In this document: positions 1 to 64,000 of the stretch, piece by piece
Layout: each line of letters begins with the position of its first letter
How positions within the stretch are numbered: the stretch's first letter is position 1
NCBI RefSeq assembly: GCF_902713615.1
Contig: NC_052158.1
Coordinates: 7,987,196-8,051,195, forward strand
Reading direction: 5' to 3'
Length of the DNA: 64,000 nucleotides
DNA from: Scyliorhinus canicula
Taxonomy: Eukaryota
Position numbers and translations under genes: made by a program
Notes under the pieces: generated by a model
Databases searched by the model: none
Seen by the model: only the letters and a program-made list of their open reading frames with translations
Told to the model about the DNA's origin: nothing

Positions 1-292
1 TCATGATAATCATGGATGAGGAGATCTCCCAATCCCCTTCAGAGATGACAAACTCGAAGCCACCAGACACGCCGTCATTGCCACCATCTTCAAGAAAGGA
101 GATAAAGTGGACTGTGAGAGTTACTGAAGAATCTCACTACTCTCCATCAATGACAAAATCATCGCCTGAATCCTCGCTAGTCACCTTCTCCCAGTCTCTG
201 AAGAAATCCTTCCAGAAAGCCAGTGTGGCTTTTGACCAAACTGTGGGGGAGCGGACATGATTTTCACTGCTCAACAACTTCAAGATAAATGC
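1..292 (+). mobile_element. RTE-clade non-LTR retrotransposon RT fragment (decayed)
   Basis: A frame not in the ORF track reads IATIFKKGDKVDCESY*RISLLSINDKIIA*ILASHLLPVSEEILPESQCGF*PNCGGADMIFTAQQLQDKC, the RTE/BovB-type RT N-terminal motifs. The stops are TGA at expected CGA (Arg) codons. Confidence 0.8.
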
Positions 293-388
293 AGTGAGTG
301 TGAACAGACAGTGATGTTGTACAGATAGACGGTGAGTGTGACAATAAATGAATACACAGTGAGTGCGCACAGCAAGTGTGAACACGTT
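293..388. repeat. CAGTGAGTGTGAACAGA-type short tandem repeat, resumes at 1204-1256
   Basis: The same ~17-bp unit occurs on both sides of the 389-1203 element. Confidence 0.6.
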
Positions 389-1203
389 GGGCGGAATTCT
401 CTGTTTCTGAGGATAAGTGCCGGCACCAACGGAGAATCCGTGGGTGATTCACAATGGGAAAATCGGCATGAACTCCTCACGAGGGCAGCACGGTGGCACA
501 GTGGTTAGCATTGCTGCCTACGGCGCTGAGGACCCGGGTTCGAATCCCGGCCCTGGGTCACTGTCCGTGTGGAGTTTGCACATTCTCCCCGTGTCTGCGT
601 GGGTTTCGCCCCCACAACCCAAAGATGTGCAGGTTAGGTGAATTGGCCATGCTAAATTGCCCCTTAATTGGAAAAAATAATTGGGTACTCTAAATTTAAA
701 AAAAAAAAAAATGAACTCCTCACGGATTCTGGTACTGGTGAGGGGCTAGTACCGGTGCCACGTGGAACACCCACGGACCGCGGGGAAAATGGCCGGAGAA
801 TCGCCGCGCATGTGCAGGGCTAATGAGCTGCACTGGTCGAGATGGAAAACATGGCGCCGGCCGTGCTGGCCACTGGCCGGCCACTCCCCCTCGCCCGAGC
901 AGAAGCCTCCCAGGCAGCGGCACAGATTCCTGATGAGTGTGGCGCTGATAGACACTGTCTCCCGTGGGCCACACGTGGCCTGCGCTATTGGGAACTCGAC
1001 CCATCGGGGCGGAGCTTAGTAGATGGGCCAGCTGAGGATGCGCCAACGGCCTTGTGACTGCGGCGGCGCACATCCTGATGACATTCATTTGGAGGGGGTG
1101 GAGCATCGTCAAACCGCCGCCTGCCCCGAATCCGGCATCAGAAGCCATTTTCCACCTGATTGCCGATCCCGATTTCGGTGTCGAGCTAGGGAGAATTCCG
1201 CCC
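389..1203. mobile_element. Harbinger-type non-autonomous DNA transposon (MITE)
   Basis: Perfect terminal inverted repeats GGGCGGAATTCTC...GAGAATTCCGCCC; no clean TSD visible. Confidence 0.7.
482..710 (+). mobile_element. tRNA-derived SINE, poly(A)-tailed subfamily
   Basis: A/B-box head (GGCACAGTGGTTAGC...GGTTCGAATCCC), poly(A) tail, 14-bp TSD ATGAACTCCTCACG at 468-481 and 711-724. Confidence 0.9.
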
Positions 1204-1269
1204 AGTGAGTGTGAACAGACAGTGAGTGTGAACATACAGTGAGCGTGAACAGACTGTCAACTCCCGCTC

Positions 1270-1530
1270 CGAGCTGTACCCATGGAGAGTGTGATATACC
1301 ACACAGGTTCCCGCTCATGCCCTGGAGTAACCCAGTGACATAGAAGTTGAAGACTGCAATGACCTTCATGGCCATTGGAAGTGGGTGTCCTCCTCCTTCA
1401 CGGGATGCCATGCCTATCAGGGCACGGCACAGGTGCTGTACTATCGCTCTGTTGAATCGGAGTCTTTGGTGAATACATGCTCTTGTCAGCTCATCAAAGG
1501 ACCAATGATGCCTGTACATATTGGACAGTC
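1270..1530 (-). pseudogene. Harbinger/HARBI1-like transposase N-terminal fragment
   Basis: MYRHHWSFDELTRACIHQRLRFNRAIVQHLC...GGHPLPMAMKVIAVFNFYVTGLLQGMSGNLCGISHS matches the HARBI1-type HTH region. Confidence 0.75.
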
Positions 1531-1979
1531 GCTGGCCTCCCCTTCTGGCCTCCTCCTCAGCCTGATGGGATGTCGAGTCTTCAGGGTGCATAGCGGCATC
1601 CTGCACATGTGGTTTTGCCTCCTGCCTGCGTTGGCATTGCTGCCTACTCCGACATCTGCCTGCCTCGGCAGCCACAAGCAGAGCGACAGAAGCCTCCGCA
1701 GGATCCACACCAGCAAACATTTTTTGATCCAACAGGAATTGGGGAATTGACGTACAATCAGTTAGATCTTTCATCCCGGGACCCTCGTATCTTCCAAGCC
1801 TCCCCCACCCTGCACATCACTGTCCCGCGGTTCTCTCAGAGCCACCTACAGAGTTAGTTGTGCTGGCAATCCTCACCCTGCACATTCACTCTCTGCCAGA
1901 TCTGGCGGCTCTAGATCCCAAACTCCCAGCAACATGAGGGAGGTTCAGCTCAGCCACACTCTTCTCACCCAGACACTTA

Positions 1980-2647
1980 TGGCGGGATTCTCCCGAATTG
2001 GCACAATGGCCTGACGCCAGCGTAAAAAACGCGCAAACCACTCCAGCGTCGGGCCAACCAGAAGTAGCAGAATTGTCCGCACTTCCTGGAGCTAGGCCAG
2101 CGCCGGAGGGGTTTGCGCCGCCCCAGCCGGCGCCGAAGAGTCTGCGCGAGTTAGCGCACGTGCAGAACCGCCGGCTTATTCTGGAGCATGCGCAGGATGT
2201 TGTCTTCTCCGCGCCTGCCCCTGTCGGGCTTCGCTATGGCCGGCACGGAAGGAAGAAGTGCCCCTGCGGCACAGGCCCGTCTGCAGAGCAGTGGGCCCCG
2301 ATCGCAGGCCAGGCCACCGTGGGGGCCCACCCACAGGGCCGGATCCCCCCCCCAACCCCCCCTGAGGACCGCACCAGCCAATGTACCTGCCGGTCCCTCC
2401 GTGTGGGACCATGTTCAATCCACGCTGGCAGGGCTGGCCAAAAACGTGCGGCCGCTCGGCTCATCAGGGTCTGGAGAATTGCCGAGGGAGGCGCCGCTGC
2501 CAACGGCCCTCCACTGGCATGGCGTGATCCCCGCCCCCGCCCGAAAACCTGCGCCGGAGAATACGGCAGCCGGCACCGGAGCAGCGGGACGTATATCACG
2601 CTGCCCCCAGGATTCTCCGACCCAGCGGAGGGTCGAAGGATACCGCC
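1980..2647. mobile_element. Harbinger-type MITE
   Basis: Termini GGCGGGATTCTCC...GGATACCGCC, flanked by TTA on both sides, GC-rich interior. Confidence 0.65.
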
Positions 2648-2951
2648 TTAAACCTTCGCCACAAGAGGATCCTGTGGTAAAGCCCTGTTCTTTAGTGTTT
2701 AATTGTTGGCAGCTACATCTATGATGTTGACGCTCCTGGAGTCCAGGCACATTGTTCAAGCATTAAAGTTTGCTGAACATGCAGTGCACTAATCATCCTC
2801 TAAGACCTGTACCTGTTCCTTCGGGGAGGCACTTGAGTGTTCACGAGCGTGAAGTGCTATCAGAACTGATAAGGTTAATCTCTCCTTTGAAAGAACCTTC
2901 AGCTGTGAAACTAGACGTTGCTCACAATCCAAGGGGGTGAAATTGACTTTC

Positions 2952-3150
2952 ATGTGGGTTTCCTCCGGGTGCTCCAGTTTCCTCCCACAGTCCAAAGATG
3001 TGCAGGTTAGATGGATTGGCGATGATAAATTGTCACTAAACCTCCAAAGGTTGGGTGGGGTTACGGGGATAGGGTGGGCGATTGAGCCTAGGTAGGGAAC
3101 TCTTTCAAAGGGTCGCTAGAGACTCAATGGGCCAAATGGCCTCCTGCACT
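2952..3150 (+). mobile_element. 5'-truncated tRNA-derived SINE (HE1-like)
   Basis: GTGGGTTTCCTCCGGGTGCTCC...CCCACAGTCCAAAGATGTGCAGGTTAG core shared with the other SINE copies in the window. Confidence 0.8.
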
Positions 3151-3439
3151 GGACTCCTCCTTCAATGGGAGAAGCAGCAACAGTGCTCTGTCCTGGATGT
3201 GTTTGGTAGAACAGGCTGCAGCTGTGGTTGCCCCTGTTATGGGTCTCCAGAGTTTGTGAAGATAGCTCCAAGGCCTCACAGACGCAAAGCCCCTCACCCC
3301 ACCCTACCCCTCTGCACAGGAGTAAAATAATCAACGTGCAATAAAGAAACAATACATCAATAGGGCATATATAAAACAAAGCAATAAACAGTATAAATTG
3401 ACAAGTGACTGTGCATATTGCAATATAGATGGGAGACTA

Positions 3440-4665
3440 TCAAGGTTCTTGATTGTAGAGCCTTTCCCGATGTCGGATGGCCCTTGCCGAGTCCAGGTGT
3501 TGTTCCTTCTTCCATTGGGTAAATTTAAATGTGAGGATGGTTAGGTACACTGCCATAAGTAGGATTCCTATGGATGGAATTTGGACATTTGAACCCCAGT
3601 CCCAGAGGGCCTCCCATCATGTAGTGACTCTAATTTCACTAATGTTCTTTTTTATTTCCCCTGTTTGACAAAAGTCTTGTGTGCTGTGATCAATTGTGTC
3701 CAAATTTGTTGAGGTTTCTCGGGTAGAAGTGTTATCCCGGTATCAAATTTTTCAAAATAGTCCCCCAAGCTTTGTCTTAATTCCTCGCTAGCATTTATTA
3801 GTGTTTCCTCTCTTCTGTTTATGTCTACCGTCTCAATCACTCCTATCCTAGAGAGAATGTGTGGTTTATTGCAAAAATGTAGTGTTGTGGATGTTACATA
3901 TGCCTGCCCATACTGGTAATTTTCTAGCAAGATTGCAATACAGTATTATCCCTCCCCCTGTAACCTACCCGGGTGACAGCCCTTTCCAAATTTCGAATTT
4001 CCAGTGTACAACGTAGGTCAGTGGTTGTTCTGAATCCACACAGGGCATGTTAATTTTCGTACACCGGATATGGGCACATGACTGTTTTGTCTATGCGTTC
4101 ACATTTCTCCAGACTGGTGCCTATGAGCTTCCCTCCTTTCTCAACCACATACGGTAGAGTCCCCTGGTATCCCATCCACATCCGTCCTTTAATGATCCCT
4201 TTATTTTTGGCTTCAAAAAGTTTCAACCAGACTTTATCTTTTAATACTACTGGTATCCCCAAACCATTCCTAATGCAGTCCCCGGGGTTCCTCTACAACT
4301 ATCGTTCGACCAGACCTTGGTCAGCTGCCATAATTGGCAGTTAGTGACATTGGGTGTAATTTTTCCGGGTAGAGCTGATAAATCTGTTCAGCACTGATCC
4401 AGGACGGAACTTTACCCCTGTTAACCTTGTCAAGGTTCTCTCGTAGTTCCTCAACCATCCATTGCCCATAAATGCTCCACAGGGGTTGGTTCTGTTGCCT
4501 GGCATTATCTTCAACCCTCCCTCAGGAAATCTGATTAATAGTTTGGACATGTTCTTCTGGCACTGTAACCATAAGGCTACTGGCTCTGTTCTCAGCCAAA
4601 TCTCCCTCGGCATCTTGCCGAGCATTTTCATTTAAACTGTCCAAGGTTTGTTTAACTTATCGGGT
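3440..4665 (-). pseudogene. Degraded envelope/fusion-glycoprotein-like ORF of an endogenous retro-element
   Basis: Stitching frames across several stops and frameshifts gives a heptad-rich segment, a Cys-rich region, a second helix (EELRQSLGDYFEKF...EIKKNISEI), Trp-rich *WEALWDWGS, a hydrophobic stretch IPSIGILLMAVYLTILTF and a short basic tail ending at TGA 3440-3442. Confidence 0.55.
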
Positions 4666-5152
4666 TTTGATAGAATGCTTCATCAAGATGGAGAGTGATA
4701 TAGTTGATACTGAGACTAGGGTCCTGAATCTTCATCAAGGAAACAATAATGATATGAGTCTCAAGTTGGCTATGAAAGATTGGGAAATGTTCCAAAAAAG
4801 GGATGACAGTGGATAGGCAATGGCAAACATTCAAAGAACACATGGCTGAACTGCAACAACTGTTTATTCCTGCCTGGCCCAAACGAAAAATGGGAGAGGT
4901 GGCCAAACCATGGCTTACAAGGGAAACTTGAGATAATACTAGATCCAAGGAAGAGCATACAAATTAGCCAAGAAAAACAACAGATCTGAGGATTGGGAGC
5001 AATTTAGAATTCACCAAAGGAGGACCAAGGAATTGATTAAGAAGGGGAAACGAGAGTACAAGAGTAAGCTTGTGGGAAACATAAAAACTGACTGTAAAGG
5101 TTTCTATAGGTACATGAAGAGAAAAAGATTGGTGAAGGCAAATGTAGGTTCC

Positions 5153-6555
5153 TGATAGAAATTGACTTTCTAGTTAGCTATAGATGATAAAATGTTCAAT
5201 TGAGCTCATTAAGAGTAATTAACTAAATTGTATTATCCATGGGAGTGAGAATAGCTAGGAACATTTTGCAAACTGCACATAGCTAAAAGACCCCATTGCG
5301 TTGGAAAGAACTGAGCTGTTGTCCCAGTTCCATTTATATGGTAACAACCAGTCTGGGGTGATAAGTCTAGCGAATATTTTTTTTTTCTCAAGCGATGGTA
5401 TGGGAAAGTTTGTACAAATATATTTAAATACATTTTCTCTTAAATTGACGGACAGTTTGGCTGAATTGAGTGAATTATAAATTATTTAAAGCCAATCAAA
5501 GCTGTACAGAAGGCAAAACCTTAAGATAATATCTTCTTAAGAATCACTTGTCGGGATGGAAAAACCCATTCCTGAATCACGCGCTCTCTCTATTTTTCTG
5601 AAACCCATGGGCGGAATTCTCCGCAAGACCCGACGCCGTCGTGAAACCCGGAGTGTTTCACAACGGCGTCGGAGGCCGCTCCTTGCCCCCGATTCTCCCC
5701 TCCCCCAGGGGTTAGGAGCGGCGTGCCGTAAATCTCGGCTGCCGGGCCTTGACGCTGGCGTCAACCCGCGCATGCGCTGTTGCCGTCTTCCCCTCCGCTG
5801 CCCCACAAGACATGGCAGCTTGATCTTGCGGGGCGGCGGAGGGGAAAGAGTGCATCCCTTTGAGACGCCGGCCCGATGATCGGTGGGCACCGATCGCGGG
5901 CCAGTCCCCTCCCGAGCACGGTCGTGGTGCTCACTCCCCTCTCCACCCCCCACAAGCCACAAACCAGCTTCTGGCGCCATGTTGACGCCGGCAGCGATCA
6001 GGTGTGGTTGCCGCCTGCGTGTACCGGTCGGGAACGGCAGGCCGCTCGGCCCATCCTGGTCGGAGAATCGCGGGTCGCCATGAAAAACGGCGGCACGCGA
6101 TTCTCCGAGCGGCGTGTCGCAAAACGCGACACGCCATTGGGGGGGGGGGTGGGAGAATCGCGGGGGGTGCCAGAGTGGCCCTCCCGCAATTCTCCCACCC
6201 GGCCTGGGCAGTGGAGAATCGCGCCCCATGTCTTTGCTGCTTGACTTTGCTAATCGCCATCTTTCTTTTGTTTAAGTCACCTCGTTATGTTATTCTGTGT
6301 ATTATGATTTGAAGAATTACCACAATCTGTATTTTTAAACTTAACCACTGTATTCGCTAATCTGACTAGCTTGCTAAAGGGCCAGTTTGAATTCTCTTCA
6401 TGTTGTACTGAACATAAAGTTACCAGTGGGCACTACAGCTGACTAATAAAGTTCCAGTGGACTTTGCCAAAAAGCACAGACTTGACCTCTTTTATTTGGG
6501 AACTGAGAAGGGATGACGGATATCCAGGGTTCCGAATAGACACAGAGATCCATCA
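5153..6555 (+). mobile_element. Solo LTR (about 780 bp plus an inserted MITE)
   Basis: TGAT...ATCA termini, 5-bp TSD GTTCC (5148-5152, 6556-6560), AATAAA near 6446; splits a CR1 cleanly. Confidence 0.75.
5609..6226. mobile_element. Harbinger-type MITE
   Basis: TIRs GGGCGGAATTCTCC / GGAGAATCGCGCCC with 3-bp TSD CAT; same family as 59297-60018. Confidence 0.85.
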
Positions 6556-8019
6556 GTTCCCTTATAGTCAGAAATAGGAATTTATAATGGGGAACAAAGA
6601 AATGGCTGACCAACTGAATACATAGTTTGGTTATGTCTTCACAAGGAGGACACAAATAAGATAACAGATATGTTGGGGAACACACGGTTTAGTGAGAGGG
6701 AAGAACTGAAGAAATCAGTTTTAGAAGAGAAATGGTATTGGGAAAATTGATGGGATTGAAGGCCTATAAATCCCCAGAGCCAAATAATCTGCATCCTAGA
6801 GTACTTAAGGAAGTGGCCTGATAGATAGTGGATGCATTAGTGGCCATCTTCCAAGGTTTCATAGACTCTGGAACAGTTCTTCAGTTCTTACAGATTGGAG
6901 GGTTGCTAATGTAATCCCACAATTTAAAAAGGGAGGTAAAGAGAAAACAGAGAATTATTGACCAGTAAACCTGACGTCAGTCATGGGGAAAATTCTAGAA
7001 TCCATTATCAAAGATTCGATAGCAGAACACTTGGAAAACAGTGGCAGGATCGGACAGAATCAGCATGGATTTATAAAGGAGAAATCATACTTGACAAATC
7101 TACTGGAATTCTTTAAGGATGTAACCAATAGAGTTGATGAAAGGGAGCCTGTGGATGAGGTATATTTGGACTTTGAGAAGGCTTTTGACAAAGTCCCACA
7201 TAAAAGATTAGGGAGGAAAATTAAAGGCCATGGGATTAGGGGAATGTATTGAGATGGATAAGAAAATGGTTGGCAGATAGGAAACAAAATATAGGAATAA
7301 ATGGGTATTTTTCCAAGTGGCAGCAAATGACCAGTGGGGTGCTGCAGGGATCGGTGTTGGGTCACCAGCTAGTCACTATATATATATATTAATGACTTAG
7401 CTAATGGAACAAAATATAGTATCTCCAAATTTGCAGATGACACAAAGCTGGGTGGGAGGGTGAGCTGTGAAGAGGATGCAGAGATCCTTCAGTGTGATTT
7501 GGACAAGTTGAGTGAGTGGGCAAATGAATGGCAGATGCAAGATAATTTGGATAAGTGTAAGGTCATCCGTTTTGGTAGCAAAAACAGGAGTGCAGACGAT
7601 TAACTGAATGCCCATAAATTAGGAGAGAGAAATGTACAACAAGACCTCGGTGTCCTCATACATCAGTCACTGAATATAAGCAAGCAGGTGCGGCAGGCAG
7701 AAAAGAAGGCAAATGGTATGTTGGCCTTCATAGCTAGAGGATTTGAGTACAGGAGCAGGGATGTCTTGCTGTAATTATACAGGGCCTTGGTGAAGCCACA
7801 CCTGGAATATTGTGTGCCGTTCTGGTCTCCTTATCTGAGGAATGATGTTCCTGCTCTCGAGGGAATGCTGAGAAGTTTTACCAGACTGATTCCTGGGGTA
7901 GCATGACTGACATATGAGGATAGATTGAGTCAAGTAGGCTTGTATTTGCTGGAGTTCAGGAGAATGGTGGGGGGGGGGGGGATTTTAGAAACCTATACAA
8001 TTCTAACAGGACTGTAGAG

Positions 8020-8330
8020 TGTGGTGATATGGCTGCTGGTGTGACCTCTAACCAGCAGGCGGTAGGACAGACACACCATGCGGTCACAAGAAAGTGGTCA
8101 TGTGACAAAGCACTCCAATATAAATGGGGACACATCCGGTCATCGGCAGATGTTTATAAGACATACAAGTGGTAGGGTAGTTCCAGAGGAGTACAAAGAA
8201 ACTCCATGATAACGTGCTCTGTAACAGATCGCTATCTGACCTCGTGTGATTCAATAATAGAAGATCCTGGTTTGGACAACTCAAGTCGTTTGATATATTC
8301 CTTGCTAGTTATCAAACACCAAACACAACA
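8020..8330 (+). mobile_element. Possible solo LTR inside CR1
   Basis: TGTGG...CAACA ends, TATA-like ATATAAA, interrupts the CR1 3' region; no TSD found. Confidence 0.4.
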
Positions 8331-8506
8331 TACAGGGTAGATGTAAGGAAGATGTTCTCGATGGTGGGGGTGTCCAGAACCAGGGGTCACAGTCTGAGGA
8401 TATAGGATAGTCCGTTTAAGACAGAGGTGAGGAGAACTTTCTTCACCCAGAGAGTGGTCAACCTGTGGAATTCGCTACCACAGAAAATAGTTGAGGCCAA
8501 AATACT

Positions 8507-9330
8507 CTGGGCAGAATTCTCCTTTGGCCAACAGCAGGAAACAGGCGCCGTGGCTGGTGAGGGAGAGGAGGTAGGATATGTAGTGGACTGGCTGGGCTTG
8601 CTGAGGGGTGTCACTGCCAGGCCCAGGGGGTGCAGTGGGGAGTGACAGGAGGGGGCTGACCAGGGAATGGGCTGTGGGGTCGGGGTGACCCACCACGGGA
8701 CCGGGGCAGCCATTGCCGCTGCCTGAAAGGCAGCCATACTGCTACGCACCCCACTGACCACCTATCGTGGCCCGTGGTTGTGCAGTGACACCGGCCATAT
8801 GGGTGCCTCCACCCCACCACCCACGTACTCCACCCTCCACCTCCCGCACCCCAGCCCCGCCCCAAAACTCCAACTCCTGCCCAAACTCCCCACCCCACGG
8901 CCCCCAACTGGCCTCCACCTTCTGGCGGGCATCACACATCTCACAAGGGCAACAGCCACCGCCTGCACAGAGTGCTGCAGGTCTTGGATATCCTGACCCA
9001 TGGTCGAAACCTTTCCCCCAATGGCTCCACTGCAGACGCCACTCGTGCGGTGTTGGTCTGGTAGCAGGCATGGTATGTGGCTCCTGTGGTCGGTTGGACT
9101 CCAACTACACCTGCAGGCACTGGATGGTTGCCTACAATCCCTTATGTCGACCCTGGCTCTGTGACTGCATCTCCACATTTGACGGGACCATCCATTCCAG
9201 AAACCCAAAAACTGCCTGGACAGCAGCAAGTCCCTGGGGTTGGCCAGCCCTCCGACCACCCGCACCCTCGGGAGTTACTACCTCCACCTGATGTGTGATG
9301 CGCACTGGGTAGTGACCCAGGGGCCTCTTC
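8507..9330. mobile_element. Harbinger-family element fragment (terminus plus GC-rich interior)
   Basis: Starts with GGGCAGAATTCTCC; the interior is the reverse complement of sequence at about 23560-23800. Confidence 0.55.
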
Positions 9331-9404
9331 ACTAATGTGCCAAACTGAGGTGAGTGTTTCTGGGATGGTGGAGGGTGTTAGAGACAGCTGTGACGAAAAG
9401 TCAG

Positions 9405-10790
9405 TGTCTCCCTCCAAATCATTTATATACACTACGAACAGCCCTCCAATCAGAAATGCACCCTTCCATTGCTGCTCTCTGCCTTCTATGACCCAGCCAG
9501 TTCTGTATCCATCTTGCCAGATCCCCTCTGATCTCGTGTGACTTCACCTTTTGTACCAGTCTGCCATGAGGAACCTTGTCAAAGGCCTTACTGAAGTCCA
9601 TATGGACAACATCCACTGCCCTACCTGCATTAAATATCTTTGTGACCTTCTTGAAAAACTCTTATCAAGTTTGTGAGACACAACCTCCTTTTCACAGATT
9701 AGTAAGTTTGCGGATGACGCAAAGGTTGGTGGAAATACAGTTGGGATGAGGACTGTCAGAGGATACAGCAGGATTTAGATTGTTTGGAGAGATGGGCGGA
9801 GAGATGGCAGATGGAGTTTAGTCCGGGCAAATGTGAGGTAATGCATTTTGGAAGGTCTAATACAGGTAGGGAATATACAGTGAATGGAGAACCCTCATGA
9901 GTATTGACAGTCAGAGAGATCTAGGTGTACAGGTCCACAAGTCACTGAAAGGGGCAACACAGGTGGAGAAGGTACTCAAGAAGGCATACGGCATGCTTGC
10001 CTTCATTGGCCGGGGCATTGAGTATAAAAATTGGCAAGTTATGTTGCAGCTGTATGGAACCTTAGTTAGGCCATACTTGGAGTACAGTGTTCAATTCTGG
10101 TCTGAACACTACCAGAAGGATGTGGAGGCTTTAGAGAGGGTGCAGAAGAGATTTTCCAGGATGTTGTCTGGTATGGAGGGCATTAGCTATGAGGAGAGGT
10201 TGAATAGACTTGGTTTGTTCTCACTGGAATGAAGGTTGAACAAAGAACAAAGAACAAAGAAAAGTACAGCACAGGAACAGGCCCTTCGGCCCTCCAAGCA
10301 CGTGCCGACCATGCTTCCCGCCTAAACTAAAATCTTCTACACTTCCTGGGTCCGTATCCAGTGAATAAACTCGGTTTGTTCTCACTAGAACGATGGAGGT
10401 TGAGGGATGATCTGATAGGTCTATAAAATTATGAGGGGCATAGACAGAGTGGATAGTCAGAGGCTTTTTCCCATGGTAGAGAGGTCAATTACTAGGGGGC
10501 ATAGGTTTAAGGTGCGAGGGGTAAGGTTTAGAGGAGATGTACGAGGCAGGTTTTTTACACAGAGGGTAGTGGGTGCCTGGAACCCGCTGCCGGAGGAGGC
10601 GCTGGAAGCAGGGACGATAGTGACATTTAAGCGGCATCTTGACAAATACATGAATAGGATGGGAATAGAGGGATACAGACCCAGGAAGTGTAGAAGATTT
10701 TAGTTTAGACAGGCAGCATGGTCAGCACAGGCTTGGAGTGCCGAAGAGCCTGTTCCTATGCCGTACCTTTCTTTGTTCTTTGTTCTTGTT
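9405..10790 (+). mobile_element. CR1 LINE 3' portion with inverted 5' segment (9405-9696)
   Basis: Minus-strand RT piece (MDVVHMDFSKAFDKVPH...YINDL) abuts plus-strand ISKFADDAK onward; ends in a (TTCTTTG)n tail. Confidence 0.85.
10241..10359 (-). mobile_element. CR1 3'-tail fragment nested in CR1
   Basis: Reverse complement of 10675-10790 with a (GAACAAA)n tail; flanked by an imperfect ~40-bp duplication of the host CR1. Confidence 0.7.
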
Positions 10791-10802
10791 CTAACTCTGC
10801 AA

Positions 10803-10925
10803 AGCCACCATTTGCAAGGCATGTCTCAAGTGTGTGATTGAATATTCTCCTCTTGCCTGGATGGGTGCTCTAACAATTCGAGAAGCTCGACAGCATCTAG
10901 GACAAAGGCGCCCACTTGACTGGCA
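10803..10925 (+). mobile_element. L2/CR1-like LINE RT C-terminal fragment
   Basis: Degenerate TIYKA-VRS-MEYSPLAW-like coding remnant. Confidence 0.45.
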
Positions 10926-11431
10926 CTTTAACTATTCAAACCCCCCCCCCAACAAGTAATTCAGTGGGTGAAGTGATTTGGAGGTTTGGGAGCCAGTGCG
11001 GGTTTATTTCAGGCGATTCCTTTTCTGTGCAGTTGCTAAATGATCTTTTTGCACCTAAACTATCCTGGCTCACATAACTTATCAGACTCTTCCATATCTT
11101 GCACAAGTTTAATGTCACCAGTCACATGTACATTTTACAATCTGATTAACTCATGAATTATTTCAGCAATATTGACTGAAAGTGAAGGGTTCATCTTTCT
11201 TGACGGCTTAACAAATTCTCTCACTGACATGACGATTTCTATCCACGGATTTCTTGAGGTCTTCCCATGGTTTCAAGCATACAGTAATTTCCATAAGTAG
11301 GTTATGTTTCTGTCATCACACACTCTAGCCAATTACGACTCTATCATTCTACCACCTCTCTTTCTCTGCCCCTTCTAAAGAAACTTGGTTGATAGAAATG
11401 TAATCACTTGTGTGCAAAACTGAATAATAAA

Positions 11432-11640
11432 GACCCAGATGACCATAGGCCGCTTTCCCTTTTCACAGGGAAAGTTGACTGGGTGTGATTTAAACTGAAT
11501 ATCATCACAGATAAGGGGCACGTTTCAGAAGGCGGGGATTTCATGAATAACCTCAGTCATACGGGAATTGAATCTACACTGTTGGCCTCGCTCTACATCA
11601 CAAACCAGCTGTCCAGCCAACTGAGCTAAATCGGCTCCCA
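11432..11640 (-). mobile_element. tRNA-derived SINE (second family)
   Basis: Reverse strand begins GGGAGCCGATTTAGCTCAGTTGG (A box) and contains GATTCAATTCCC (B-box-like). Confidence 0.65.
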
Positions 11641-12428
11641 CCGTAAGTAAAAGCACCACGAGTAATAGCATTGCTGTAGAATACCAAATAATTAAGCTCA
11701 GGCAACAATCCAAATTTCCAGGTTGTACTGAAGTGCTGGGCGCAGCTTATTGACAGTCTGCTATGGAATTGCTGTGTCTCTGGACCACTATGACTCACGT
11801 AGCTATGATGTTGTCACCAGAACTGAGATGCAGTGTTGTTTCTCTTTCCTCTCACTATCCAATGAAGTAAAGTAAAATGCCCACAGCAAAAAATCCTGGA
11901 ATCCACAAGTCACTGCAAAGGTCCTTTAAATTTTGTAATTTTTCCACAGTCTCTGGCATTGCATATTGACTGTGTGGCTACATTTGAGTTTTACATGCTG
12001 AGCACTTGGGCACAAAGCCATATCTGATCATTCTCTTCAATGTGTTAGATTGTTCTCGTTGACATGTCCCGCAAGTTGAATATTGCACTTAATTGGTTAA
12101 TGTATACCATGTGTCAGTGTCTGTCTATCCTTTGTTGCCACCACTCCAAGTGTTGCCTTCATATCGCTAAGATATTTAAAAGGAGAAACAAGCAGTCATT
12201 TGGAACGTTCAGATAGCTATCCGGGAACACCAGGAACATTGATTGCACTCATCGATCTGATGCAGACTGATAGTTCTAAACTGTAATGAACATTTTTAAC
12301 TAGAATATATTTATCAGCATTTGACTTTGTGGCCTTGAAAAAACTCACTGCCTCACCTCAGCAGCAGCGGCATGCAGAGGGGGGGGGCCGACAGTGCGCT
12401 GGCCCCGGGCAGCCATTGGATGGGGGCA

Positions 12429-12645
12429 GCACCGCGGTCGGCCAGAGCGCGCCTGCGCACCGCGGTCGGGTGGAGCGCGCCTGCGCACCGCGGTCGGGTG
12501 GAGCGCGCCTGCGCACCGTGGTCGGCCGGAGCACGCCTGCGCACCACGGTCGGCCGGAGCGCGCCTGCGCACCGTGGTCGGCCGGAGCACGCCTGCGCAC
12601 CGCGGTCGGGTGGAGCGCGCCTGCGCACTGCAGTCGGGTGGAGCT
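12429..12645. repeat. 28-bp CpG-rich minisatellite (GCACCGCGGTCGGGTGGAGCGCGCCTGC), about 8 copies
   Basis: Direct tandem units visible. Confidence 0.9.
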
Positions 12646-12706
12646 TTGGACTCGGAGGCTGGAGAAGGAGCAGAAAGGGTGCGAATTCTCCAGAATCGAC
12701 GGCAAT

Positions 12707-12722
12707 GCCACCATGGGTGAGT
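12707..12722 (+). promoter_or_regulatory. Perfect Kozak ATG immediately followed by a splice donor (GCCACCATGG|GTGAGT)
   Basis: The motif is seen directly downstream of the CpG-rich array; its function is inferred only. Confidence 0.35.
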
Positions 12723-12956
12723 TTTATTTATTCTTTATCTTTATCTTTTGATCTATTTTAAAACTCTTCTCTGCACCCTCTCTGTAGCTGTCAACTTACT
12801 AAACTGTCGTGCCCAGAATTTGACATTTGGGCCAGGGGCACCCATTTGGGACAGAACCAGTATTTTATGAAGATTCATCATGGCCTCTTAACTTTTGCCC
12901 TCTTACCCTTTATACTTAAAGCCCAGGGTCCTATAAATGGGAGATTCTCAGAGACA

Positions 12957-13265
12957 GGGGCAGCACGGTAGCATGGTGGTTCGCATAAATGCTTCACAGC
13001 TCCAGGGTCCCAGGTTCGGTTCCCGGCTGGGTCACTGTCTGTGCGGAGTCGGCACGTCCTCCCCGTGTGTGCGTGGGTTTCCTCCGGGTGCTCCGGTTTC
13101 CTCCCACAGTCCAAAGGTGTGCGGGTTAGGTGGATTGGCCATGCTAAATTGCCCGTAGTGTCCTAAAAAAGTAAGGCGGGGGTTGTTGGGTTACGGGTAT
13201 AGGGTGGATACGTGGGTTTGAGTAGGGTGATCATTGCTCGGCATAACATCGAGGGCTGAAGGGCT
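12957..13265 (+). mobile_element. tRNA-derived SINE (HE1-like, CR1-tailed)
   Basis: Full head and core; the 3' end (AACATCGAGGGCTGAAGGGC) matches the CR1 3' UTR at about 17945-17965. Confidence 0.9.
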
Positions 13266-14096
13266 GGAGCTCGGATCTTGAACAGAGCTTTATATCTGGA
13301 TTTGGGGACCCTTTATGCACTGGCATAGTGCACAAACAGGCCCCACATGACCAGGGTTTTGTGAAGAAGAAGGGATCTGGAAATGTGTCGACTGTGAAAA
13401 TTATATTTGTGGAAATTGGGTGAAGTAATGCCGGTGTTTGATGAGACTTGGTGGTAAAGCTTTAGAGAAATGAAGATGGAATTTGATTTGAAGAAGTTCA
13501 ACGTTTTGAAGGATATTGTGGCTGAAATGAATGCGATACGTGCTGAATGGGCTGACTGAGAAATGTGTGAGATATGTCTTTGTATCTGCTATGTGTAATT
13601 TATCGGTCATATTATTGCAATTTTCCTGTTAATTCATGTTTAATTTACGTTGATTTTGGTGTGATTGCTAATATAAAAGTTAAGTCTTGTATATTGGTCT
13701 TAGTTGGGTTGTTTGTAGTTTGTTTCCACAAGGGTCATAACAGTATTTCCATGACGTTGCTGCTCTTATCCTTCTCCATGGGGGTTGCAGAGGAGGGAGG
13801 CACAACTTTCGAGACATAACATCTCACCCATTGCTGCAAAGCAAAATGACTGAAGAAGAGAACAATATCCCTAGAATCCCAGCGCTAAGGGGAAATTGAC
13901 TAAATCTTACAGTGCAATTTAACCTCAGGCAGCCATCCTATACCTTAGAGATGACCTAGAGGCAGCTTGGGACCTGTCGTGAAGGTGAGTGAGTGCCTTT
14001 AAATTTGCTTACCTTTCACTGGGAGCAGGGTTTGAGGGAATATCAGGTAAGCTCTTCGTTTCTTTTTCTTCTTCTTGTTTTTTTTAAAACCTAGAG

Positions 14097-15005
14097 GTGA
14101 TGTCAGGGAAGGCAGTACAATGCTCCTCCTGCAGAATGTTTGAGGTGAGGGACGCCGTCAGTGTCCCTGCTGATTTCATCTGTGGGAAGTGCACCCAACT
14201 CCAGCTCCTCAAAAACCGTGTTAGGGACCTGGAGCTTGGGCTGGATGAACTTCGGATCATTCGGCAGGCAGAGGGGGTCATAGATAGGAGCTTCAGGGAA
14301 GTAGTTACACCAAAGACTGGAGATAGATGGGTAACTGTAAGAGGGACTGGGAAGAAGCAGTCAGTGCAGGAACCCCCTGCGGTCGTTCCCCTGAGTAACA
14401 AGTATACCGTTTTGGATACTTGTGGGGGGGACGACTTACCAGGGGTAAGCCATGGGGTACGGGCCTCTGGCACGGGGTCTGTCCCTGTTGCTCAGAAGGG
14501 AAGGGGGGAAAGGAGTAGAACATTAGTAATTGGGGACTCAATAGTCAGGGGCACAGATAGGAGATTTTGTGGGAGCGAGAGAGACTCATGTTTAGTATGT
14601 TGCCTCCCAGGTGCAAGGGTACGTGATGTCTCGGATCGTGTTTACCGGGTCCTTAAGGGGGAGGGGGAGCAGCCCCAAGTCGTAGTCCACATTGGCACTA
14701 ACGACATAGGTAGGAAAGGGGACAAGGATGTCAGGCAGGCCTTTAGGGAGCTAGGATGGAAGCTCAGAGCGAGAACAAACAGAGTTGTTATCTCTGGGTT
14801 GTTGCCCGTGCCACGTGATAGTGAGATGAGGAATAGGGAGAGAGAGCAATTAAACACGTGGCTACAGGGATGGTGCAGGTGGGAGGGATTCAGATTTCTG
14901 GATAACTGGGGCTCTTTCTGGGGAAGGTGGGACCTCTATAGACAGGATGGTCTACATCTGAACCTGAGGGGCACCAATATCCTGGGGGGGGGGGAGATTT
15001 GTTAG
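14097..15005 (+). CDS. CR1 ORF1p (zinc finger, coiled coil, SGNH esterase)
   Basis: CSSC...CGKC, leucine heptads, LVIGDSIVR, VVHIGTND, DGLHLN; the end is frameshifted by an expanded G run near 14985. Confidence 0.88.
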   Translation: MMSGKAVQCSSCRMFEVRDAVSVPADFICGKCTQLQLLKNRVRDLELGLDELRIIRQAEGVIDRSFREVVTPKTGDRWVTVRGTGKKQSVQEPPAVVPLSNKYTVLDTCGGDDLPGVSHGVRASGTGSVPVAQKGRGERSRTLVIGDSIVRGTDRRFCGSERDSCLVCCLPGARVRDVSDRVYRVLKGEGEQPQVVVHIGTNDIGRKGDKDVRQAFRELGWKLRARTNRVVISGLLPVPRDSEMRNREREQLNTWLQGWCRWEGFRFLDNWGSFWGRWDLYRQDGLHLNLRGTNILGGGEIC

Positions 15006-15011
15006 TGCTCT

Positions 15012-17312
15012 TTGGGGGGGTTTAAACTAATTCAGCAGGGGCATGGGAACCTGGATTGTAGTTTTGGGGTACGGGAGATTGAGAGTATAGAGGTCAGGAG
15101 CACAGATTTGACTTCGCAGGAGGGTGCCAGTGTTCAGGTAGGTGGTTTGAAGTGTGTCTACTTCAATGCCAGGAGTATACGAAATAATGTAGGGGAACTG
15201 GCAGCATGGGTTGGTACCTGGGACTTCGATGTTGTGGCCATTTCAGAGATATGGATAGAGCAGGGACAGGAATGGTTGTTGCAGGTTCCGGGGTTTAGGT
15301 GTTTTAGTAAGGTCAGAGAAGGGGGCAAAAGAGGGGGAGGTGTGGCGCTGCATGTCAAGGACAGTATTACGGTGGCGGAAAGGATACTAGATGGGGACTC
15401 TTCTTCCGAGGTAATATGGGCTGAGGTTAGGAACAGGAAAGGAGAGCTCACCCTGTTGGGAGTTTTCTATAGGCCACCTAATAGTTCTAGGGATGTAGAG
15501 GAAAGGATGGCGAAGATGATTCTGGAAAAGAGCGAAAGTAACAGGGTAGTTGTTATGGGAGACTTTAACTTTCCAAATATTGACTGGAAAAGATATAGTT
15601 CGAGTACATTAGATGGGTCGTTCTTTGTACAATGTGTGCAGGAGGGTTTCCTGACACAATATGTTGACAGGCCAACAAGAGGCGAGGCCACATTGGATTT
15701 GGTTTTGGGTAATGAACCAGGCCAGGTGTTAGATCTGGAGGTAGGTGAGCACTTTGGAAACAGTGACCACAATTCGGTGACCTTTACGTTAGTGATGGAA
15801 AGGGATAAGTATACCCCGCAGGGCAAGAGTTATAGCTGGGGGAAGGGCAATTATGATGCCATTAGACATGACTTAGGATGTGTAGGTTGGAGAACAAGGC
15901 TGCAAGTGTTGGGCACACTGGATATGTGGAGCTTGTTCAAGGAACAGCTATTGCATGTTCTTGATAAGTACGTACCAGTCAGGCAGGGAGGAAGGGGTCG
16001 AGCGAGGGAACCGTGGTTTACCAAAGAAGTGGAATCTCTTGTTAAGAGGAAGAAGGAGGCCTATGTGAAGATGAGGCGTGAAGTTTCAGTTGGGGCGCTT
16101 GATAGTTACAAGGAAGCGAGGAAGGATCTAAAGAGAGAGCTAAGACGAGCAAGGAGGGGACATGAGAAGTCTTTGGCAGGTAGGATCAAGGAAAACCCAA
16201 AAGCTTTCTATAGGTATGTCAGGAATAAAAGAATGACTAGGGTAAGAGTAGGGCCAGTCAAGGACAGTGGTGGGAAGTTGTGTGTGGAGGCTGAGGAGAT
16301 AAGCGAGATACTAAATGAATACTTTTCGTCAGTATTCACTCAGGAAAAAGATAATATTGTGGAGGAGAATGCTGAGACCCAGGCTATTAGAATAGATGGC
16401 ATTGAGGTGCGTTGGGAAGAAGTGTTGGCAATTCTGGACAAGGTGAAAATAGATAAGTCCCCGGGGCCTGATGGGATTTATCCTAGGATTCTCTGGGAAG
16501 CCAGGGAAGAGATTGCTGAGCCTTTGGCTTTGATTTTTAGGTCATCATTGGCTACAGGAATAGTGCCAGAGGACTGGAGGATAGCAAATGTGGTCCCTTT
16601 GTTCAAGAAGGGGAGTAGAGATAACCCCGGTAACTATAGGCCGGTGAGCCTAACGTCTGTGGTGGGTAAAGTCTTGGAGAGGATTATAAAAGATATAATT
16701 TATAATCATCTGGATAGGAATAATATGTTTAGGGATAGTCAGCATGGTTTTGTGAAGGGTAGGTCATGCCTCACAAAACTTATCGAGTTCTTTGAGAAGG
16801 TGACTGAACAGGTAGACGAGGGTAGAGCAGTTGATGTGGTGTATATGGATTTCAGTAAAGCGTTTGATAAGGTTCCCTACGGTCGGCTATTGCAGAAAAT
16901 ACGGAGGCTGGGGATTGAGGGTGATTTAGAGATGTGGATCAGAAATTGGCTAGTTGAAAGAAGACAGAGAGTGGTAGTTGATGGGAAATGTTCAGAATTG
17001 AGTTCAGTTACGAGTGGCGGACCACAAGGATCTGTTCTGGGGCCGTTGCTGTTTGTCATTTTTATAAATGACCTAGAGGAGGGCGCAGAAGGATGGGTGA
17101 GTAAATTTGCAGACAACACTAAAGTCGGTGGAGTTGTAGACAGTGCGGAAGGATGTTGCAGGTTACAGAGGGACATAGATAAGCTGCAGAGCTGGGCTGA
17201 GAGGTGGCAAATGGAGTTTAATGTGGAGAAGTGTGAGGTGATTCACTTTGGAAAGAATAACAGGAATGCGGAATATTTGGCTAATGGTAAAATTCTTGGT
17301 AGTTGTGGGTGA
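15012..17312 (+). CDS. CR1 ORF2p (AP endonuclease + RT), interrupted near 17312, remainder in other frames to about 17800
   Basis: YFNARSI, GDFNFP, SDHN, QHGF..SC, DFSKAFDKV, QGSVLGPLLF; the catalytic motif reads FADN instead of FADD. Confidence 0.9.
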   Translation: MGGFKLIQQGHGNLDCSFGVREIESIEVRSTDLTSQEGASVQVGGLKCVYFNARSIRNNVGELAAWVGTWDFDVVAISEIWIEQGQEWLLQVPGFRCFSKVREGGKRGGGVALHVKDSITVAERILDGDSSSEVIWAEVRNRKGELTLLGVFYRPPNSSRDVEERMAKMILEKSESNRVVVMGDFNFPNIDWKRYSSSTLDGSFFVQCVQEGFLTQYVDRPTRGEATLDLVLGNEPGQVLDLEVGEHFGNSDHNSVTFTLVMERDKYTPQGKSYSWGKGNYDAIRHDLGCVGWRTRLQVLGTLDMWSLFKEQLLHVLDKYVPVRQGGRGRAREPWFTKEVESLVKRKKEAYVKMRREVSVGALDSYKEARKDLKRELRRARRGHEKSLAGRIKENPKAFYRYVRNKRMTRVRVGPVKDSGGKLCVEAEEISEILNEYFSSVFTQEKDNIVEENAETQAIRIDGIEVRWEEVLAILDKVKIDKSPGPDGIYPRILWEAREEIAEPLALIFRSSLATGIVPEDWRIANVVPLFKKGSRDNPGNYRPVSLTSVVGKVLERIIKDIIYNHLDRNNMFRDSQHGFVKGRSCLTKLIEFFEKVTEQVDEGRAVDVVYMDFSKAFDKVPYGRLLQKIRRLGIEGDLEMWIRNWLVERRQRVVVDGKCSELSSVTSGGPQGSVLGPLLFVIFINDLEEGAEGWVSKFADNTKVGGVVDSAEGCCRLQRDIDKLQSWAERWQMEFNVEKCEVIHFGKNNRNAEYLANGKILGSCG

Positions 17313-18827
17313 GCAGAGGGATCTCGGTGTCCATGTACATAGATCCCTGAAAGTTGCCACCCAGGTTGATAGGGTTGTGAAGAAGGCCTATGGCATTTAT
17401 TGGTAGAGGGATTGAGTTCCGGAGCCATGAGGTCATGTTGCAGTTGTACAAAACTCTAGTACGGCCGCATTTGGAGTATTGCGCACAGTTCTGGTCGCCT
17501 CATTATAGGAAGGACGTGGAAGCTTGGAACGGGTGCAGAGGAGATTTACCAGGATGTTGCCTGGTATGGAGGGAAAATCTTATGAGGAAAGGCTGATGGA
17601 CTTGAGGTTGTTTTCGTTAGAGAGAAGAAGGTTAAGAGGTGACTTAATAGAGGCATACAAAATGATCAGAGGGTTAGATAGGGTGGACAGCGAGAGCCTT
17701 CTCCCGCGGATGGAGGTGACTAGCACGAGGGGACAATGCCTTAAATTGAGGGGTAATAGATATAGGACAGAGGTTAGAGGTGGGTTTTTTTACACAAAGA
17801 GTGGTGAGGCCGTGGAATGCCCTACCTTCAACAGTTGTGAACTCGCCAACATTGAGGGCATTTAAAAGTTTATTGGATAAGCATATGGATGATAATGGCA
17901 TAGTGTAGGTTAGATGGCCTTTAGTTTTTTTTTCCATGTCGGTGCAACATCGAGGGCCGAAGGGCCTGTACTGCGCTGTATCGTTCTATGTTCTAAAGAT
18001 AAAGAGGTCAGTGAATAGCTCTAGAACGGGTGCAACTACGTTTTCTATAGGTTTTTTGGTGATATTTAATGAAATATTTACGTGGGGCTTTGGGGCATAC
18101 AATCAAGATTTGCCCCGGGCATCACCAGACCTCTGCACGCCACTGCTCAGCAGCGTTGTGCATAATGGTCCAACACTCCTACAGTGACAAGGGAACACAA
18201 ACAGGCTAATCTAGATCCAATCCATTCCCTTGTCTCTTTCTACATGAACTTCCTAAACTCTTCCCTGTTCACCCCACATTTACCTTTATTTTGTTCAAGC
18301 AGTGAGCTTCCCTCTTAAAAATATTAATGGGCTTGACTTCGACACTGCTTTGTGGCAAATAATTCTGTATTCGAATAACCCTGTGTGCCAATAATTCTGA
18401 TCACTGTTAGTGTGTGCTCTTGTCTAACAGATTGTTGATCACTTTTTAATTATGAAGGCCGATAGTAGGATTGTGATAGTGATTTGGAATGTTAACTGTC
18501 ATGCTGTGAGTATCAACACAAAAGACTGTCCAATTTCTGCCATATGTAGCAATGTAACTCATGAATTAATATTGTTAGAAACTAGAGATATTTAAGTTGT
18601 CTGTGTGAGTGTTATGAAAAAGGTATGGCTTTAAGTTTAATTTATATTTCTGTATTTGTGTGCTAAACGGGGAACCTGGGTTTTGGTTTCACTTTAAAAG
18701 ATGCCTGCATTTTAATGAGGTTTTATGATTCTTAAAGAAGGAAAACTCTGCTTTTAGGCCGCAACAGGAGGCCCCAGAAACAAAAAAGCAGTTTTAGTTC
18801 AGTTGGATAAAGTACCTTTCATAGTCA

Positions 18828-19345
18828 TGGAGGAGTCTGAAAAGGAGAGTCAAAAGAAAGGTTTATTACAAAAAGTAAAGTATTTACACATAACAGTCCC
18901 GGTCGGGATTACTCTGCAGCCCAGCTCCTACCTGGGTCAGCTTTTAATGTACTGAGTTAACAAGCCCACTGATGGGCCTTCGCCACTCAGTCAGGGAGAA
19001 CATACTCTATGAGGCCCATGGGGAGATTAATTGGGTCATCCCCATGAGTTCTAACATCCCTCATCCCCCCCCCCCTCCCCGCCCCAAAGTCCATATGTCC
19101 CTCCAAAGAAGGTCAGGAAGGAGGAAGTCTGCTTCTCTTTGCCCATGGCTACACTTCCAGTAGCTGCGGGACTGGGTCAAGGGTTACGTAGCATGTTGTG
19201 GAATTATACTTCCTCGATCACCATTGAGTGGTACCACTGGCGACTGATCCCTGGCCTGGTCGCCATCGGATGTCTGGGTCTCCATCTCCGAGTCAGAGTT
19301 TACTACCTCTCATCTCTCTGTGGCAGGGGCCCCATTTGTCAGGGT
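18828..19345 (-). mobile_element. Gypsy 3' internal end, polypurine tract and 3' LTR
   Basis: On the minus strand a G-rich PPT (GGGGATGAGGGA) directly precedes TGTTAGAAC at 19056; AATAAA near 18865. Confidence 0.6.
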
Positions 19346-20089
19346 GACGTGGCTAAGGGACTGTTCGTCTGATGGGGCATGGCTTAACAAATTGCAATCA
19401 TATGCCTGAGTGATTGGAATGGATTTGTGATTGGAATGCACTTACCTCTCTTTGCTGTAGTTGATGTTTGTAAACATTGGAGTTTCAGCACTTGGAGTCA
19501 CTCATGAGATCAATGGCTCACGCGTCAAGGCTGCAGCTGTTTTCTGGAAGCTATCAATTACAACCCACTACTAGAAATGAATGAGTGGCTTGCAGCTAAT
19601 GGATCTGAGGGGTTGAAATCCAGGTACTAACACGTGGAACTTCCAGGTAAGTGTTATAGTTGTAATATTTTTCACTAGCCATGTCTGGAGGCTCTTTTCT
19701 GGGGGTGGGGGATGTCGTGAGTGGTGGTCTGTAGGGGGATTCCCTTTAGTCAGGGGTCCCTTTAGTTAGGAGGTCCATGTGGGGTGTTCCTTTAGTTACG
19801 GGGTCTCTCTATGGGTCCCTCTAGTTAGTGGATCTCTGGGGGAGTTACTTCAATTAGGGGATCCCAGGAGGTCTCCATATTCATGGTGTCCATGGGGGGG
19901 GGTCTCCCTATTCATGTTGGGGAGGGGAGCAAACAGGCCAGGCGGCTAGATTCTGGAGAATGCAGTGGCAACAGCATGGTCGGACGCTCAAGGCAGCAGC
20001 CTAGGTGCAGGGTCACCCTACACCTAAGGGCCTGGCCGCCCATCAGGCTGGCAGGGGCCCAGAGAGGGAGGCAGGCGACAGCACTAGGT

Positions 20090-21040
20090 GTACAGTCATC
20101 GCTGGTCACTTGAGGAACTGTCTTTCAGCATGTGCCGCAGGAGGCTCCACCTCAACAAGGGGATGGTGTGGCACCTGTGACATTTCCTTAGGACTTGTCA
20201 CCGCATGGAGAAGGAGCATACCCACTCCTGATGGCCGTCAACGTCACCGCAGCCCTGTACCTTTACACATCAGGTTCATTCCAGGCTCGAGCGGAACTTG
20301 GGGTGGCATATCCCAACTTAGAGCCCACAAGTGCATCCATGAAGTCATGGATGCTTGTTTGCCTGGGCAGCTGCCTATACAAACTTTGACCTGGACCTGC
20401 CTATACAAACTGTGATCTGGACCTAGCTCATCAAGATGTCAGGGTGCCCCAAGTCCAGGGTGCAATAGAAGGCATGTGTGTCGTCTTGCGCGCACCAGGC
20501 AGTCCGGGAGCATTCTACATTAACTGGAAGGGGTTCTGCTCCCTGAATATTCAACATGTGTGTGATCACCACCTCAAGATCATGAACCTGTATGCATGCT
20601 TCCCCGGGGCATCTACACCCTGGGGCAGTCAGAGATCCCCGGCATCTTCAAGGGACCTCCGAGGATTATCATTTGGCTCTTGGAGAATAATGGGTACCTG
20701 CTGTGGTCCTGGCTAATGCCGCCAATGCTGAGGCCAGAGACCGGTGCGGAGACCCAGTATAACGAGGCCCATTTGGCCACTCGGGCTGTCATTGAGTGGT
20801 GCACCTGACTGCTAAAAATGCAGATCAGGTGGCTCGACCGCTTTGGTGGTGCACTACAGCACATACCGCCCCCCAGAGGGTCACCCACCATTATGGTGGT
20901 CTGCTGTGTCCTCCACAACCTGGCACAGCAGCAGGGATGCGTTCGAGGTGGAGGAGGAGGAAAATGCGGCCATGTCTGAGGAGGAGGACAAGGAGGAGCC
21001 GAACCAGGAGGGGCTGGAAGATGAGCCCATGCAGGACCCG
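20090..21040 (+). pseudogene. Harbinger (HARBI1-like, DDE_Tnp_4-type) transposase pseudogene
   Basis: VTAALYLYTSGSFQ; PQVQGAIEG; YINWKGFCSLNIQHVCD; WLLENNGY..WLMPP; YNEAHLATRAVIE; CCVLHNLA; acidic tail; several frameshifts. Confidence 0.9.
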
Positions 21041-21094
21041 TGAGAGCAGTCAGAGAACTGAGGACAGGTCAGTGCAGCGAGGGTCCAGCATGCC

Positions 21095-21218
21095 TTGTGG
21101 GCTCTAGGTCGGGATATGCCACCCAAGCCTGGAATGAACCTGATGTGTAAAGGTACAGGGCTGCAGTGACCTTGGCGGCCACCGGGAGTGGGTGAGCTCC
21201 TCCTCTATGTGGTGCGTT
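21095..21218 (-). mobile_element. Inverted copy of the Harbinger transposase N-terminus
   Basis: GGAHPLPVAAKVTAALYLYTSGSFQA is the reverse complement of about 20200-20330. Confidence 0.75.
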
Positions 21219-21561
21219 CATAGAATTTACAGTGCAGAAGGAGGCCATTTGGCCCATCGAGTCTGCACCGGCTCTTGGAAAGAGCACCCTACTCAAGTCC
21301 ACACCTCGACCCTATCCCCGTAACCCAGTAACCCCACCTAACATTAAGGGCAATTTGGACCCTAAGGGCAATTTATCATGGCCAATCCACCTAACCTGCA
21401 CATCTTTGGACTGTGGGAGGAAACCGGAGCACCCGGAGGAAACCCGCGCAGACACAGGGAGAACGTGCAGATTCCACACAGACAGTGACCCAAGCCGGGA
21501 TTCGAACCTGGGACCCTGGAGCTGTGAAGCATTTGTGCGAACCACCATGCTACCGTGCTGC
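21219..21561 (-). mobile_element. tRNA-derived SINE (HE1-like)
   Basis: Complete head, core and tail on the minus strand. Confidence 0.9.
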
Positions 21562-22299
21562 CACTGTGCTACAATGAAGAGGGAGGTCCTCATCATCGCC
21601 CGCTTCTTGTAGGATGTGGCTTTGTCTCAGGTGTAATGTGTTTGAATGGTGAATAATCGTGACCCTAACTGTTCCTAGGTACTGATGATGCCACCCGCCC
21701 TCCCCGCAATGCTCTCTCAATGATCCTCACATTGCTTAACCCTCCCTGCTCCAGGTGTATCCCATGATGCACATCAGAGGCGGAGCCAGCCCGCTGCTTA
21801 CCATGCCCTGTGGTCTTTGATGCCCCTGGCGGGTGTCCTCTGGGGCCTGAGGGACCTGGCCGCCTGGCCAGTGGCAAATTCTTCGCCTTGCCACCCTGTT
21901 CTACCCGCTGACTCCAAGAAGCACCATTGCCAGGAGAAAGAGGATTTGGGAGAGCTGGTGACTGCCAGAAGATCTTAGTCTCTTAATTATAATCAATAGA
22001 CACAATAAAATATTTTATTTTGCATCCGAGAAGTGTAACTTAAATTGTACTGAGTTATGAAGTGTATACGAGACATTTAAACCGCATGGTAGATTCCTAC
22101 ATCAGGTAATAGAGAGGCATCACTGAGGGCATCCACACCTTGGTGCAGACAATGGGGAGCCTCCAGAGGTGGCAGAGCTACATGAGGTAGGGGCCTCTTG
22201 ACCTCAATCCAGCCAGGGCTCCATCGCAAGGTGACCCCCAGGGCCCTATGGGCGCTGACCGGGAGGAGGGAACACCAGAGGCCAACAATTCACACCTCT

Positions 22300-22516
22300 T
22301 TAACCTGTTATTACCCCTCGCTCTGAATCTGTAAAGACTTAATTACCTGCAAATGCTAGCATTCAAAGCATTGTCTTGCATCTTTGACTTTGTCTATATA
22401 TATGTTTCTGGAACCTACCTCTTCATTCACCTGAGGAAGGAGCAGTGCTCTGAAAGCTAGTGATTTGAAACAAACCTGTTGGACTTTGACCTGGTGTTGT
22501 AAGATTTCTTACTGTT
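22300..22516 (+). mobile_element. Penelope-like element terminal repeat fragment
   Basis: Carries a minimal hammerhead motif and GAAACAAACCTGTTGGACTTT...GTAAGA shared with 22996-23160. Confidence 0.65.
22427..22463 (+). ncRNA. Minimal type I hammerhead ribozyme motif
   Basis: TCAC-CTGAGGA-A-GGAGC(AGT)GCTCT-GAAA-GC-TA-GTGA: helix I TCAC/GTGA, conserved core, helix II, palindromic AGCT stem III. Confidence 0.75.
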
Positions 22517-22995
22517 CCCAATTTTAGACAAACACTGAAGTGAGAAGCTGGCACAACTTTCTCACTGATACCTATATGTTAACATCACTTTTCTTAAAAT
22601 CATTATTAAAACATTTTTATGTGCAGCCCTTTCATATTCAGATTATTATCATTTAGGTGGGTGCAGGTGGGTGGTCTTTGATTGTTAATTTATTTGAGGA
22701 GGGCCCTTCAACCAGTGTCACTGGTCCAGGCACTCAGTTGTACCAAACCAGGGTTGGTGTTTCAGCCATGCCCAACACCATGTTACCAGAGTAACTAGGG
22801 ATGGACAATAAATCACTTAACAGTGGTACCCAGACCCCAGGAAATTGTATGACAGACCAGATTACAGAAAATCAAACAAGACAGATTAATTCCTGATAAG
22901 AATGGTCGGTAGCTCAGTGTTAACCTCTCCTAACTTTGTGTCCCTTGTGTCTGGGTTTGTCTTTCTCATACTCACTGTAGTTTATGAGAAGATAG

Positions 22996-23160
22996 TAAGA
23001 AGACTTACAACATCAGGTTCAAGTCCAACAGGTTTGTTTCAAACCTGAGGAAGGAGCAGTGCTCCGAAAGCTAGTGTTTGAAACAAACATGTTGGACTTT
23101 AACCTGTTGTTGTAAGACTTCTTACTGTGCTCACCCCAGTCCAAAGCCAGCTTCTCCACA
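22996..23160 (+). mobile_element. Penelope-like terminal repeat with inverted arm and hammerhead core (23045-23074)
   Basis: Inverted arms about 22996-23044 and 23076-23125; 14-bp TSD TTATGAGAAGATAG (22982-22995, 23161-23174). Confidence 0.75.
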
Positions 23161-23549
23161 TTATGAGAAGATAGACAATAAATGCCCGGGGATTCAAGTA
23201 CAAGATGCTACAGGTGCAAGATTAAAGAGAAGGGCGGGATTATTCGTTCCTGAGATGAAGTGTTGATACCGGGGCAGGATTTGTGCACTTCTACAACAAC
23301 AAAACTGCTGCCGCACCTGGACCGATTCAGCGATCATTGAGGGGCTAGCACCAGTGCCACATAGAACACAATCAATTCCAATGTAAAACTGTGCTGGACT
23401 CACCAGGTTCGAGATTGACACTTGGGAGGCTGACAAGCTGCTGCCACACATGCACACTTCACTCCCCACACACACACTCATCCCACCCAACAAGATAGCA
23501 CTGGTTGCGTTGGAGCATGCCCATCCCATTGATGGGTGGGCTGCGGCCA

Positions 23550-24187
23550 CTGGGCATACCTAGGGGGGGTGGGCTGGGGGGACACCAATATGACCCGTGG
23601 CACTAAGTTCACAGTGGCCAGTCAGCAACCTGCCCAGCTGCATAGCTGCCTTTCAGGCTGCGGCAATGGTGTTCCATGCCCATCCACCCTGACCACACAG
23701 CCCACCTCCTGGCCAACCCCTCTACTCCTCCCTGCCCTGGCAGAAGTCCCGCCTTCCCCAGCCAGCGGCAAAACCATCAGCGCACTATAGTGACGCTGGA
23801 CACCTTCCAAACCCCCTCTCACCCCTCAGCACCCACGGTGCCTGTTTTCCGATTTTTAAAAGAACAAGTGAACCTTGCCAGCAGGAATTCCAGTGGAGGC
23901 AATCGTGATATCCCAGAGAATACCGGGTCAGGCCCGATAATGCCATGTGGAGTAGAACACAAAGACACCGCCAGGAGCTCAATAGCAATACTGAAAAATA
24001 GTGAATGGGGACAACCCGTCTGGTACTTCAATGGAAGTTGTAGAGTGGGTCCAAAAATGGATACTTCGTGGCACCAGAGAACTGTGGTTTGGCGTGAACC
24101 CTTCATCCGCCACGATTTTGCATCAAAACCGATTCTCCGCCCAATCGCTTTTCCCATTTCGGCGTCAGCTGATGGAAAATCCCGTCC
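23550..24187. mobile_element. Harbinger-family element fragment ending in a TIR
   Basis: Ends GGAAAATCCCGTCC; the subterminal region is shared with 57605-57888. Confidence 0.6.
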
Positions 24188-24261
24188 AAGAGATTTAGAA
24201 CCAAACAAAATAAACCAATTCTTCACACAGTGTTGTGAGGCTGTGAGGCAGGGTCAGTGAT

Positions 24262-24505
24262 TGCGATACCCTCAATTATGACACAGGAGAAAAGATTGGT
24301 TATTTAAAGGCTTTAATCATCAAACAACTGAACAGCAGCCGAGAAGTGTGCTCACCACATGCTGCCCAGTGAGCCTCATTTTATATACTGTTTCCTGGGG
24401 GCAGAGCCAGAGGCTGAGTCCCCCAGGGTTCCAAACCCAGTCTTAAAGGGCCAATGTATTAAAGGTAAGGTACCGTGACAGCAGCTACTGATACCATTCA
24501 TCACA
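24262..24505 (-). mobile_element. Solo LTR (244 bp)
   Basis: TGCGAT...ATCACA termini, 5-bp TSD GTGAT, minus-strand TATA (GTATATAAAA) and ATTAAA. Confidence 0.8.
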
Positions 24506-24765
24506 GTGATTGAGGGAGAATATTCTGGAATTCTGGACAAGTGGTTCTCAGCCTCTTACCCAACCCAGATCTCACTGCAGTCAAAGTGTGGCATTCAACT
24601 AACCCTGAAAATAATGATGGTGCCGCCGTGAAATCTATTCAACAATCTTCACTTTCTGAATAAAATCCTTATTTTGAGGCCACACATTGTGAATGGGGAT
24701 TATTATTAAATAGTGATCGATGTGCGATTACAGACTGAGTCCAAACCAGGAAATGTTTCTCAATT

Positions 24766-24789
24766 CAGGAAGTCAGTGAAACCGAAAGT
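24766..24789 (+). promoter_or_regulatory. ETS site (CAGGAAGT) plus ISRE/IRF element (GAAACCGAAAGT)
   Basis: Exact GAAANNGAAAGT consensus at 24778-24789 in unique sequence about 100 bp upstream of a consensus donor. Confidence 0.6.
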
Positions 24790-24799
24790 AAAAGTTTGC

Positions 24800-24893
24800 A
24801 GCGAGGGACGAGCTGTTGTTGGGAACATTTTTACTCTTCACAGATGTTGGAAAAAGGCAGAAAATCTTGGATCAGGTTGTGGGAAAGTCAGAG
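24800..24893 (+). other. Candidate first (5' UTR) exon; start approximate
   Basis: GAG|GTGAGT donor at 24893/24894 just downstream of the ISRE. Confidence 0.45.
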
Positions 24894-25377
24894 GTGAGTC
24901 CCAAATCTTTTTTATTTTGGGGAGGGTTTATTTCCTGTGGGATTGGGTATTTTTTATTCAGGCTGAAAGGTGCCGATCAAATGGAAGGAATTGAACTAAG
25001 AGCGGCTGGAGATTGTCCAGGGAGAAGTGAGAAACTTTCTAAAATGTCTGTAATCCTGAAGGGAGAGTGGAACTGGCTCCGATCAGGATAAGGGAATGGG
25101 AGCCAGAGGAGATTTCAAAGCTGAAACCGTCAGAGTCAAACACAGCGACCAGAAAGAGAGACGGAAATAAAAAGGAGGAACAGAGTCTTGTGACGGTCAT
25201 TACATTAAACTTTACACATTTATATTTCTAATAATATAACCCTGTCGGTAGTTATCGCGCCTCCTTTCTGAAAACAGATCTTTAATTTCAGAGTTTCTCT
25301 TGTGTTAAAAGCTCCGATTCCATTCTGTCCCATCGTCGATGTTTCACCATCGAGAGCGGTGACTTCAGCTGCCGCCA

Positions 25378-26580
25378 CCCTCAACCCCCTCCCCCCCCAG
25401 CACTGACCCCCCCCCCCCCACACCCCTGAACACCCCCCCCCCCCCGAACACCCCCCAACCCCCCCATCACCCCCCACACCCTGAACCCTCCCAACACTGA
25501 ACACCCACCAACCCCCCCCCGAACACCCCCCACACCCTGAACCCCCCCCCAACACTGAACACCCACCAACCCCTGAGCCCCCCCAACACTGAACACCCAC
25601 CAACCCCCCCCCCCGAACACCCCCCACACCCTGAACCCTCCCAACATTGAACACCCCCCACACCCTGAACACCCCCAACCCCCCACACCCTGAACCCCCC
25701 CAACACTGAACACCCCCCACACCCTGAACCCCCCCAACCCCCCCACAGCCTGAACCCCCCAGCCCCCCATACCCTGAACCCCCCACACCCTGAACCCCCC
25801 AACCCCTCACACCCTGAACCCCCCAACACTGAACCCCCCCTGAACCCCCATCACACCCACACCCTGAACCCCCCAACCCCACACACCCTGAACCCCCCCA
25901 ACCCCTCACACCCTGAACCCCCCCAACACTGAACACCCACCAACCCCCCCGTGAACACTCCCCACACCCTGAACCCCCCCAAATCCCCCCACACCCAGAA
26001 CCCCCCAACACTGAACACCCACCAGCCCCCCAAACCCCCCCCCCCAAGCCCCCCGAACACCCCCACACCCTGAACCCTCCCAACCCCCCACACCCTGAAC
26101 CCCCCCCAACCCCCCCACACCCTGAACGCCCCCAACACTGAACACCACCAGCCCCCCTGAACACCCCCAACCCCCCTGAACACCCCCAGACCCTGAACCC
26201 CCCCAACCCCCCACACCTTGAAACCCCCCCAACACTGAACACCTACCAACTCCCCCCGCGAACACTCCCCACACCCTGATCCCCCCAAACCTCCCCCACC
26301 CTGAACCCCCCCAAACCCCCACACCCTGAACCCCCCCACCCTGAGCACCCCCCAAACCTCCCCCACCCTGAACCCCCCAACCCCCACACCCTGAACCCCC
26401 CCACCCTGAGCACCCCCCAAACTCCCACACCCTGAACCCCCCACCCTGAGCACCCCCCAAACCCCCCCACCCTGAACCCCCCAAACACTCCCCCCACCCC
26501 CACCCTGAACCCCCCCAAACGCCGCACCCCCACCTGAACACCCTCCCCCCGACCCCCCGGACAGCCTCCACCCCCCGAAA
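25378..26580. repeat. C-rich minisatellite (CCCCCACACCCTGAA / CCCCCAACACTGAAC units)
   Basis: Tandem degenerate units with almost no G on the + strand. Confidence 0.9.
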
Positions 26581-28035
26581 CTCTCTCTCACCTTCCCCCA
26601 AACCTCTCGCCCCGAACCTCTGCCTCTCCCCCCCGAACCTCTCCCTCACCTCCCCCCGAACCTCTCCCCCGTACCTCTCCCTCAACCCCCCCGAACCTCT
26701 CCCTCAACCCCCCCCCGAACCTCTCCCTCACCCGCCCCAAACCTCTCCCCTGAACCTCTCTTCCACCCCCTTGAACCTCTCCCACCCCACCGAACCTCCC
26801 CCCCGAACCTCTCTTGCCTGCCCCCGAACCTCTATTGCCCCCCGAACCTCTCTCGGTCCCCCAACCTTTCTCTCACCTCCCCCGAACCTCTACCCCCTGA
26901 ACCTCTCCCCCCTGAACCTCTCTCCCTCAACCCCCCCCCGAACCTCTCCCTCAACCGCCCCGGACCTCTCCCCTGAACCTCTCTTCCACTCCCCTGAACC
27001 TCTCCCACCCCCACCGAACCTCCCCCCCCCAAACCTCTCTTGCCTGCCCCCGAACCTCTCTTGCCCCCCGAACCTCTCTCGCTCCCCCAACCTTTCTCTC
27101 ACCCCCCCCCGAACCTCTACCTCCTGAACCTCTCCCCCCCGAACCTCTCTTGCCTGCCCCCGAACCTCTCTTGCCCCCCGAACCTCTCTCGCTCCCCCAA
27201 CGTTTCTCTCACCTCCCCCGAACCTCTCCCCCCCGAACCTCTCCCCCCTGAACCTCTCTCCCCTCAACCCCCCCAAACCTCTCCCTCACCCGCCCCGGAC
27301 CTCTCCCCTGAACCTCTCTTCCACTCCCCTGAACCTCTCTTCCACCCCCCTGAACCTCTCCCACCCCCACCGAACCTCCCCCCCCGAACCTCTCTTGCCT
27401 GCCCCCGAACCTCTCTTGCCCCCCGAACCTCTCTCGCTCCCCCAACCTTTCTCTCACCTCCCCCGAACCTCTACCCCCCTGAACCTCTCCCCCTGAACCT
27501 CTCTCCCCTCCCCTGAACCTCTCCATCCTCCCCCGAACCTCTCTCCCCTCCCCCGAACCTCTCCCCCCCCCGAACCTCTCTCCCCCTGAACCTCCCGCTC
27601 CCCTCCCTCCTCTCCCCGAACCTCTCTCCCCCTGGCCCCTCCTTGAACCTCTGTCCCCCCCCTCCCGAACCTCTGTCCCCCCTCCCCCCGAACCTCTCTC
27701 CCCCCCCGAACCTCTCTCCCCCCCGACCCTCTCTCGCCTCCTGAACCTGTCTCCTCCTCCCGAACCTCTCTCCCTCCCCCCCCGAACCTCTCTAACCCCC
27801 CCCCCGAACCTCTCTCCACCCCGAACCTCTCCATTCCCCCCGAATCTCTCTCCCCCTCCACCCAAACCTCTCTCCCTCCTGAACCTCTCCACTCCCCCTC
27901 CTGAATCTCTCCATTCCACCCCGCGAACCTCTCCACTCTCCCCTGAACCTCTCCACTCTCCCCTGAACGTCTCCACTCTCCCCTGAACCTCTCCACTCCC
28001 CCCCCGAACCTCTCCACTCCTCCCCCCCCTTCCCC
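26580..28035. repeat. C-rich minisatellite (CCCCGAACCTCTC / CCCCGAACCTCTCCACT units)
   Basis: Tandem units. Confidence 0.9.
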
Positions 28036-31000
28036 GAGGCGTTCAAAGGGGCGGCAGGCCTTCACCAGGTGCACACGGTCCGGCCGGTAGAAATGCGGCT
28101 TGCACTCCGCACAGACCTGGCAGTCTCTGGTGACTGTCTGTACTTCCTCGGCAGAGTAGGGCAGATTGCGGGCCTTGACAAGATGGTACAACCATGTGAC
28201 CCCGGGTGAGAAAGGATGTCATGTATGGCCTGGAGTCGGTCTACTTGTGCGCTGGCACATGTACCTCTGGATAGGGCGTCTGGGGGCTCATTGAGTTTGC
28301 CGGGGCGATACAGAATCTCATAATTATAGGTGGAGAGCTCGATTCTCCACCGCAAGATTTTATCATTTTTGATCTTGCCCCGCTGCGTGTTATTGAACAT
28401 GAAGGCTACCGACCGTTGGTCAGTGATTAGAGTGAATCTCCTGCCGGCCAGGTAATGCCTCCAATGCTGCACAGTTTCAACGATAGCCTGGGCCTCCTTT
28501 TCGACGGACGAGTGCTGAATTTCTGAGGCATGAAGGGTGCGGGAAAAGAATGCCACGGGTCTGCCTGTCTGATTGAGGGTGACGGCAAGGGTTACGTCTG
28601 ACGTGTCGCTTTCTACTTGGAAGGGCAGTGTCTTGTCTGCTGCGTGCATCCCGGCCTTAGCTGTGTCTGCTCTGATACGGGCGAAGGCCTGTTGTGCCTC
28701 GGCCTTAAGGGGAAAATGGATGGACTGAATGAGTGGACGGGCCTTGTCCGCGTATTGTGGGACCCACTGAGCGAGTATGAAAAGAACCCCAGGCAGCGTT
28801 TGAGGGCCTTGGGGCAGTGGGGGAGGGGAAGCTCCATGAGATGGCACATGCGGTCGGGATTGGGTCCCAGAACTCCGTTCTGGACCACATAGCCGAGGAT
28901 GGCTAAGCGGGTCGTGCTGAACACACACTTCTCCTTATTGTAGGTGAGGTTGAGGAGAGTGACGGTGCGGAGGAATTTAGCAAGGTTGGCATCGTGGTCC
29001 TGCTGATCATGGCCGCAGATGGTGACGTTGTCTAGTTACGGAAAAGTGGCCCGCGAACCGTACTGGTCGACCATTCGGTCCATCTCCCTTTGGAAGACTG
29101 AGACCAATAGTGACGCCGAAGGGAACCCTGAGGAAGTGATAGAAACGACCGTCCGCCTCAAAGGCAGTGTATGGACGGTCCGATTTTATGAATGGGGAGC
29201 TGGGGGTAGGCGGATTTTAGGTCAATCGTTGAGAAGACCCGATATTGCACATCTGATTGACTATATTAGATATGCGTGGGAGGGGGTACGCGTCGAGCTG
29301 CGTGTACCGATTGATGGTCTGGCTGTAGTCCACGACCATTCTATGCTTCTCCTCAGTTTTAATGACTACCACTTGAGCTCTCCAGGGGCTGTTGCTGGCC
29401 TCGATGATACCCTCCCGAAGCAGCCGCCGGACCTCGGACCTGATGAAGGTCTTGTCCTGGGTGCTGTACCGTCTGCTCCTGGTGGCAAAGGGTTTGCAAT
29501 CCGAAGTTAGATTGGCAAAGAGGGAGGGGGGGGGTCAACCTTTAGGGTCGCGAGGCCGCATACAGTGAGGGGTGGTAGGGGCCCGCCGAATTTGAGGACG
29601 AGGCTCTGGAGGTTGCACTGGAAGTCCAGGCCTAGTATTAGTGCAGCGCAGAGATTAGGAAGGACATAGAGGTGGAAGCCGCTGAATTCTAAGCCCTGGA
29701 CCGTGAGAGTGACTGTGCAGAACCCCCGGATTGGGACGGAATGGGATCCGGAGGCCAGTGAGATTATTTGGTTGGCGGGGTGAACCGCGAGGGAGCAGCG
29801 CCTTACTGTATCCGGGTGGATGAAGCTTTCGGTGCTCCCGGAGTCCAGCAGGCAAGAGGTCACGTGACCATTGATTTTCACCGTCGTCGAAGCGGTGGCC
29901 AGGTTGTGTGGACCAGACTGGTCGAGTGTCATCGAGGCGAGCTGCGGTTGATCATCACTGGTGTCGGAAGACGAAGAGCGTGGGGGCCGCCAGTCATGGA
30001 ATGTCGTCAGCGTCCATGCCCCGTGGGGAAGACAAGATGACGGTGAATAAAGATCCTGCGGGGGACAAAATGACGGCGCCCATGGGCCGCATGTTGCTGG
30101 AGCTGAACAAGATGGCGGCGCCCATGGGCCGCTCGTGGACTGAGGGGGGAAGATGGCGGCGCCCACTGGCTGGTCGCTGCCCCGGGAGGTGAAAATGGCG
30201 GCGCCCACTGGCCGCACGTGGCCCCGGGGGATGAAGATGGCAGTACCCACTGGCTGCGCGTGGTCCGGGGGTGAAGATGGCAGCGCCCACTGGCCGCGCG
30301 TGGTCCCGGGGGATGAAGATGGCAGTACCCACTGGCCGCACGTGGCCCCGGGGGATGAAGATGGCAGTACCCACTGGCTGCGCGTGGTCCGGGGGTGAAG
30401 ATGGCGGCGCCCACTGTGCGTGTGTCAGGGGTAAGGGGGCGATAGCGGCGACTGCGAGGGCCTGGCACACTGCGGCGAATTGGCCCTTTTTGCTGCAAGC
30501 CTTGCAAATGGCAGTGCGGGCCAGGCAGCGATGGCGGGTGTGCTTCTGCTGGCAGCAGAAGTAACATCGGGGACCCCTGGGATTGGCGTGTGGTGCAGGC
30601 GTATTGGCTGGGTAAGGCCCTGGCTGGGGCGGCCGTTTGCGGGGTCCACAAGAGATAGGAGGAGTGGGCCGCGCGGCCGGAGGGGTAGGCCTGCGAGTTA
30701 CGTGAGGCGACCGTCATGGAGAGCGCCAGCATTTTAGTCTCCACTAGGTCGAGCGTGGCCCCCTCAAGTAGTCTTTGGCTGATGAGGTCCGACCCAATCC
30801 CCGTTACAAAAGCATAGTGCATGAGGAGATTAGAATATTCGGTGGCCGTGACGGCCTGACAGTCACAGTCCCGGATGAGTGGGATTAGGGCCTGCCAGAC
30901 GTCTTCAATGGACTCACCAGGGAGTTGGAGCAAGTGGCGAGTACGTGTCTGGCAAAGAGTGTGTTCGCTTTCTGCGCGTAGTTCTCTTTGAGGAACGCCA

Positions 31001-31213
31001 TGGCGTCTGTGTAGGTCGGGGCGTCCTGGATCAGCGGAAATACGCTGGAGATCAATCTTGAGTACAGGATCTATATCTTCTGAGCCTCCGTCGGTGGGGT
31101 GGTTACTGAGTTTATGTAAGCCTCGAAGCAAGTTAGCCAGTGATTAAAGTCTTTTCTGGCGTTGGTCAATTGCGGATCGAGCTGCAGGCGATCTGGTTTG
31201 ATTCGGAGGTCAC
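28036..31213 (-). mobile_element. Gypsy LTR-retrotransposon gag-pol without LTRs (decayed)
   Basis: Gag DLRIKPDRLQLDPQ; protease LLDSGSTESF; RT LRVPFGVT and *LDNVTICG; RNase H ESDTSD...FFSRTL...ITDQRS; integrase zinc finger H..HPG...CQVCAEC, then truncated. Confidence 0.92.
30095..30415. repeat. About 59-bp tandem repeat between Gypsy gag and protease
   Basis: GCCCACTGGCYGCRCGTGGYCCSGGGG..TGAAGATGGC units, about 5-6 copies. Confidence 0.8.
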
Positions 31214-31215
31214 TT

Positions 31216-32885
31216 GTAGAACCTCTCCCCCCCCGAACCTCTCCACTCCCCCCCGAACCTCTCCACTCCCCCCCGAACCTCTCCACTCCCCCCCGAACCT
31301 CTCCACTCCCCCCGAACCTCTCCACTCCCCCCCGAACCTCTCCACTCCCCCCCCAAACCTGTCCACTCCCCTGAACCTCTCCACTCCCCACTGAACCTCT
31401 CCACTCCCCCCTGAACCTTTCCACTCCCCCCCCTGAACCTCTCCACCCTCCCGAACCTCTCCAACCCCCGCCGATCCTCTCCACTCCCCCCCCCGAGCCT
31501 CTCCACTTCCCCCCGAACCTCTCCAACCCCCCGAACCTCTCCACCCCCTGATCCTCTCCACTTCTCCCCCCTGGACCTCTCCACTCCTCCCCCCTGAACC
31601 TCTCCACTCCCCCCCCCCCCGAAACTCACTCCCCCCCCGAACCTCTCGACTCCCCTCCGATCCTCTCCACTCCCCCCCGACCCTGAACCTCGTCACCCCC
31701 CCAAACCTCTCCTCCCCCTCTCCGATCCTTTCCACTCCCCCCCCAAACCTCTCCACTTCCCCCCCCGAACCTCTCCACCCCCCCGAGTCTCTCCACTTCT
31801 CCCCCCCTGAACCTCTCCACCCTCCCCGAAACTCATCACTCCCCCCGAACCTGTCCACTCCCCCCCGAACCTCTCCACTCCCCCCCGAACCTCTCCACTC
31901 CCTCCCCCTGAACCTCTCCACTCCCCCCGAACCTGTCCACTCCCCCCGAACCTCTCCACTCCCCCCCGAACCTCTCCACTCCCTCCGCCCTGAACCTCTC
32001 CACTCCCCCCTCGAACCTCTCCACTCCCCCCTGAACCTCTCCACTCTCCCCCCGAACCTCTCCACTCCCCCCCCCCGAACCTCTCCCTCCCCCCGAACCT
32101 CTCCACTCCCCCCCGAACCTCTCCACTCCCCCGAACCTCTCCACTTCTCCCCCCCGAACCTCTCCACTTCCCCCCCCCGAACCTCTCCACCTCCCCGAAT
32201 CTCTCCACTTCTCCCCCCCTGAACCTCTCCACTCCCCCCCTGAACCTCTCCCCCGAACCTCTCCACTCCTCCCCGAACCACTCCACTCCCCCCCGAACCT
32301 CTCCACTCCCCCCCGAAACTGTCCACTCGCCCCCCCGAACCTCTCACCCGAACCTCTCCACTCCTCCCCGAACACTCCACTCCCCCCCCGAACCTCTCCA
32401 CTCCTCCCCGAACCTCTCCACTCCCCCGAACCTCTACCCCCGAACCTCTCCACTCCTCCCCGAACCTCTCCACTCCCCCCCCGAACCTCTCCACTGCACC
32501 CCCGAACCGCTCCACTCCCCCCGAACCTCTCCCCTCCCCTCAAACCTCTCCACTCCCCCCTGAACCTCTCCACTCCCCCCCTGAACCTCTCCACTCCCCC
32601 CTCAAACCTCTCCACTCCCCCCTGAACCTCTCCACTCTCCCCCCGAACCCCTCCACTCCCCCCCGAACCTCTCCACTCCCCCCCAAACCTCTCCACTCCC
32701 CCCCCCCGAACCTCTCCACTGCAACCCCGAACCTCTCCACTCCCCCTGAACCTCTCCACTCCCCCCTCGAACCTCTCCACTCCCCCCCCGAACCTCTCCA
32801 CTCCCCCCCCGAACCTCTCCACTCCCTCCCCCTGAACCTCTCCACTCCCCCCGAACCTGTCCACTCCCCCCCGAACCTCTCCATG
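31216..32885. repeat. C-rich minisatellite (CCCCCGAACCTCTCCACT, about 17-20 bp)
   Basis: Same unit as that immediately left of the Gypsy fragment. Confidence 0.9.
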
Positions 32886-33017
32886 CTTAACCTTGTTAGT
32901 TTGTTACAGTGGATATGGTATGAAAATAGCAAGACATGGTCAAACTAAACTAAAATCAAACCACCCAGGTCTGCTCACAGAGGTTAGCAGGCTGCACTGT
33001 GCTCCAAATGAGCTTTG

Positions 33018-33142
33018 ACAAAGAGTCATCAGACTAGAAATGTTAGCTCTTTTCTCTCCCTACAGATGCTGCCAGACTTGCTGAGATTTTCCAGCATTTT
33101 CCCTTTCGTTTCAGATTCCAGCATCCACAGTAATTTGCTTTT
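33018..33142 (+). mobile_element. Short Penelope-like terminal fragment
   Basis: 16-bp TSD CTCCAAATGAGCTTTG (33002-33017, 33143-33158); degenerate hammerhead-like TGACAAAGAGTC..GACTAGAAATGTT. Confidence 0.55.
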
Positions 33143-33250
33143 CTCCAAATGAGCTTTGTACTAATATTCTGCAGGAGACATGATTATCTTTTGTGATTTG
33201 TTTTGTAACCCACTGCTCATGCAATCCTGTATCTTGACTTTTCCCTGCAG

Positions 33251-33331
33251 CTTAACGCAATGATGATTGTTCAACCTCATTCACGATAGTACTCCTGGAT
33301 CTATTTCTTGAACAGTATTTCTCTGCCAAAG
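33251..33331 (+). other. Candidate internal non-coding exon (81 nt)
   Basis: TTTTCCCTGCAG acceptor and AAG|GTAAGC donor in unique sequence; contains a short ORF MMIVQPHSR*. Confidence 0.4.
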
Positions 33332-33509
33332 GTAAGCTTGTAAACTGCATGACTCTTTAATAAAAATACTGAGGAAAAGATAAACTGTCTGAAGAACATG
33401 GAGAAGTAAAGAATGTCAACCCTGAAATTATAATCTGGGACATTGTCATGTTGGTCTGAAATTCCACACTCCATCATTTTATTAGAATTGTTAGTTTGAT
33501 TAGTTGACA

Positions 33510-33895
33510 CATTTGCTAAAGGGGATGGAGATCGCTGAAATATTCCTCACAATCTTTCAATCTTCCATAGGTATGGGAGAGGTGCCAGAGAATTGGATAT
33601 TATTCATGCATGTGTTTCAGGGCAAGTAACTGCAGGCCAGCAAGTTTAACATCAATAGTGGGTAAGATCTTAGAAACAATAATCAGGGAAGAAATCAGTC
33701 GGCACTTGGAGAGGTTTGAGTTAATAAGGAGAGGCAGCATGGCTTAGCATTAAAGGCTGGTTAACAAAATTCTGACTCGAGGAGTAGGAGGCTCAGTGTC
33801 AGCTTGGATACAAATTGACTTAAGGACAGACAAGAGCAGTCCTGGTAAGTGTTTATTTTTCAGAGGGAGGATGATGGGAAGTGGGGAATTGTATT
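33510..33895 (+). mobile_element. Old CR1 RT fragment (continues about 35170-35970)
   Basis: Degenerate IFQSS..G.VP, NYRP.SLTS..GK.LE motifs. Confidence 0.65.
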
Positions 33896-35169
33896 TACAG
33901 CAGGCAGTCATGTGGTGGGCACGTTTGCTCAGCATTAGGAGGGGAGTGCCTGTTCCACAGATTCATATACAGCACAGTACCTTGAGGGTCATCGCTCGGA
34001 CCACTGCTGATACAAAGGAAAGTTTCAAAACTTGCTGATTGAAAAACAAATTCTGAGGAGTACTGAAGGATCTTATGATTGCGAATTTTATTCAATTCAG
34101 GGTTACCGGTTGTTCTTATACATTGCTGAAACTCAGTAGAAATTCAAGTTTTAAACTTGTCAGGTGCAAATAAGAATTGTTTTATTTGGAGTTCATTGGT
34201 TACAACTTGAAAATCATTTAAAAGGTAGTTTGTAGACAATTTGATTTTCTTCAAAGAATCACAGGAATTATCTTCTGAGACAATAGCCCGAACACACCTT
34301 TAAAAGTCAAAGTCTGAAGTCAAAGTCTGAAAATGAAATATGAATACAGAACTCTTTTCTAATTCTCTTCCTTTCCTTTCTGTCTCTCTCTCTCTTTCTC
34401 TTTCTCTCTCTGTCTCTCTCTTTTCCTTTCTCTTCTTTTTCTTACTCTCAAAATGGTGGCCAAATCGTCCATGGATATACTATTTCATATCTGTCTTAAG
34501 CGATCCGATCACACCCCAATATAATCCTAATTGGTTTGGGTTAGACTCAAACACATTTGATTTGCTAGCAAGCTGTCCATCTTCACGATGTAACATTACT
34601 TCCAATTGTTGCCTGCTTGTATATTTTTCATGGGATATTGTCCTTTATCAAAACCAGCAAAAACTGGTCTAATGCTAACCTACCTATTGCCACAATGGAG
34701 ACCTCATGCTGACCTCACTGCTGCAACAATGGAGACCTTGTGTTATCTCATCATGCCATGCTGGGCATCTATTTCAATTCAGTCTTTTATAAAATAATGT
34801 TGGAATCAAATATATATATATTATATTTGATTCGATGTTTTAATTGTCCATTTATTAAAAACAAGGCAACACAGTCTAAAATGTTTCGGCTTGTATAATC
34901 ATGGAATGTAATTCACCCTAATCTCAAACGGCGTGAGAATCGTGCAATCCTTCATTCTTATTCCTCGTTGCCATGGATTCAACCCTTGTCCTTGGAAAAA
35001 TGTAATGATCTTATCAGACTTCTGTGTTTTGCAAACTCATGACTGAGTTTGGAAATTATATAGTTTCTTTCATTTTAAAACTGGGAATTAATATTTATGC
35101 TTTAAGCAGCTTTTTACCTATATTAAGTGTATTTAAAATACCTGGCTTCTACAAGTACCAATTGGTGAA

Positions 35170-35970
35170 GATGGTACAAATTGATGGCAATAGGACATGC
35201 AGAAGCTAGGAAAATGGGCAGACAGGCAGCAGATGGAATTTAATACAGAGAAGTGTGAGGTGATGGATTTTGGCAGAATGGATTAGGAAAGGCAATTTAG
35301 ACTTAATGACACAATTCTAAAGAGTGAGTAGAGACAGAGGGACTTTATGATGGATATGTATTTATCTTTGAATACAGCAGGACATATTGAGAAAGTGATC
35401 AGCAAAGCATGAACTGTTGGGCTCCATGAATAGAAATGTTGAGTACAAAAGCAGGGGAGTTACTCGAAACCAAGTTCTTATGGTAAGTCACAGCGAGCAT
35501 ACTGCAGTCAGTTCTGGTCGCCACACTTTAGGAAGGATGTGAGAGACCCTGAGAGGCTGCAGAGGACATTTAGCAGAATAGTTCCAGAGGTGAGGGATTT
35601 TAGTTCCAAGGTTAGGTTGGAGGTGCTGGGGTTGTTCTCCCTGAGGGGAGATTTGATTTGCAGAAAATTATGACAGGCTTAGATCATGGAGACAAAGAAA
35701 AATTGTTCACACAAGTTGGGGGACTTTAGGCAAAAGAAGGATGTGAGGAAGGGCTTCTTTACTGAATGAGTTGAAGAGATCTGAAACTCATTACCTGCGC
35801 TTGTGGTGGGAGCAGGGATGATCAATGATTACACAAGGAAATTGGATTGGCTTCTGAAGGAAACAAACCTATCGGGTTATGAACTGAGGACATACTTAAT
35901 TGTTCTACAGAGATCCAGTATGGGCTCAATGGGCTGAATTACCTCATTCTGTACTCTATATGATTCTATG
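35170..35970 (+). mobile_element. Old CR1 3' fragment
   Basis: W.M.FN.EKCEV and QFWSPH.RKD motifs; ATGATTCTATG tail. Confidence 0.7.
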
Positions 35971-35984
35971 GGCCAGGAATTCTC

Positions 35985-36190
35985 CTCCTGTCTGCGTGGA
36001 TTTCCACCGGTTTCCTCCCACAAGTCCCGAAAGACGTGCTGTTAGGTGAATTGGACATTCTGAATTCTCCCTCTGTGTACCTGAACAGGAGCCGGAATGT
36101 GGTGGCTAGGGGCTTTTCACAGTAACTTCATTGCAGTGTTAATGTAAGCCTACTTGTGACAATATTAAAGATGATAAAGATTATTATTGT
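35985..36190 (+). mobile_element. SINE 3' portion (GGCTTTTCACAGTAACTTCATT-tailed family; tails also at about 54235-54335 and 60060-60160)
   Basis: Shared SINE core plus a tail repeated three times in the window. Confidence 0.7.
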
Positions 36191-36574
36191 TATGAATTCA
36201 TGGCTGAGTCCAGAAACCACGAATAGATTCAGCCCTTTAGGAAATTTTCATATATTTGCAAAGGGGAGTGCTAGCTTTTTTTCTTTGAGTATTGCGTGCT
36301 TGTCAGAAGTTTATCTTTCTTTGACGTGGTTTTTCAATGTCTATTTGTTTATTCGGACAAGATTAGGAGATGTTCAAAGGATTGAAGCTTTTACAATGGG
36401 ATTATTAATAGCTGTTTTATAATCTTAACAGAGGAGCAAGTTTTTAAGTAGATTTTGAATGGCTGATTGTATTTACTTAATCTCCTTAGTATTTCAAAGT
36501 CTTTCCAGTGTCATCATGTGGTTTATAAATTCTATACATAGTGGATATTGGGGAAGTGAGCATGAAGGAGTGGT

Positions 36575-37995
36575 TGGGAGATATGATGGGATATGGAGTG
36601 GGTATAGGGTGTATGGAAGATGCATGAGGGAATGGAGGGATGGTTGGGAGATATGATGCGATATGGAGTGGGTATAGGGTGTATGGAGGATGCATGAGGG
36701 AATGGAGGGATGGTTGGGAGATATGATGGGATATGGAGTGGGTATAGGGTCTATGGAGGATGCATGAGGGAATGGAGGGATAGTTGGGAGATATGATGGG
36801 ATATGGAGTGGGTATAGGGTCTATGGAAGCTGCATGAGGGAATGGAGGGATGGTTGGGAGATATGATGGAATATGGAATGGGTATAGGGTCTATGGAGGA
36901 TGCATGAGGGAATGGAGGGATGGTTGGGAGATATGGGATATGGAGTGGGCATAGGGCCTATGGAAGCTGCATGAGGGAATGGAGGGATGTTTGGGAGATA
37001 TAATGGGATATGGAGTGGGTATAGGGTGTATGGAGGATGCATGAGGGAATGGAGGGATGGTTGGGAGATATGATGGGATATGGAGTGGGTATAGGGTGTA
37101 TGGAAGCTGCAGGAGGGAATGGAGGGATGGTTGGGAGATATGATGGGATAAGGAGTGGGTATAGGGTGTATGGAAGCTGTAGGAGGGAATGGAGGGATGG
37201 TTGGGAGATATGATGGGATATGGAGTGGGTATAGGGTGTATGGAAGCTGCATGAGGGAATGGAGGGATGGTTGGGAGATATGATGGGATATGGAGTGGGT
37301 ATAGGTTGTATGGAAGCTGCATGAGGGAATGGAGGAATGGTTGGGAGATATGATGGGATATGGAGTGGGTATAGGGTGTATGGAAGCTGCATGAGGGAAT
37401 GGAGGGATGGTTGGGAGATATGATGGGATATGGAGTGGGTATAGGTTGTATGGAAGCTGCATGAGGGAATGGAGGAATGGTTGGGAGATATGATGGGATA
37501 TGGAGTGGGTATAGGGTGTATGGAGGATGCATGAGGGAATGAGGGATGGTTGGGCGATATGATGGGATATGGAGTGGGTATAGGGTCTATGGAGGATGCA
37601 TGAGGGAATGGAGGGATGGTTGGGAGATATGATGGGATATGGAGTGGGTATAGGGTCTATGGAAGCTGAATGAGGGAATGGAGGGATGGTTGGGAGATAT
37701 GATGGGATATGGAGTGGGTTATAGGGTCTATGGAGGATGCATGAGGGAATGGAGGGATGGTTGGGAGATATGATGGGATATGTAGTGGGTATAGGGTGTA
37801 TGGAAGCTGCATGAGGGAATGGAGGGATGGTTGGGAGATATGATGGGATATGGAGTGGGTATAGGGTCTATGGAAGCTGCATGAGGGAATGAGGGATGGT
37901 TGGGAGATATGATGGGATATGGAGTGGGTATAGGGTGTATGGAAGCTGCATGAGGGAATGGAGGGATGGTTGGGAGATATGATGGGATATGGTGT
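36575..37995. repeat. 70-bp G/A-rich minisatellite, about 20 copies
   Basis: TGGGAGATATGATGGGATATGGAGTGGGTATAGGGTGTATGGAAGCTGCATGAGGGAATGGAGGGATGGT unit. Confidence 0.95.
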
Positions 37996-38004
37996 GGTTC
38001 TAGG

Positions 38005-38600
38005 GGGTGCGATTCTCAGAGTCTCCGTGCCGAAATCGTGCTCGGCGTGTGAGGGGAGAATGGTCAGCAAACCTGAGATCTGGTCCGACTGCCACGCGCG
38101 CGGTCTACGCGGCGCCGGTCGGGGGCCAGTGAAAGAGGCCCCCGCGGCGATTCTCCGCCGACAACTGGCTGAGTTCCCGATGACGTGGCACTCTCATGGC
38201 CCCACCCAGCAGGAACATCGGCTGGCAGCTGTGGTCACAGTCCACGGCCGCCCTGGTGGGGGGCGGGGAATCCTTCGCCAGAGGGGACGTCTAGGATGGC
38301 CAGGGTTCCGATCGGGGGCCAGGGATCCGCGGGCGCGCGCGATCTGGGGGGGGGGGGCGCTATGTTGTCGGTGACGGTCCGCAGTGTGGGTCGGCCATGT
38401 CGCGCGGCGCAGTGTGTACCTCCGATGGAAGTGCAGTGCCCCGTATCGGCAGCCGGAGCTGCGAGGAGCACTCCGGGGCCCTGCTAGCTCCCTGCAAATC
38501 GGAGCATCACCCTGGACTTTCTACAGGTAAGTCCAGAGTGATTCGCGTCAGTTTATTCGTGGGCGTGGGGGCATAGCCCTATTATTGGAGAAACCCGCCC
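38005..38600. mobile_element. Harbinger-type MITE
   Basis: GGGTGCGATTCTC...GAGAAACCCGCCC with 3-bp TSD AGG. Confidence 0.8.
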
Positions 38601-39880
38601 AGGGTGTATGGAGGATGCATGGAGGAATGGAGGGGGCATTGGAGATGTGGCAGGCATGGAGGATGGATTGGTGATGGAGGGGGCATTAGTGATATGGCAG
38701 GCATGGAGGATGGATTGGGGATGGAGGGGCATTGGTGATATGGCAGGCATGGAGGAGGGATTGGGGATGGAGGGGCATTGGTGATATGGCAGGCATGGAG
38801 GATGGATTGAGGATGGAGGGGTAATAGTGATATGGCAGGCATGCAGGATGCATTGGTGATATGGCAGGCATGGATTGGGGTTGGAGGGGCATTGGTGATA
38901 TGGCAGGCATGGAGGATGGATTGGGGATGGCGGGGTAATAGTGATATGGCAGGCATGCAGGATGCATTGGTGATATGGCAGGCATGGATTGGGGTTGGAG
39001 GGGCATTGGTGATATGGCAGGCATGGAGGATGGATTGGGGATGGCGGGGTAATAGTGATAGGGCAGGTATGGAGGATGGATTGGGGATGGAGTGCTATTG
39101 GTGATATGGCAGGCATGGAGGATGGATTGGGGATGGAGGGGTAATAGTGATATGGCAGGCATGGAGGATGGATTGGTGATGGAGGGGCATCAGTGATATG
39201 GCTGACATGGAGGATGGATTGGGGATGGAGGGGTAATAGTGATAGGGCAGGCATGGAGGATGGATTGGTGATGGAGGGGCATTGGTGATATGGCAGGCAT
39301 GGAGGATGGATTGAGGATGGAGGGGTAATAGTGATATAGCAGGCATGGAGGATGGATTGGGGATGGAGGGGGTATTAGTGATATGGCAGACATGGATAAT
39401 GGATTGGTGATGGAGGGGTAATAGTGATATTGCAGGCATGGAGGATGGATTGGGGATGGAGGGGTAATAGTGATATGGCAGACATGGATAATGGATTGGG
39501 GATGGAGGGGTAATAGTGATATTGCAGGCATGGAGGATGGATTGGGGATGGAGGGGTAATAGTGATATGGCAGACATGGATAATGGATTGGGGATGGAGG
39601 GGTAATAGTGATATGGCAGACATGGATAATGGATTGGGGATGGAGAGGGCATTGGTGATATGGCAGGCATGGAGGATGGATTGGGGATGGAGGGGTAATA
39701 GTGATATTGCGGGCATGGAGGATGGATTGGGGATGGAGGGGTAATAGTGATATGGCAGGCATGGAGGATGGATTGGGGATGGAGGGGTAATAGTGATATG
39801 GCAGGCATGGAGGATGGATTGGGGATGGAGGGGTAATAGTGATAGGGCAGGCATGGAGGATGCATTGGTGATGGAGAGTC
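38601..39880. repeat. About 46-bp G/A-rich minisatellite
   Basis: GATATGGCAGGCATGGAGGATGGATTGGGGATGGAGGGGTAATAGT unit. Confidence 0.93.
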
Positions 39881-40504
39881 CATGAGAGATATGAGACTTA
39901 AAACAGTTAAAAGCTTACCTGAACTCAGCCGTTGATATTGTAAAAAGCCCCCTCCCCTGCTCCGTTGCAGTGTTTTTGTTCCTACCTCGCTGCACCGAGT
40001 GTTTGTTGATGCAGCCAGGATTAGAAAACCCGTCTGGAAGGACAGAAAGAACTGAGCAGACAGTGATCTCCGTGGTGATGTACGACATCACCACTGATTA
40101 GAAAGTCTGGCGCATTACATTGTGAATGTGTCTCTAATTCACTTGTCTCTCAGTCCGGAAGAAACGGTCTCGAACACGTTTGTACTTTCGAATATTCTTT
40201 ATTGCGATCGAGGCCGCTCTCTAGGTATTCCAAAGAAGTAACTCTGAGAGGGCCAAAGTCTTGCTCAAAACATCCTGTCTTTATATGTTTTTTAAGGGGC
40301 TGTCCCTTACATTCACTTGAGCTTGCCCCCATTACAAAGCATAGCTTGTTTTTGCCATAGTTTCGAGACATGATTTTACAGACTTTAAAGTTATCTATTG
40401 GCACATGAGTATATAGAAATTTTAGGAAAAACAGCAGGTGTTTAGCCACAGTATCAATGGCTCCCACATTTCGTATTCTGTCATCCAGCCATCTTCCTTG
40501 TTTC

Positions 40505-40853
40505 ATAGAACATAGAACATAGAACAGTACAGCACAGAACAGGCCCCTCGGCCCTCGATGTTGTGCCGAGCAATGATCACCTTACTCAAACCCACGCATC
40601 CACCCTATACCCGTAACCCAACAACCCCCCTTAACCTTACTTTTTAGGACACTACGGGCAATTTAGCACGGCCAATCCACCTAACCCGCACATCTTTGGA
40701 CTGTGGGAGGAAACCGGAGCACCCGGAGGAAACCCACGCACACACGGGGAGGACGTGCAGACTCGACACAGACAGTGACCCAGCCGGGAATCGAACCTGG
40801 GACCCTGGAGCTGTGAAGCATTTATGCTAACCACCATGCTACCGTGCTGCCCT
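40505..40853 (-). mobile_element. tRNA-derived SINE (HE1-like, CR1 tail)
   Basis: Complete copy with a (CATAGAA)n tail on the + strand. Confidence 0.92.
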
Positions 40854-41090
40854 AGGCTATTTTCTCAAGGCTATTTGGCTTACAGTCATGAGTCGGCTCA
40901 CAAATTCAATAATAACGCCCTTATTTGTAACTTGCCACTAATGTGTCCCATTACTTCTGGATTGTTCTAGCTATTAACCCTTGCTTCACATTCTCAACAT
41001 TACTATATTTAGTTTCAGTCATTCTGCCTCTTCAAGAATTATATCTCGAAATTCTTTTTTCAGTTGAAATGCTTCAATCAGTTCTTTCCA

Positions 41091-41151
41091 ATGATGAAAA
41101 GAAGATGCTTCAGTCTTGTGTTCCTACTTGTGTTTCATTATGTTCTGTCAG
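41091..41151 (+). CDS. Signal-peptide exon of butyrophilin-like gene (exon 41064-41151)
   Basis: MMKRRCFSLVFLLVFHYVLS+G; acceptor TTCTTTTTTCAG and donor CAG|GTAAGC; phase 1 matches the IgV exon (gives E-R-F-R-V). Confidence 0.75.
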
Positions 41152-41754
41152 GTAAGCAATGGAATTGTGACTGAAAATCTTTGGAACAAGAATATCTTCA
41201 CCAAATTAGTTAACTTACTGTTTGAGTTTTTGCAATGAAAAATAGTCCAAATAAAGACCTTTATCCAGGGGAAATCTACCTATTCCTCTCCCTATGAATC
41301 TTTCAATCTGTTCTCTCTCCAGAAATGCCTCTTGAAGCCGGTACACAATCTGCTTCAGTTTCATTCCCCAACATCTAACCTCACATCTCTATGCACTCGA
41401 CCCGAGACAGTCATGGAGAAGGGAGCCCACACACTAAACGTTATCCTTTCATTTCATAGACTCTGATCGACCTGTTCATTTCCAGCATGTTCTGTTGTTT
41501 CAGATTTCCATCGTTTGTTATCTTTGTTTCTTCTCATTATTGTGGCAGCTCGATTATTTTGAGGATGGGAAATTTCTTCCACCCTTTTCTTGTACTGGTA
41601 ATTCTCCATTGCTATCTGAATATTTTAATCTTTGAACATCATGAAAATATTAATAGGGTCAAACAGTTCAGAAATTTCCTTCTTAATCTTACAGACTTCA
41701 GTTAAAGAACCACATTGTTCTCCTTTTCCAGAAAAACAAATCTAACTATGTAGG

Positions 41755-41975
41755 TAAATGCAGCAGCCAGTTTGTATGGAGCAAGGTCACATTAACAGGG
41801 AATGGGCTCACTGAGCAGGTGATCTGTTTGTGATATTAGCTGAGGGAGGTATGGTGCCACAACATTGAGAGAAATCCCTAAACTACTTTAAATAGTTTCA
41901 TGAGATCCTTCACATCCTCAAGTACACTCGGCTTTAGTTTAATGTCTCATCAAAATGACAGCCCTTTCGGTGCTT
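41755..41975 (-). mobile_element. Old Deu-domain SINE (SacSINE1/AmnSINE-like), degenerate
   Basis: GCAGCCAGTTTG..AGCAAGG..GAGATCCTTCACATC..GTTTAATGTCTCATC pattern recognised from memory of the Deu domain. Confidence 0.5.
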
Positions 41976-42104
41976 GGCAGGGCTTGTGTGGTAACTGAAA
42001 GGGGTCAGTTTTCCAGCCTGTGTGGGCACTTTTGGGGTCTCCGCTTAACATTTCCCACAACATTCTGAGGTATCTACGCTAATCTAATTCTGATCTGTTC
42101 AACA

Positions 42105-42750
42105 TCCTCGAGTTTAAACGTTCCATCATTGGCGACTGTGACTTCAGCCCCCGAGGTCGTCACCTCTGGAACGTCCTTAAATTTCTCTGCCTTGATCGCT
42201 CACTTTACTTCTTTAAGTGTTTCTTCAAACTTATCTTTTTGACCAGGCTTTTGGTTATTTTCTCTAATCTGCATTATGTGATTTGGAGACAAGTTTAGAT
42301 TGAGAATGCTCCTGTGACACATCTTGGGACAGTTTCTTACATTAAATGTATTAGTATAATACATGGGCAGCATGGTAGCATTGTGGATAGCACAATCGCT
42401 TCACAGCTCCAGGGTCCCAGGTTCGATTCCGGCTTGGGTCACTGTCTGTGCGGAGTCTGCACATCCTCCCCGTATGTGCGTGGGTTTCCTCCAGGTGCTC
42501 CGGTTTCCTCCCACAGTCCAAAGATGTGCGGGTTAGGTGAATTGGCCATGATAAATTGCCCTTAGTGTCCAAAATTGCCCTTAGTGTTGGGTGGGGTTAC
42601 TGAGTTATGGGGATAGGGTGGAGGTGTTGACCTTGGGTAGGGGGTAGGGTACTCTTTCCAAGAGCCGGTGCAGACTCGATGGGCTGAATGGCTTCCTTCT
42701 GCACTGTAAATTCTATCTAAAAAAAATATATAAACACAAGTTGTTCTTTA
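42105..42750 (+). mobile_element. L2-like LINE 3' end interrupted by a SINE
   Basis: CCATCATTGGCGACTGTGACTTCAG...TTTGACCAGGCTTTTGG...GCTCCTGTGA..ATATAAACACAAGTTGTT. Confidence 0.6.
42365..42720 (+). mobile_element. tRNA-derived SINE (HE1-like)
   Basis: Full head and core. Confidence 0.9.
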
Positions 42751-44698
42751 ATAAATCATGAACAATAAATCATGAACAAAATTGAAGTGAACACAGAGGT
42801 TCTTTGTTCAGCAATAAAGGGCTGAACTGGAATATTATTAATCTGAAGATAAATCAGCTGAATGGCTCATCCAAAACAGTCTGCTCAGAATGTGCCTGGT
42901 AATTCCTTCACAGCCAGTGTTACCGTCTGAAATTATGTTCAGCAGGTGTGTGAACACTAACTGAGTACTGCAGAAATAGCTGAACTTGTATTCAACACTG
43001 CAAATATCACAGCTTGATCCATTCTCCGGTGCAAATCATTCATAGAGTCATAGGTATTTACAGCATGAAAACAGGCCCTTCGGCCCAACTTGTCCTAGCC
43101 GCCCAGTTTTTACCACTAAGCTCACCCCAATTTCCCGGATTTGGCCCACAACGCTCTATACCCAGCTTTCCCAAATAACTGTCTAAATGCTTTTTTAATG
43201 ACAAAATTGTACCCGCCTCTACTACTGCCTCTGGCAGCTCGTTCCAGATACTCACCACACACTGTGTAAAACTATTTCCCCTCTGGACCCTTTTGTATCT
43301 CTCCCCTCTCACCTTAAACCTTGTCCTCTAGTTTAGACTCCCCTACATTTGGGAAAATGTTGACTACCTACCTTGTCGATGCCATTCATTATTTATTAGA
43401 TCTATTTAAGATCACCCCTAAATCTTCTACGCTCCAGGGAAAAAAGTCCCAGTCTATCCAGCCTCTCCTTATCACTCAAACCATCAAGTCCTGGTAGCAT
43501 TCTTTCTAGTTTAATAATATCCTTTCTATAATAGAGTGATCTGAACTGTACACAGTATTCCAAGTATGGGCCTTACTAATTAATGTCTTGTACAACTTCA
43601 GCAAGACGTCCCAACTCCTGTATTCAATGTTCTGACCAATGAAACTAAGCATGCCGAATGCCTTCTTCACCACCCTGTCCACCTGTAACTCCACTTTCAA
43701 GGAGCTATGAAGTTGTACTCCTAGATCTCTTTGTTCTGTAACACTCCCCAACTCCCTACCATTAACTGAGTAAGTCATGCCCCGATTTGATCTACCAAAA
43801 TGCATCACCTCATATTTATCGAAATTAAACTCCATCTGCCATTCATCGGCCCACTGGCCCCATTTAGCAAGATCCCATTGCAATCCTAGATAACCTTCTT
43901 CACTGTCCACTATGCCACCAATCTTGGTGTCATCTGCAAACTTACTAACCATGCCTCCTACATTCTCATCAAAATGATTAATATACATAACAAATAACAG
44001 TGAATCCAGCATTGATCCCTGAGTCACACCGCTGGTCACAGACCTCCAGTTTGAAAAACAACCCTCCACAACCACCCTTTGGCTTTGGTCGCCAACCCAA
44101 TTTTGTATCCAATTGGCTACTTCGCCCTGGATTCCATGAGATTTAACCTTATGCAACAACCTCCCATGTGGTACCTTGTCAAAGGCCCTGCTAAGGTCCA
44201 TGTAGACAACGTCGACTGCACTGCCCTCATCTACCTTCTTAGTTATCCCTTCAAAAAACCTCAATCAAATTCATGGGACATGACTTTCCCCTTACATAGC
44301 CATGCTGACAGTCCCTAATTCATCCTTGCCTCTCTAAGTGCCTGTAGATCCTGTCTCTCAGAATACCTTCTGACAACTTACCCACCACAGACGTTAGGCT
44401 CACCGGTCTGTAGTTCCCAGGCTTTTCTCTGCAGCGCTTCTTAAACAAAGGCACAACATTTGCTACCCTCCAATCTTCAGGCATCTTGTGGCTGTCGACG
44501 ATTCAAATATCTGAGCTAGGGGGCAAGCAATTTCCTCCCTAGCCTCCAACAACATCCTGGGACACATTTCATCAGTTCCCGGGGATTTATCTACCTTGAC
44601 GCATTTTAAGACTTCCCCACCACCTTTTCTGTAATATGTACACTCCTCGAGACATAACTATTTATTTCCCAAAGCTCCCTAACATCCATGCCTTTCTC

Positions 44699-45229
44699 TT
44701 TTTTTTTTAAAATAATTTTTATTGGAATTTTTTGAAAAATATGTATCAACAGAACAATAACAATAATAAACACCCCCCGGCACCCGTAACAAAGCATATA
44801 ACAAACCCCCCCACCCGCTCAGAGGCCTGCTGCTGCAACTCAAGTATCGCTGCACCCTGGGTTGTGGGTCTCCAGCAGCTTACTAGTCGTTACCTTCAGG
44901 GATTCCAACAACTCCCCTTTCAGCTCCGTAAAATAGTGCAAAAGGGCCGCCTGCTGCTCCTCCGCCCACTGCCTTCACTCCTCAGGGGCTCCACCGGCTG
45001 CCATTTTATCCACCTTCCCCCGCTTTTCCAGGGGAGCTGCTGCCGTTTTTCCCCTCGCCCCACTCCGAGTCCGCACCATAAATCCCGGGGGGTTTTGCTC
45101 CAGACCCCTTTATCCACCGGGAATCGGCGAATCAGCGCCGTTTGGGGCCCTTAAAAGAGCCCACAAGTCCTATTAAAGCGGGAGCTGCCGAACGTGCGGC
45201 TTAGCTCCGCATAGCCGCAACCAGAAGTC
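44699..45229 (-). mobile_element. Internally deleted L1-like element (5' UTR + ORF1 start fused to 3' UTR/poly(A))
   Basis: 16-bp TSD CATCC(A/G)TGCCTTTCTC, poly(A) with AATAAA, CpG-rich 5' end, MAAGGAPEE*RQWAEEQQAALLHYFTELKGELLESL coiled-coil start. Confidence 0.65.
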
Positions 45230-45819
45230 CATCCGTGCCTTTCTCAACAGTAAATACTGATCAGAAATATTTATTTAGGATCTCATCCATCTCTTGTGGA
45301 TCTGTACATAGATGACCTTGTAGATCCTCAAGAGGCCCTACTCTCTCCCTCATTACTCTTTTGCTCTTTATGTATTTGTCGAAGCTCTTTGGATTCTCCT
45401 TTGCCTTTTCTGCCAAAGCAATCTCATGTAAACTTTTTGCCCTCCTAATTTCTCTCTCAACTCAACTCCGACAATCTCTATACTCTTCAAGGGATCCACT
45501 TGATCCCAGCTGCCTATGCATGTCGTATGCTTCCTTCATCTTTCTGACCAGGGCCTCAATATTCTGAGTCATCCAGGGTTCCCTATTTCTACCAGCCTTA
45601 CCCTTCACTCTCAGAGGAATGTGCTCACCCTGAACCCTAGTTAACATTCTTTTGAAAGCCTCCCACTTACCAGCTATCCCCTTGCCTGTAAACAGACTCC
45701 CCCAATCAACTTTTGAAAGTTCCTGTCAGATACCATCAAAATTGGCCTTGCTCCAATTTAGAATGTTAACTTTTGGACTAGAACTGTCATTCTCCGCAGC
45801 TATCTTAAAACTAATGGAA

Positions 45820-46060
45820 TTCAGCCAGAGAGTGGTAGGTCTGTGGAATTCATTGCCACAGAGGGTGGTGGAGGCCGGGACATTGAGTGTCTTTAAGACA
45901 GAAATTGATAAATTCTTGATTTCTCGAGGAATTAAGGGCTATGGGGAGAGAGCGGGTAAATGGAGTTGAAATCAACCATGATTGAATGGTGGAGTAGACT
46001 CGATGGGCCGAATGGCCTTACTTCCACTCCTATGTCTTATGGTCTTATGGTCTTATGGTC
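45820..46060 (+). mobile_element. CR1 3' end with (CTTATGGT)n tail
   Basis: FSQRVVGLWNSLPQ.VVEA motif and tail. Confidence 0.85.
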
Positions 46061-46234
46061 ACTGGTCCCAAAGTCTGCCACCTGCCCTTCCTTATTTCTC
46101 AAGAGGAGGTCAAGTTTTTCCCACTCTCTAGGATAATATTCCCAGAAACGACAGGGATCCGATTCCTGATTCATTTCTGTTTTGTTACTTATGAAATAAC
46201 CACTAAAATTGAGAATTTTTATTTCGGACTTTGT

Positions 46235-47790
46235 ATGGCCGGATTTTGGATTTTGTATGGGCGGGGACGGTGCCAAGAGTTAGGAGGACCCTGCTACAGA
46301 GGCAGCAGGGAGGGTTGGCATTGTCGAATCTGCTTCATTATTATTGAGCGGTGAATGCAGAGAAGGTGGGGCGATGGTGGGAAGGTGAAGGGGTAGAATG
46401 GGTTAGGATGGAGGAGGAATCCTGTAAGGGGTCCAGCTTAAGGGCTATGGTGACGGTAGTGTTGCCAATGACACCGAGCAGGTACTCAGGAAGCCTGGTG
46501 GTGCAGTCCACGGTGCAGACCTGGAACCAGTTGAGGATCATTTTAGGATGGAAGGGATGTCGGTGTGAACACCATTATGTGAGAATCACGGGTTTGAGCC
46601 GGGGTGGGAATGGATGGCATGTATAGGAGGTGGAGAGAAGTGGGGCTTGTCAAGGTGAGGGATTTATATCTGGAGGCAGGATTTGCCTGTCTGGAAGAAT
46701 TGAGGGAGAGGGTAGAGCTCCCAAGAGGAAGTAAGTTTAGGTACCTGCAGGTGTGGTTTGGAAAGGGTTCCCTAGGTTGCCGAGGTACACCCTGCGGGAG
46801 TGACTGCTGCTTCCGGATGTGGATGGGGATGGCATCATCAGAGACATATACAGGTGGCTGGGAGAACAGGGTGAGCGGGTGGAGATTAAGGAGAATTGGG
46901 AAGGGGAGCTGGGAGGGGAGATAAACTGGGGAGTATGGAGTGAGGCACTGTGAAGGATAAATGCGCCCTCGTGAGCAAGGATGATCCTGATACAGTTCAA
47001 GGTGTTACACAGAGTCATAGATTGTCCATGCAGCCCAGTTTCTATCACTAAGCTAGTCCCACTTGCCTGCATTTGGCCCATATCCCTCTATACCCACCCT
47101 GCCCATGTAACAATCTAACTCTTTTTTAAAGGACAATATTGTACCTGCCACTAACGCTGCCTCTGGCAGCCCGTTCCAGACGCTCACCACCCTCTGTGTC
47201 ATATGTACCCTCAGTGTACATATGACGTGGATAAGAATGAGTGGCTTCTTTCAGGGCGTGGCAGATGATTGTGAAAGGCGTGGGCGGTTATCAGCGAATC
47301 ACATGCACATATGTTCTGGGGCTGTGAAACGTTGAAGAGGTTTTGGGCGGGGGTATTTGCGGTGCTAATGAGGATAGTGGGGAGGAGGTTAGGCCGGACC
47401 CTTTGGTGGCAATATTTGGGATTTCGGAGAAGCCGGAGCTGATGGAGGGGAGGAAGACCGATATTGGGGCCTTCGCCTCTCTGATTGCCCAGCTACGAAT
47501 CTTATTGGAGTGGCGGTCAGCAACGCCACCGGGGGTAGCGGCCTGGCTGGGTGACCAGTATGGTTCCCTTCAGCTGGAAAAGATAAAATACGAGTTAAGG
47601 GGATTAATGGAGGGGTTTGAGGCAAGATGGGGGATGTTTGTGACCATGTTTGAGGAGTTGTTTGTCGTGGAGGAGAGGTGAAAAAGGAGAAACATTTGTA
47701 CAAACTGCATAATCGTTGGTTGGGAACCTTGTTTTGCGAATTGTTTATGTTTTGTAACTTTTTATATTTTGTAATAAAATACATATTAAA
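46235..47790 (+). mobile_element. L1-like ORF2 C-terminal region and 3' end (duplicated at about 49326-51300)
   Basis: GGLALSNLLHYY*AVN, DLY...FAC.EELRE...FRYLQV, RILLEW..ATPP...EKIKY motifs; AATAAA and A tail; nested CR1 tail at about 47010-47200. Confidence 0.8.
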
Positions 47791-48667
47791 AAAATTGAGA
47801 AAGAAAGACAAAGAATCTTTGACATTCTCCCCAATTCCTCACTTACAGTACCACTCAACCCTGAGGTTACTGGTCAGAACGCATTTATTAACTGACGTAT
47901 TCATGGAAACTACACAGTAAATGTGTGAACAATACAAGAGGGAATAGTTACATTTTCCTCAATGTTCTGTGCTTTTGATGCCATTGTTCTTAATTTATTT
48001 TCCTGATTCTTGCGGTGAAAGCTGGGGCGAAGGCCAGAGAATGTTAAAGTCTTTCTTAATTTTAATGGTTACGGCATGATTGGGTAGGAAAGGAGGTGTC
48101 AAGACGCCGACACCAACGGTCACTTTTCTCCATTATATTGTTTGGGACATCGTGTAAAAAACTTAAAGGAGTGGATCCCGCGATGTCACTTAGTATTTTT
48201 GATGATCTGGGCACCATTTTTAAAGGCTGCCCCAGCACAGAAATGTTAACCAGGAACCCCCCCCCCCCCCCCCTCCCCACCATACACACACACCCTCCCC
48301 ATCCCAACCGGAATGGACTTTCTTACGGGGTTTCGGGGAGGAGGATGATTCAGGTGTAGAGGTCTGATAATTAGATGCAGATATATGGAATTATGCTCCC
48401 GATGTTAAACGTCAGGAATCCCATTACGTCACTGACAGGGGGTGAGGACAATCGCATCCCGCCTTTACGTTGGTGTGAAATGTGATTTGACCGTCTTGTG
48501 TGATTTTCTGATCCCTTTTCTGATCCTGCCCAAAGAAAAAGAGAGCTGAACATCTCAGAAGTTATAGCACCAATAATCAAATGTTAGTTTTTCCTTTAAA
48601 TATCTCCCAAAGATTAAATCTATTCGCACATTATTTATGTTGATGTTTGAAATGTTCTATTTTCCAG

Positions 48668-49015
48668 AGAGATTCCGTGTTCTTGTGCCTGATGATCCCA
48701 TCGTAGTCACTGTGGGTGATGATATTGTATTAGAGTGCCAACTGGTACCAGATATATCTCTGGATAACCTGGAGATTCGATGGTTTACATCAGACTCAGC
48801 TTCACCAGTACATTTATACAGCAATGGACAGGACCGACCTGACGTGCAGGACAAAGCTTATCGAGGGAGAACAGAACTTTTTAAAGATGAGTTTCCCCGT
48901 GGAAATGCCTCTCTCAAACTGAAGAAGATAAAAGCATCAGATGGAGGGAGTTACACCTGTTTCATTGGCTCTAAAACATACCACGATGAAGCAGTGATAC
49001 ATCTGTAAGTTGGAG
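48668..49015 (+). pseudogene. Butyrophilin-type IgV exon, copy A, with premature stop
   Basis: ERFRVLVPDDPIVVTVGDDIVLECQL...IRWF...YRGRTELFKDEFPRGNASLKLKKIKASDGGSYTCFI...HL*; CAA>TAA at 49006-49008. Confidence 0.85.
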
Positions 49016-50729
49016 GTTTGTTCATCTTGTAGACGACTAAAGTTTGAATAATGTGAGGCATAAATTTCAGCCTTTCTAGGCTCTGGGGTATAAAAGCTCA
49101 GGAGGCCCGAGAAGGTAAATTAAACAACACGTAATTAGTTGACATAAAGTAAAGGTCGGCTTACAGCTCACAGATCCCCATCGGGATTACCGGAAGTGCT
49201 GGTCCCGATTTGGGCCGGCTTTGGTGGGAGAGCTCGAATTCTAGACCCCACGGGGAGATCGATCAGTGTGACCCTGTGGGTCTCATGAGGGTTATTTTAT
49301 ATCCCCCCCCCCCCACACACACACACAATGGGTTAGGATGGAGGAGGAATCCTGTAAGGGGTCCAGCTTAAGGGCTATGGTGACGGCAGTGTTGCCAATG
49401 ACACCGAGCAGGTACTCAGGAAGCCCTGTGGTGCAGTCCACGGTGCAGACCTGGAACCAGTTGAGGAGGCATTTTAGGATGGAAGGGATGTCGGTGTGAA
49501 CACCATTGTGTGAGAATCACGGGTTTGAGCTGGGGTGGGAATGGATGGCATGTATAGGAGGTGGACAGAAGTGGGGCTTGTCAAGGTGAGGGATTTGTAT
49601 CTGGAGGCAGGATTTGCCTGTCTGGAGGAATTGAGGGAGAGGGTAGAGCTCCCAAGAGGAAGTAAGTTTAGGTACCTGCAGGTATGGTTTGCAAAGGGTT
49701 CCCTAGGTTGCCGAGATACACCCTATGGGAGTGACTGCTGCTTCCGGATGTGGAAGGGGAGGGCAGGAGCGGAGACATATACAGGTGGCTGGGAGAACAA
49801 GGAGGTGAGCGGGTGAAGATTAAGGAGAAATGGGAAGGGGAGCTGGGAGGGGAGATAAACTGGGGAGCATGGAGTGAGGTACTGTGAAGGATAAATGCGA
49901 CCTCGTGAGCAAGGATGATCCTGATACAATTCAAGGTGTTACACAGAGTCATAGATTGTCCATGCAGCCCAGTTTCTATCACTAAGCTAGTCCCACTTGC
50001 CTGCATTTGGCCCATATCCCTCTATACCCACCCTGCCCATGTAACAATCTAACTCTTTTTTTTAAAGGACAAAATTGTACCTGCCACTAACGCTGCCTCT
50101 GGCAGCCCGTTCCAGACGCTCACCACCCTCTGTGTCATATGTACCCTCAGTGTACATATGACGTGGATAAGAATGAGTGGGTTCTTTCAGGGCGTGGCAG
50201 ATGATTGTGAAAGGCGTGGGCAGGTATCAGCGAATCACATGCACATATGTTCTGGGGCTGTGAAACGTTGGAGAGGTTCTGGGCGGGAGTATTTGCGGTG
50301 CTAATGAGGATAGTGGGGAGGAGGTTAGGCCGGATCCTTTGGTGGCAATATTTGGGATTTCGGAGAAGCCGGAGCTGATGGAGAGGAGGAAGACCGATAT
50401 TGGGGCCTTCGCCTCTCTGATTGCCCAGCTACGAATCTTATTGGAGTGGCGGTCAGCAACGCCACCGGGGGTAGCGGCCTGGCTGGGTGACCAGTATGTT
50501 TCCCTTCAGCTGGAAAAGATAAAATACGAGTTAAGGGGTTTAATGGAGGGGTTTGAGGCAAGATGGGGGATGTTTGTGACCATGTTTGAGGAGTTGTTTG
50601 TCGTGGGGGTGGGGGGGGGGGGGGGAAGAGGTGAAAAAGGAGAAACATTTGTACAAACTGTATAATCGTTGGTTGGGAAGCTTGTTTTGCGAATTGTTTC
50701 TGTTTTGTAACTTTTTATATTTTGTAATA

Positions 50730-51282
50730 GAACATGGAACATAGAACAGTACAGCACAGAACAGGCCTTTCGGCCCTCGATGTTGTGCCGAGCAATGCTC
50801 ACCCTACTCAAACCCACCCTATACCCATAACCCAACAACACCCCCCCCTTAACCTTACTTTAAGGACACTCCGGGCAATTGATCATGGCCAATCCACCTA
50901 ACCCGCACATCTTTGGACTGTGGGAGGAAACCGGAGCACCCGGAGGAAATCCACGCACACACGGGGAGGACGTGCAGACTCCGCACAGACAGTGACCCAG
51001 CCGGGAACCGAACCTGGGATCCTTGAGCTGTGAAGCCTTTATTTTGTTTTTTATTTTTTTTAAATAAATTTAGATTACCCAATTTTTTTTTCCAATTAAG
51101 GGGCAATTTAGCGTGGCCAATCCACCTACCCTGCACATTTTTGGGTTGTGGGGGCGAAACCCACGCAGACACGGGGAGAATGTGCAAACTCCACACGGAC
51201 AGTGACCCAGAGCCGGGATCGAACCTGGGATCTCAGCGCCGTGAGCTGTGAAGCATTTATGCTAACCACCATGCTACCATGC
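50730..51282 (-). mobile_element. HE1-like SINE containing a nested poly(A) SINE (51037-51241)
   Basis: Absent from unit A; the nested SINE has a 13-bp TSD TGAGCTGTGAAGC. Confidence 0.9.
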
Positions 51283-52164
51283 TAAAATACATTTTTAAAA
51301 ATTGAGAAAGAAAGACAAAGAATCTGTGACCCTCTCCCCAATTCTTCAATTACAGTACCACTCAACCCTGAGGTTACTGGTCAGAACGCATTTATTACCT
51401 GGCGTATTCATGGAAACTACACAGTAAATGTGTAAACAATACAAGAGGGAATAGTTACATTTTCCTTAATGTTCTGTGCTTTTGATGCCATTGTTCTTAA
51501 TTTATTTTCCTGATTCTTGCGGCAAAAGCTGGGGAGAAGGCCAGAGAACGTTAAAGTCTTTCTTAATTTTAATGGTTACGGCATGATTGGGTAGGAAAGG
51601 AGATGTCAAGATGCCGACACCAACGGTCACTTTTCTCCATTATATTGTTTGGGACATCCTGTAAAAAACTTAAAGGAGTGGATCCCGCGATGTCACTTAG
51701 TATTTTTGATGATCTGGGCACCATTTTTAAAGGCTGCCCCAGCCCAGAAATGTTAACCAGGAACCCCCGCCCCCCCCACCACACACACACCTTCCCCATC
51801 CCAACGGGAATGGACTTTCTTACAGGGTTTCGGGGAGAAGGATGATTCAGGTGTAGAGGTCTGATAATTAGATGCAGACATATGGAATTATGTTCCCGAT
51901 GTTGAACGTCAGGAATCCCATTACGTCACTGACAGGGGGTGAGGACAATCGCATCCCGCCTTTACGTTGGTGTGAAATGTGATTTGACCGTCTTGTGCGC
52001 TTTTCTGCTCCCTTTTCTGATCCCGCCCAAAGACAAAGAGAGCTGAACATCTCGGAAGTTATAGCACCAAAAATCAAATGTTAGTTTTTCCTTTAAATAT
52101 CGCCCAAAGATTAAATCTTTTCCCACATTATTTATGTTGATGTTTGAAATGTTCTATTTTCCAG

Positions 52165-52512
52165 AGAGATTCCGTGTTCTTGTGCCTGATGATCCCATCG
52201 TAGTCACTGTGGGTGATGATATTGTATTAGAGTGCCAACTGGTACCAGATATATCTCTGGATAACCTGGAGATTCGATGGTTTACATCAGACTCAGCTTC
52301 ACCAGTACATTTATACAGCAATGGACAGGACCGACCTGACGTGCAGGACAAAGCTTATCGAGGGAGAACAGAACTTTTTAAAGATGAGTTTCCCCGTGGA
52401 AATGCCTCTCTCAAACTGAAGAAGATAAAAGCATCAGATGAAGGGAGTTACACCTGTTTCATTGGCTCTAAAACATACCACGATGAAGCAGTGATACATC
52501 TGCAAGTTGGAG
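52165..52512 (+). CDS. Butyrophilin-type IgV exon, copy B (intact)
   Basis: Acceptor TTTTCCAG, donor GAG|GTTTGT, phase 1/1; Cys-Trp-Cys V-set core with D-E-G-S-Y-T-C; YRGRTELF and GNASL are typical of BTN/MOG/B7. Confidence 0.9.
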
Positions 52513-52584
52513 GTTTGTTCATCTTGCAAACGACTAAAGTTTGATCAATGTGAGGCACAAAATTTAGCCTTTCTAGGCTCTGGG

Positions 52585-52798
52585 GTATAAAAGCTCAGGA
52601 GGCCCGAGAAGGTAAATTAAACAACACTTAATTAGTTGACATAAAGTAAAGGTCGGCTTACAGCTCACAGATCCCCATCGGGATTACCGGAAGTGCTGGT
52701 CCCGATTTGGGCTGGCTTTAGTGGGAGAGTTCGAATTTTAGACCCCACGGGGAGATCGATCAATGTGACCCTGTGGGTCTCGTGAGGGTTATTTTATC

Positions 52799-52835
<37 letters not shown>

Positions 52836-55800
52836 AAGCCCAAAGGTTCCCCTGCAATGGGTTGTTGAGGGGATCTCCTTTGCTGTTTCGCCCGTGGCAG
52901 CGCTTCCCCAGCTGGGTCAAGGGGTCATGTGTCAGGGAATATCTTTTTCATGCAGAACGACGAAGGGGCAATGTCGGGAGCCTGTCTATGATTTCTGAGA
53001 ACGCTGAGGATTCCGTGACCATATCCAAGGCCGAGTCATCCATGGCCCTGGCATAGGTCCCTGGTCGGAAGTGCTTCCTGACTAAAGGATCGAAAACAGG
53101 TTGGTGAAGGCACAGATTCATCCAGCCTAGCTTCCTTTAGGGTGGGATCCCTCCCCTTGAGGTGGTCCACCTGATTCCGCATGGTTCGCTCTCTAGTCCT
53201 GACTGTATAAGAAACAGGCCCCATTTTCTGCTCTGTAGTCCCTGGGTTCCATTGGACACCATCCTGAAATTCCGAACATGAACACAGTCTCTTGGTTAAT
53301 ACCTCAGTCACACTTTTGTTGATCATGTTACCTCTTCTGGAGATCCTGCTTCAAATGCCAAGACTCGGGAACGTTAAATTCAGGCGGGTCCGGAGGAGTT
53401 GGCCCGTTAGAAATTCTGCCGGTGCTATCCCGGTTGTGATATGTGGTGTCATTCGGTAACTGAATACCTGGCTTTGTTTCAGTGGAACCCACATTCTGTT
53501 TCTCCATGCCTTGTTTAAACGTCTGGATTATCCGCTGTCGGAGCGTTTTCAGAGACTGACTATTGAGCTGGATTTTATGTGGGAATTTTCCCCACCTAAT
53601 TCCAGTTCAGCTAACACAAAGAGCTGCGGAGAGAACACTTCTGGTTAAGATGGCTTTACTTTCCAAGCTTGGTTTAATGTAAGAGAGAGTGATTTGGATA
53701 AATGGAAAAACCGCTCTGCTTTACATTGCTTCAGGTTCAACAGTTCTACAATTTCCAAAAATCAGTAGCCCACCCCTGTTGGACTCAATCCAATCCTTGC
53801 TGTTATAGATTTTACCTTGATCAAAGAATTTTACTTTCGGCAGCAATGTGACTGCGTGATCAATTTTGCACCATCCTGTTACCTGGTCATCTGTTATTTT
53901 TCTAGACCCTCACTTCCGCTGTCTCTTGCTCTCCCCGACTTCCGTCTCTTATCTTAGTGTGGTCCCTGTTCGTACCATTGTTTGCCTGAGCGCAGGTTGC
54001 TGGAACTGCTTATTGAGCTGGTTGCTGACCACATTATTGCTCTCTGTCCTAGGAATGTAGCCAAGTTAGCTAGCTTAAATCCCATCATACATTGTGGCCA
54101 CTACTATTAGCAAGAGTTTAAATGCCTGTTACTACTATGTTCTAAGAATACATGTTTAATGGTTAATAATGATTACTGGATATATTTTCAATGATTAGTT
54201 TCAATCCTCAATAAACTAACTTCTGTAAACCTATGTACCCCGAACAGGTGCTGGAATGTGGCGACTAGGGGCTTTTCACAGTAACTTCATTTGAAGCCAA
54301 CTTGTGACAATAAGCGATTTTCAGTTTTCATTTTCATGTAGAGCTATTCTAGTGTTATCCGAGCTATCCTGTTTTAAGGGGTCTCATCTCAGGACCCCAC
54401 ACCCCCTTCGTCTGCTCAGCCAAACCTTTTGAGGGTGAATGGTATGGAGCAGTTTGGAATTGTTTCACCCCGTTGCTTCTATCGGTCACGTTGTGCCGCG
54501 GTGAACTGCTTTTTGGGCTCAGCGTGGCCGTTGGATCGCGCCATTCAGTGCTCATCCGTCCACTTTGAGTTGGTGTCTATAAGGAGCAGAATCATTCACC
54601 CTATAAAGGGCCCTATGAAGTTGGTATGTAACCCCACCCAGCGGTGTCATGGCCATTCCCAAGGGTGGAGCAAGGCTGAGGGAGGAAGCTACTGGTGTTC
54701 CTGGCAAGCTGCACATTACTGCACCATTCACTTGATGTCACCGTCGAGCTCTGGCCACTATACATCGCTCCACATGAGCATTTTCATCATGGAAGCCCCC
54801 AGGTATGCACTATGCAAATATTTTAAGATCGTGCCCCGACCTGACCATGCAGGAGTATGTCATCCTCCTTACTGAGCTCCTGCTGCTTTGCAAGATAGAC
54901 CCGTAGCTCCTCTGGGGATTTTCCTTGTCGCCTGCCATGCAAGACAACATTGCATAGTTTTGCCAGTGTAAGATCCCTTTGTGTCCACGTGTGGATTTGT
55001 GCAGCCATCGTGGATAGGGGGTCTATGAAAATTAACGTCAATATGACTTTGCCCCTCACTGGCGGGAATGTGGGGGCTTACAGGTTGTGGGAGTCGGCTG
55101 AGGGCATTTGCATGCACGATCTGCGTTCCTGGACGATGTTCAAAGCTGCATTCATAAGCCGCCTACAGCAGTGGCCAGCATCAGATTCTGGCTGAGGCTG
55201 TTGGAATTAAAGAGGCCAGGTAAGGGCTTATGGTCCATGATCGCTGTGAAATGACGGCCATAGATGTACTGGTGAAATTTCTTTGCTGCGTTTTGACGAC
55301 CAGTCGTTCCTTCTCTGTTTGCACAGAGCGGCGCTTTGCATCGACCAGGGTTCTGGATGGGTATGCTATCAGCCTTTCTGTCCCATTGTTCCACCGGTGG
55401 GACACCACTGCCCCAATTCCATATGGGGAGGCGTCATATGTGAGGACGAGGGGTTTTGATGGATTGCAGTGCGTCACTCTCGCAGCGCTTCCCATGCCCA
55501 TTTCTGGATTTTCTTCAATAGCACATGGAGGGGTGCCAAGGTAGCCTCGTTTGGGCTGAACGTCCAATGATAATTGGGCCTCAAAAATAACCGCAGCTCA
55601 ATCATGTTTTCAGGTGTCGGTGCTCCCCTGTTGGCCTGGACTTTATCCTCCATCGGGGCAACCCATCCTTATCAACCCGTGTACGAGGTACATGACCTTT
55701 CTTCTCTGGAAGATTTGCCTCTTCAGGTGGACACCCACGTCAGAGAAACTCTTCCACATTGACAGGTGTTCCTTGTTGTTGGCAGCTGTAATGAGCACAT

Positions 55801-57180
55801 TGTCCAGTAGACAGCCTGGGAAAACCCTGGAGGATGTTTCCATCACCCGTTGAAAAATCGCACACGCTGATGACACCCCAAAGGGGAGCCTGGTGTACCC
55901 GTACAACCATCTGTGTGTGTTGATGGTGACATACTGCCGTGATACCGTGTCTAACTCCAACTGGAGGTACACATGGCTCAAGTAGAGGTTCGTGAACGAG
56001 TGATTCACTTGCCAACTTTACATACAGATCTTCTATGTGTGGCTCAGGGTGTCGGTCCAAACAGGAGGCCCTGTTTACTGTTTTCTTATAATCGCCACAC
56101 AGGTGGACGGACTTGACCAGTTTCCGCACCAGGACCACTGGTGCTGCCAGTTCTGTAAACTGGACCGGGTTTATGATGTCCAAGCTCTCTAGCCGGCCTA
56201 ATCTGTCATCTACATTTGTATCAGGGTGTCTGGGACTGGTTGGGCCCTGAAGTATTTAGGCTGGGCTTCTGGGTCAACATTATATTTCCCATGCCCTCCT
56301 GGAAAACATCCGGACTTCCTAAAGACAGCCAGTCTCCATCCAGAAGATTTATTGCCAGTTCAGCCAGGCTGTTTGTAACAAATTGTGGCCAAAAAGACAG
56401 GGTCTGGGTCCTTGAACCACTACCACTGGCAACCTAACCGACTGTTATCTGCTGGTGGTGATCTGGGTCACTATGGTAGTGATGATGGTTAATGGTTCCC
56501 TGGTAGCTAGCTGGGCTTTGGTATCACTCAAACCCAGGGCCAGAATTCCCATATGGAGCCGATGGAAAGTTTGTTGTCCAACAATAGAGACAGCAGCACC
56601 TGTGACAATTTCCATATCTAGGGGGTGACCTTTGACTTGAAGCTTTATCCTGAATTGGGCTACTTGGGGGCCATGATGCAATTTTGCCGCATCAGGTCTT
56701 CCTTCTCGGAGGGGGCAATAATTAAAGCCCTGGCTCGGGGCGTCTGAGTCACCTGGCCAGGGCGATGCGTTCACTGTCCATTCTGGTAGTCATCACCGCT
56801 GTGGGCGCTGCGACCACAAGGGCAGCACTGTTGTGGGTATTTCCCATCATCCTCTGGGGAGATGTGCTGTCGGACCGTGGTGGTCATGGCCATCGGACCT
56901 GACCGTGATGTTGTTTTGGTGGTGACTGGGGCGGTAATGGGCCGCTCTTCGGGATGGATGCCACCCAATACTGTGAATGTCGAAGTCCACAGAACCCTGG
57001 AACTGGCCAACCCCCTTTTCCACCTCTCGTGGGAGAGTGACAAGTCTATGGCCCCTTTCAGGTCCAAGGCTGGCTCCACTTCTAGCTTCCTCTGGGTTAT
57101 CATATTGCTGATTTCACAGACAAAACAATCTCATAACATCTCTGGGAGGGATGGACCGACATCACAATGTTCCGCTAACT
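52585..57180 (-). mobile_element. Decayed Gypsy (Mag-like) element: gag-pol, PPT and 3' LTR (about 52585-52798)
   Basis: Protease MEIVTGAAVSI; RT YTRLPFGVSSACAIFQ, LLDNVLI; RNase H LTYDASPYGIG; integrase TAPYHSPSKGLAE, YRMTPHITTG, GPVSYTV; G-run PPT then TGATAAAAT; interrupted at about 53470-54360. Confidence 0.85.
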
Positions 57181-57604
57181 GATGAAGGAGCGTCAGAAAA
57201 TCCGTCACCTATTTCCCAGGGTTGGACGGGCAGCATTGAACCGGTACCTCTGTATTATTACAGACGGCTTGGGGTTGGACGGGCAGCATTGAACCGGTAC
57301 CTCTGTATTATTACAGACGGCTTGGGCTTGTAATGACTAGTGAACATAGGGTCACGGGATGTACGGGTGTCCTTGCAAGGCACCCCCCCTAGGTGCCCTC
57401 TGGCCTCAGCTCACCCATCAGTGGGATGGGTGTAATCTAGCGCAACCTTATTGGCTGGGATGAGTGTATGTGGGGAGTATAATGTGTATATGCGGCTGCA
57501 GCTTGTCAGCCTCACGGACCTAGTGAATTCAGCCAGTCAGCAAACTATGACGATTTTGAACAGTTTCCATCTACTCTCGCTCTCCCTCAGTAGCCACAAC
57601 GCCT

Positions 57605-57888
57605 GTTAACGATTTTTAAAAGCACAAGTGAACCCCGCAATCGGTAATTCGCCCCAGTGGAGGCAGAGCATCGTGGAGGCCCCAGAGAATACTGGGTCAG
57701 GCCCGCTAATGATATGCCAACGCCGTTTACTGTACGTTCGTTCTGAAACGTATTGACGCTGCTGTTGAGGCACTGGAGAATTGTGATTTTGCGTCAAACT
57801 GTTACCCGCCACGATTTTTGGTGTCAAAATCAACTCTCCGCCCAATAGCCTTTCTCGATTCTGGCATCGACCAACGGAGAATCCCGCC
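57605..57888. mobile_element. Harbinger-family terminal fragment
   Basis: Ends GGAGAATCCCGCCC; homologous to about 23850-24187. Confidence 0.7.
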
Positions 57889-58389
57889 CATAATCTTTCA
57901 GAGTTCAGACAACACACACGTTAACACTTCTGAGTTCAGAGTGCAGAGCAGCAATGATCCCAAGTCCAAAAAGCACGCGCAAAGCAGTTACCTCCCGATG
58001 ACACTCGAGTAGTTCAATTCATTCAACACAGTAAGTTAAACCTTCTGAGCTCAGACAACACAAGACCCTTCAAATATGTGACCCCATAATTGTTATAATG
58101 TCACTGTTTGTCCTTGTGCAGGGAAACTGTTATCAGACAAGTTGGCGCATATTCAGAAGGATAACATCATTGGGTGAACTGAATATTGGAGTATCCACTC
58201 ATGACTCTGTTCACATAATTTAGTTGCACATTTCAGTTTCACAGAGGAGTCAAAATCTATGGGCATTTCTAAGGCATCTTTCTCTAGATGATGCAAAATC
58301 TCAGTGGAAAGTGCAAAGTTGTTTTGTGTGTCCATAACTTACTGGTGTAAGTTGGATAGGTGATATCAGAAATCCCAGTATTTCCACTT

Positions 58390-58512
58390 ACATAGAACAT
58401 AGAACAGTACAGCACAGAACAGGCCCTTCAGCCCACGATGTTGTGCCGACCATTTATCCTCATCCAAGATCAACCTAACCTCTACCCCTTCAATTTACTG
58501 CTGTCCATGTCT
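58390..58512 (-). mobile_element. CR1 3' tail fragment
   Basis: CATAGAACATAGAACAGTACAGCACAGAACAGGCCC. Confidence 0.75.
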
Positions 58513-58960
58513 ATAGAACATAGAATGATTTGTACCCTGTAAATAAGCCTGTGAGACAGGTAGACTACTTTCCCAGGACAATATCCTGGATAAAGTGTAA
58601 CCCACAATGTGATATTTGATTGTGGACAATTGGAAAATTGCCTAGGTAAGTCATATCTTCAAAAAAATAGGACAAATCCAACCCAACCATCACCCCGTCA
58701 GCCTTTCCAATCATCAGTAAACTAATAGAAGGAGTCATCAGAATGAATTCTACTGGTGAGGTGAGAGTGATTCTCATTAACGTAAAGCAACGTTGAATCA
58801 AGAGTGGAACTGAAGAGTTGAAGTAAAACTAAGATCAATGCGATAGTCAGTGTCGGCACAGTGAGTTATAATATTATTTAACAGATCAAAATGATTGTGG
58901 ATTTTTGAAATTAAACAAAATGAGCAATAGTTTGAATTCCTGATTAAATCCTAATTGCAG

Positions 58961-59245
58961 GTTTTGGACACCGGCCTTGGATGCAGCTGGAGGAAAACAA
59001 CAAAGACGGACTTCGTATTGTGTGTAAATCAGATGGATGGTATCCTGATCCAGTGATACGGTGGGAGGATGGGAATGGACAGGATGTAACAGCACAGTCT
59101 GAATGGGAATTCCTAAAGGACTCCAGAGGCCTTATTACTGTCCAGAGTCATATTGATGTCACAAGTGATTCTGTAAACAGGTTTTCATGTTTCATGGAAA
59201 ACCGGTTATTGAGGAAAAGACGAGAGGCCCATGTCCAGATATCAG
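58961..59245 (+). CDS. Butyrophilin-type IgC exon
   Basis: GFGHRPWMQLEENNKDGLRIVCKSDGWYPDPVIRWEDGNG...GLITVQSHIDV...FSCFMENRLL...VQIS; acceptor TTGCAG, donor CAG|GTAGGT, phase 1/1. Confidence 0.9.
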
Positions 59246-59296
59246 GTAGGTGCACGTTTAGTCATCAGTTTGTTACAATAAATATTTGCAGACAAT

Positions 59297-60018
59297 GGGT
59301 GCGATTCTCCGACCCCCCACGCCAGGTGGCAGAATTGCAGGAGGGTCGGGCGAATCACGCCACGCTGCCCTGGCACCCCCACGCGATTCTCCCACCCCCC
59401 AAAATGGTGTGTTGCGTTTTGTGACAGGCCGCGCGGAGAATCGCCGCTCGCCGTTTCTAACGGTGACCGGCGATTCTCCGGCCCGCATGGGCCGAGCGGC
59501 CTGCCGAACGCGACCGGTTCACGCCGGCGCCAACCACACCTGGTCGCTGCCGGCGTGAACATCGCGCGACCGCTGCATGTGGGCCCTGTGGGGGGGCGGA
59601 GGGAGGATCGAGCACCACGGGCGTGCTCAAGGAGGTGTCTGGCCCGCGATCGGCGCCCACCGATCGTTGGGCCGGCGTCTCTAAAAGACGCACTCTTTTC
59701 CCTCTGCCGCCCCGCAAGATCAAGCCGCCATATCTTGCGGGGCAGCGGAGGGGAAGACGGCAACCGTGCATGCGCGGGTTGGCACCGGCCAACCTGCGCA
59801 TGCGTGGCTGACGTCACTTAGACGCCGTCGGCCGTGTCATTCCAGGCGCGCCGCTTTGATGCAAGCATCAAGGCCCGATGCGCGAAATTCACGTGCCGTC
59901 GCTCCTAGCCCCGGGGGGGGGGGGGGGGGGGGGGGGGGGGCGAGGAGCGGCCGGAGTGAAACACTCCGGGTTTCACTCCGGCGTCGGCTGTTTGTCTCCC
60001 TTTGGGAGAATTTCGCCC
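59297..60018. mobile_element. Harbinger-type MITE
   Basis: GGGTGCGATTCTCC / GGAGAATTTCGCCC with 3-bp TSD AAT. Confidence 0.85.
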
Positions 60019-60469
60019 AATATTTCTCCTCTCCTGAAGGCACTAACTAACTTCCCGTAACAGCCTCCCCAAACAGGCGCCGGAATGTGGCGACTAGGGG
60101 CTTTTCACAGTAACTTCATTTGAAGCCTACTTGTAACAATAAGCGATTTTCATTTCATTTCAGACAGGGTGAGTTGGATGTTGAGATAATGGAAACGTTG
60201 ATAGTCATCTTCCAAAATTCTACAGATTCAGAGATGGTTCCTGCATCTGGAAGATAACAAATTTAAGAAAGAAGGGAGAGGGGAAAGAGGAAACTGCAGA
60301 CTTATAAGCCTGACATCAGTGGCTGGGAACAGGGGTGCAGTACCAAACATTGAGGTGAAGGAGCTCTAAGAAAATGGGCATATTTTATCATCCTTTACAC
60401 AGCCGGTTTTGTGGCAGAGAATCCAGCGGAAGCCAAACATTGGAATTCTTCCAGGGAGAAAGATTTAAG

Positions 60470-61220
60470 TGTGTAGTTATATTGTCAGTGGACTAGTAAT
60501 CCAGAGACCCAGGGTTTTGATCTGGAGATCTGGGTGCGAATCCCACCATGCCAGATGGTGAAATTTGAATTTAGTAAAAACCATGAAAAAACATAAGTCT
60601 AAGGGTGACCATGAAACCATTGTCAGTTGTTGTAAAACCCCGTCTGGTTCACAAATATCCTTTAGGGAAGAAATCTGTTATTACTCCAGATCTACAGCAA
60701 TGTGGGTGACTCTGAAATGCCCCCCCATGGGTGTTATATTGCCACGATTGGTAATATGTTGTATTCTTTATTGTTTCTTCCAGAATTACCCAATGTAGTT
60801 TTGACAAAGAATATACCAATCAAAAGATTGAAACAAAACTAATTTATTATTACACTACTAATTAAATGAAGTTCGAACACACTAATGAGCTACAGATGAT
60901 AATTAAATGATATTGAATCTGTCTTACAGTATTCAATATTCTATCTAGTCACTAACTACACTATGATTTAACCTTGTGCTATCTCTAATTAACATTCACT
61001 CATCTCGAAGCTTCTCCCTGTGCTTTTCACTGTGCTTCTCCCAGAATTCCCTGAGAGGCTGACTTAAATACAGAGTAGTAACGCCCTCTAGTGTTTGATT
61101 TATACAGAGATGTAATTATTAACCCTTCACTAACCTGACTATATACATATCATTACGATGGGTAATTAGGGATGGGTAATAAATGCTGGCCCAGTCGGCA
61201 ATGCCCATATCCCATGAAAG
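60470..61220 (+). mobile_element. tRNA-derived SINE split by a solo LTR
   Basis: GTGGACTAGTAATCCAGAG...GCGAATCCCACC head; the tail TAATTAGGGATGGGTAATAAATGCTGGCC resumes after the LTR. Confidence 0.65.
60732..61157 (-). mobile_element. Solo LTR (426 bp)
   Basis: TGTTAT...ATTACG (CA>CG), 5-bp TSD ATGGG. Confidence 0.75.
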
Positions 61221-61499
61221 AATATTTAAAAGTTTTCCGTCTCCCGATGGTGGGTTAATGGAGGGCTGGTTATCCCGCTGACGAGGGACGTGAATGCTAT
61301 TTGTATTCATTACCATCTCATCAATTCTGATTAAATTTATTGCTCGCTGGAATCAATCTTGCATCATGGCACCGGCAAAATCACATGTCTGAATCACGTA
61401 TGAAAAAGGTGGCGTGCTGGAGTTCAGCCTCACTTCACTCATGACTTTGAGGTGAGTGCTGCATTCACAGCCTTCCTGTCACAATGCTGCGTGGGTCTC

Positions 61500-62405
61500 A
61501 TTGCAATGTCAGTGGGGCTCCACATTGCTGGGGGTGGGGGGTTGGTCTGTCCCCACTGGGGCACCACACTGCTGGGGGGGTGGGGGTGGGTCTGCCCCCA
61601 CTGGGGCACCACACTGCTGGGGGGTGGGTCTGCCCCCACTGGGGCACCACACTGCTGGGGGGGTGGGGGTGGGTCTGCCCCCATTGGGGCACCACACTGC
61701 TGGGGGTGGGGGGTTGGTCTGCCTCCACTGGGGCACCACACTGCTGGGGGTGGGGGGTGGGTCTGCCCCCACTGGGGCACCACACTGCTGGGGGTGGGGG
61801 GTGGGTCTGCCCCCATTGGGGCACCACACTGCTGGGGGTGGAGGGTGGGTCTTCCCCCACTGGGGCACCACACTGCTGGGGGTGGGGGGGTTGGTCTGCC
61901 CCCACTGGGGCACCACACTGCTGGGGGTGGAGGGTGGGTCTTCCCTGGGGGTGCCTGCATAGTGAAGGACATGGTGGGGGTGGAGGGTTGGTTTGCCCCC
62001 AGTGGGGCTCCACACTGCTGGGGGGGTGGAGGGTGGGTCTGCCCCCACTGGGGCACCACATTGCTGGGGGTGGATGGTTGGTTTGCCCCCAGTGGGGCAC
62101 CACACTGCTGGGGGTGGGGGGTGGGTCTGCCCCCAGTGGGGTGCCACACTGCTGGGGGTGGGGGGGTGGGTCTGCCCCCACTGGGGCACCACACTGCTGG
62201 GGGTGGGGGGTGGGTCTGCCCCCACTGGGGCTCCACACTGCTGGGGGTGGGAGGGTTGGTCTGCCCCCACTGGGGCTCCACACTGCTGGGGGTGGGGGGG
62301 TGGGTCTGCCCCCACTGGGGCACCACACTGCTGGGGGTGGGGGGTGGGTCTGCCCCCACTGGGGCTCCACATTGCTGGGGGTGGGGGGTTGGTCTGCCCC
62401 CAGTG
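61500..62405. repeat. About 44-bp G-rich minisatellite (CCCCCACTGGGGCACCACACTGCTGGGGGTGGGGGGTGGGTCTG)
   Basis: About 20 tandem units. Confidence 0.93.
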
Positions 62406-62789
62406 GGTGCCTTCTTGGTCCAGAAGGATAGCACTGAGCAGCGGTACTCAGTCAGGGGTGAACATTCAGAGAGCAGCATTCTGACCAAGCCACACCGAGG
62501 GAGAAAGGGGCAGGAAGGCATTCAAAGAGGTTGGGGGAGAAGCGAGAGAGTCCCGTATGGAGTCTCACTGGGTTGAGAACTGTACTCTGGATCAGGAGAG
62601 GCACTGAGCACGGTCTCCCTACTGTTCCCGTCTGGGGCTGGGGGCTGGACTCTGGGGGCTCCAGCTGTCACTAGGGGTGAGTGTGCAGAACGAGCTTTTC
62701 AGCACAACTGGCTCGGTGTACAGCACTCTGAGAGAAGGCGGGACACGTAAGGGTGGGGGAGGCTTGGGGGATTTGAGGGTCCTGGGGTG

Positions 62790-63770
62790 GTAATTGATTA
62801 TCTGTCTCTTTCCTCCAATTCCTTACAGATAACAAAATGGAAATCTGGGAAAACAGGTTTCATTGGACCTCGGAGGTGTGAAAGGTGTTGGGGGGGGTGG
62901 GACAGGACTGATATTGAGTGAGGGCGTGGATGGGGGGAATCTGGGAGAGGGGGGTTCGATGGCAACAAAGGGATGGGGCGGGCCAAACCCAGTGGGGAGA
63001 GCCCGGAGTTATGATGATGGCGGATATGGGGGTGGGGGGGGGGGGGGGGGGGGGGGGGGGGTGAGAGACCCCTGGTCAGGATAGCTACATGGAATGCGAA
63101 GGGTTTGGGGGGGGGGGGGGGCAGTGAAGAGGTTGAGAGTGTTTGTTCACCTAAAAAGTTTTAAGGCCGATGTTGTCATGTTAAGGAGACTCATCTGGAG
63201 ATGAAAGACCAAGTGAGGCTGAGGAAGGGCTGGGTGAGCCAAGTATTTCATTCGGGATTTGACAGTAGGAGCGAGGGGTAGTGTTTTGGTCGATAAGAGA
63301 GTGAGGTTCCAGATGGAGATGGTGGTGGCGGACCAGGGGGGTAAATATGGGATAGTAACAGGGGCGTTGGATGAGAGGCCGGTGGTGTTGGCAAGTGTGT
63401 ATGGCCCGAACTGGGATGATGCAGGGTTTGTGAGGAAGGTGTTTGGGGCCATTCTGGACTTGGATTTGCACGAGCTAATAGTGGGAGGGGATTGGAATTT
63501 GGTCCAAGAGCCAAGGAAGGACAGATTATAGCGACGCTCGCTTGCCCAGTCTGGGGGCCGGGGGGGGGGGGGGGGGGGGGTTGGGGGTGAAGGTGCTGAC
63601 TGGGCCTATTAGGGAAATGGGAGGGGTGGAGGTTCCTGTACCCGAGGGAGCGGGAGTATTCATTTTTCTCCTCGGTTCATGAGGTTTATTCGAGGATAGA
63701 CTTCTTTGTAGTAGGGAAGGTGCTGTTAGCTGGGGTTAGGGTATCAGAGTATTCGGCGAGAGTAATCTCG
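62790..63770 (+). mobile_element. L1-like inter-ORF region and ORF2 endonuclease fragment
   Basis: RIATWNAKG, ETHL, VLASVYGPNWDD, IVGGDWN, YSFFS.VH..YSRIDFF motifs. Confidence 0.85.
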
Positions 63771-63994
63771 GAAACAAACACTTTTTCTGCTCGACTTTGC
63801 TTCTTCACATTTCTGACCCCAGCACAGAGTACACTTCAGGAAGTGTGACATGGCCACTCTCCAACACAGTGCTCACATTTCTATTTCAGTATATTTTTGC
63901 TTCTTTTCATGTTTGAATCCAATGTCATTACCCTTCTCTGAAATTTAGCTTTCCAGAATATAATTTATGTTCTCCTTGTTGTCCCCACTTTTAG

Positions 63995-64000
63995 ATGAAA
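63995..64000 (+). CDS. Probable start of the next (transmembrane) exon of the BTN-like gene
   Basis: Long polypyrimidine tract ending CTTTTAG, then ATGAAA; phase 1 gives D-E. Cut by the window edge. Confidence 0.45.

Follow-up and report, generated by a model that had tools for sequence, protein, structure and literature searches.

SnRV-like and class III endogenous retroviruses (ERVs) are already known from cartilaginous fish, including the CmiERV lineage I of the elephant shark (PMC4422223, PMC6001957 and PMC4977317, in part; these and the other publications marked "in part" are cited for the portions accessible to us). Likewise known is the F-type fold of the foamy Env (PMC11468914, in part), and lokiretroviruses carry an F-type Env with a basic cleavage site, a fusion peptide, a coiled coil and a TM segment, together with a dual RNase H (PMC7947760, in part). 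Other marks of lokiretroviruses are an RT that is sister to those of all other retroviruses, an IN nearest to CGIN1 and, optionally, an smc gene. A shark and frog clade of elements, CmiFLERV/XtrFLERV, is known from pol only (PMC5512871, in part). The 2026 screen for fish env required CKS17 and CX5-7C gamma-type motifs (PMC12813294, in part), and an anamniote env survey, in its accessible portion, was likewise keyed on gamma-type motifs by design. The literature that we covered yielded no description of an F-type Env in SnRV-like shark ERVs, nor of a captured shark env of the kind presented below.

The window, i.e. the whole 64-kb stretch of Scyliorhinus canicula DNA under study, very probably holds a dead, doubly truncated env fragment of an old multi-copy shark ERV, likely deep-branching and class III/SnRV-related rather than a lokiretrovirus, the Env of which has a predicted paramyxovirus-F/foamy fold. 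The fragment and its surroundings comprise the following features:

4345..4666, minus strand: TM subunit of env, from the region of the first heptad helix as far as the VPSWIS motif; truncated 5', with a stop in frame at 4522-4524 and a shift of frame close to the 3' end
3933..4344, minus strand: Cys-rich beta region of env, with a stop in frame at 4050-4052 and a frame change at either end
3658..3945, minus strand: last part of the env beta region, then the second heptad helix; the frame shifts close to the 3' end
3440..3670, minus strand: env membrane-proximal Trp-rich motif, single TM and short tail; in-frame stop at 3617-3619, terminal stop at 3440-3442
3321..3439, minus strand: ERV sequence 3' of env, non-coding; homology breaks off short of the PPT and LTR of the family, both absent here
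3165..3310, minus strand: short, unrelated high-copy repeat, which holds the purine run 3289-3311
4668..8500, plus strand: 5'-truncated, interrupted LINE with ORF2 remnants (RVT_1 at 6962-7249), adjoining the cut env end; 3' boundary approximate

A sequence-only reading of the window had proposed minus-strand env remnants of about 400 aa with a defined motif order, and this part of it was borne out. Six-frame translation placed the quoted motifs between 4666 and 3440 of the minus strand, distributed over several frames; taken together, the broken pieces encode most of the fusion (TM) subunit. The window covers positions 233-639 (about 400 columns) of an env profile built from 41 unmended pieces, namely sister copies plus the window, in the order helix, Cys-rich block, second helix, Trp-rich motif, TM and tail; since the window pieces are part of this profile, the domain E-values of 1e-56 to 4e-15 are not independent. 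Independent support is provided by 55 other DNA matches in the same genome with 69-89% identity, the search with the window env having returned 56 matches from 40 scored candidates. A hydropathy peak locates the TM segment at about 3530-3586, where it is shorter than that of the sister copies. Also in agreement with the proposal, no CX6CC or ISD-like motif of the gamma type occurred in any row of the two env alignments (0/41 and 0/60).

The env belongs to an old repeat family, because the closest other copy is 82-85% identical to the window and most copies 69-81% at the DNA level, and because searching at the protein level with an open stretch of 256 residues from another copy gave at least 150 matches, all of them short or interrupted by stops. 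No intact copy of this env family was found among those examined in the genome, and a word-indexed search with a 256-aa env-family piece returned 0 of 1,180 candidates. The suggested search for intact env copies linked to RT and LTRs thus succeeded for the linkage, with pol and PPT/LTR starts recovered (see below), and failed for the intact copy. Considering its stops, its frame changes and the loss of start, cleavage site and fusion peptide, the window fragment would have no function now.

Both ends of the fragment are set by other repeats. On the 5' side, ERV homology stops at 4666 and a high-copy LINE, which we take to belong to the CR1 clade, begins at 4668 (6,775 candidates, best matches 83-85%, with relatives that match LINE ORF2), as expected from the earlier proposal that a LINE had cut the env there. 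Sister copies extend about 800 bases further 5', where a surface part of small size, the basic site for cleavage (seen in 11 of 41 rows) and the stretch after this site are encoded; the position 4666 was therefore rejected as the element's own 5' end, and the window copy has lost the surface subunit together with the cleavage site and the fusion peptide. The remainder of the provirus does not lie beyond the LINE either, as no gag, pol, 5' env or LTR was present in the whole 64 kb. On the 3' side, the purine run at 3289-3311 had been put forward as a possible PPT, a suggestion that has to be abandoned because the run sits in a different repeat: ERV homology ends at about 3321, and this repeat yielded 2,541 candidates and at least 39 other matches (80-86% identity among the matches listed). 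The longest pure purine stretch in the run is 7, and the window contains 349 equally purine-rich 23-mers. The real PPT of the family, together with the TGTGGTAAT LTR start, was found in 5 of 30 loci, some 130-145 bases past the point at which the window copy ends.

The structure of the parent element was approached through the 10 kb surrounding 60 env loci of the same genome. Of the 60 loci, 31 had pol homology upstream in the orientation of env and none had it on the opposite strand; in at least two of the 31 (L035 and L066), the pol is that of an adjacent element from another subfamily. For this search we used the open Pol of a young, related family, to which an env-linked integrase piece had led. 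Env-linked copies encode a tether and RNase H, and LTR-like segments lie 3' of env in 13 of 60 loci and 5' in 4 of 60. For the window's own subfamily (env DNA identity 70-77%), the linked sequences comprise tether, RNase H and IN, plus one short RT piece. The ancestral virus would thus have had the order LTR-gag-pro-RT-tether-RNase H-IN-env-PPT-LTR. After entry into the germ line its copies would have decayed, a LINE and a later deletion taking away everything 5' of 4666 in the window copy, and another repeat replacing its 3' end.

The young family (L051-L056 and L062, e.g. L051:1-9724) is a high-copy relative in which many copies have kept Pol open over about 1,400 residues. Its LTR pairs are 97-100% identical in those checked, its Gag has a coiled coil and CCHC, and its Pol is composed of PR, RT, tether, RNase H and IN. 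It was rejected as the carrier of the window-type env, having a short TM-bearing ORF at the env place.

Searches with sequences and profiles were of little help in recognising the Env. Pfam and PDB sequence searches with window pieces and family profiles gave no F or foamy Env match and nothing meaningful, PF00523 was matched by 0 of 60 env rows at E<=0.05 and by 0 of 20 homologues at E<=0.1, and 1 of the 20 homologues had a single weak Baculo_F match (E 0.0011). The profile of 41 unmended pieces retrieved 54 proteins among 1.84 billion, and the named homologues among the 29 looked up were from sharks, a skate, frogs and the coelacanth; in the ESM Atlas, one chordate cluster at 0.82 provides a lead. 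A 376-aa family fragment folded directly reached a pLDDT of 48 and had no match at E<=0.001.

The fold became apparent with P0136, an intact bamboo-shark homologue that matches across profile positions 110-635 (E 7.9e-29). This protein, 11-28% identical to the family rows, was folded with the 60-row alignment, and the model has a pLDDT mostly of 70-95 over residues 180-600. When compared with the PDB by Foldseek, its top matches were all paramyxo/pneumovirus F proteins (E 1.5e-11), with 260 matches at E<=0.001. Superposition on paramyxo/pneumovirus F gave a VIA Z of 11.1 (rmsd 5.3, 286 aligned) and on the foamy Env 8rm1 a Z of 8.4 (rmsd 12.3, 268 aligned), and F proteins ranked above foamy Env in all three fold searches. 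TM-scores were low (about 0.3) because the long helices differ between states. Baculovirus F was matched as well, and together with paramyxo/pneumovirus F and the F-type errantivirus Env (bioRxiv 10.1101/2023.10.26.564294, in part) forms the set of best structural matches, which span residues 189-661 of the model. Identity to these F proteins is 8-13%, and in P0136 about 180 additional N-terminal residues form a domain ahead of the F core. Transfer of this fold to the window is based on the P0136 orthologue, which aligns with the family profile over 504 columns at 99.9% probability, and on the Cys-rich piece of the window, which has a direct pairwise match at E 4e-5. The Env of the window family is thus predicted to have a paramyxovirus-F/foamy fold, as seen in the model of homologue P0136 only, and the Cys-rich beta region at 3933..4344 would, judging from this model, be the equivalent of F domains I/II. 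The class I fusion-protein (F) layout proposed from the sequence therefore stands by way of the homologue. The profile and Foldseek comparison recommended at that time had a mixed outcome, as the P0136 model matched F proteins while the family fragment and the sequence profiles remained without a match.

Two walleye epsilonretrovirus envelopes, of WEHV-1 (E 1.1e-8) and WDSV (E 3e-7), were found at ranks 24 and 31 in the comparison with the P0136 model, which suggests that the epsilon Env may also have the F fold.

By analogy with the established mechanism of class I F proteins, the ancestral Env would have been cut at the basic site into a small surface subunit, the last strands of which belong to the F core, and a TM subunit. 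The fusion peptide and the first heptad helix would then have sprung into the target membrane, and the second helix zipped back to form a six-helix bundle. The sister copies have the basic cleavage site and the fusion peptide as well as the coiled coil and TM; of these, the window keeps only the helices and the TM.

The affiliation of the family was examined by using the RT of the young family to collect 120 database relatives, among which the "NYNRIN-like" names are automatic. The best RT relatives were frog and coelacanth elements with 51-58% identity. One relative row is identical to the SnRV row in the supplement of PMC7947760 (in part), and Loki-like fish rows were labelled by the signature given in that supplement. 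SnRV, with a YVDD RT, is the closest named RT to the shark family: the RT core of the young family is 48.6% identical to SnRV over 246 aa and 37-39% identical to Loki-like rows. Trees were built from 68 rows (quick), 49 rows (careful, 19 rows dropped) and 33 rows; none contains a foamy RT row, there being no foamy RT among the 120 relatives. In all three, the shark rows, including env-linked copies, form one clade within the non-Loki retroviruses. The env-linked rows in these trees represent a sister subfamily with 59-63% env DNA identity to the window, L077 of the closer subfamily having been dropped because its RT covers 96 of 246 columns. Support in the 49-row tree was 100/100 for the shark clade and 98/95 for its position inside the non-Loki retroviruses, with the Loki-like rows apart (100/99). 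Class I-like rows form a separate clade (100/96) with the shark rows outside, so that the RT phylogeny called for by the sequence-only reading found the linked copies not to be of the gamma/epsilon (class I) type. SnRV is not a supported sister of the shark clade, and RT trees and AU comparisons gave no supported order at the base of the retrovirus clade. A class III/SnRV-related position would nevertheless be the best home for the family, which has in common with SnRV, clade Huo and class III ERVs a YVDD RT, a tether plus RNase H, a deep non-Loki position and occurrence in cartilaginous fish. The SnRV Env was not recognised among the family's matches, and its cytoplasmic tail of 136 residues (PMC12193657, in part) differs from the short tail of the shark family.

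An unlikely alternative, though the one that survives best, is a fish foamy-like ERV (FLERV/clade Tu) related to the CmiFLERV/XtrFLERV group. Foamy RT was the top PDB match by a narrow margin (209 vs 206 bits for MLV, phmmer), and the foamy Env, whose TM subunit has its fold in common with paramyxo/pneumovirus F, matches that of P0136. The closest Pol relatives include Xenopus tropicalis, in line with the shark and frog clade of PMC5512871 (in part), and one catshark ERV was called spuma-like in PMC10699275 (in part). However, the RT core is far nearer to SnRV and to the frog and coelacanth elements, and the fold searches place F proteins ahead of foamy Env. The surface subunit of foamy viruses is much longer, the intact shark-family homologues measuring 723-754 aa in all vs 981 for the feline foamy Env. 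The Gag of the related young family also has a CCHC knuckle (zf-CCHC, E 1.1e-7), a comparison that depends on the young family since the Gag of the old one is too decayed. To our knowledge, true foamy Gag has no such knuckle.

Still less probable is the identity favoured by the sequence-only reading, i.e. a lokiretrovirus env, which would add cartilaginous fish to the hosts of these viruses, or else an env that another retrovirus took over from a lokiretrovirus. The F-type layout is the same, and the Cys spacing appears, by eye, similar to that of the Loki Env in the supplement of PMC7947760 (in part). Yet the F fold is no marker of lokiretroviruses, because foamy Env has it and walleye epsilonretrovirus Env was matched. 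Tether and RNase H are also present, but a tether plus second RNase H is common to all retroviruses and thus not diagnostic. Over RT plus tether, a Loki-like Pol reaches the same score as SnRV, 287 bits. Against this, a constraint joining shark and Loki rows was rejected in the 33-row tree (AU p 0.0014), the shark RT lies outside the Loki clade and lacks the PFGY.NSP-type Loki signature, and PF00523 was not matched by the Env. Among the 29 homologues whose names were looked up, there was no protein of a ray-finned fish or lamprey, and Wang and Han, in the accessible portion of PMC7947760, recorded no lokiretrovirus in 6 chondrichthyan genomes. The lokiretrovirus identity was therefore not upheld, and for pol it is refuted.

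As for a cellular pseudogene or a chance ORF mosaic, the window pieces have no Pfam match and the genome contains an intact host-like homologue, but this gene is only about 14-30% identical to the env family, and this exceedingly improbable reading is refuted by the linkage of dispersed copies to pol upstream and PPT/LTR downstream.

Returning to the shark env family, that intact homologue is a single-copy, 754-codon F-type env-like gene on C14 (G000:C14:36601689-36603950, minus strand; locus L111:1498-3759), a distant relative of the window's family and not its descendant. Its product is 98% identical to a cloudy-catshark protein and 86-88% identical to bamboo- and horn-shark proteins, so that the gene is kept across three shark orders. 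P0136 and the cloudy-catshark protein are 86% identical over 734 residues with 19/19 cysteines kept, and the 90% cluster of the latter includes a horn-shark protein of 754 residues. The next-best match in the genome, in a stricter first look from which weak copies may be missing, was broken and 46% identical. Within 60 kb around the gene, nine probes detected no gag or pol, and there was no LTR pair, the sole direct repeat across it being 250 bases at 66%.

A pyrimidine tract and CAG stand just ahead of the ATG, forming an acceptor-like site 2 bases before it, and a contig of 4,782 bases, taken from what is presumed to be an RNA run, departs from the genome at this site with 50 unmatched letters; the upstream exon was not located. 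Three raw RNA runs contained 0, 4 and 2 reads of the gene, these runs being nearly blank and of no bearing either way, and its listed holders include none on record as RNA. Like syncytins, percomORF and Seb-env (PMC12813294, in part), the gene has an open frame, is single-copy, is conserved across host lineages and stands without a provirus, the features that characterise captured env genes. We regard it as a candidate for a captured env of the F type that the host has likely domesticated.

We consider it probable that a widespread, undescribed F-fold env family exists in shark, frog and coelacanth retroviruses, and that one member was captured before the galeomorph split, to be kept in catsharks, bamboo shark and horn shark as an intact, spliced, single-copy gene of 754 codons that retains all 19 cysteines, the cleavage site and the TM. 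Such a gene would serve its host in the manner of a syncytin or against viruses, with the paramyxovirus F fold as its scaffold. The galeomorph split dates to about 200 million years ago and, given this age and that of mammalian syncytins, the C14 gene would be a candidate captured env older than the latter.

While the window locus itself is inert, its family combines an Env of the F fold with a retroviral pol that is deep-branching but ordinary. Together with the Env of foamy viruses, lokiretroviruses and, by fold match, epsilonretroviruses, this supports the F-type Env as an old state of retroviruses, its ancestral status being one open scenario of Wang and Han (PMC7947760, in part). The family has none of the motifs required by the fish screen of PMC12813294 (in part), and screens of this gamma-motif type miss a whole class of fish env.

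Several minor observations were made in relatives of the env family. P0137, P0178 and P0161 are intact or long frog env relatives (Pelodytes and Xenopus; 53% identical to each other), which could be young ERVs or a second capture, and P0161 has a weak Ig V-set match in its surface part. In the horn-shark and sawshark gene models P0139, P0158 and P0173, env-family pieces are joined to the host genes fbxo15, Niban 1-like and cadherin-related 5-like, through either mis-annotation or exonisation.

Elsewhere in the window, a 235-codon open frame at 1112-1816 (minus strand) had no Pfam match; its middle resembles a Harbinger transposase remnant. Positions 14088-17309 (plus strand) are occupied by a young LINE in which long stretches of ORF1 and ORF2 are still open, its ORF2 being 96% identical to the L044 copy, and decayed fragments labelled by eye as Gypsy-like gag/pol lie amid low-complexity repeats at 27457-30713 (minus strand).

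Follow-up and report, generated by a model that had tools for sequence, protein, structure and literature searches.

A stop codon in one copy of a tandemly duplicated IgV exon in a catshark butyrophilin gene

Introduction

The question raised by this locus is whether a stop codon in one copy of a duplicated Ig exon is a regulatory device or damage. The window, which is the whole stretch of 64,000 nt of DNA that was analysed, comes from the small-spotted catshark Scyliorhinus canicula and contains the 5' half of one butyrophilin gene. Two nearly identical IgV exons, here called A and B, are found in the gene, and one base in exon A produces both an in-frame TAA and the possible splice donor GTAAGT. 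The initial annotation, made from the sequence alone, read this as a built-in switch between a membrane receptor and a poison or soluble-decoy product. In the analysis presented here the gene was identified, the history of the two exons was reconstructed from their divergence, and the splice paths through and around exon A were worked out. The stop probably reflects recent damage to exon A.

Results

Identity and layout of the gene

The gene belongs to the butyrophilins. A search with the V domain of exon B against 1.84 billion representative proteins returned shark butyrophilin-like proteins. The RefSeq protein of the window's own gene is XP_038672913.1 ("butyrophilin subfamily 3 member A1-like", 596 aa, Scyliorhinus canicula), which is placed on the 163.5-Mb chromosome of assembly GCA_902713615.2. 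Residues 1-352 of this protein are the exact translation of 41091-41151, 48668-49006, 51356-51379, 52165-52512, and 58961-59245. Pfam identifies V-set twice and C2-set_3 in the exons of the window, and PRY and SPRY further on in the protein. According to XP_038672913.1, a hydrophobic segment and then PRY and SPRY follow beyond position 64000, outside the window. The full gene layout is L, IgV, IgV, IgC, TM, B30.2, and the gene is a butyrophilin in the full sense: the signal peptide, IgV, and IgC are each found on their own phase-1 exon, and the TM and B30.2 (PRY/SPRY) parts are supplied by the continuation of the RefSeq protein. The closest sequences to the V domain in the PDB are CD276, MOG, BTN1A1, BTN2A1, and BTN3A, with CD276 chains at the top. 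Only two V exons are present in the window, together with one C exon and one leader (Table 1).

The leader matches residues 1-20 of XP_038672913.1 exactly and is a typical signal peptide. The leader exon starts at 41064, behind the acceptor ttttttcag, with the bases TTGAAATGC. Since it is preceded by an acceptor, at least one 5' UTR exon must lie further upstream. The ATG of the paralogue XP_038672924.1 (M-KCFNQ) corresponds to TTG in the window gene, so translation must begin at the ATG ATG at 41091. The leader exon also has an out-of-frame ATG at 41068.

Table 1. Positions of the gene features and duplication units in the window
Feature	Position	Strand	Description	Evidence
Leader, coding part	41091-41151	+	Signal peptide; MMKRRCFSLVFLLVFHYVLS plus first base of split Glu codon; donor CAG/GTAAGC	tblastn, sequence reading
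Duplication unit 1	46397-49326	+	2930 bp; contains microexon copy and V exon A; begins with AATGGGTT	
Microexon, unit-1 copy	47849-47872	+	24 nt; identical to unit-2 copy, same type of acceptor and donor; unused in XP_038672913.1	
IgV exon A	48668-49015	+	Phase 1-1; V-set; in-frame TAA three codons before native donor	Pfam PF07686, 1.7e-11
Candidate new donor	49005-49010	+	GTAAGT made by T49006; phase 2; TAA at 49006-49008	
Duplication unit 2	49327 to ~52812	+	~3.48 kb; ends in long poly-C, then third AATGGGTT	
Repeat-element insertion	50735-51280	+	543 bp; unit 2 only; similar to 40498-40825	
Microexon, unit-2 copy	51356-51379	+	24 nt; phase 1-1; acceptor ttacag; donor CTG/GTCAGA; linker LPLNPEVT between V domains in XP_038672913.1	
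IgV exon B	52165-52512	+	Phase 1-1; intact; CAA where A has TAA	Pfam PF07686, 7.5e-13
IgC exon	58961-59245	+	Phase 1-1; donor CAG/GTAGGT	Pfam C2-set_3 PF22705, butyrophilin-type Ig-C, 1e-19

Several repeats lie outside the coding parts. Minisatellite arrays are found upstream of the leader exon at 25392-28027, 31228-32883, 36571-38005, and 38608-39876, with units that include C-rich repeats of 18-21 nt, a 70-nt unit present 20.6 times at 94% identity, and a 46-nt unit present 27.5 times. These arrays explain the extreme GC-skew blocks of the composition profile. The intron downstream of the IgC exon contains a 44-nt G-rich minisatellite (61513-62407, about 20 copies, 86% matches) in which both strands show long but spurious open frames. 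A scan of the 40-64 kb part against Rfam gave no match.

Exons A and B differ at two bases

The acceptor of exon A, ttttccag, ends at 48667, and the first two bases of the exon complete a split codon. It encodes 112 V-set residues and then reads CAT CTG TAA GTT GGA G before the GTTTGT of the intron. The codons CAT CTG TAA occupy 49000-49008, with the T at 49006, and the native donor GAG/GTTTGT lies between 49015 and 49016. Exon B has the same acceptor and donor and reads CAT CTG CAA, with C at 52503. Only two bases distinguish the exons. At 48944/52441, A has GGA (Gly) and B has GAA (Glu), while at 49006/52503, A has the TAA stop and B has CAA (Gln).

The initial annotation described a duplicated IgV exon in which a single base makes both TAA and GTAAGT, and this is correct to the base; reading of the sequence likewise places the TAA three codons ahead of GAG/GTTTGT. 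It also stated that translation through A ends soon after a complete V domain, which is nearly but not entirely right. The truncated domain is nearly whole, with 112 of 115 V residues, but the last three (x-V-G) are lost, including the Val that is almost invariant in the final L-x-V motif. The production of a stop and a donor by one base is a trivial outcome of the context CTG-NAA-GTT, and it is no evidence of design.

Exons A and B lie in a tandem duplication

Both V exons are found inside a head-to-tail 2.9/3.5-kb duplication within one gene. The two units adjoin without a break and are about 96% identical over 2.9 kb. The sequence AATGGGTT is present at all three unit boundaries, and both the junction and the end of unit 2 lie in poly-C/CA tracts, which suggests that the duplication arose where short homology allowed slippage or unequal exchange. 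Unit 1 starts 5.2 kb downstream of the leader. Since there is a single leader and it is outside the repeat, this is an exon duplication and not a gene duplication; a partial gene duplication comprising leader plus V was rejected on the same grounds.

The duplication is real sequence and not a low-complexity chance match. Besides the 543-bp insertion, several small indels distinguish unit 2 from unit 1. The presence of the insertion in unit 2 alone shows that the two units have had separate histories. The 3.8% divergence of the flanks, the insertion, and the indels together indicate that the duplication is neither brand new nor likely to be a collapsed-haplotype copy. The inserted element belongs to one interspersed repeat with copies at 40498-40825, 50720-51042, and 58378-58475, which are 76-92% identical.

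Exon A has been conserved since the duplication

The exons have diverged much less than the sequence around them. A and B differ at 2 of 348 sites (0.6%), while the flanks differ at 96 of 2545 aligned sites (3.8%; binomial P=1.7e-4). All 348-column segments of the alignment that have at most four differences overlap the exon. The longest stretch free of differences (48627-48943) begins 41 nt upstream of the acceptor and covers the acceptor region, and differences between the units start again 15 nt past the exon donor. The conserved footprint is the exon and its splice signals, as would be expected from purifying selection on a used exon. No synonymous differences were observed, compared to about 3.0 expected from the intron rate (P=0.048), and there were two non-synonymous differences versus 10 expected (P=0.003). 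Since there is no synonymous change, gene conversion is also possible, and the near-identity of A and B could be due to gene conversion, to purifying selection for a V-V-C product, or to a combination of the two.

The difference between 0.6% in the exon and 3.8% in the flanks suggests that A was kept intact until recently and that the stop is young relative to the duplication. The initial annotation had raised the possibility that the gene once encoded a V-V-C form. This gains support from the conservation of exon A and its splice signals far above the flanks, and also from the horn shark, in which an annotated V-V-C butyrophilin is in frame and intact.

Relatives do not share the stop

The stop appears to be private to exon copy A. 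The neighbouring paralogue XP_038672924.1 (butyrophilin-like protein 10, S. canicula) has a V domain that is identical to exon A at 114 of 115 residues, and its IgC is identical to the window IgC over the aligned exon. In the S. torazame protein XP_072331741.1 the V domain is identical to exon A at 105 of 115 residues. At the protein level, both have Glu at the position of the stop. These relatives have a single V, unlike the window gene with its two V exons and its stop and Gln at this codon. In other proteins the same codon encodes Lys in most sharks and often Gln in rays, and Asn and other residues are also seen; the stop is not conserved in relatives when proteins are compared. All four bases apparently occur at the first position of the codon, as deduced from the residues (A for Lys, G for Glu, C for Gln, T for the stop). 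The residue it encodes is hypervariable and lies on the surface, where the last V strand ends.

The ancestral base at 49006 was probably G. Two histories require two changes each: C>T after the duplication, or G>T in A and G>C in B. The C>T origin given in the initial annotation is therefore possible, but it is one of two equally parsimonious histories since the relatives have G.

Many intact paralogues are present on the same chromosome, and the database models of the butyrophilin family often have tandem V arrays. The paralogue XP_038672924.1 is 368 aa long and lacks B30.2. Its RefSeq model spans 156 kb and has a transposase-like N-terminus, which suggests that the model is mis-joined.

Canonical splicing of exon A leads to premature stops

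When A is skipped, the L-V-C frame (L+B+C) is open, as the initial annotation had proposed. If A is included through the native donor at 49015, the in-frame TAA stays in the message regardless of whether the donor is joined to the microexon, exon B, or exon C. The new donor at 49004/GTAAGT gives HLTTQP and then a stop when joined to the microexon, and a frameshift and stop when joined to exon C. When it is joined to exon B the result is ...HLEIPCSCA and then a stop, in agreement with the predicted stop after about 8 codons. Every canonical path that includes A terminates prematurely, so the earlier claim that inclusion through either donor ends translation early holds generally, and as in poison exons the premature stop is upstream of later junctions. 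By the exon-junction rule, stops upstream of later junctions make an RNA a candidate for NMD. The stops of the A-including paths have this position, and such RNAs are therefore NMD candidates.

The two donors were compared with a rough position-weight matrix that gives a ranking only. TCT/GTAAGT scores slightly above the native GAG/GTTTGT and so ranks at least as high, which makes a changed splicing pattern plausible. No A-specific polyadenylation signal was found in the intron after A, nor any other regulatory feature specific to A. The sole polyadenylation-like hexamer downstream of A is ATTAAA at 49119, and the same hexamer is found after B at 52616. Since it is common to A and B, a decoy mRNA would have no obvious escape from NMD. 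A search with the V domain of exon A against a set of 5.8 billion proteins for short L-V(A) products gave three candidates, none of which reached a score. No transcript-derived proteins or contigs of this gene were found in the protein and contig collections searched.

The RefSeq model uses a non-canonical junction

XP_038672913.1 reads through both V domains as V-V-C, with the sequence ...AVIHL-LPLNPEVT-ERFRV... at the point where they are linked. This requires exon A to end at 49006, one base into the TAA, and to be joined to 51356. The implied intron (49007-51355) begins with AAGTTG and has a non-canonical AA-AG pair, and TAG would arise if 49006 were joined straight to exon B. A canonical route to HLLPLNPEVTE was sought among donors at about 49000-49016, acceptors at about 51340-51360, an AG internal to the microexon, and microexon lengths that convert phase 2 to phase 1. 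No GT, GC, or AT donor works, and only 49006^51356 gives the sequence. The unit-1 microexon, which the model passes over, has an acceptor tract that is no worse than that of the unit-2 copy and if anything richer in pyrimidines. The linker PLNPEVT is absent from all of about 200 homologous proteins fetched.

From its sequence context the 49006^51356 junction looks like a frame-rescuing artefact of model building, and XP_038672913.1 masks the in-frame stop of exon A. RefSeq has a single model for the gene, in which A is included, and no A-skipping isoform. If RNA-seq underlies XP_038672913.1, then A is at least transcribed and spliced. Studies of shark butyrophilin domain architecture and of gamma-delta T-cell ligands should beware of the non-canonical V-V-C reading in this entry.

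Discussion

The stop in exon A is probably a young loss-of-function lesion in a duplicate exon rather than an evolved switch. The sequence itself establishes how the gene is built, that the segment is duplicated, which two bases differ, where each splice path leads, and how strongly exon and flanks differ in conservation; from this we infer the order of events, the inclusion of A, and NMD as follows. An intronic segment of about 3 kb with its IgV exon would have been copied in head-to-tail orientation, probably when the short AATGGGTT homology gave rise to slippage or unequal exchange. For the greater part of the period that followed, the two V exons and their splice signals would have remained almost identical, until one recent base change at 49006 created TAA at the third-from-last codon of A, with GTAAGT as a by-product. 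Since the acceptor region and native donor of A are base-for-base those of B, exon A is expected to be spliced in still. Transcripts that include A would stop within or just after A, and they would be NMD substrates or would yield at most a leader-plus-V fragment. The receptor would be encoded only by transcripts that skip A, and the allele would yield mostly unproductive RNA. The sequenced individual may carry a null or hypomorphic allele here. A lesion of this kind fits a birth-and-death gene family, given the intact paralogues next door. The long preservation of A shows that the exon mattered and that a fixed stop would be costly; a polymorphism or a base error therefore fits as well as decay does.

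It is improbable that exon A is an evolved cassette whose inclusion by either donor produces an NMD-targeted RNA for dosage control or a secreted single-IgV decoy. When A is included, the premature stop does follow an almost entire V domain, with a good signal peptide in front of it; the splice signals of A are intact, and the exon is conserved. Soluble isoforms are also known among B7-family proteins. However, this conservation lies in coding sequence that B has as well; it is older than the stop and gives no information on it. The poison feature itself is one base, and neither the closest paralogue nor the S. torazame relative has it. The acceptors and native donors of A and B are identical, so nothing visible would allow the two exons to be regulated differently; this favours unregulated inclusion over a switch. 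The ATTAAA after A is equally present after B, so that a decoy mRNA is not obviously protected from NMD, and the decoy itself would lack the conserved Val of the last strand. It is very unlikely that T49006 is fixed and that A has been converted to a regulated cassette which, when included by way of GTAAGT or of the native donor, tunes the receptor through NMD or releases a soluble single-IgV butyrophilin. If it were so, a single base would have turned the duplicated exon of an immune receptor into a poison or decoy exon in a cartilaginous fish. RNA data with regulated use of A would make it a rare case of a poison or decoy exon produced by a single mutation, but nothing found here makes this likely.

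There is also little probability of an artefact, with T49006 wrongly called in the consensus or in polishing (the base being in truth C or G, and the gene a plain V-V-C) or with the tandem produced by assembling two haplotypes side by side. A lone disabling base is suspicious in an exon that otherwise looks selected, and butyrophilin regions can be highly polymorphic. Polishing is error-prone in recently duplicated sequence. On the other hand, the T is unlike B, which has C, and unlike the paralogue, where G is deduced from Glu, and mis-mapped paralogous reads would not give T. The window contains neither gaps nor any N. Long reads easily cover a 3-kb tandem, and the NCBI annotation of the same assembly likewise has both exons. 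A collapsed haplotype in particular is unlikely given the divergence of 3.8% between units that adjoin without a break, the 543-bp insertion, and the indels.

Finally, it is very unlikely that XP_038672913.1 is correct and that a real 596-aa V-linker-V-C-TM-B30.2 protein is made through 49006, the 24-nt microexon, and exon B: the protein matches the window exactly at those segment boundaries, the microexon is open and phase 1-1 with AG/GT borders, exon A has long been conserved, and in-frame V-V-C butyrophilins such as Heterodontus XP_067865535.1 are annotated elsewhere, but the AA-AG intron is cut exactly one base into a stop codon, as in an artefact, the direct join to exon B would give TAG, the same model leaves the identical unit-1 microexon unused between the leader and A, and the linker is in none of about 200 homologues.

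With the stop read as a young lesion, the locus is a snapshot of exon-level birth and death in a butyrophilin gene of a shark: after the V exon had been duplicated, its two copies stayed almost the same while the introns diverged by 3.8%, and a single base then disabled the first copy.

Comparison with known systems

Exon A resembles a poison exon in some respects. Poison exons and alternative splicing coupled to NMD are found, for example, in SR-protein genes. As with them, inclusion of exon A would put a premature stop upstream of further junctions. Classical poison exons are conserved as such, often ultraconserved, and regulated. The stop in the catshark exon, in contrast, is one young base in a copy of a coding exon and is not common to relatives, so the analogy is functional only.

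The tandem Ig-exon duplication of B7-H3 (CD276) is the nearest documented precedent. It gives rise to 2Ig and 4Ig isoforms, and the 4Ig isoform has altered properties (Sun et al. 2011, PMC3172298). The duplication has been linked to whether a soluble form occurs and to a change in its release, and soluble B7-H3 is shed from the 2Ig form (PMC3172298). Both genes belong to the B7/butyrophilin superfamily, and each has a different number of ectodomain domains as a result of Ig exons being duplicated head to tail within the gene. As in the 4Ig type, the catshark duplicate lies between the leader and the downstream exons of one transcription unit. However, both copies are not open and canonically joinable in frame, since only the AA-AG junction is open. 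In B7-H3 a V+C pair was duplicated and both pairs are translated in the 4Ig form, while in the catshark gene only V was duplicated and the first copy has a stop. The soluble form of B7-H3 is shed and does not come from a stop-bearing exon.

A second comparison is provided by the horn shark. XP_067865535.1 of Heterodontus francisci (butyrophilin subfamily 3 member A1-like, 602 aa) is an L-V-V-C-TM-B30.2 model that also has a duplicated V exon. Its V1 and V2 are joined directly in frame and are identical at 100 of 115 residues. Unlike the catshark gene, it has two open V copies and lacks a linker microexon. The identity of its V domains to the catshark V is only about 52-56%, which indicates that it belongs to another paralogue group and that its duplication was independent. 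Overall, V-exon duplication recurs in shark butyrophilins, and it can be read as V-V-C.
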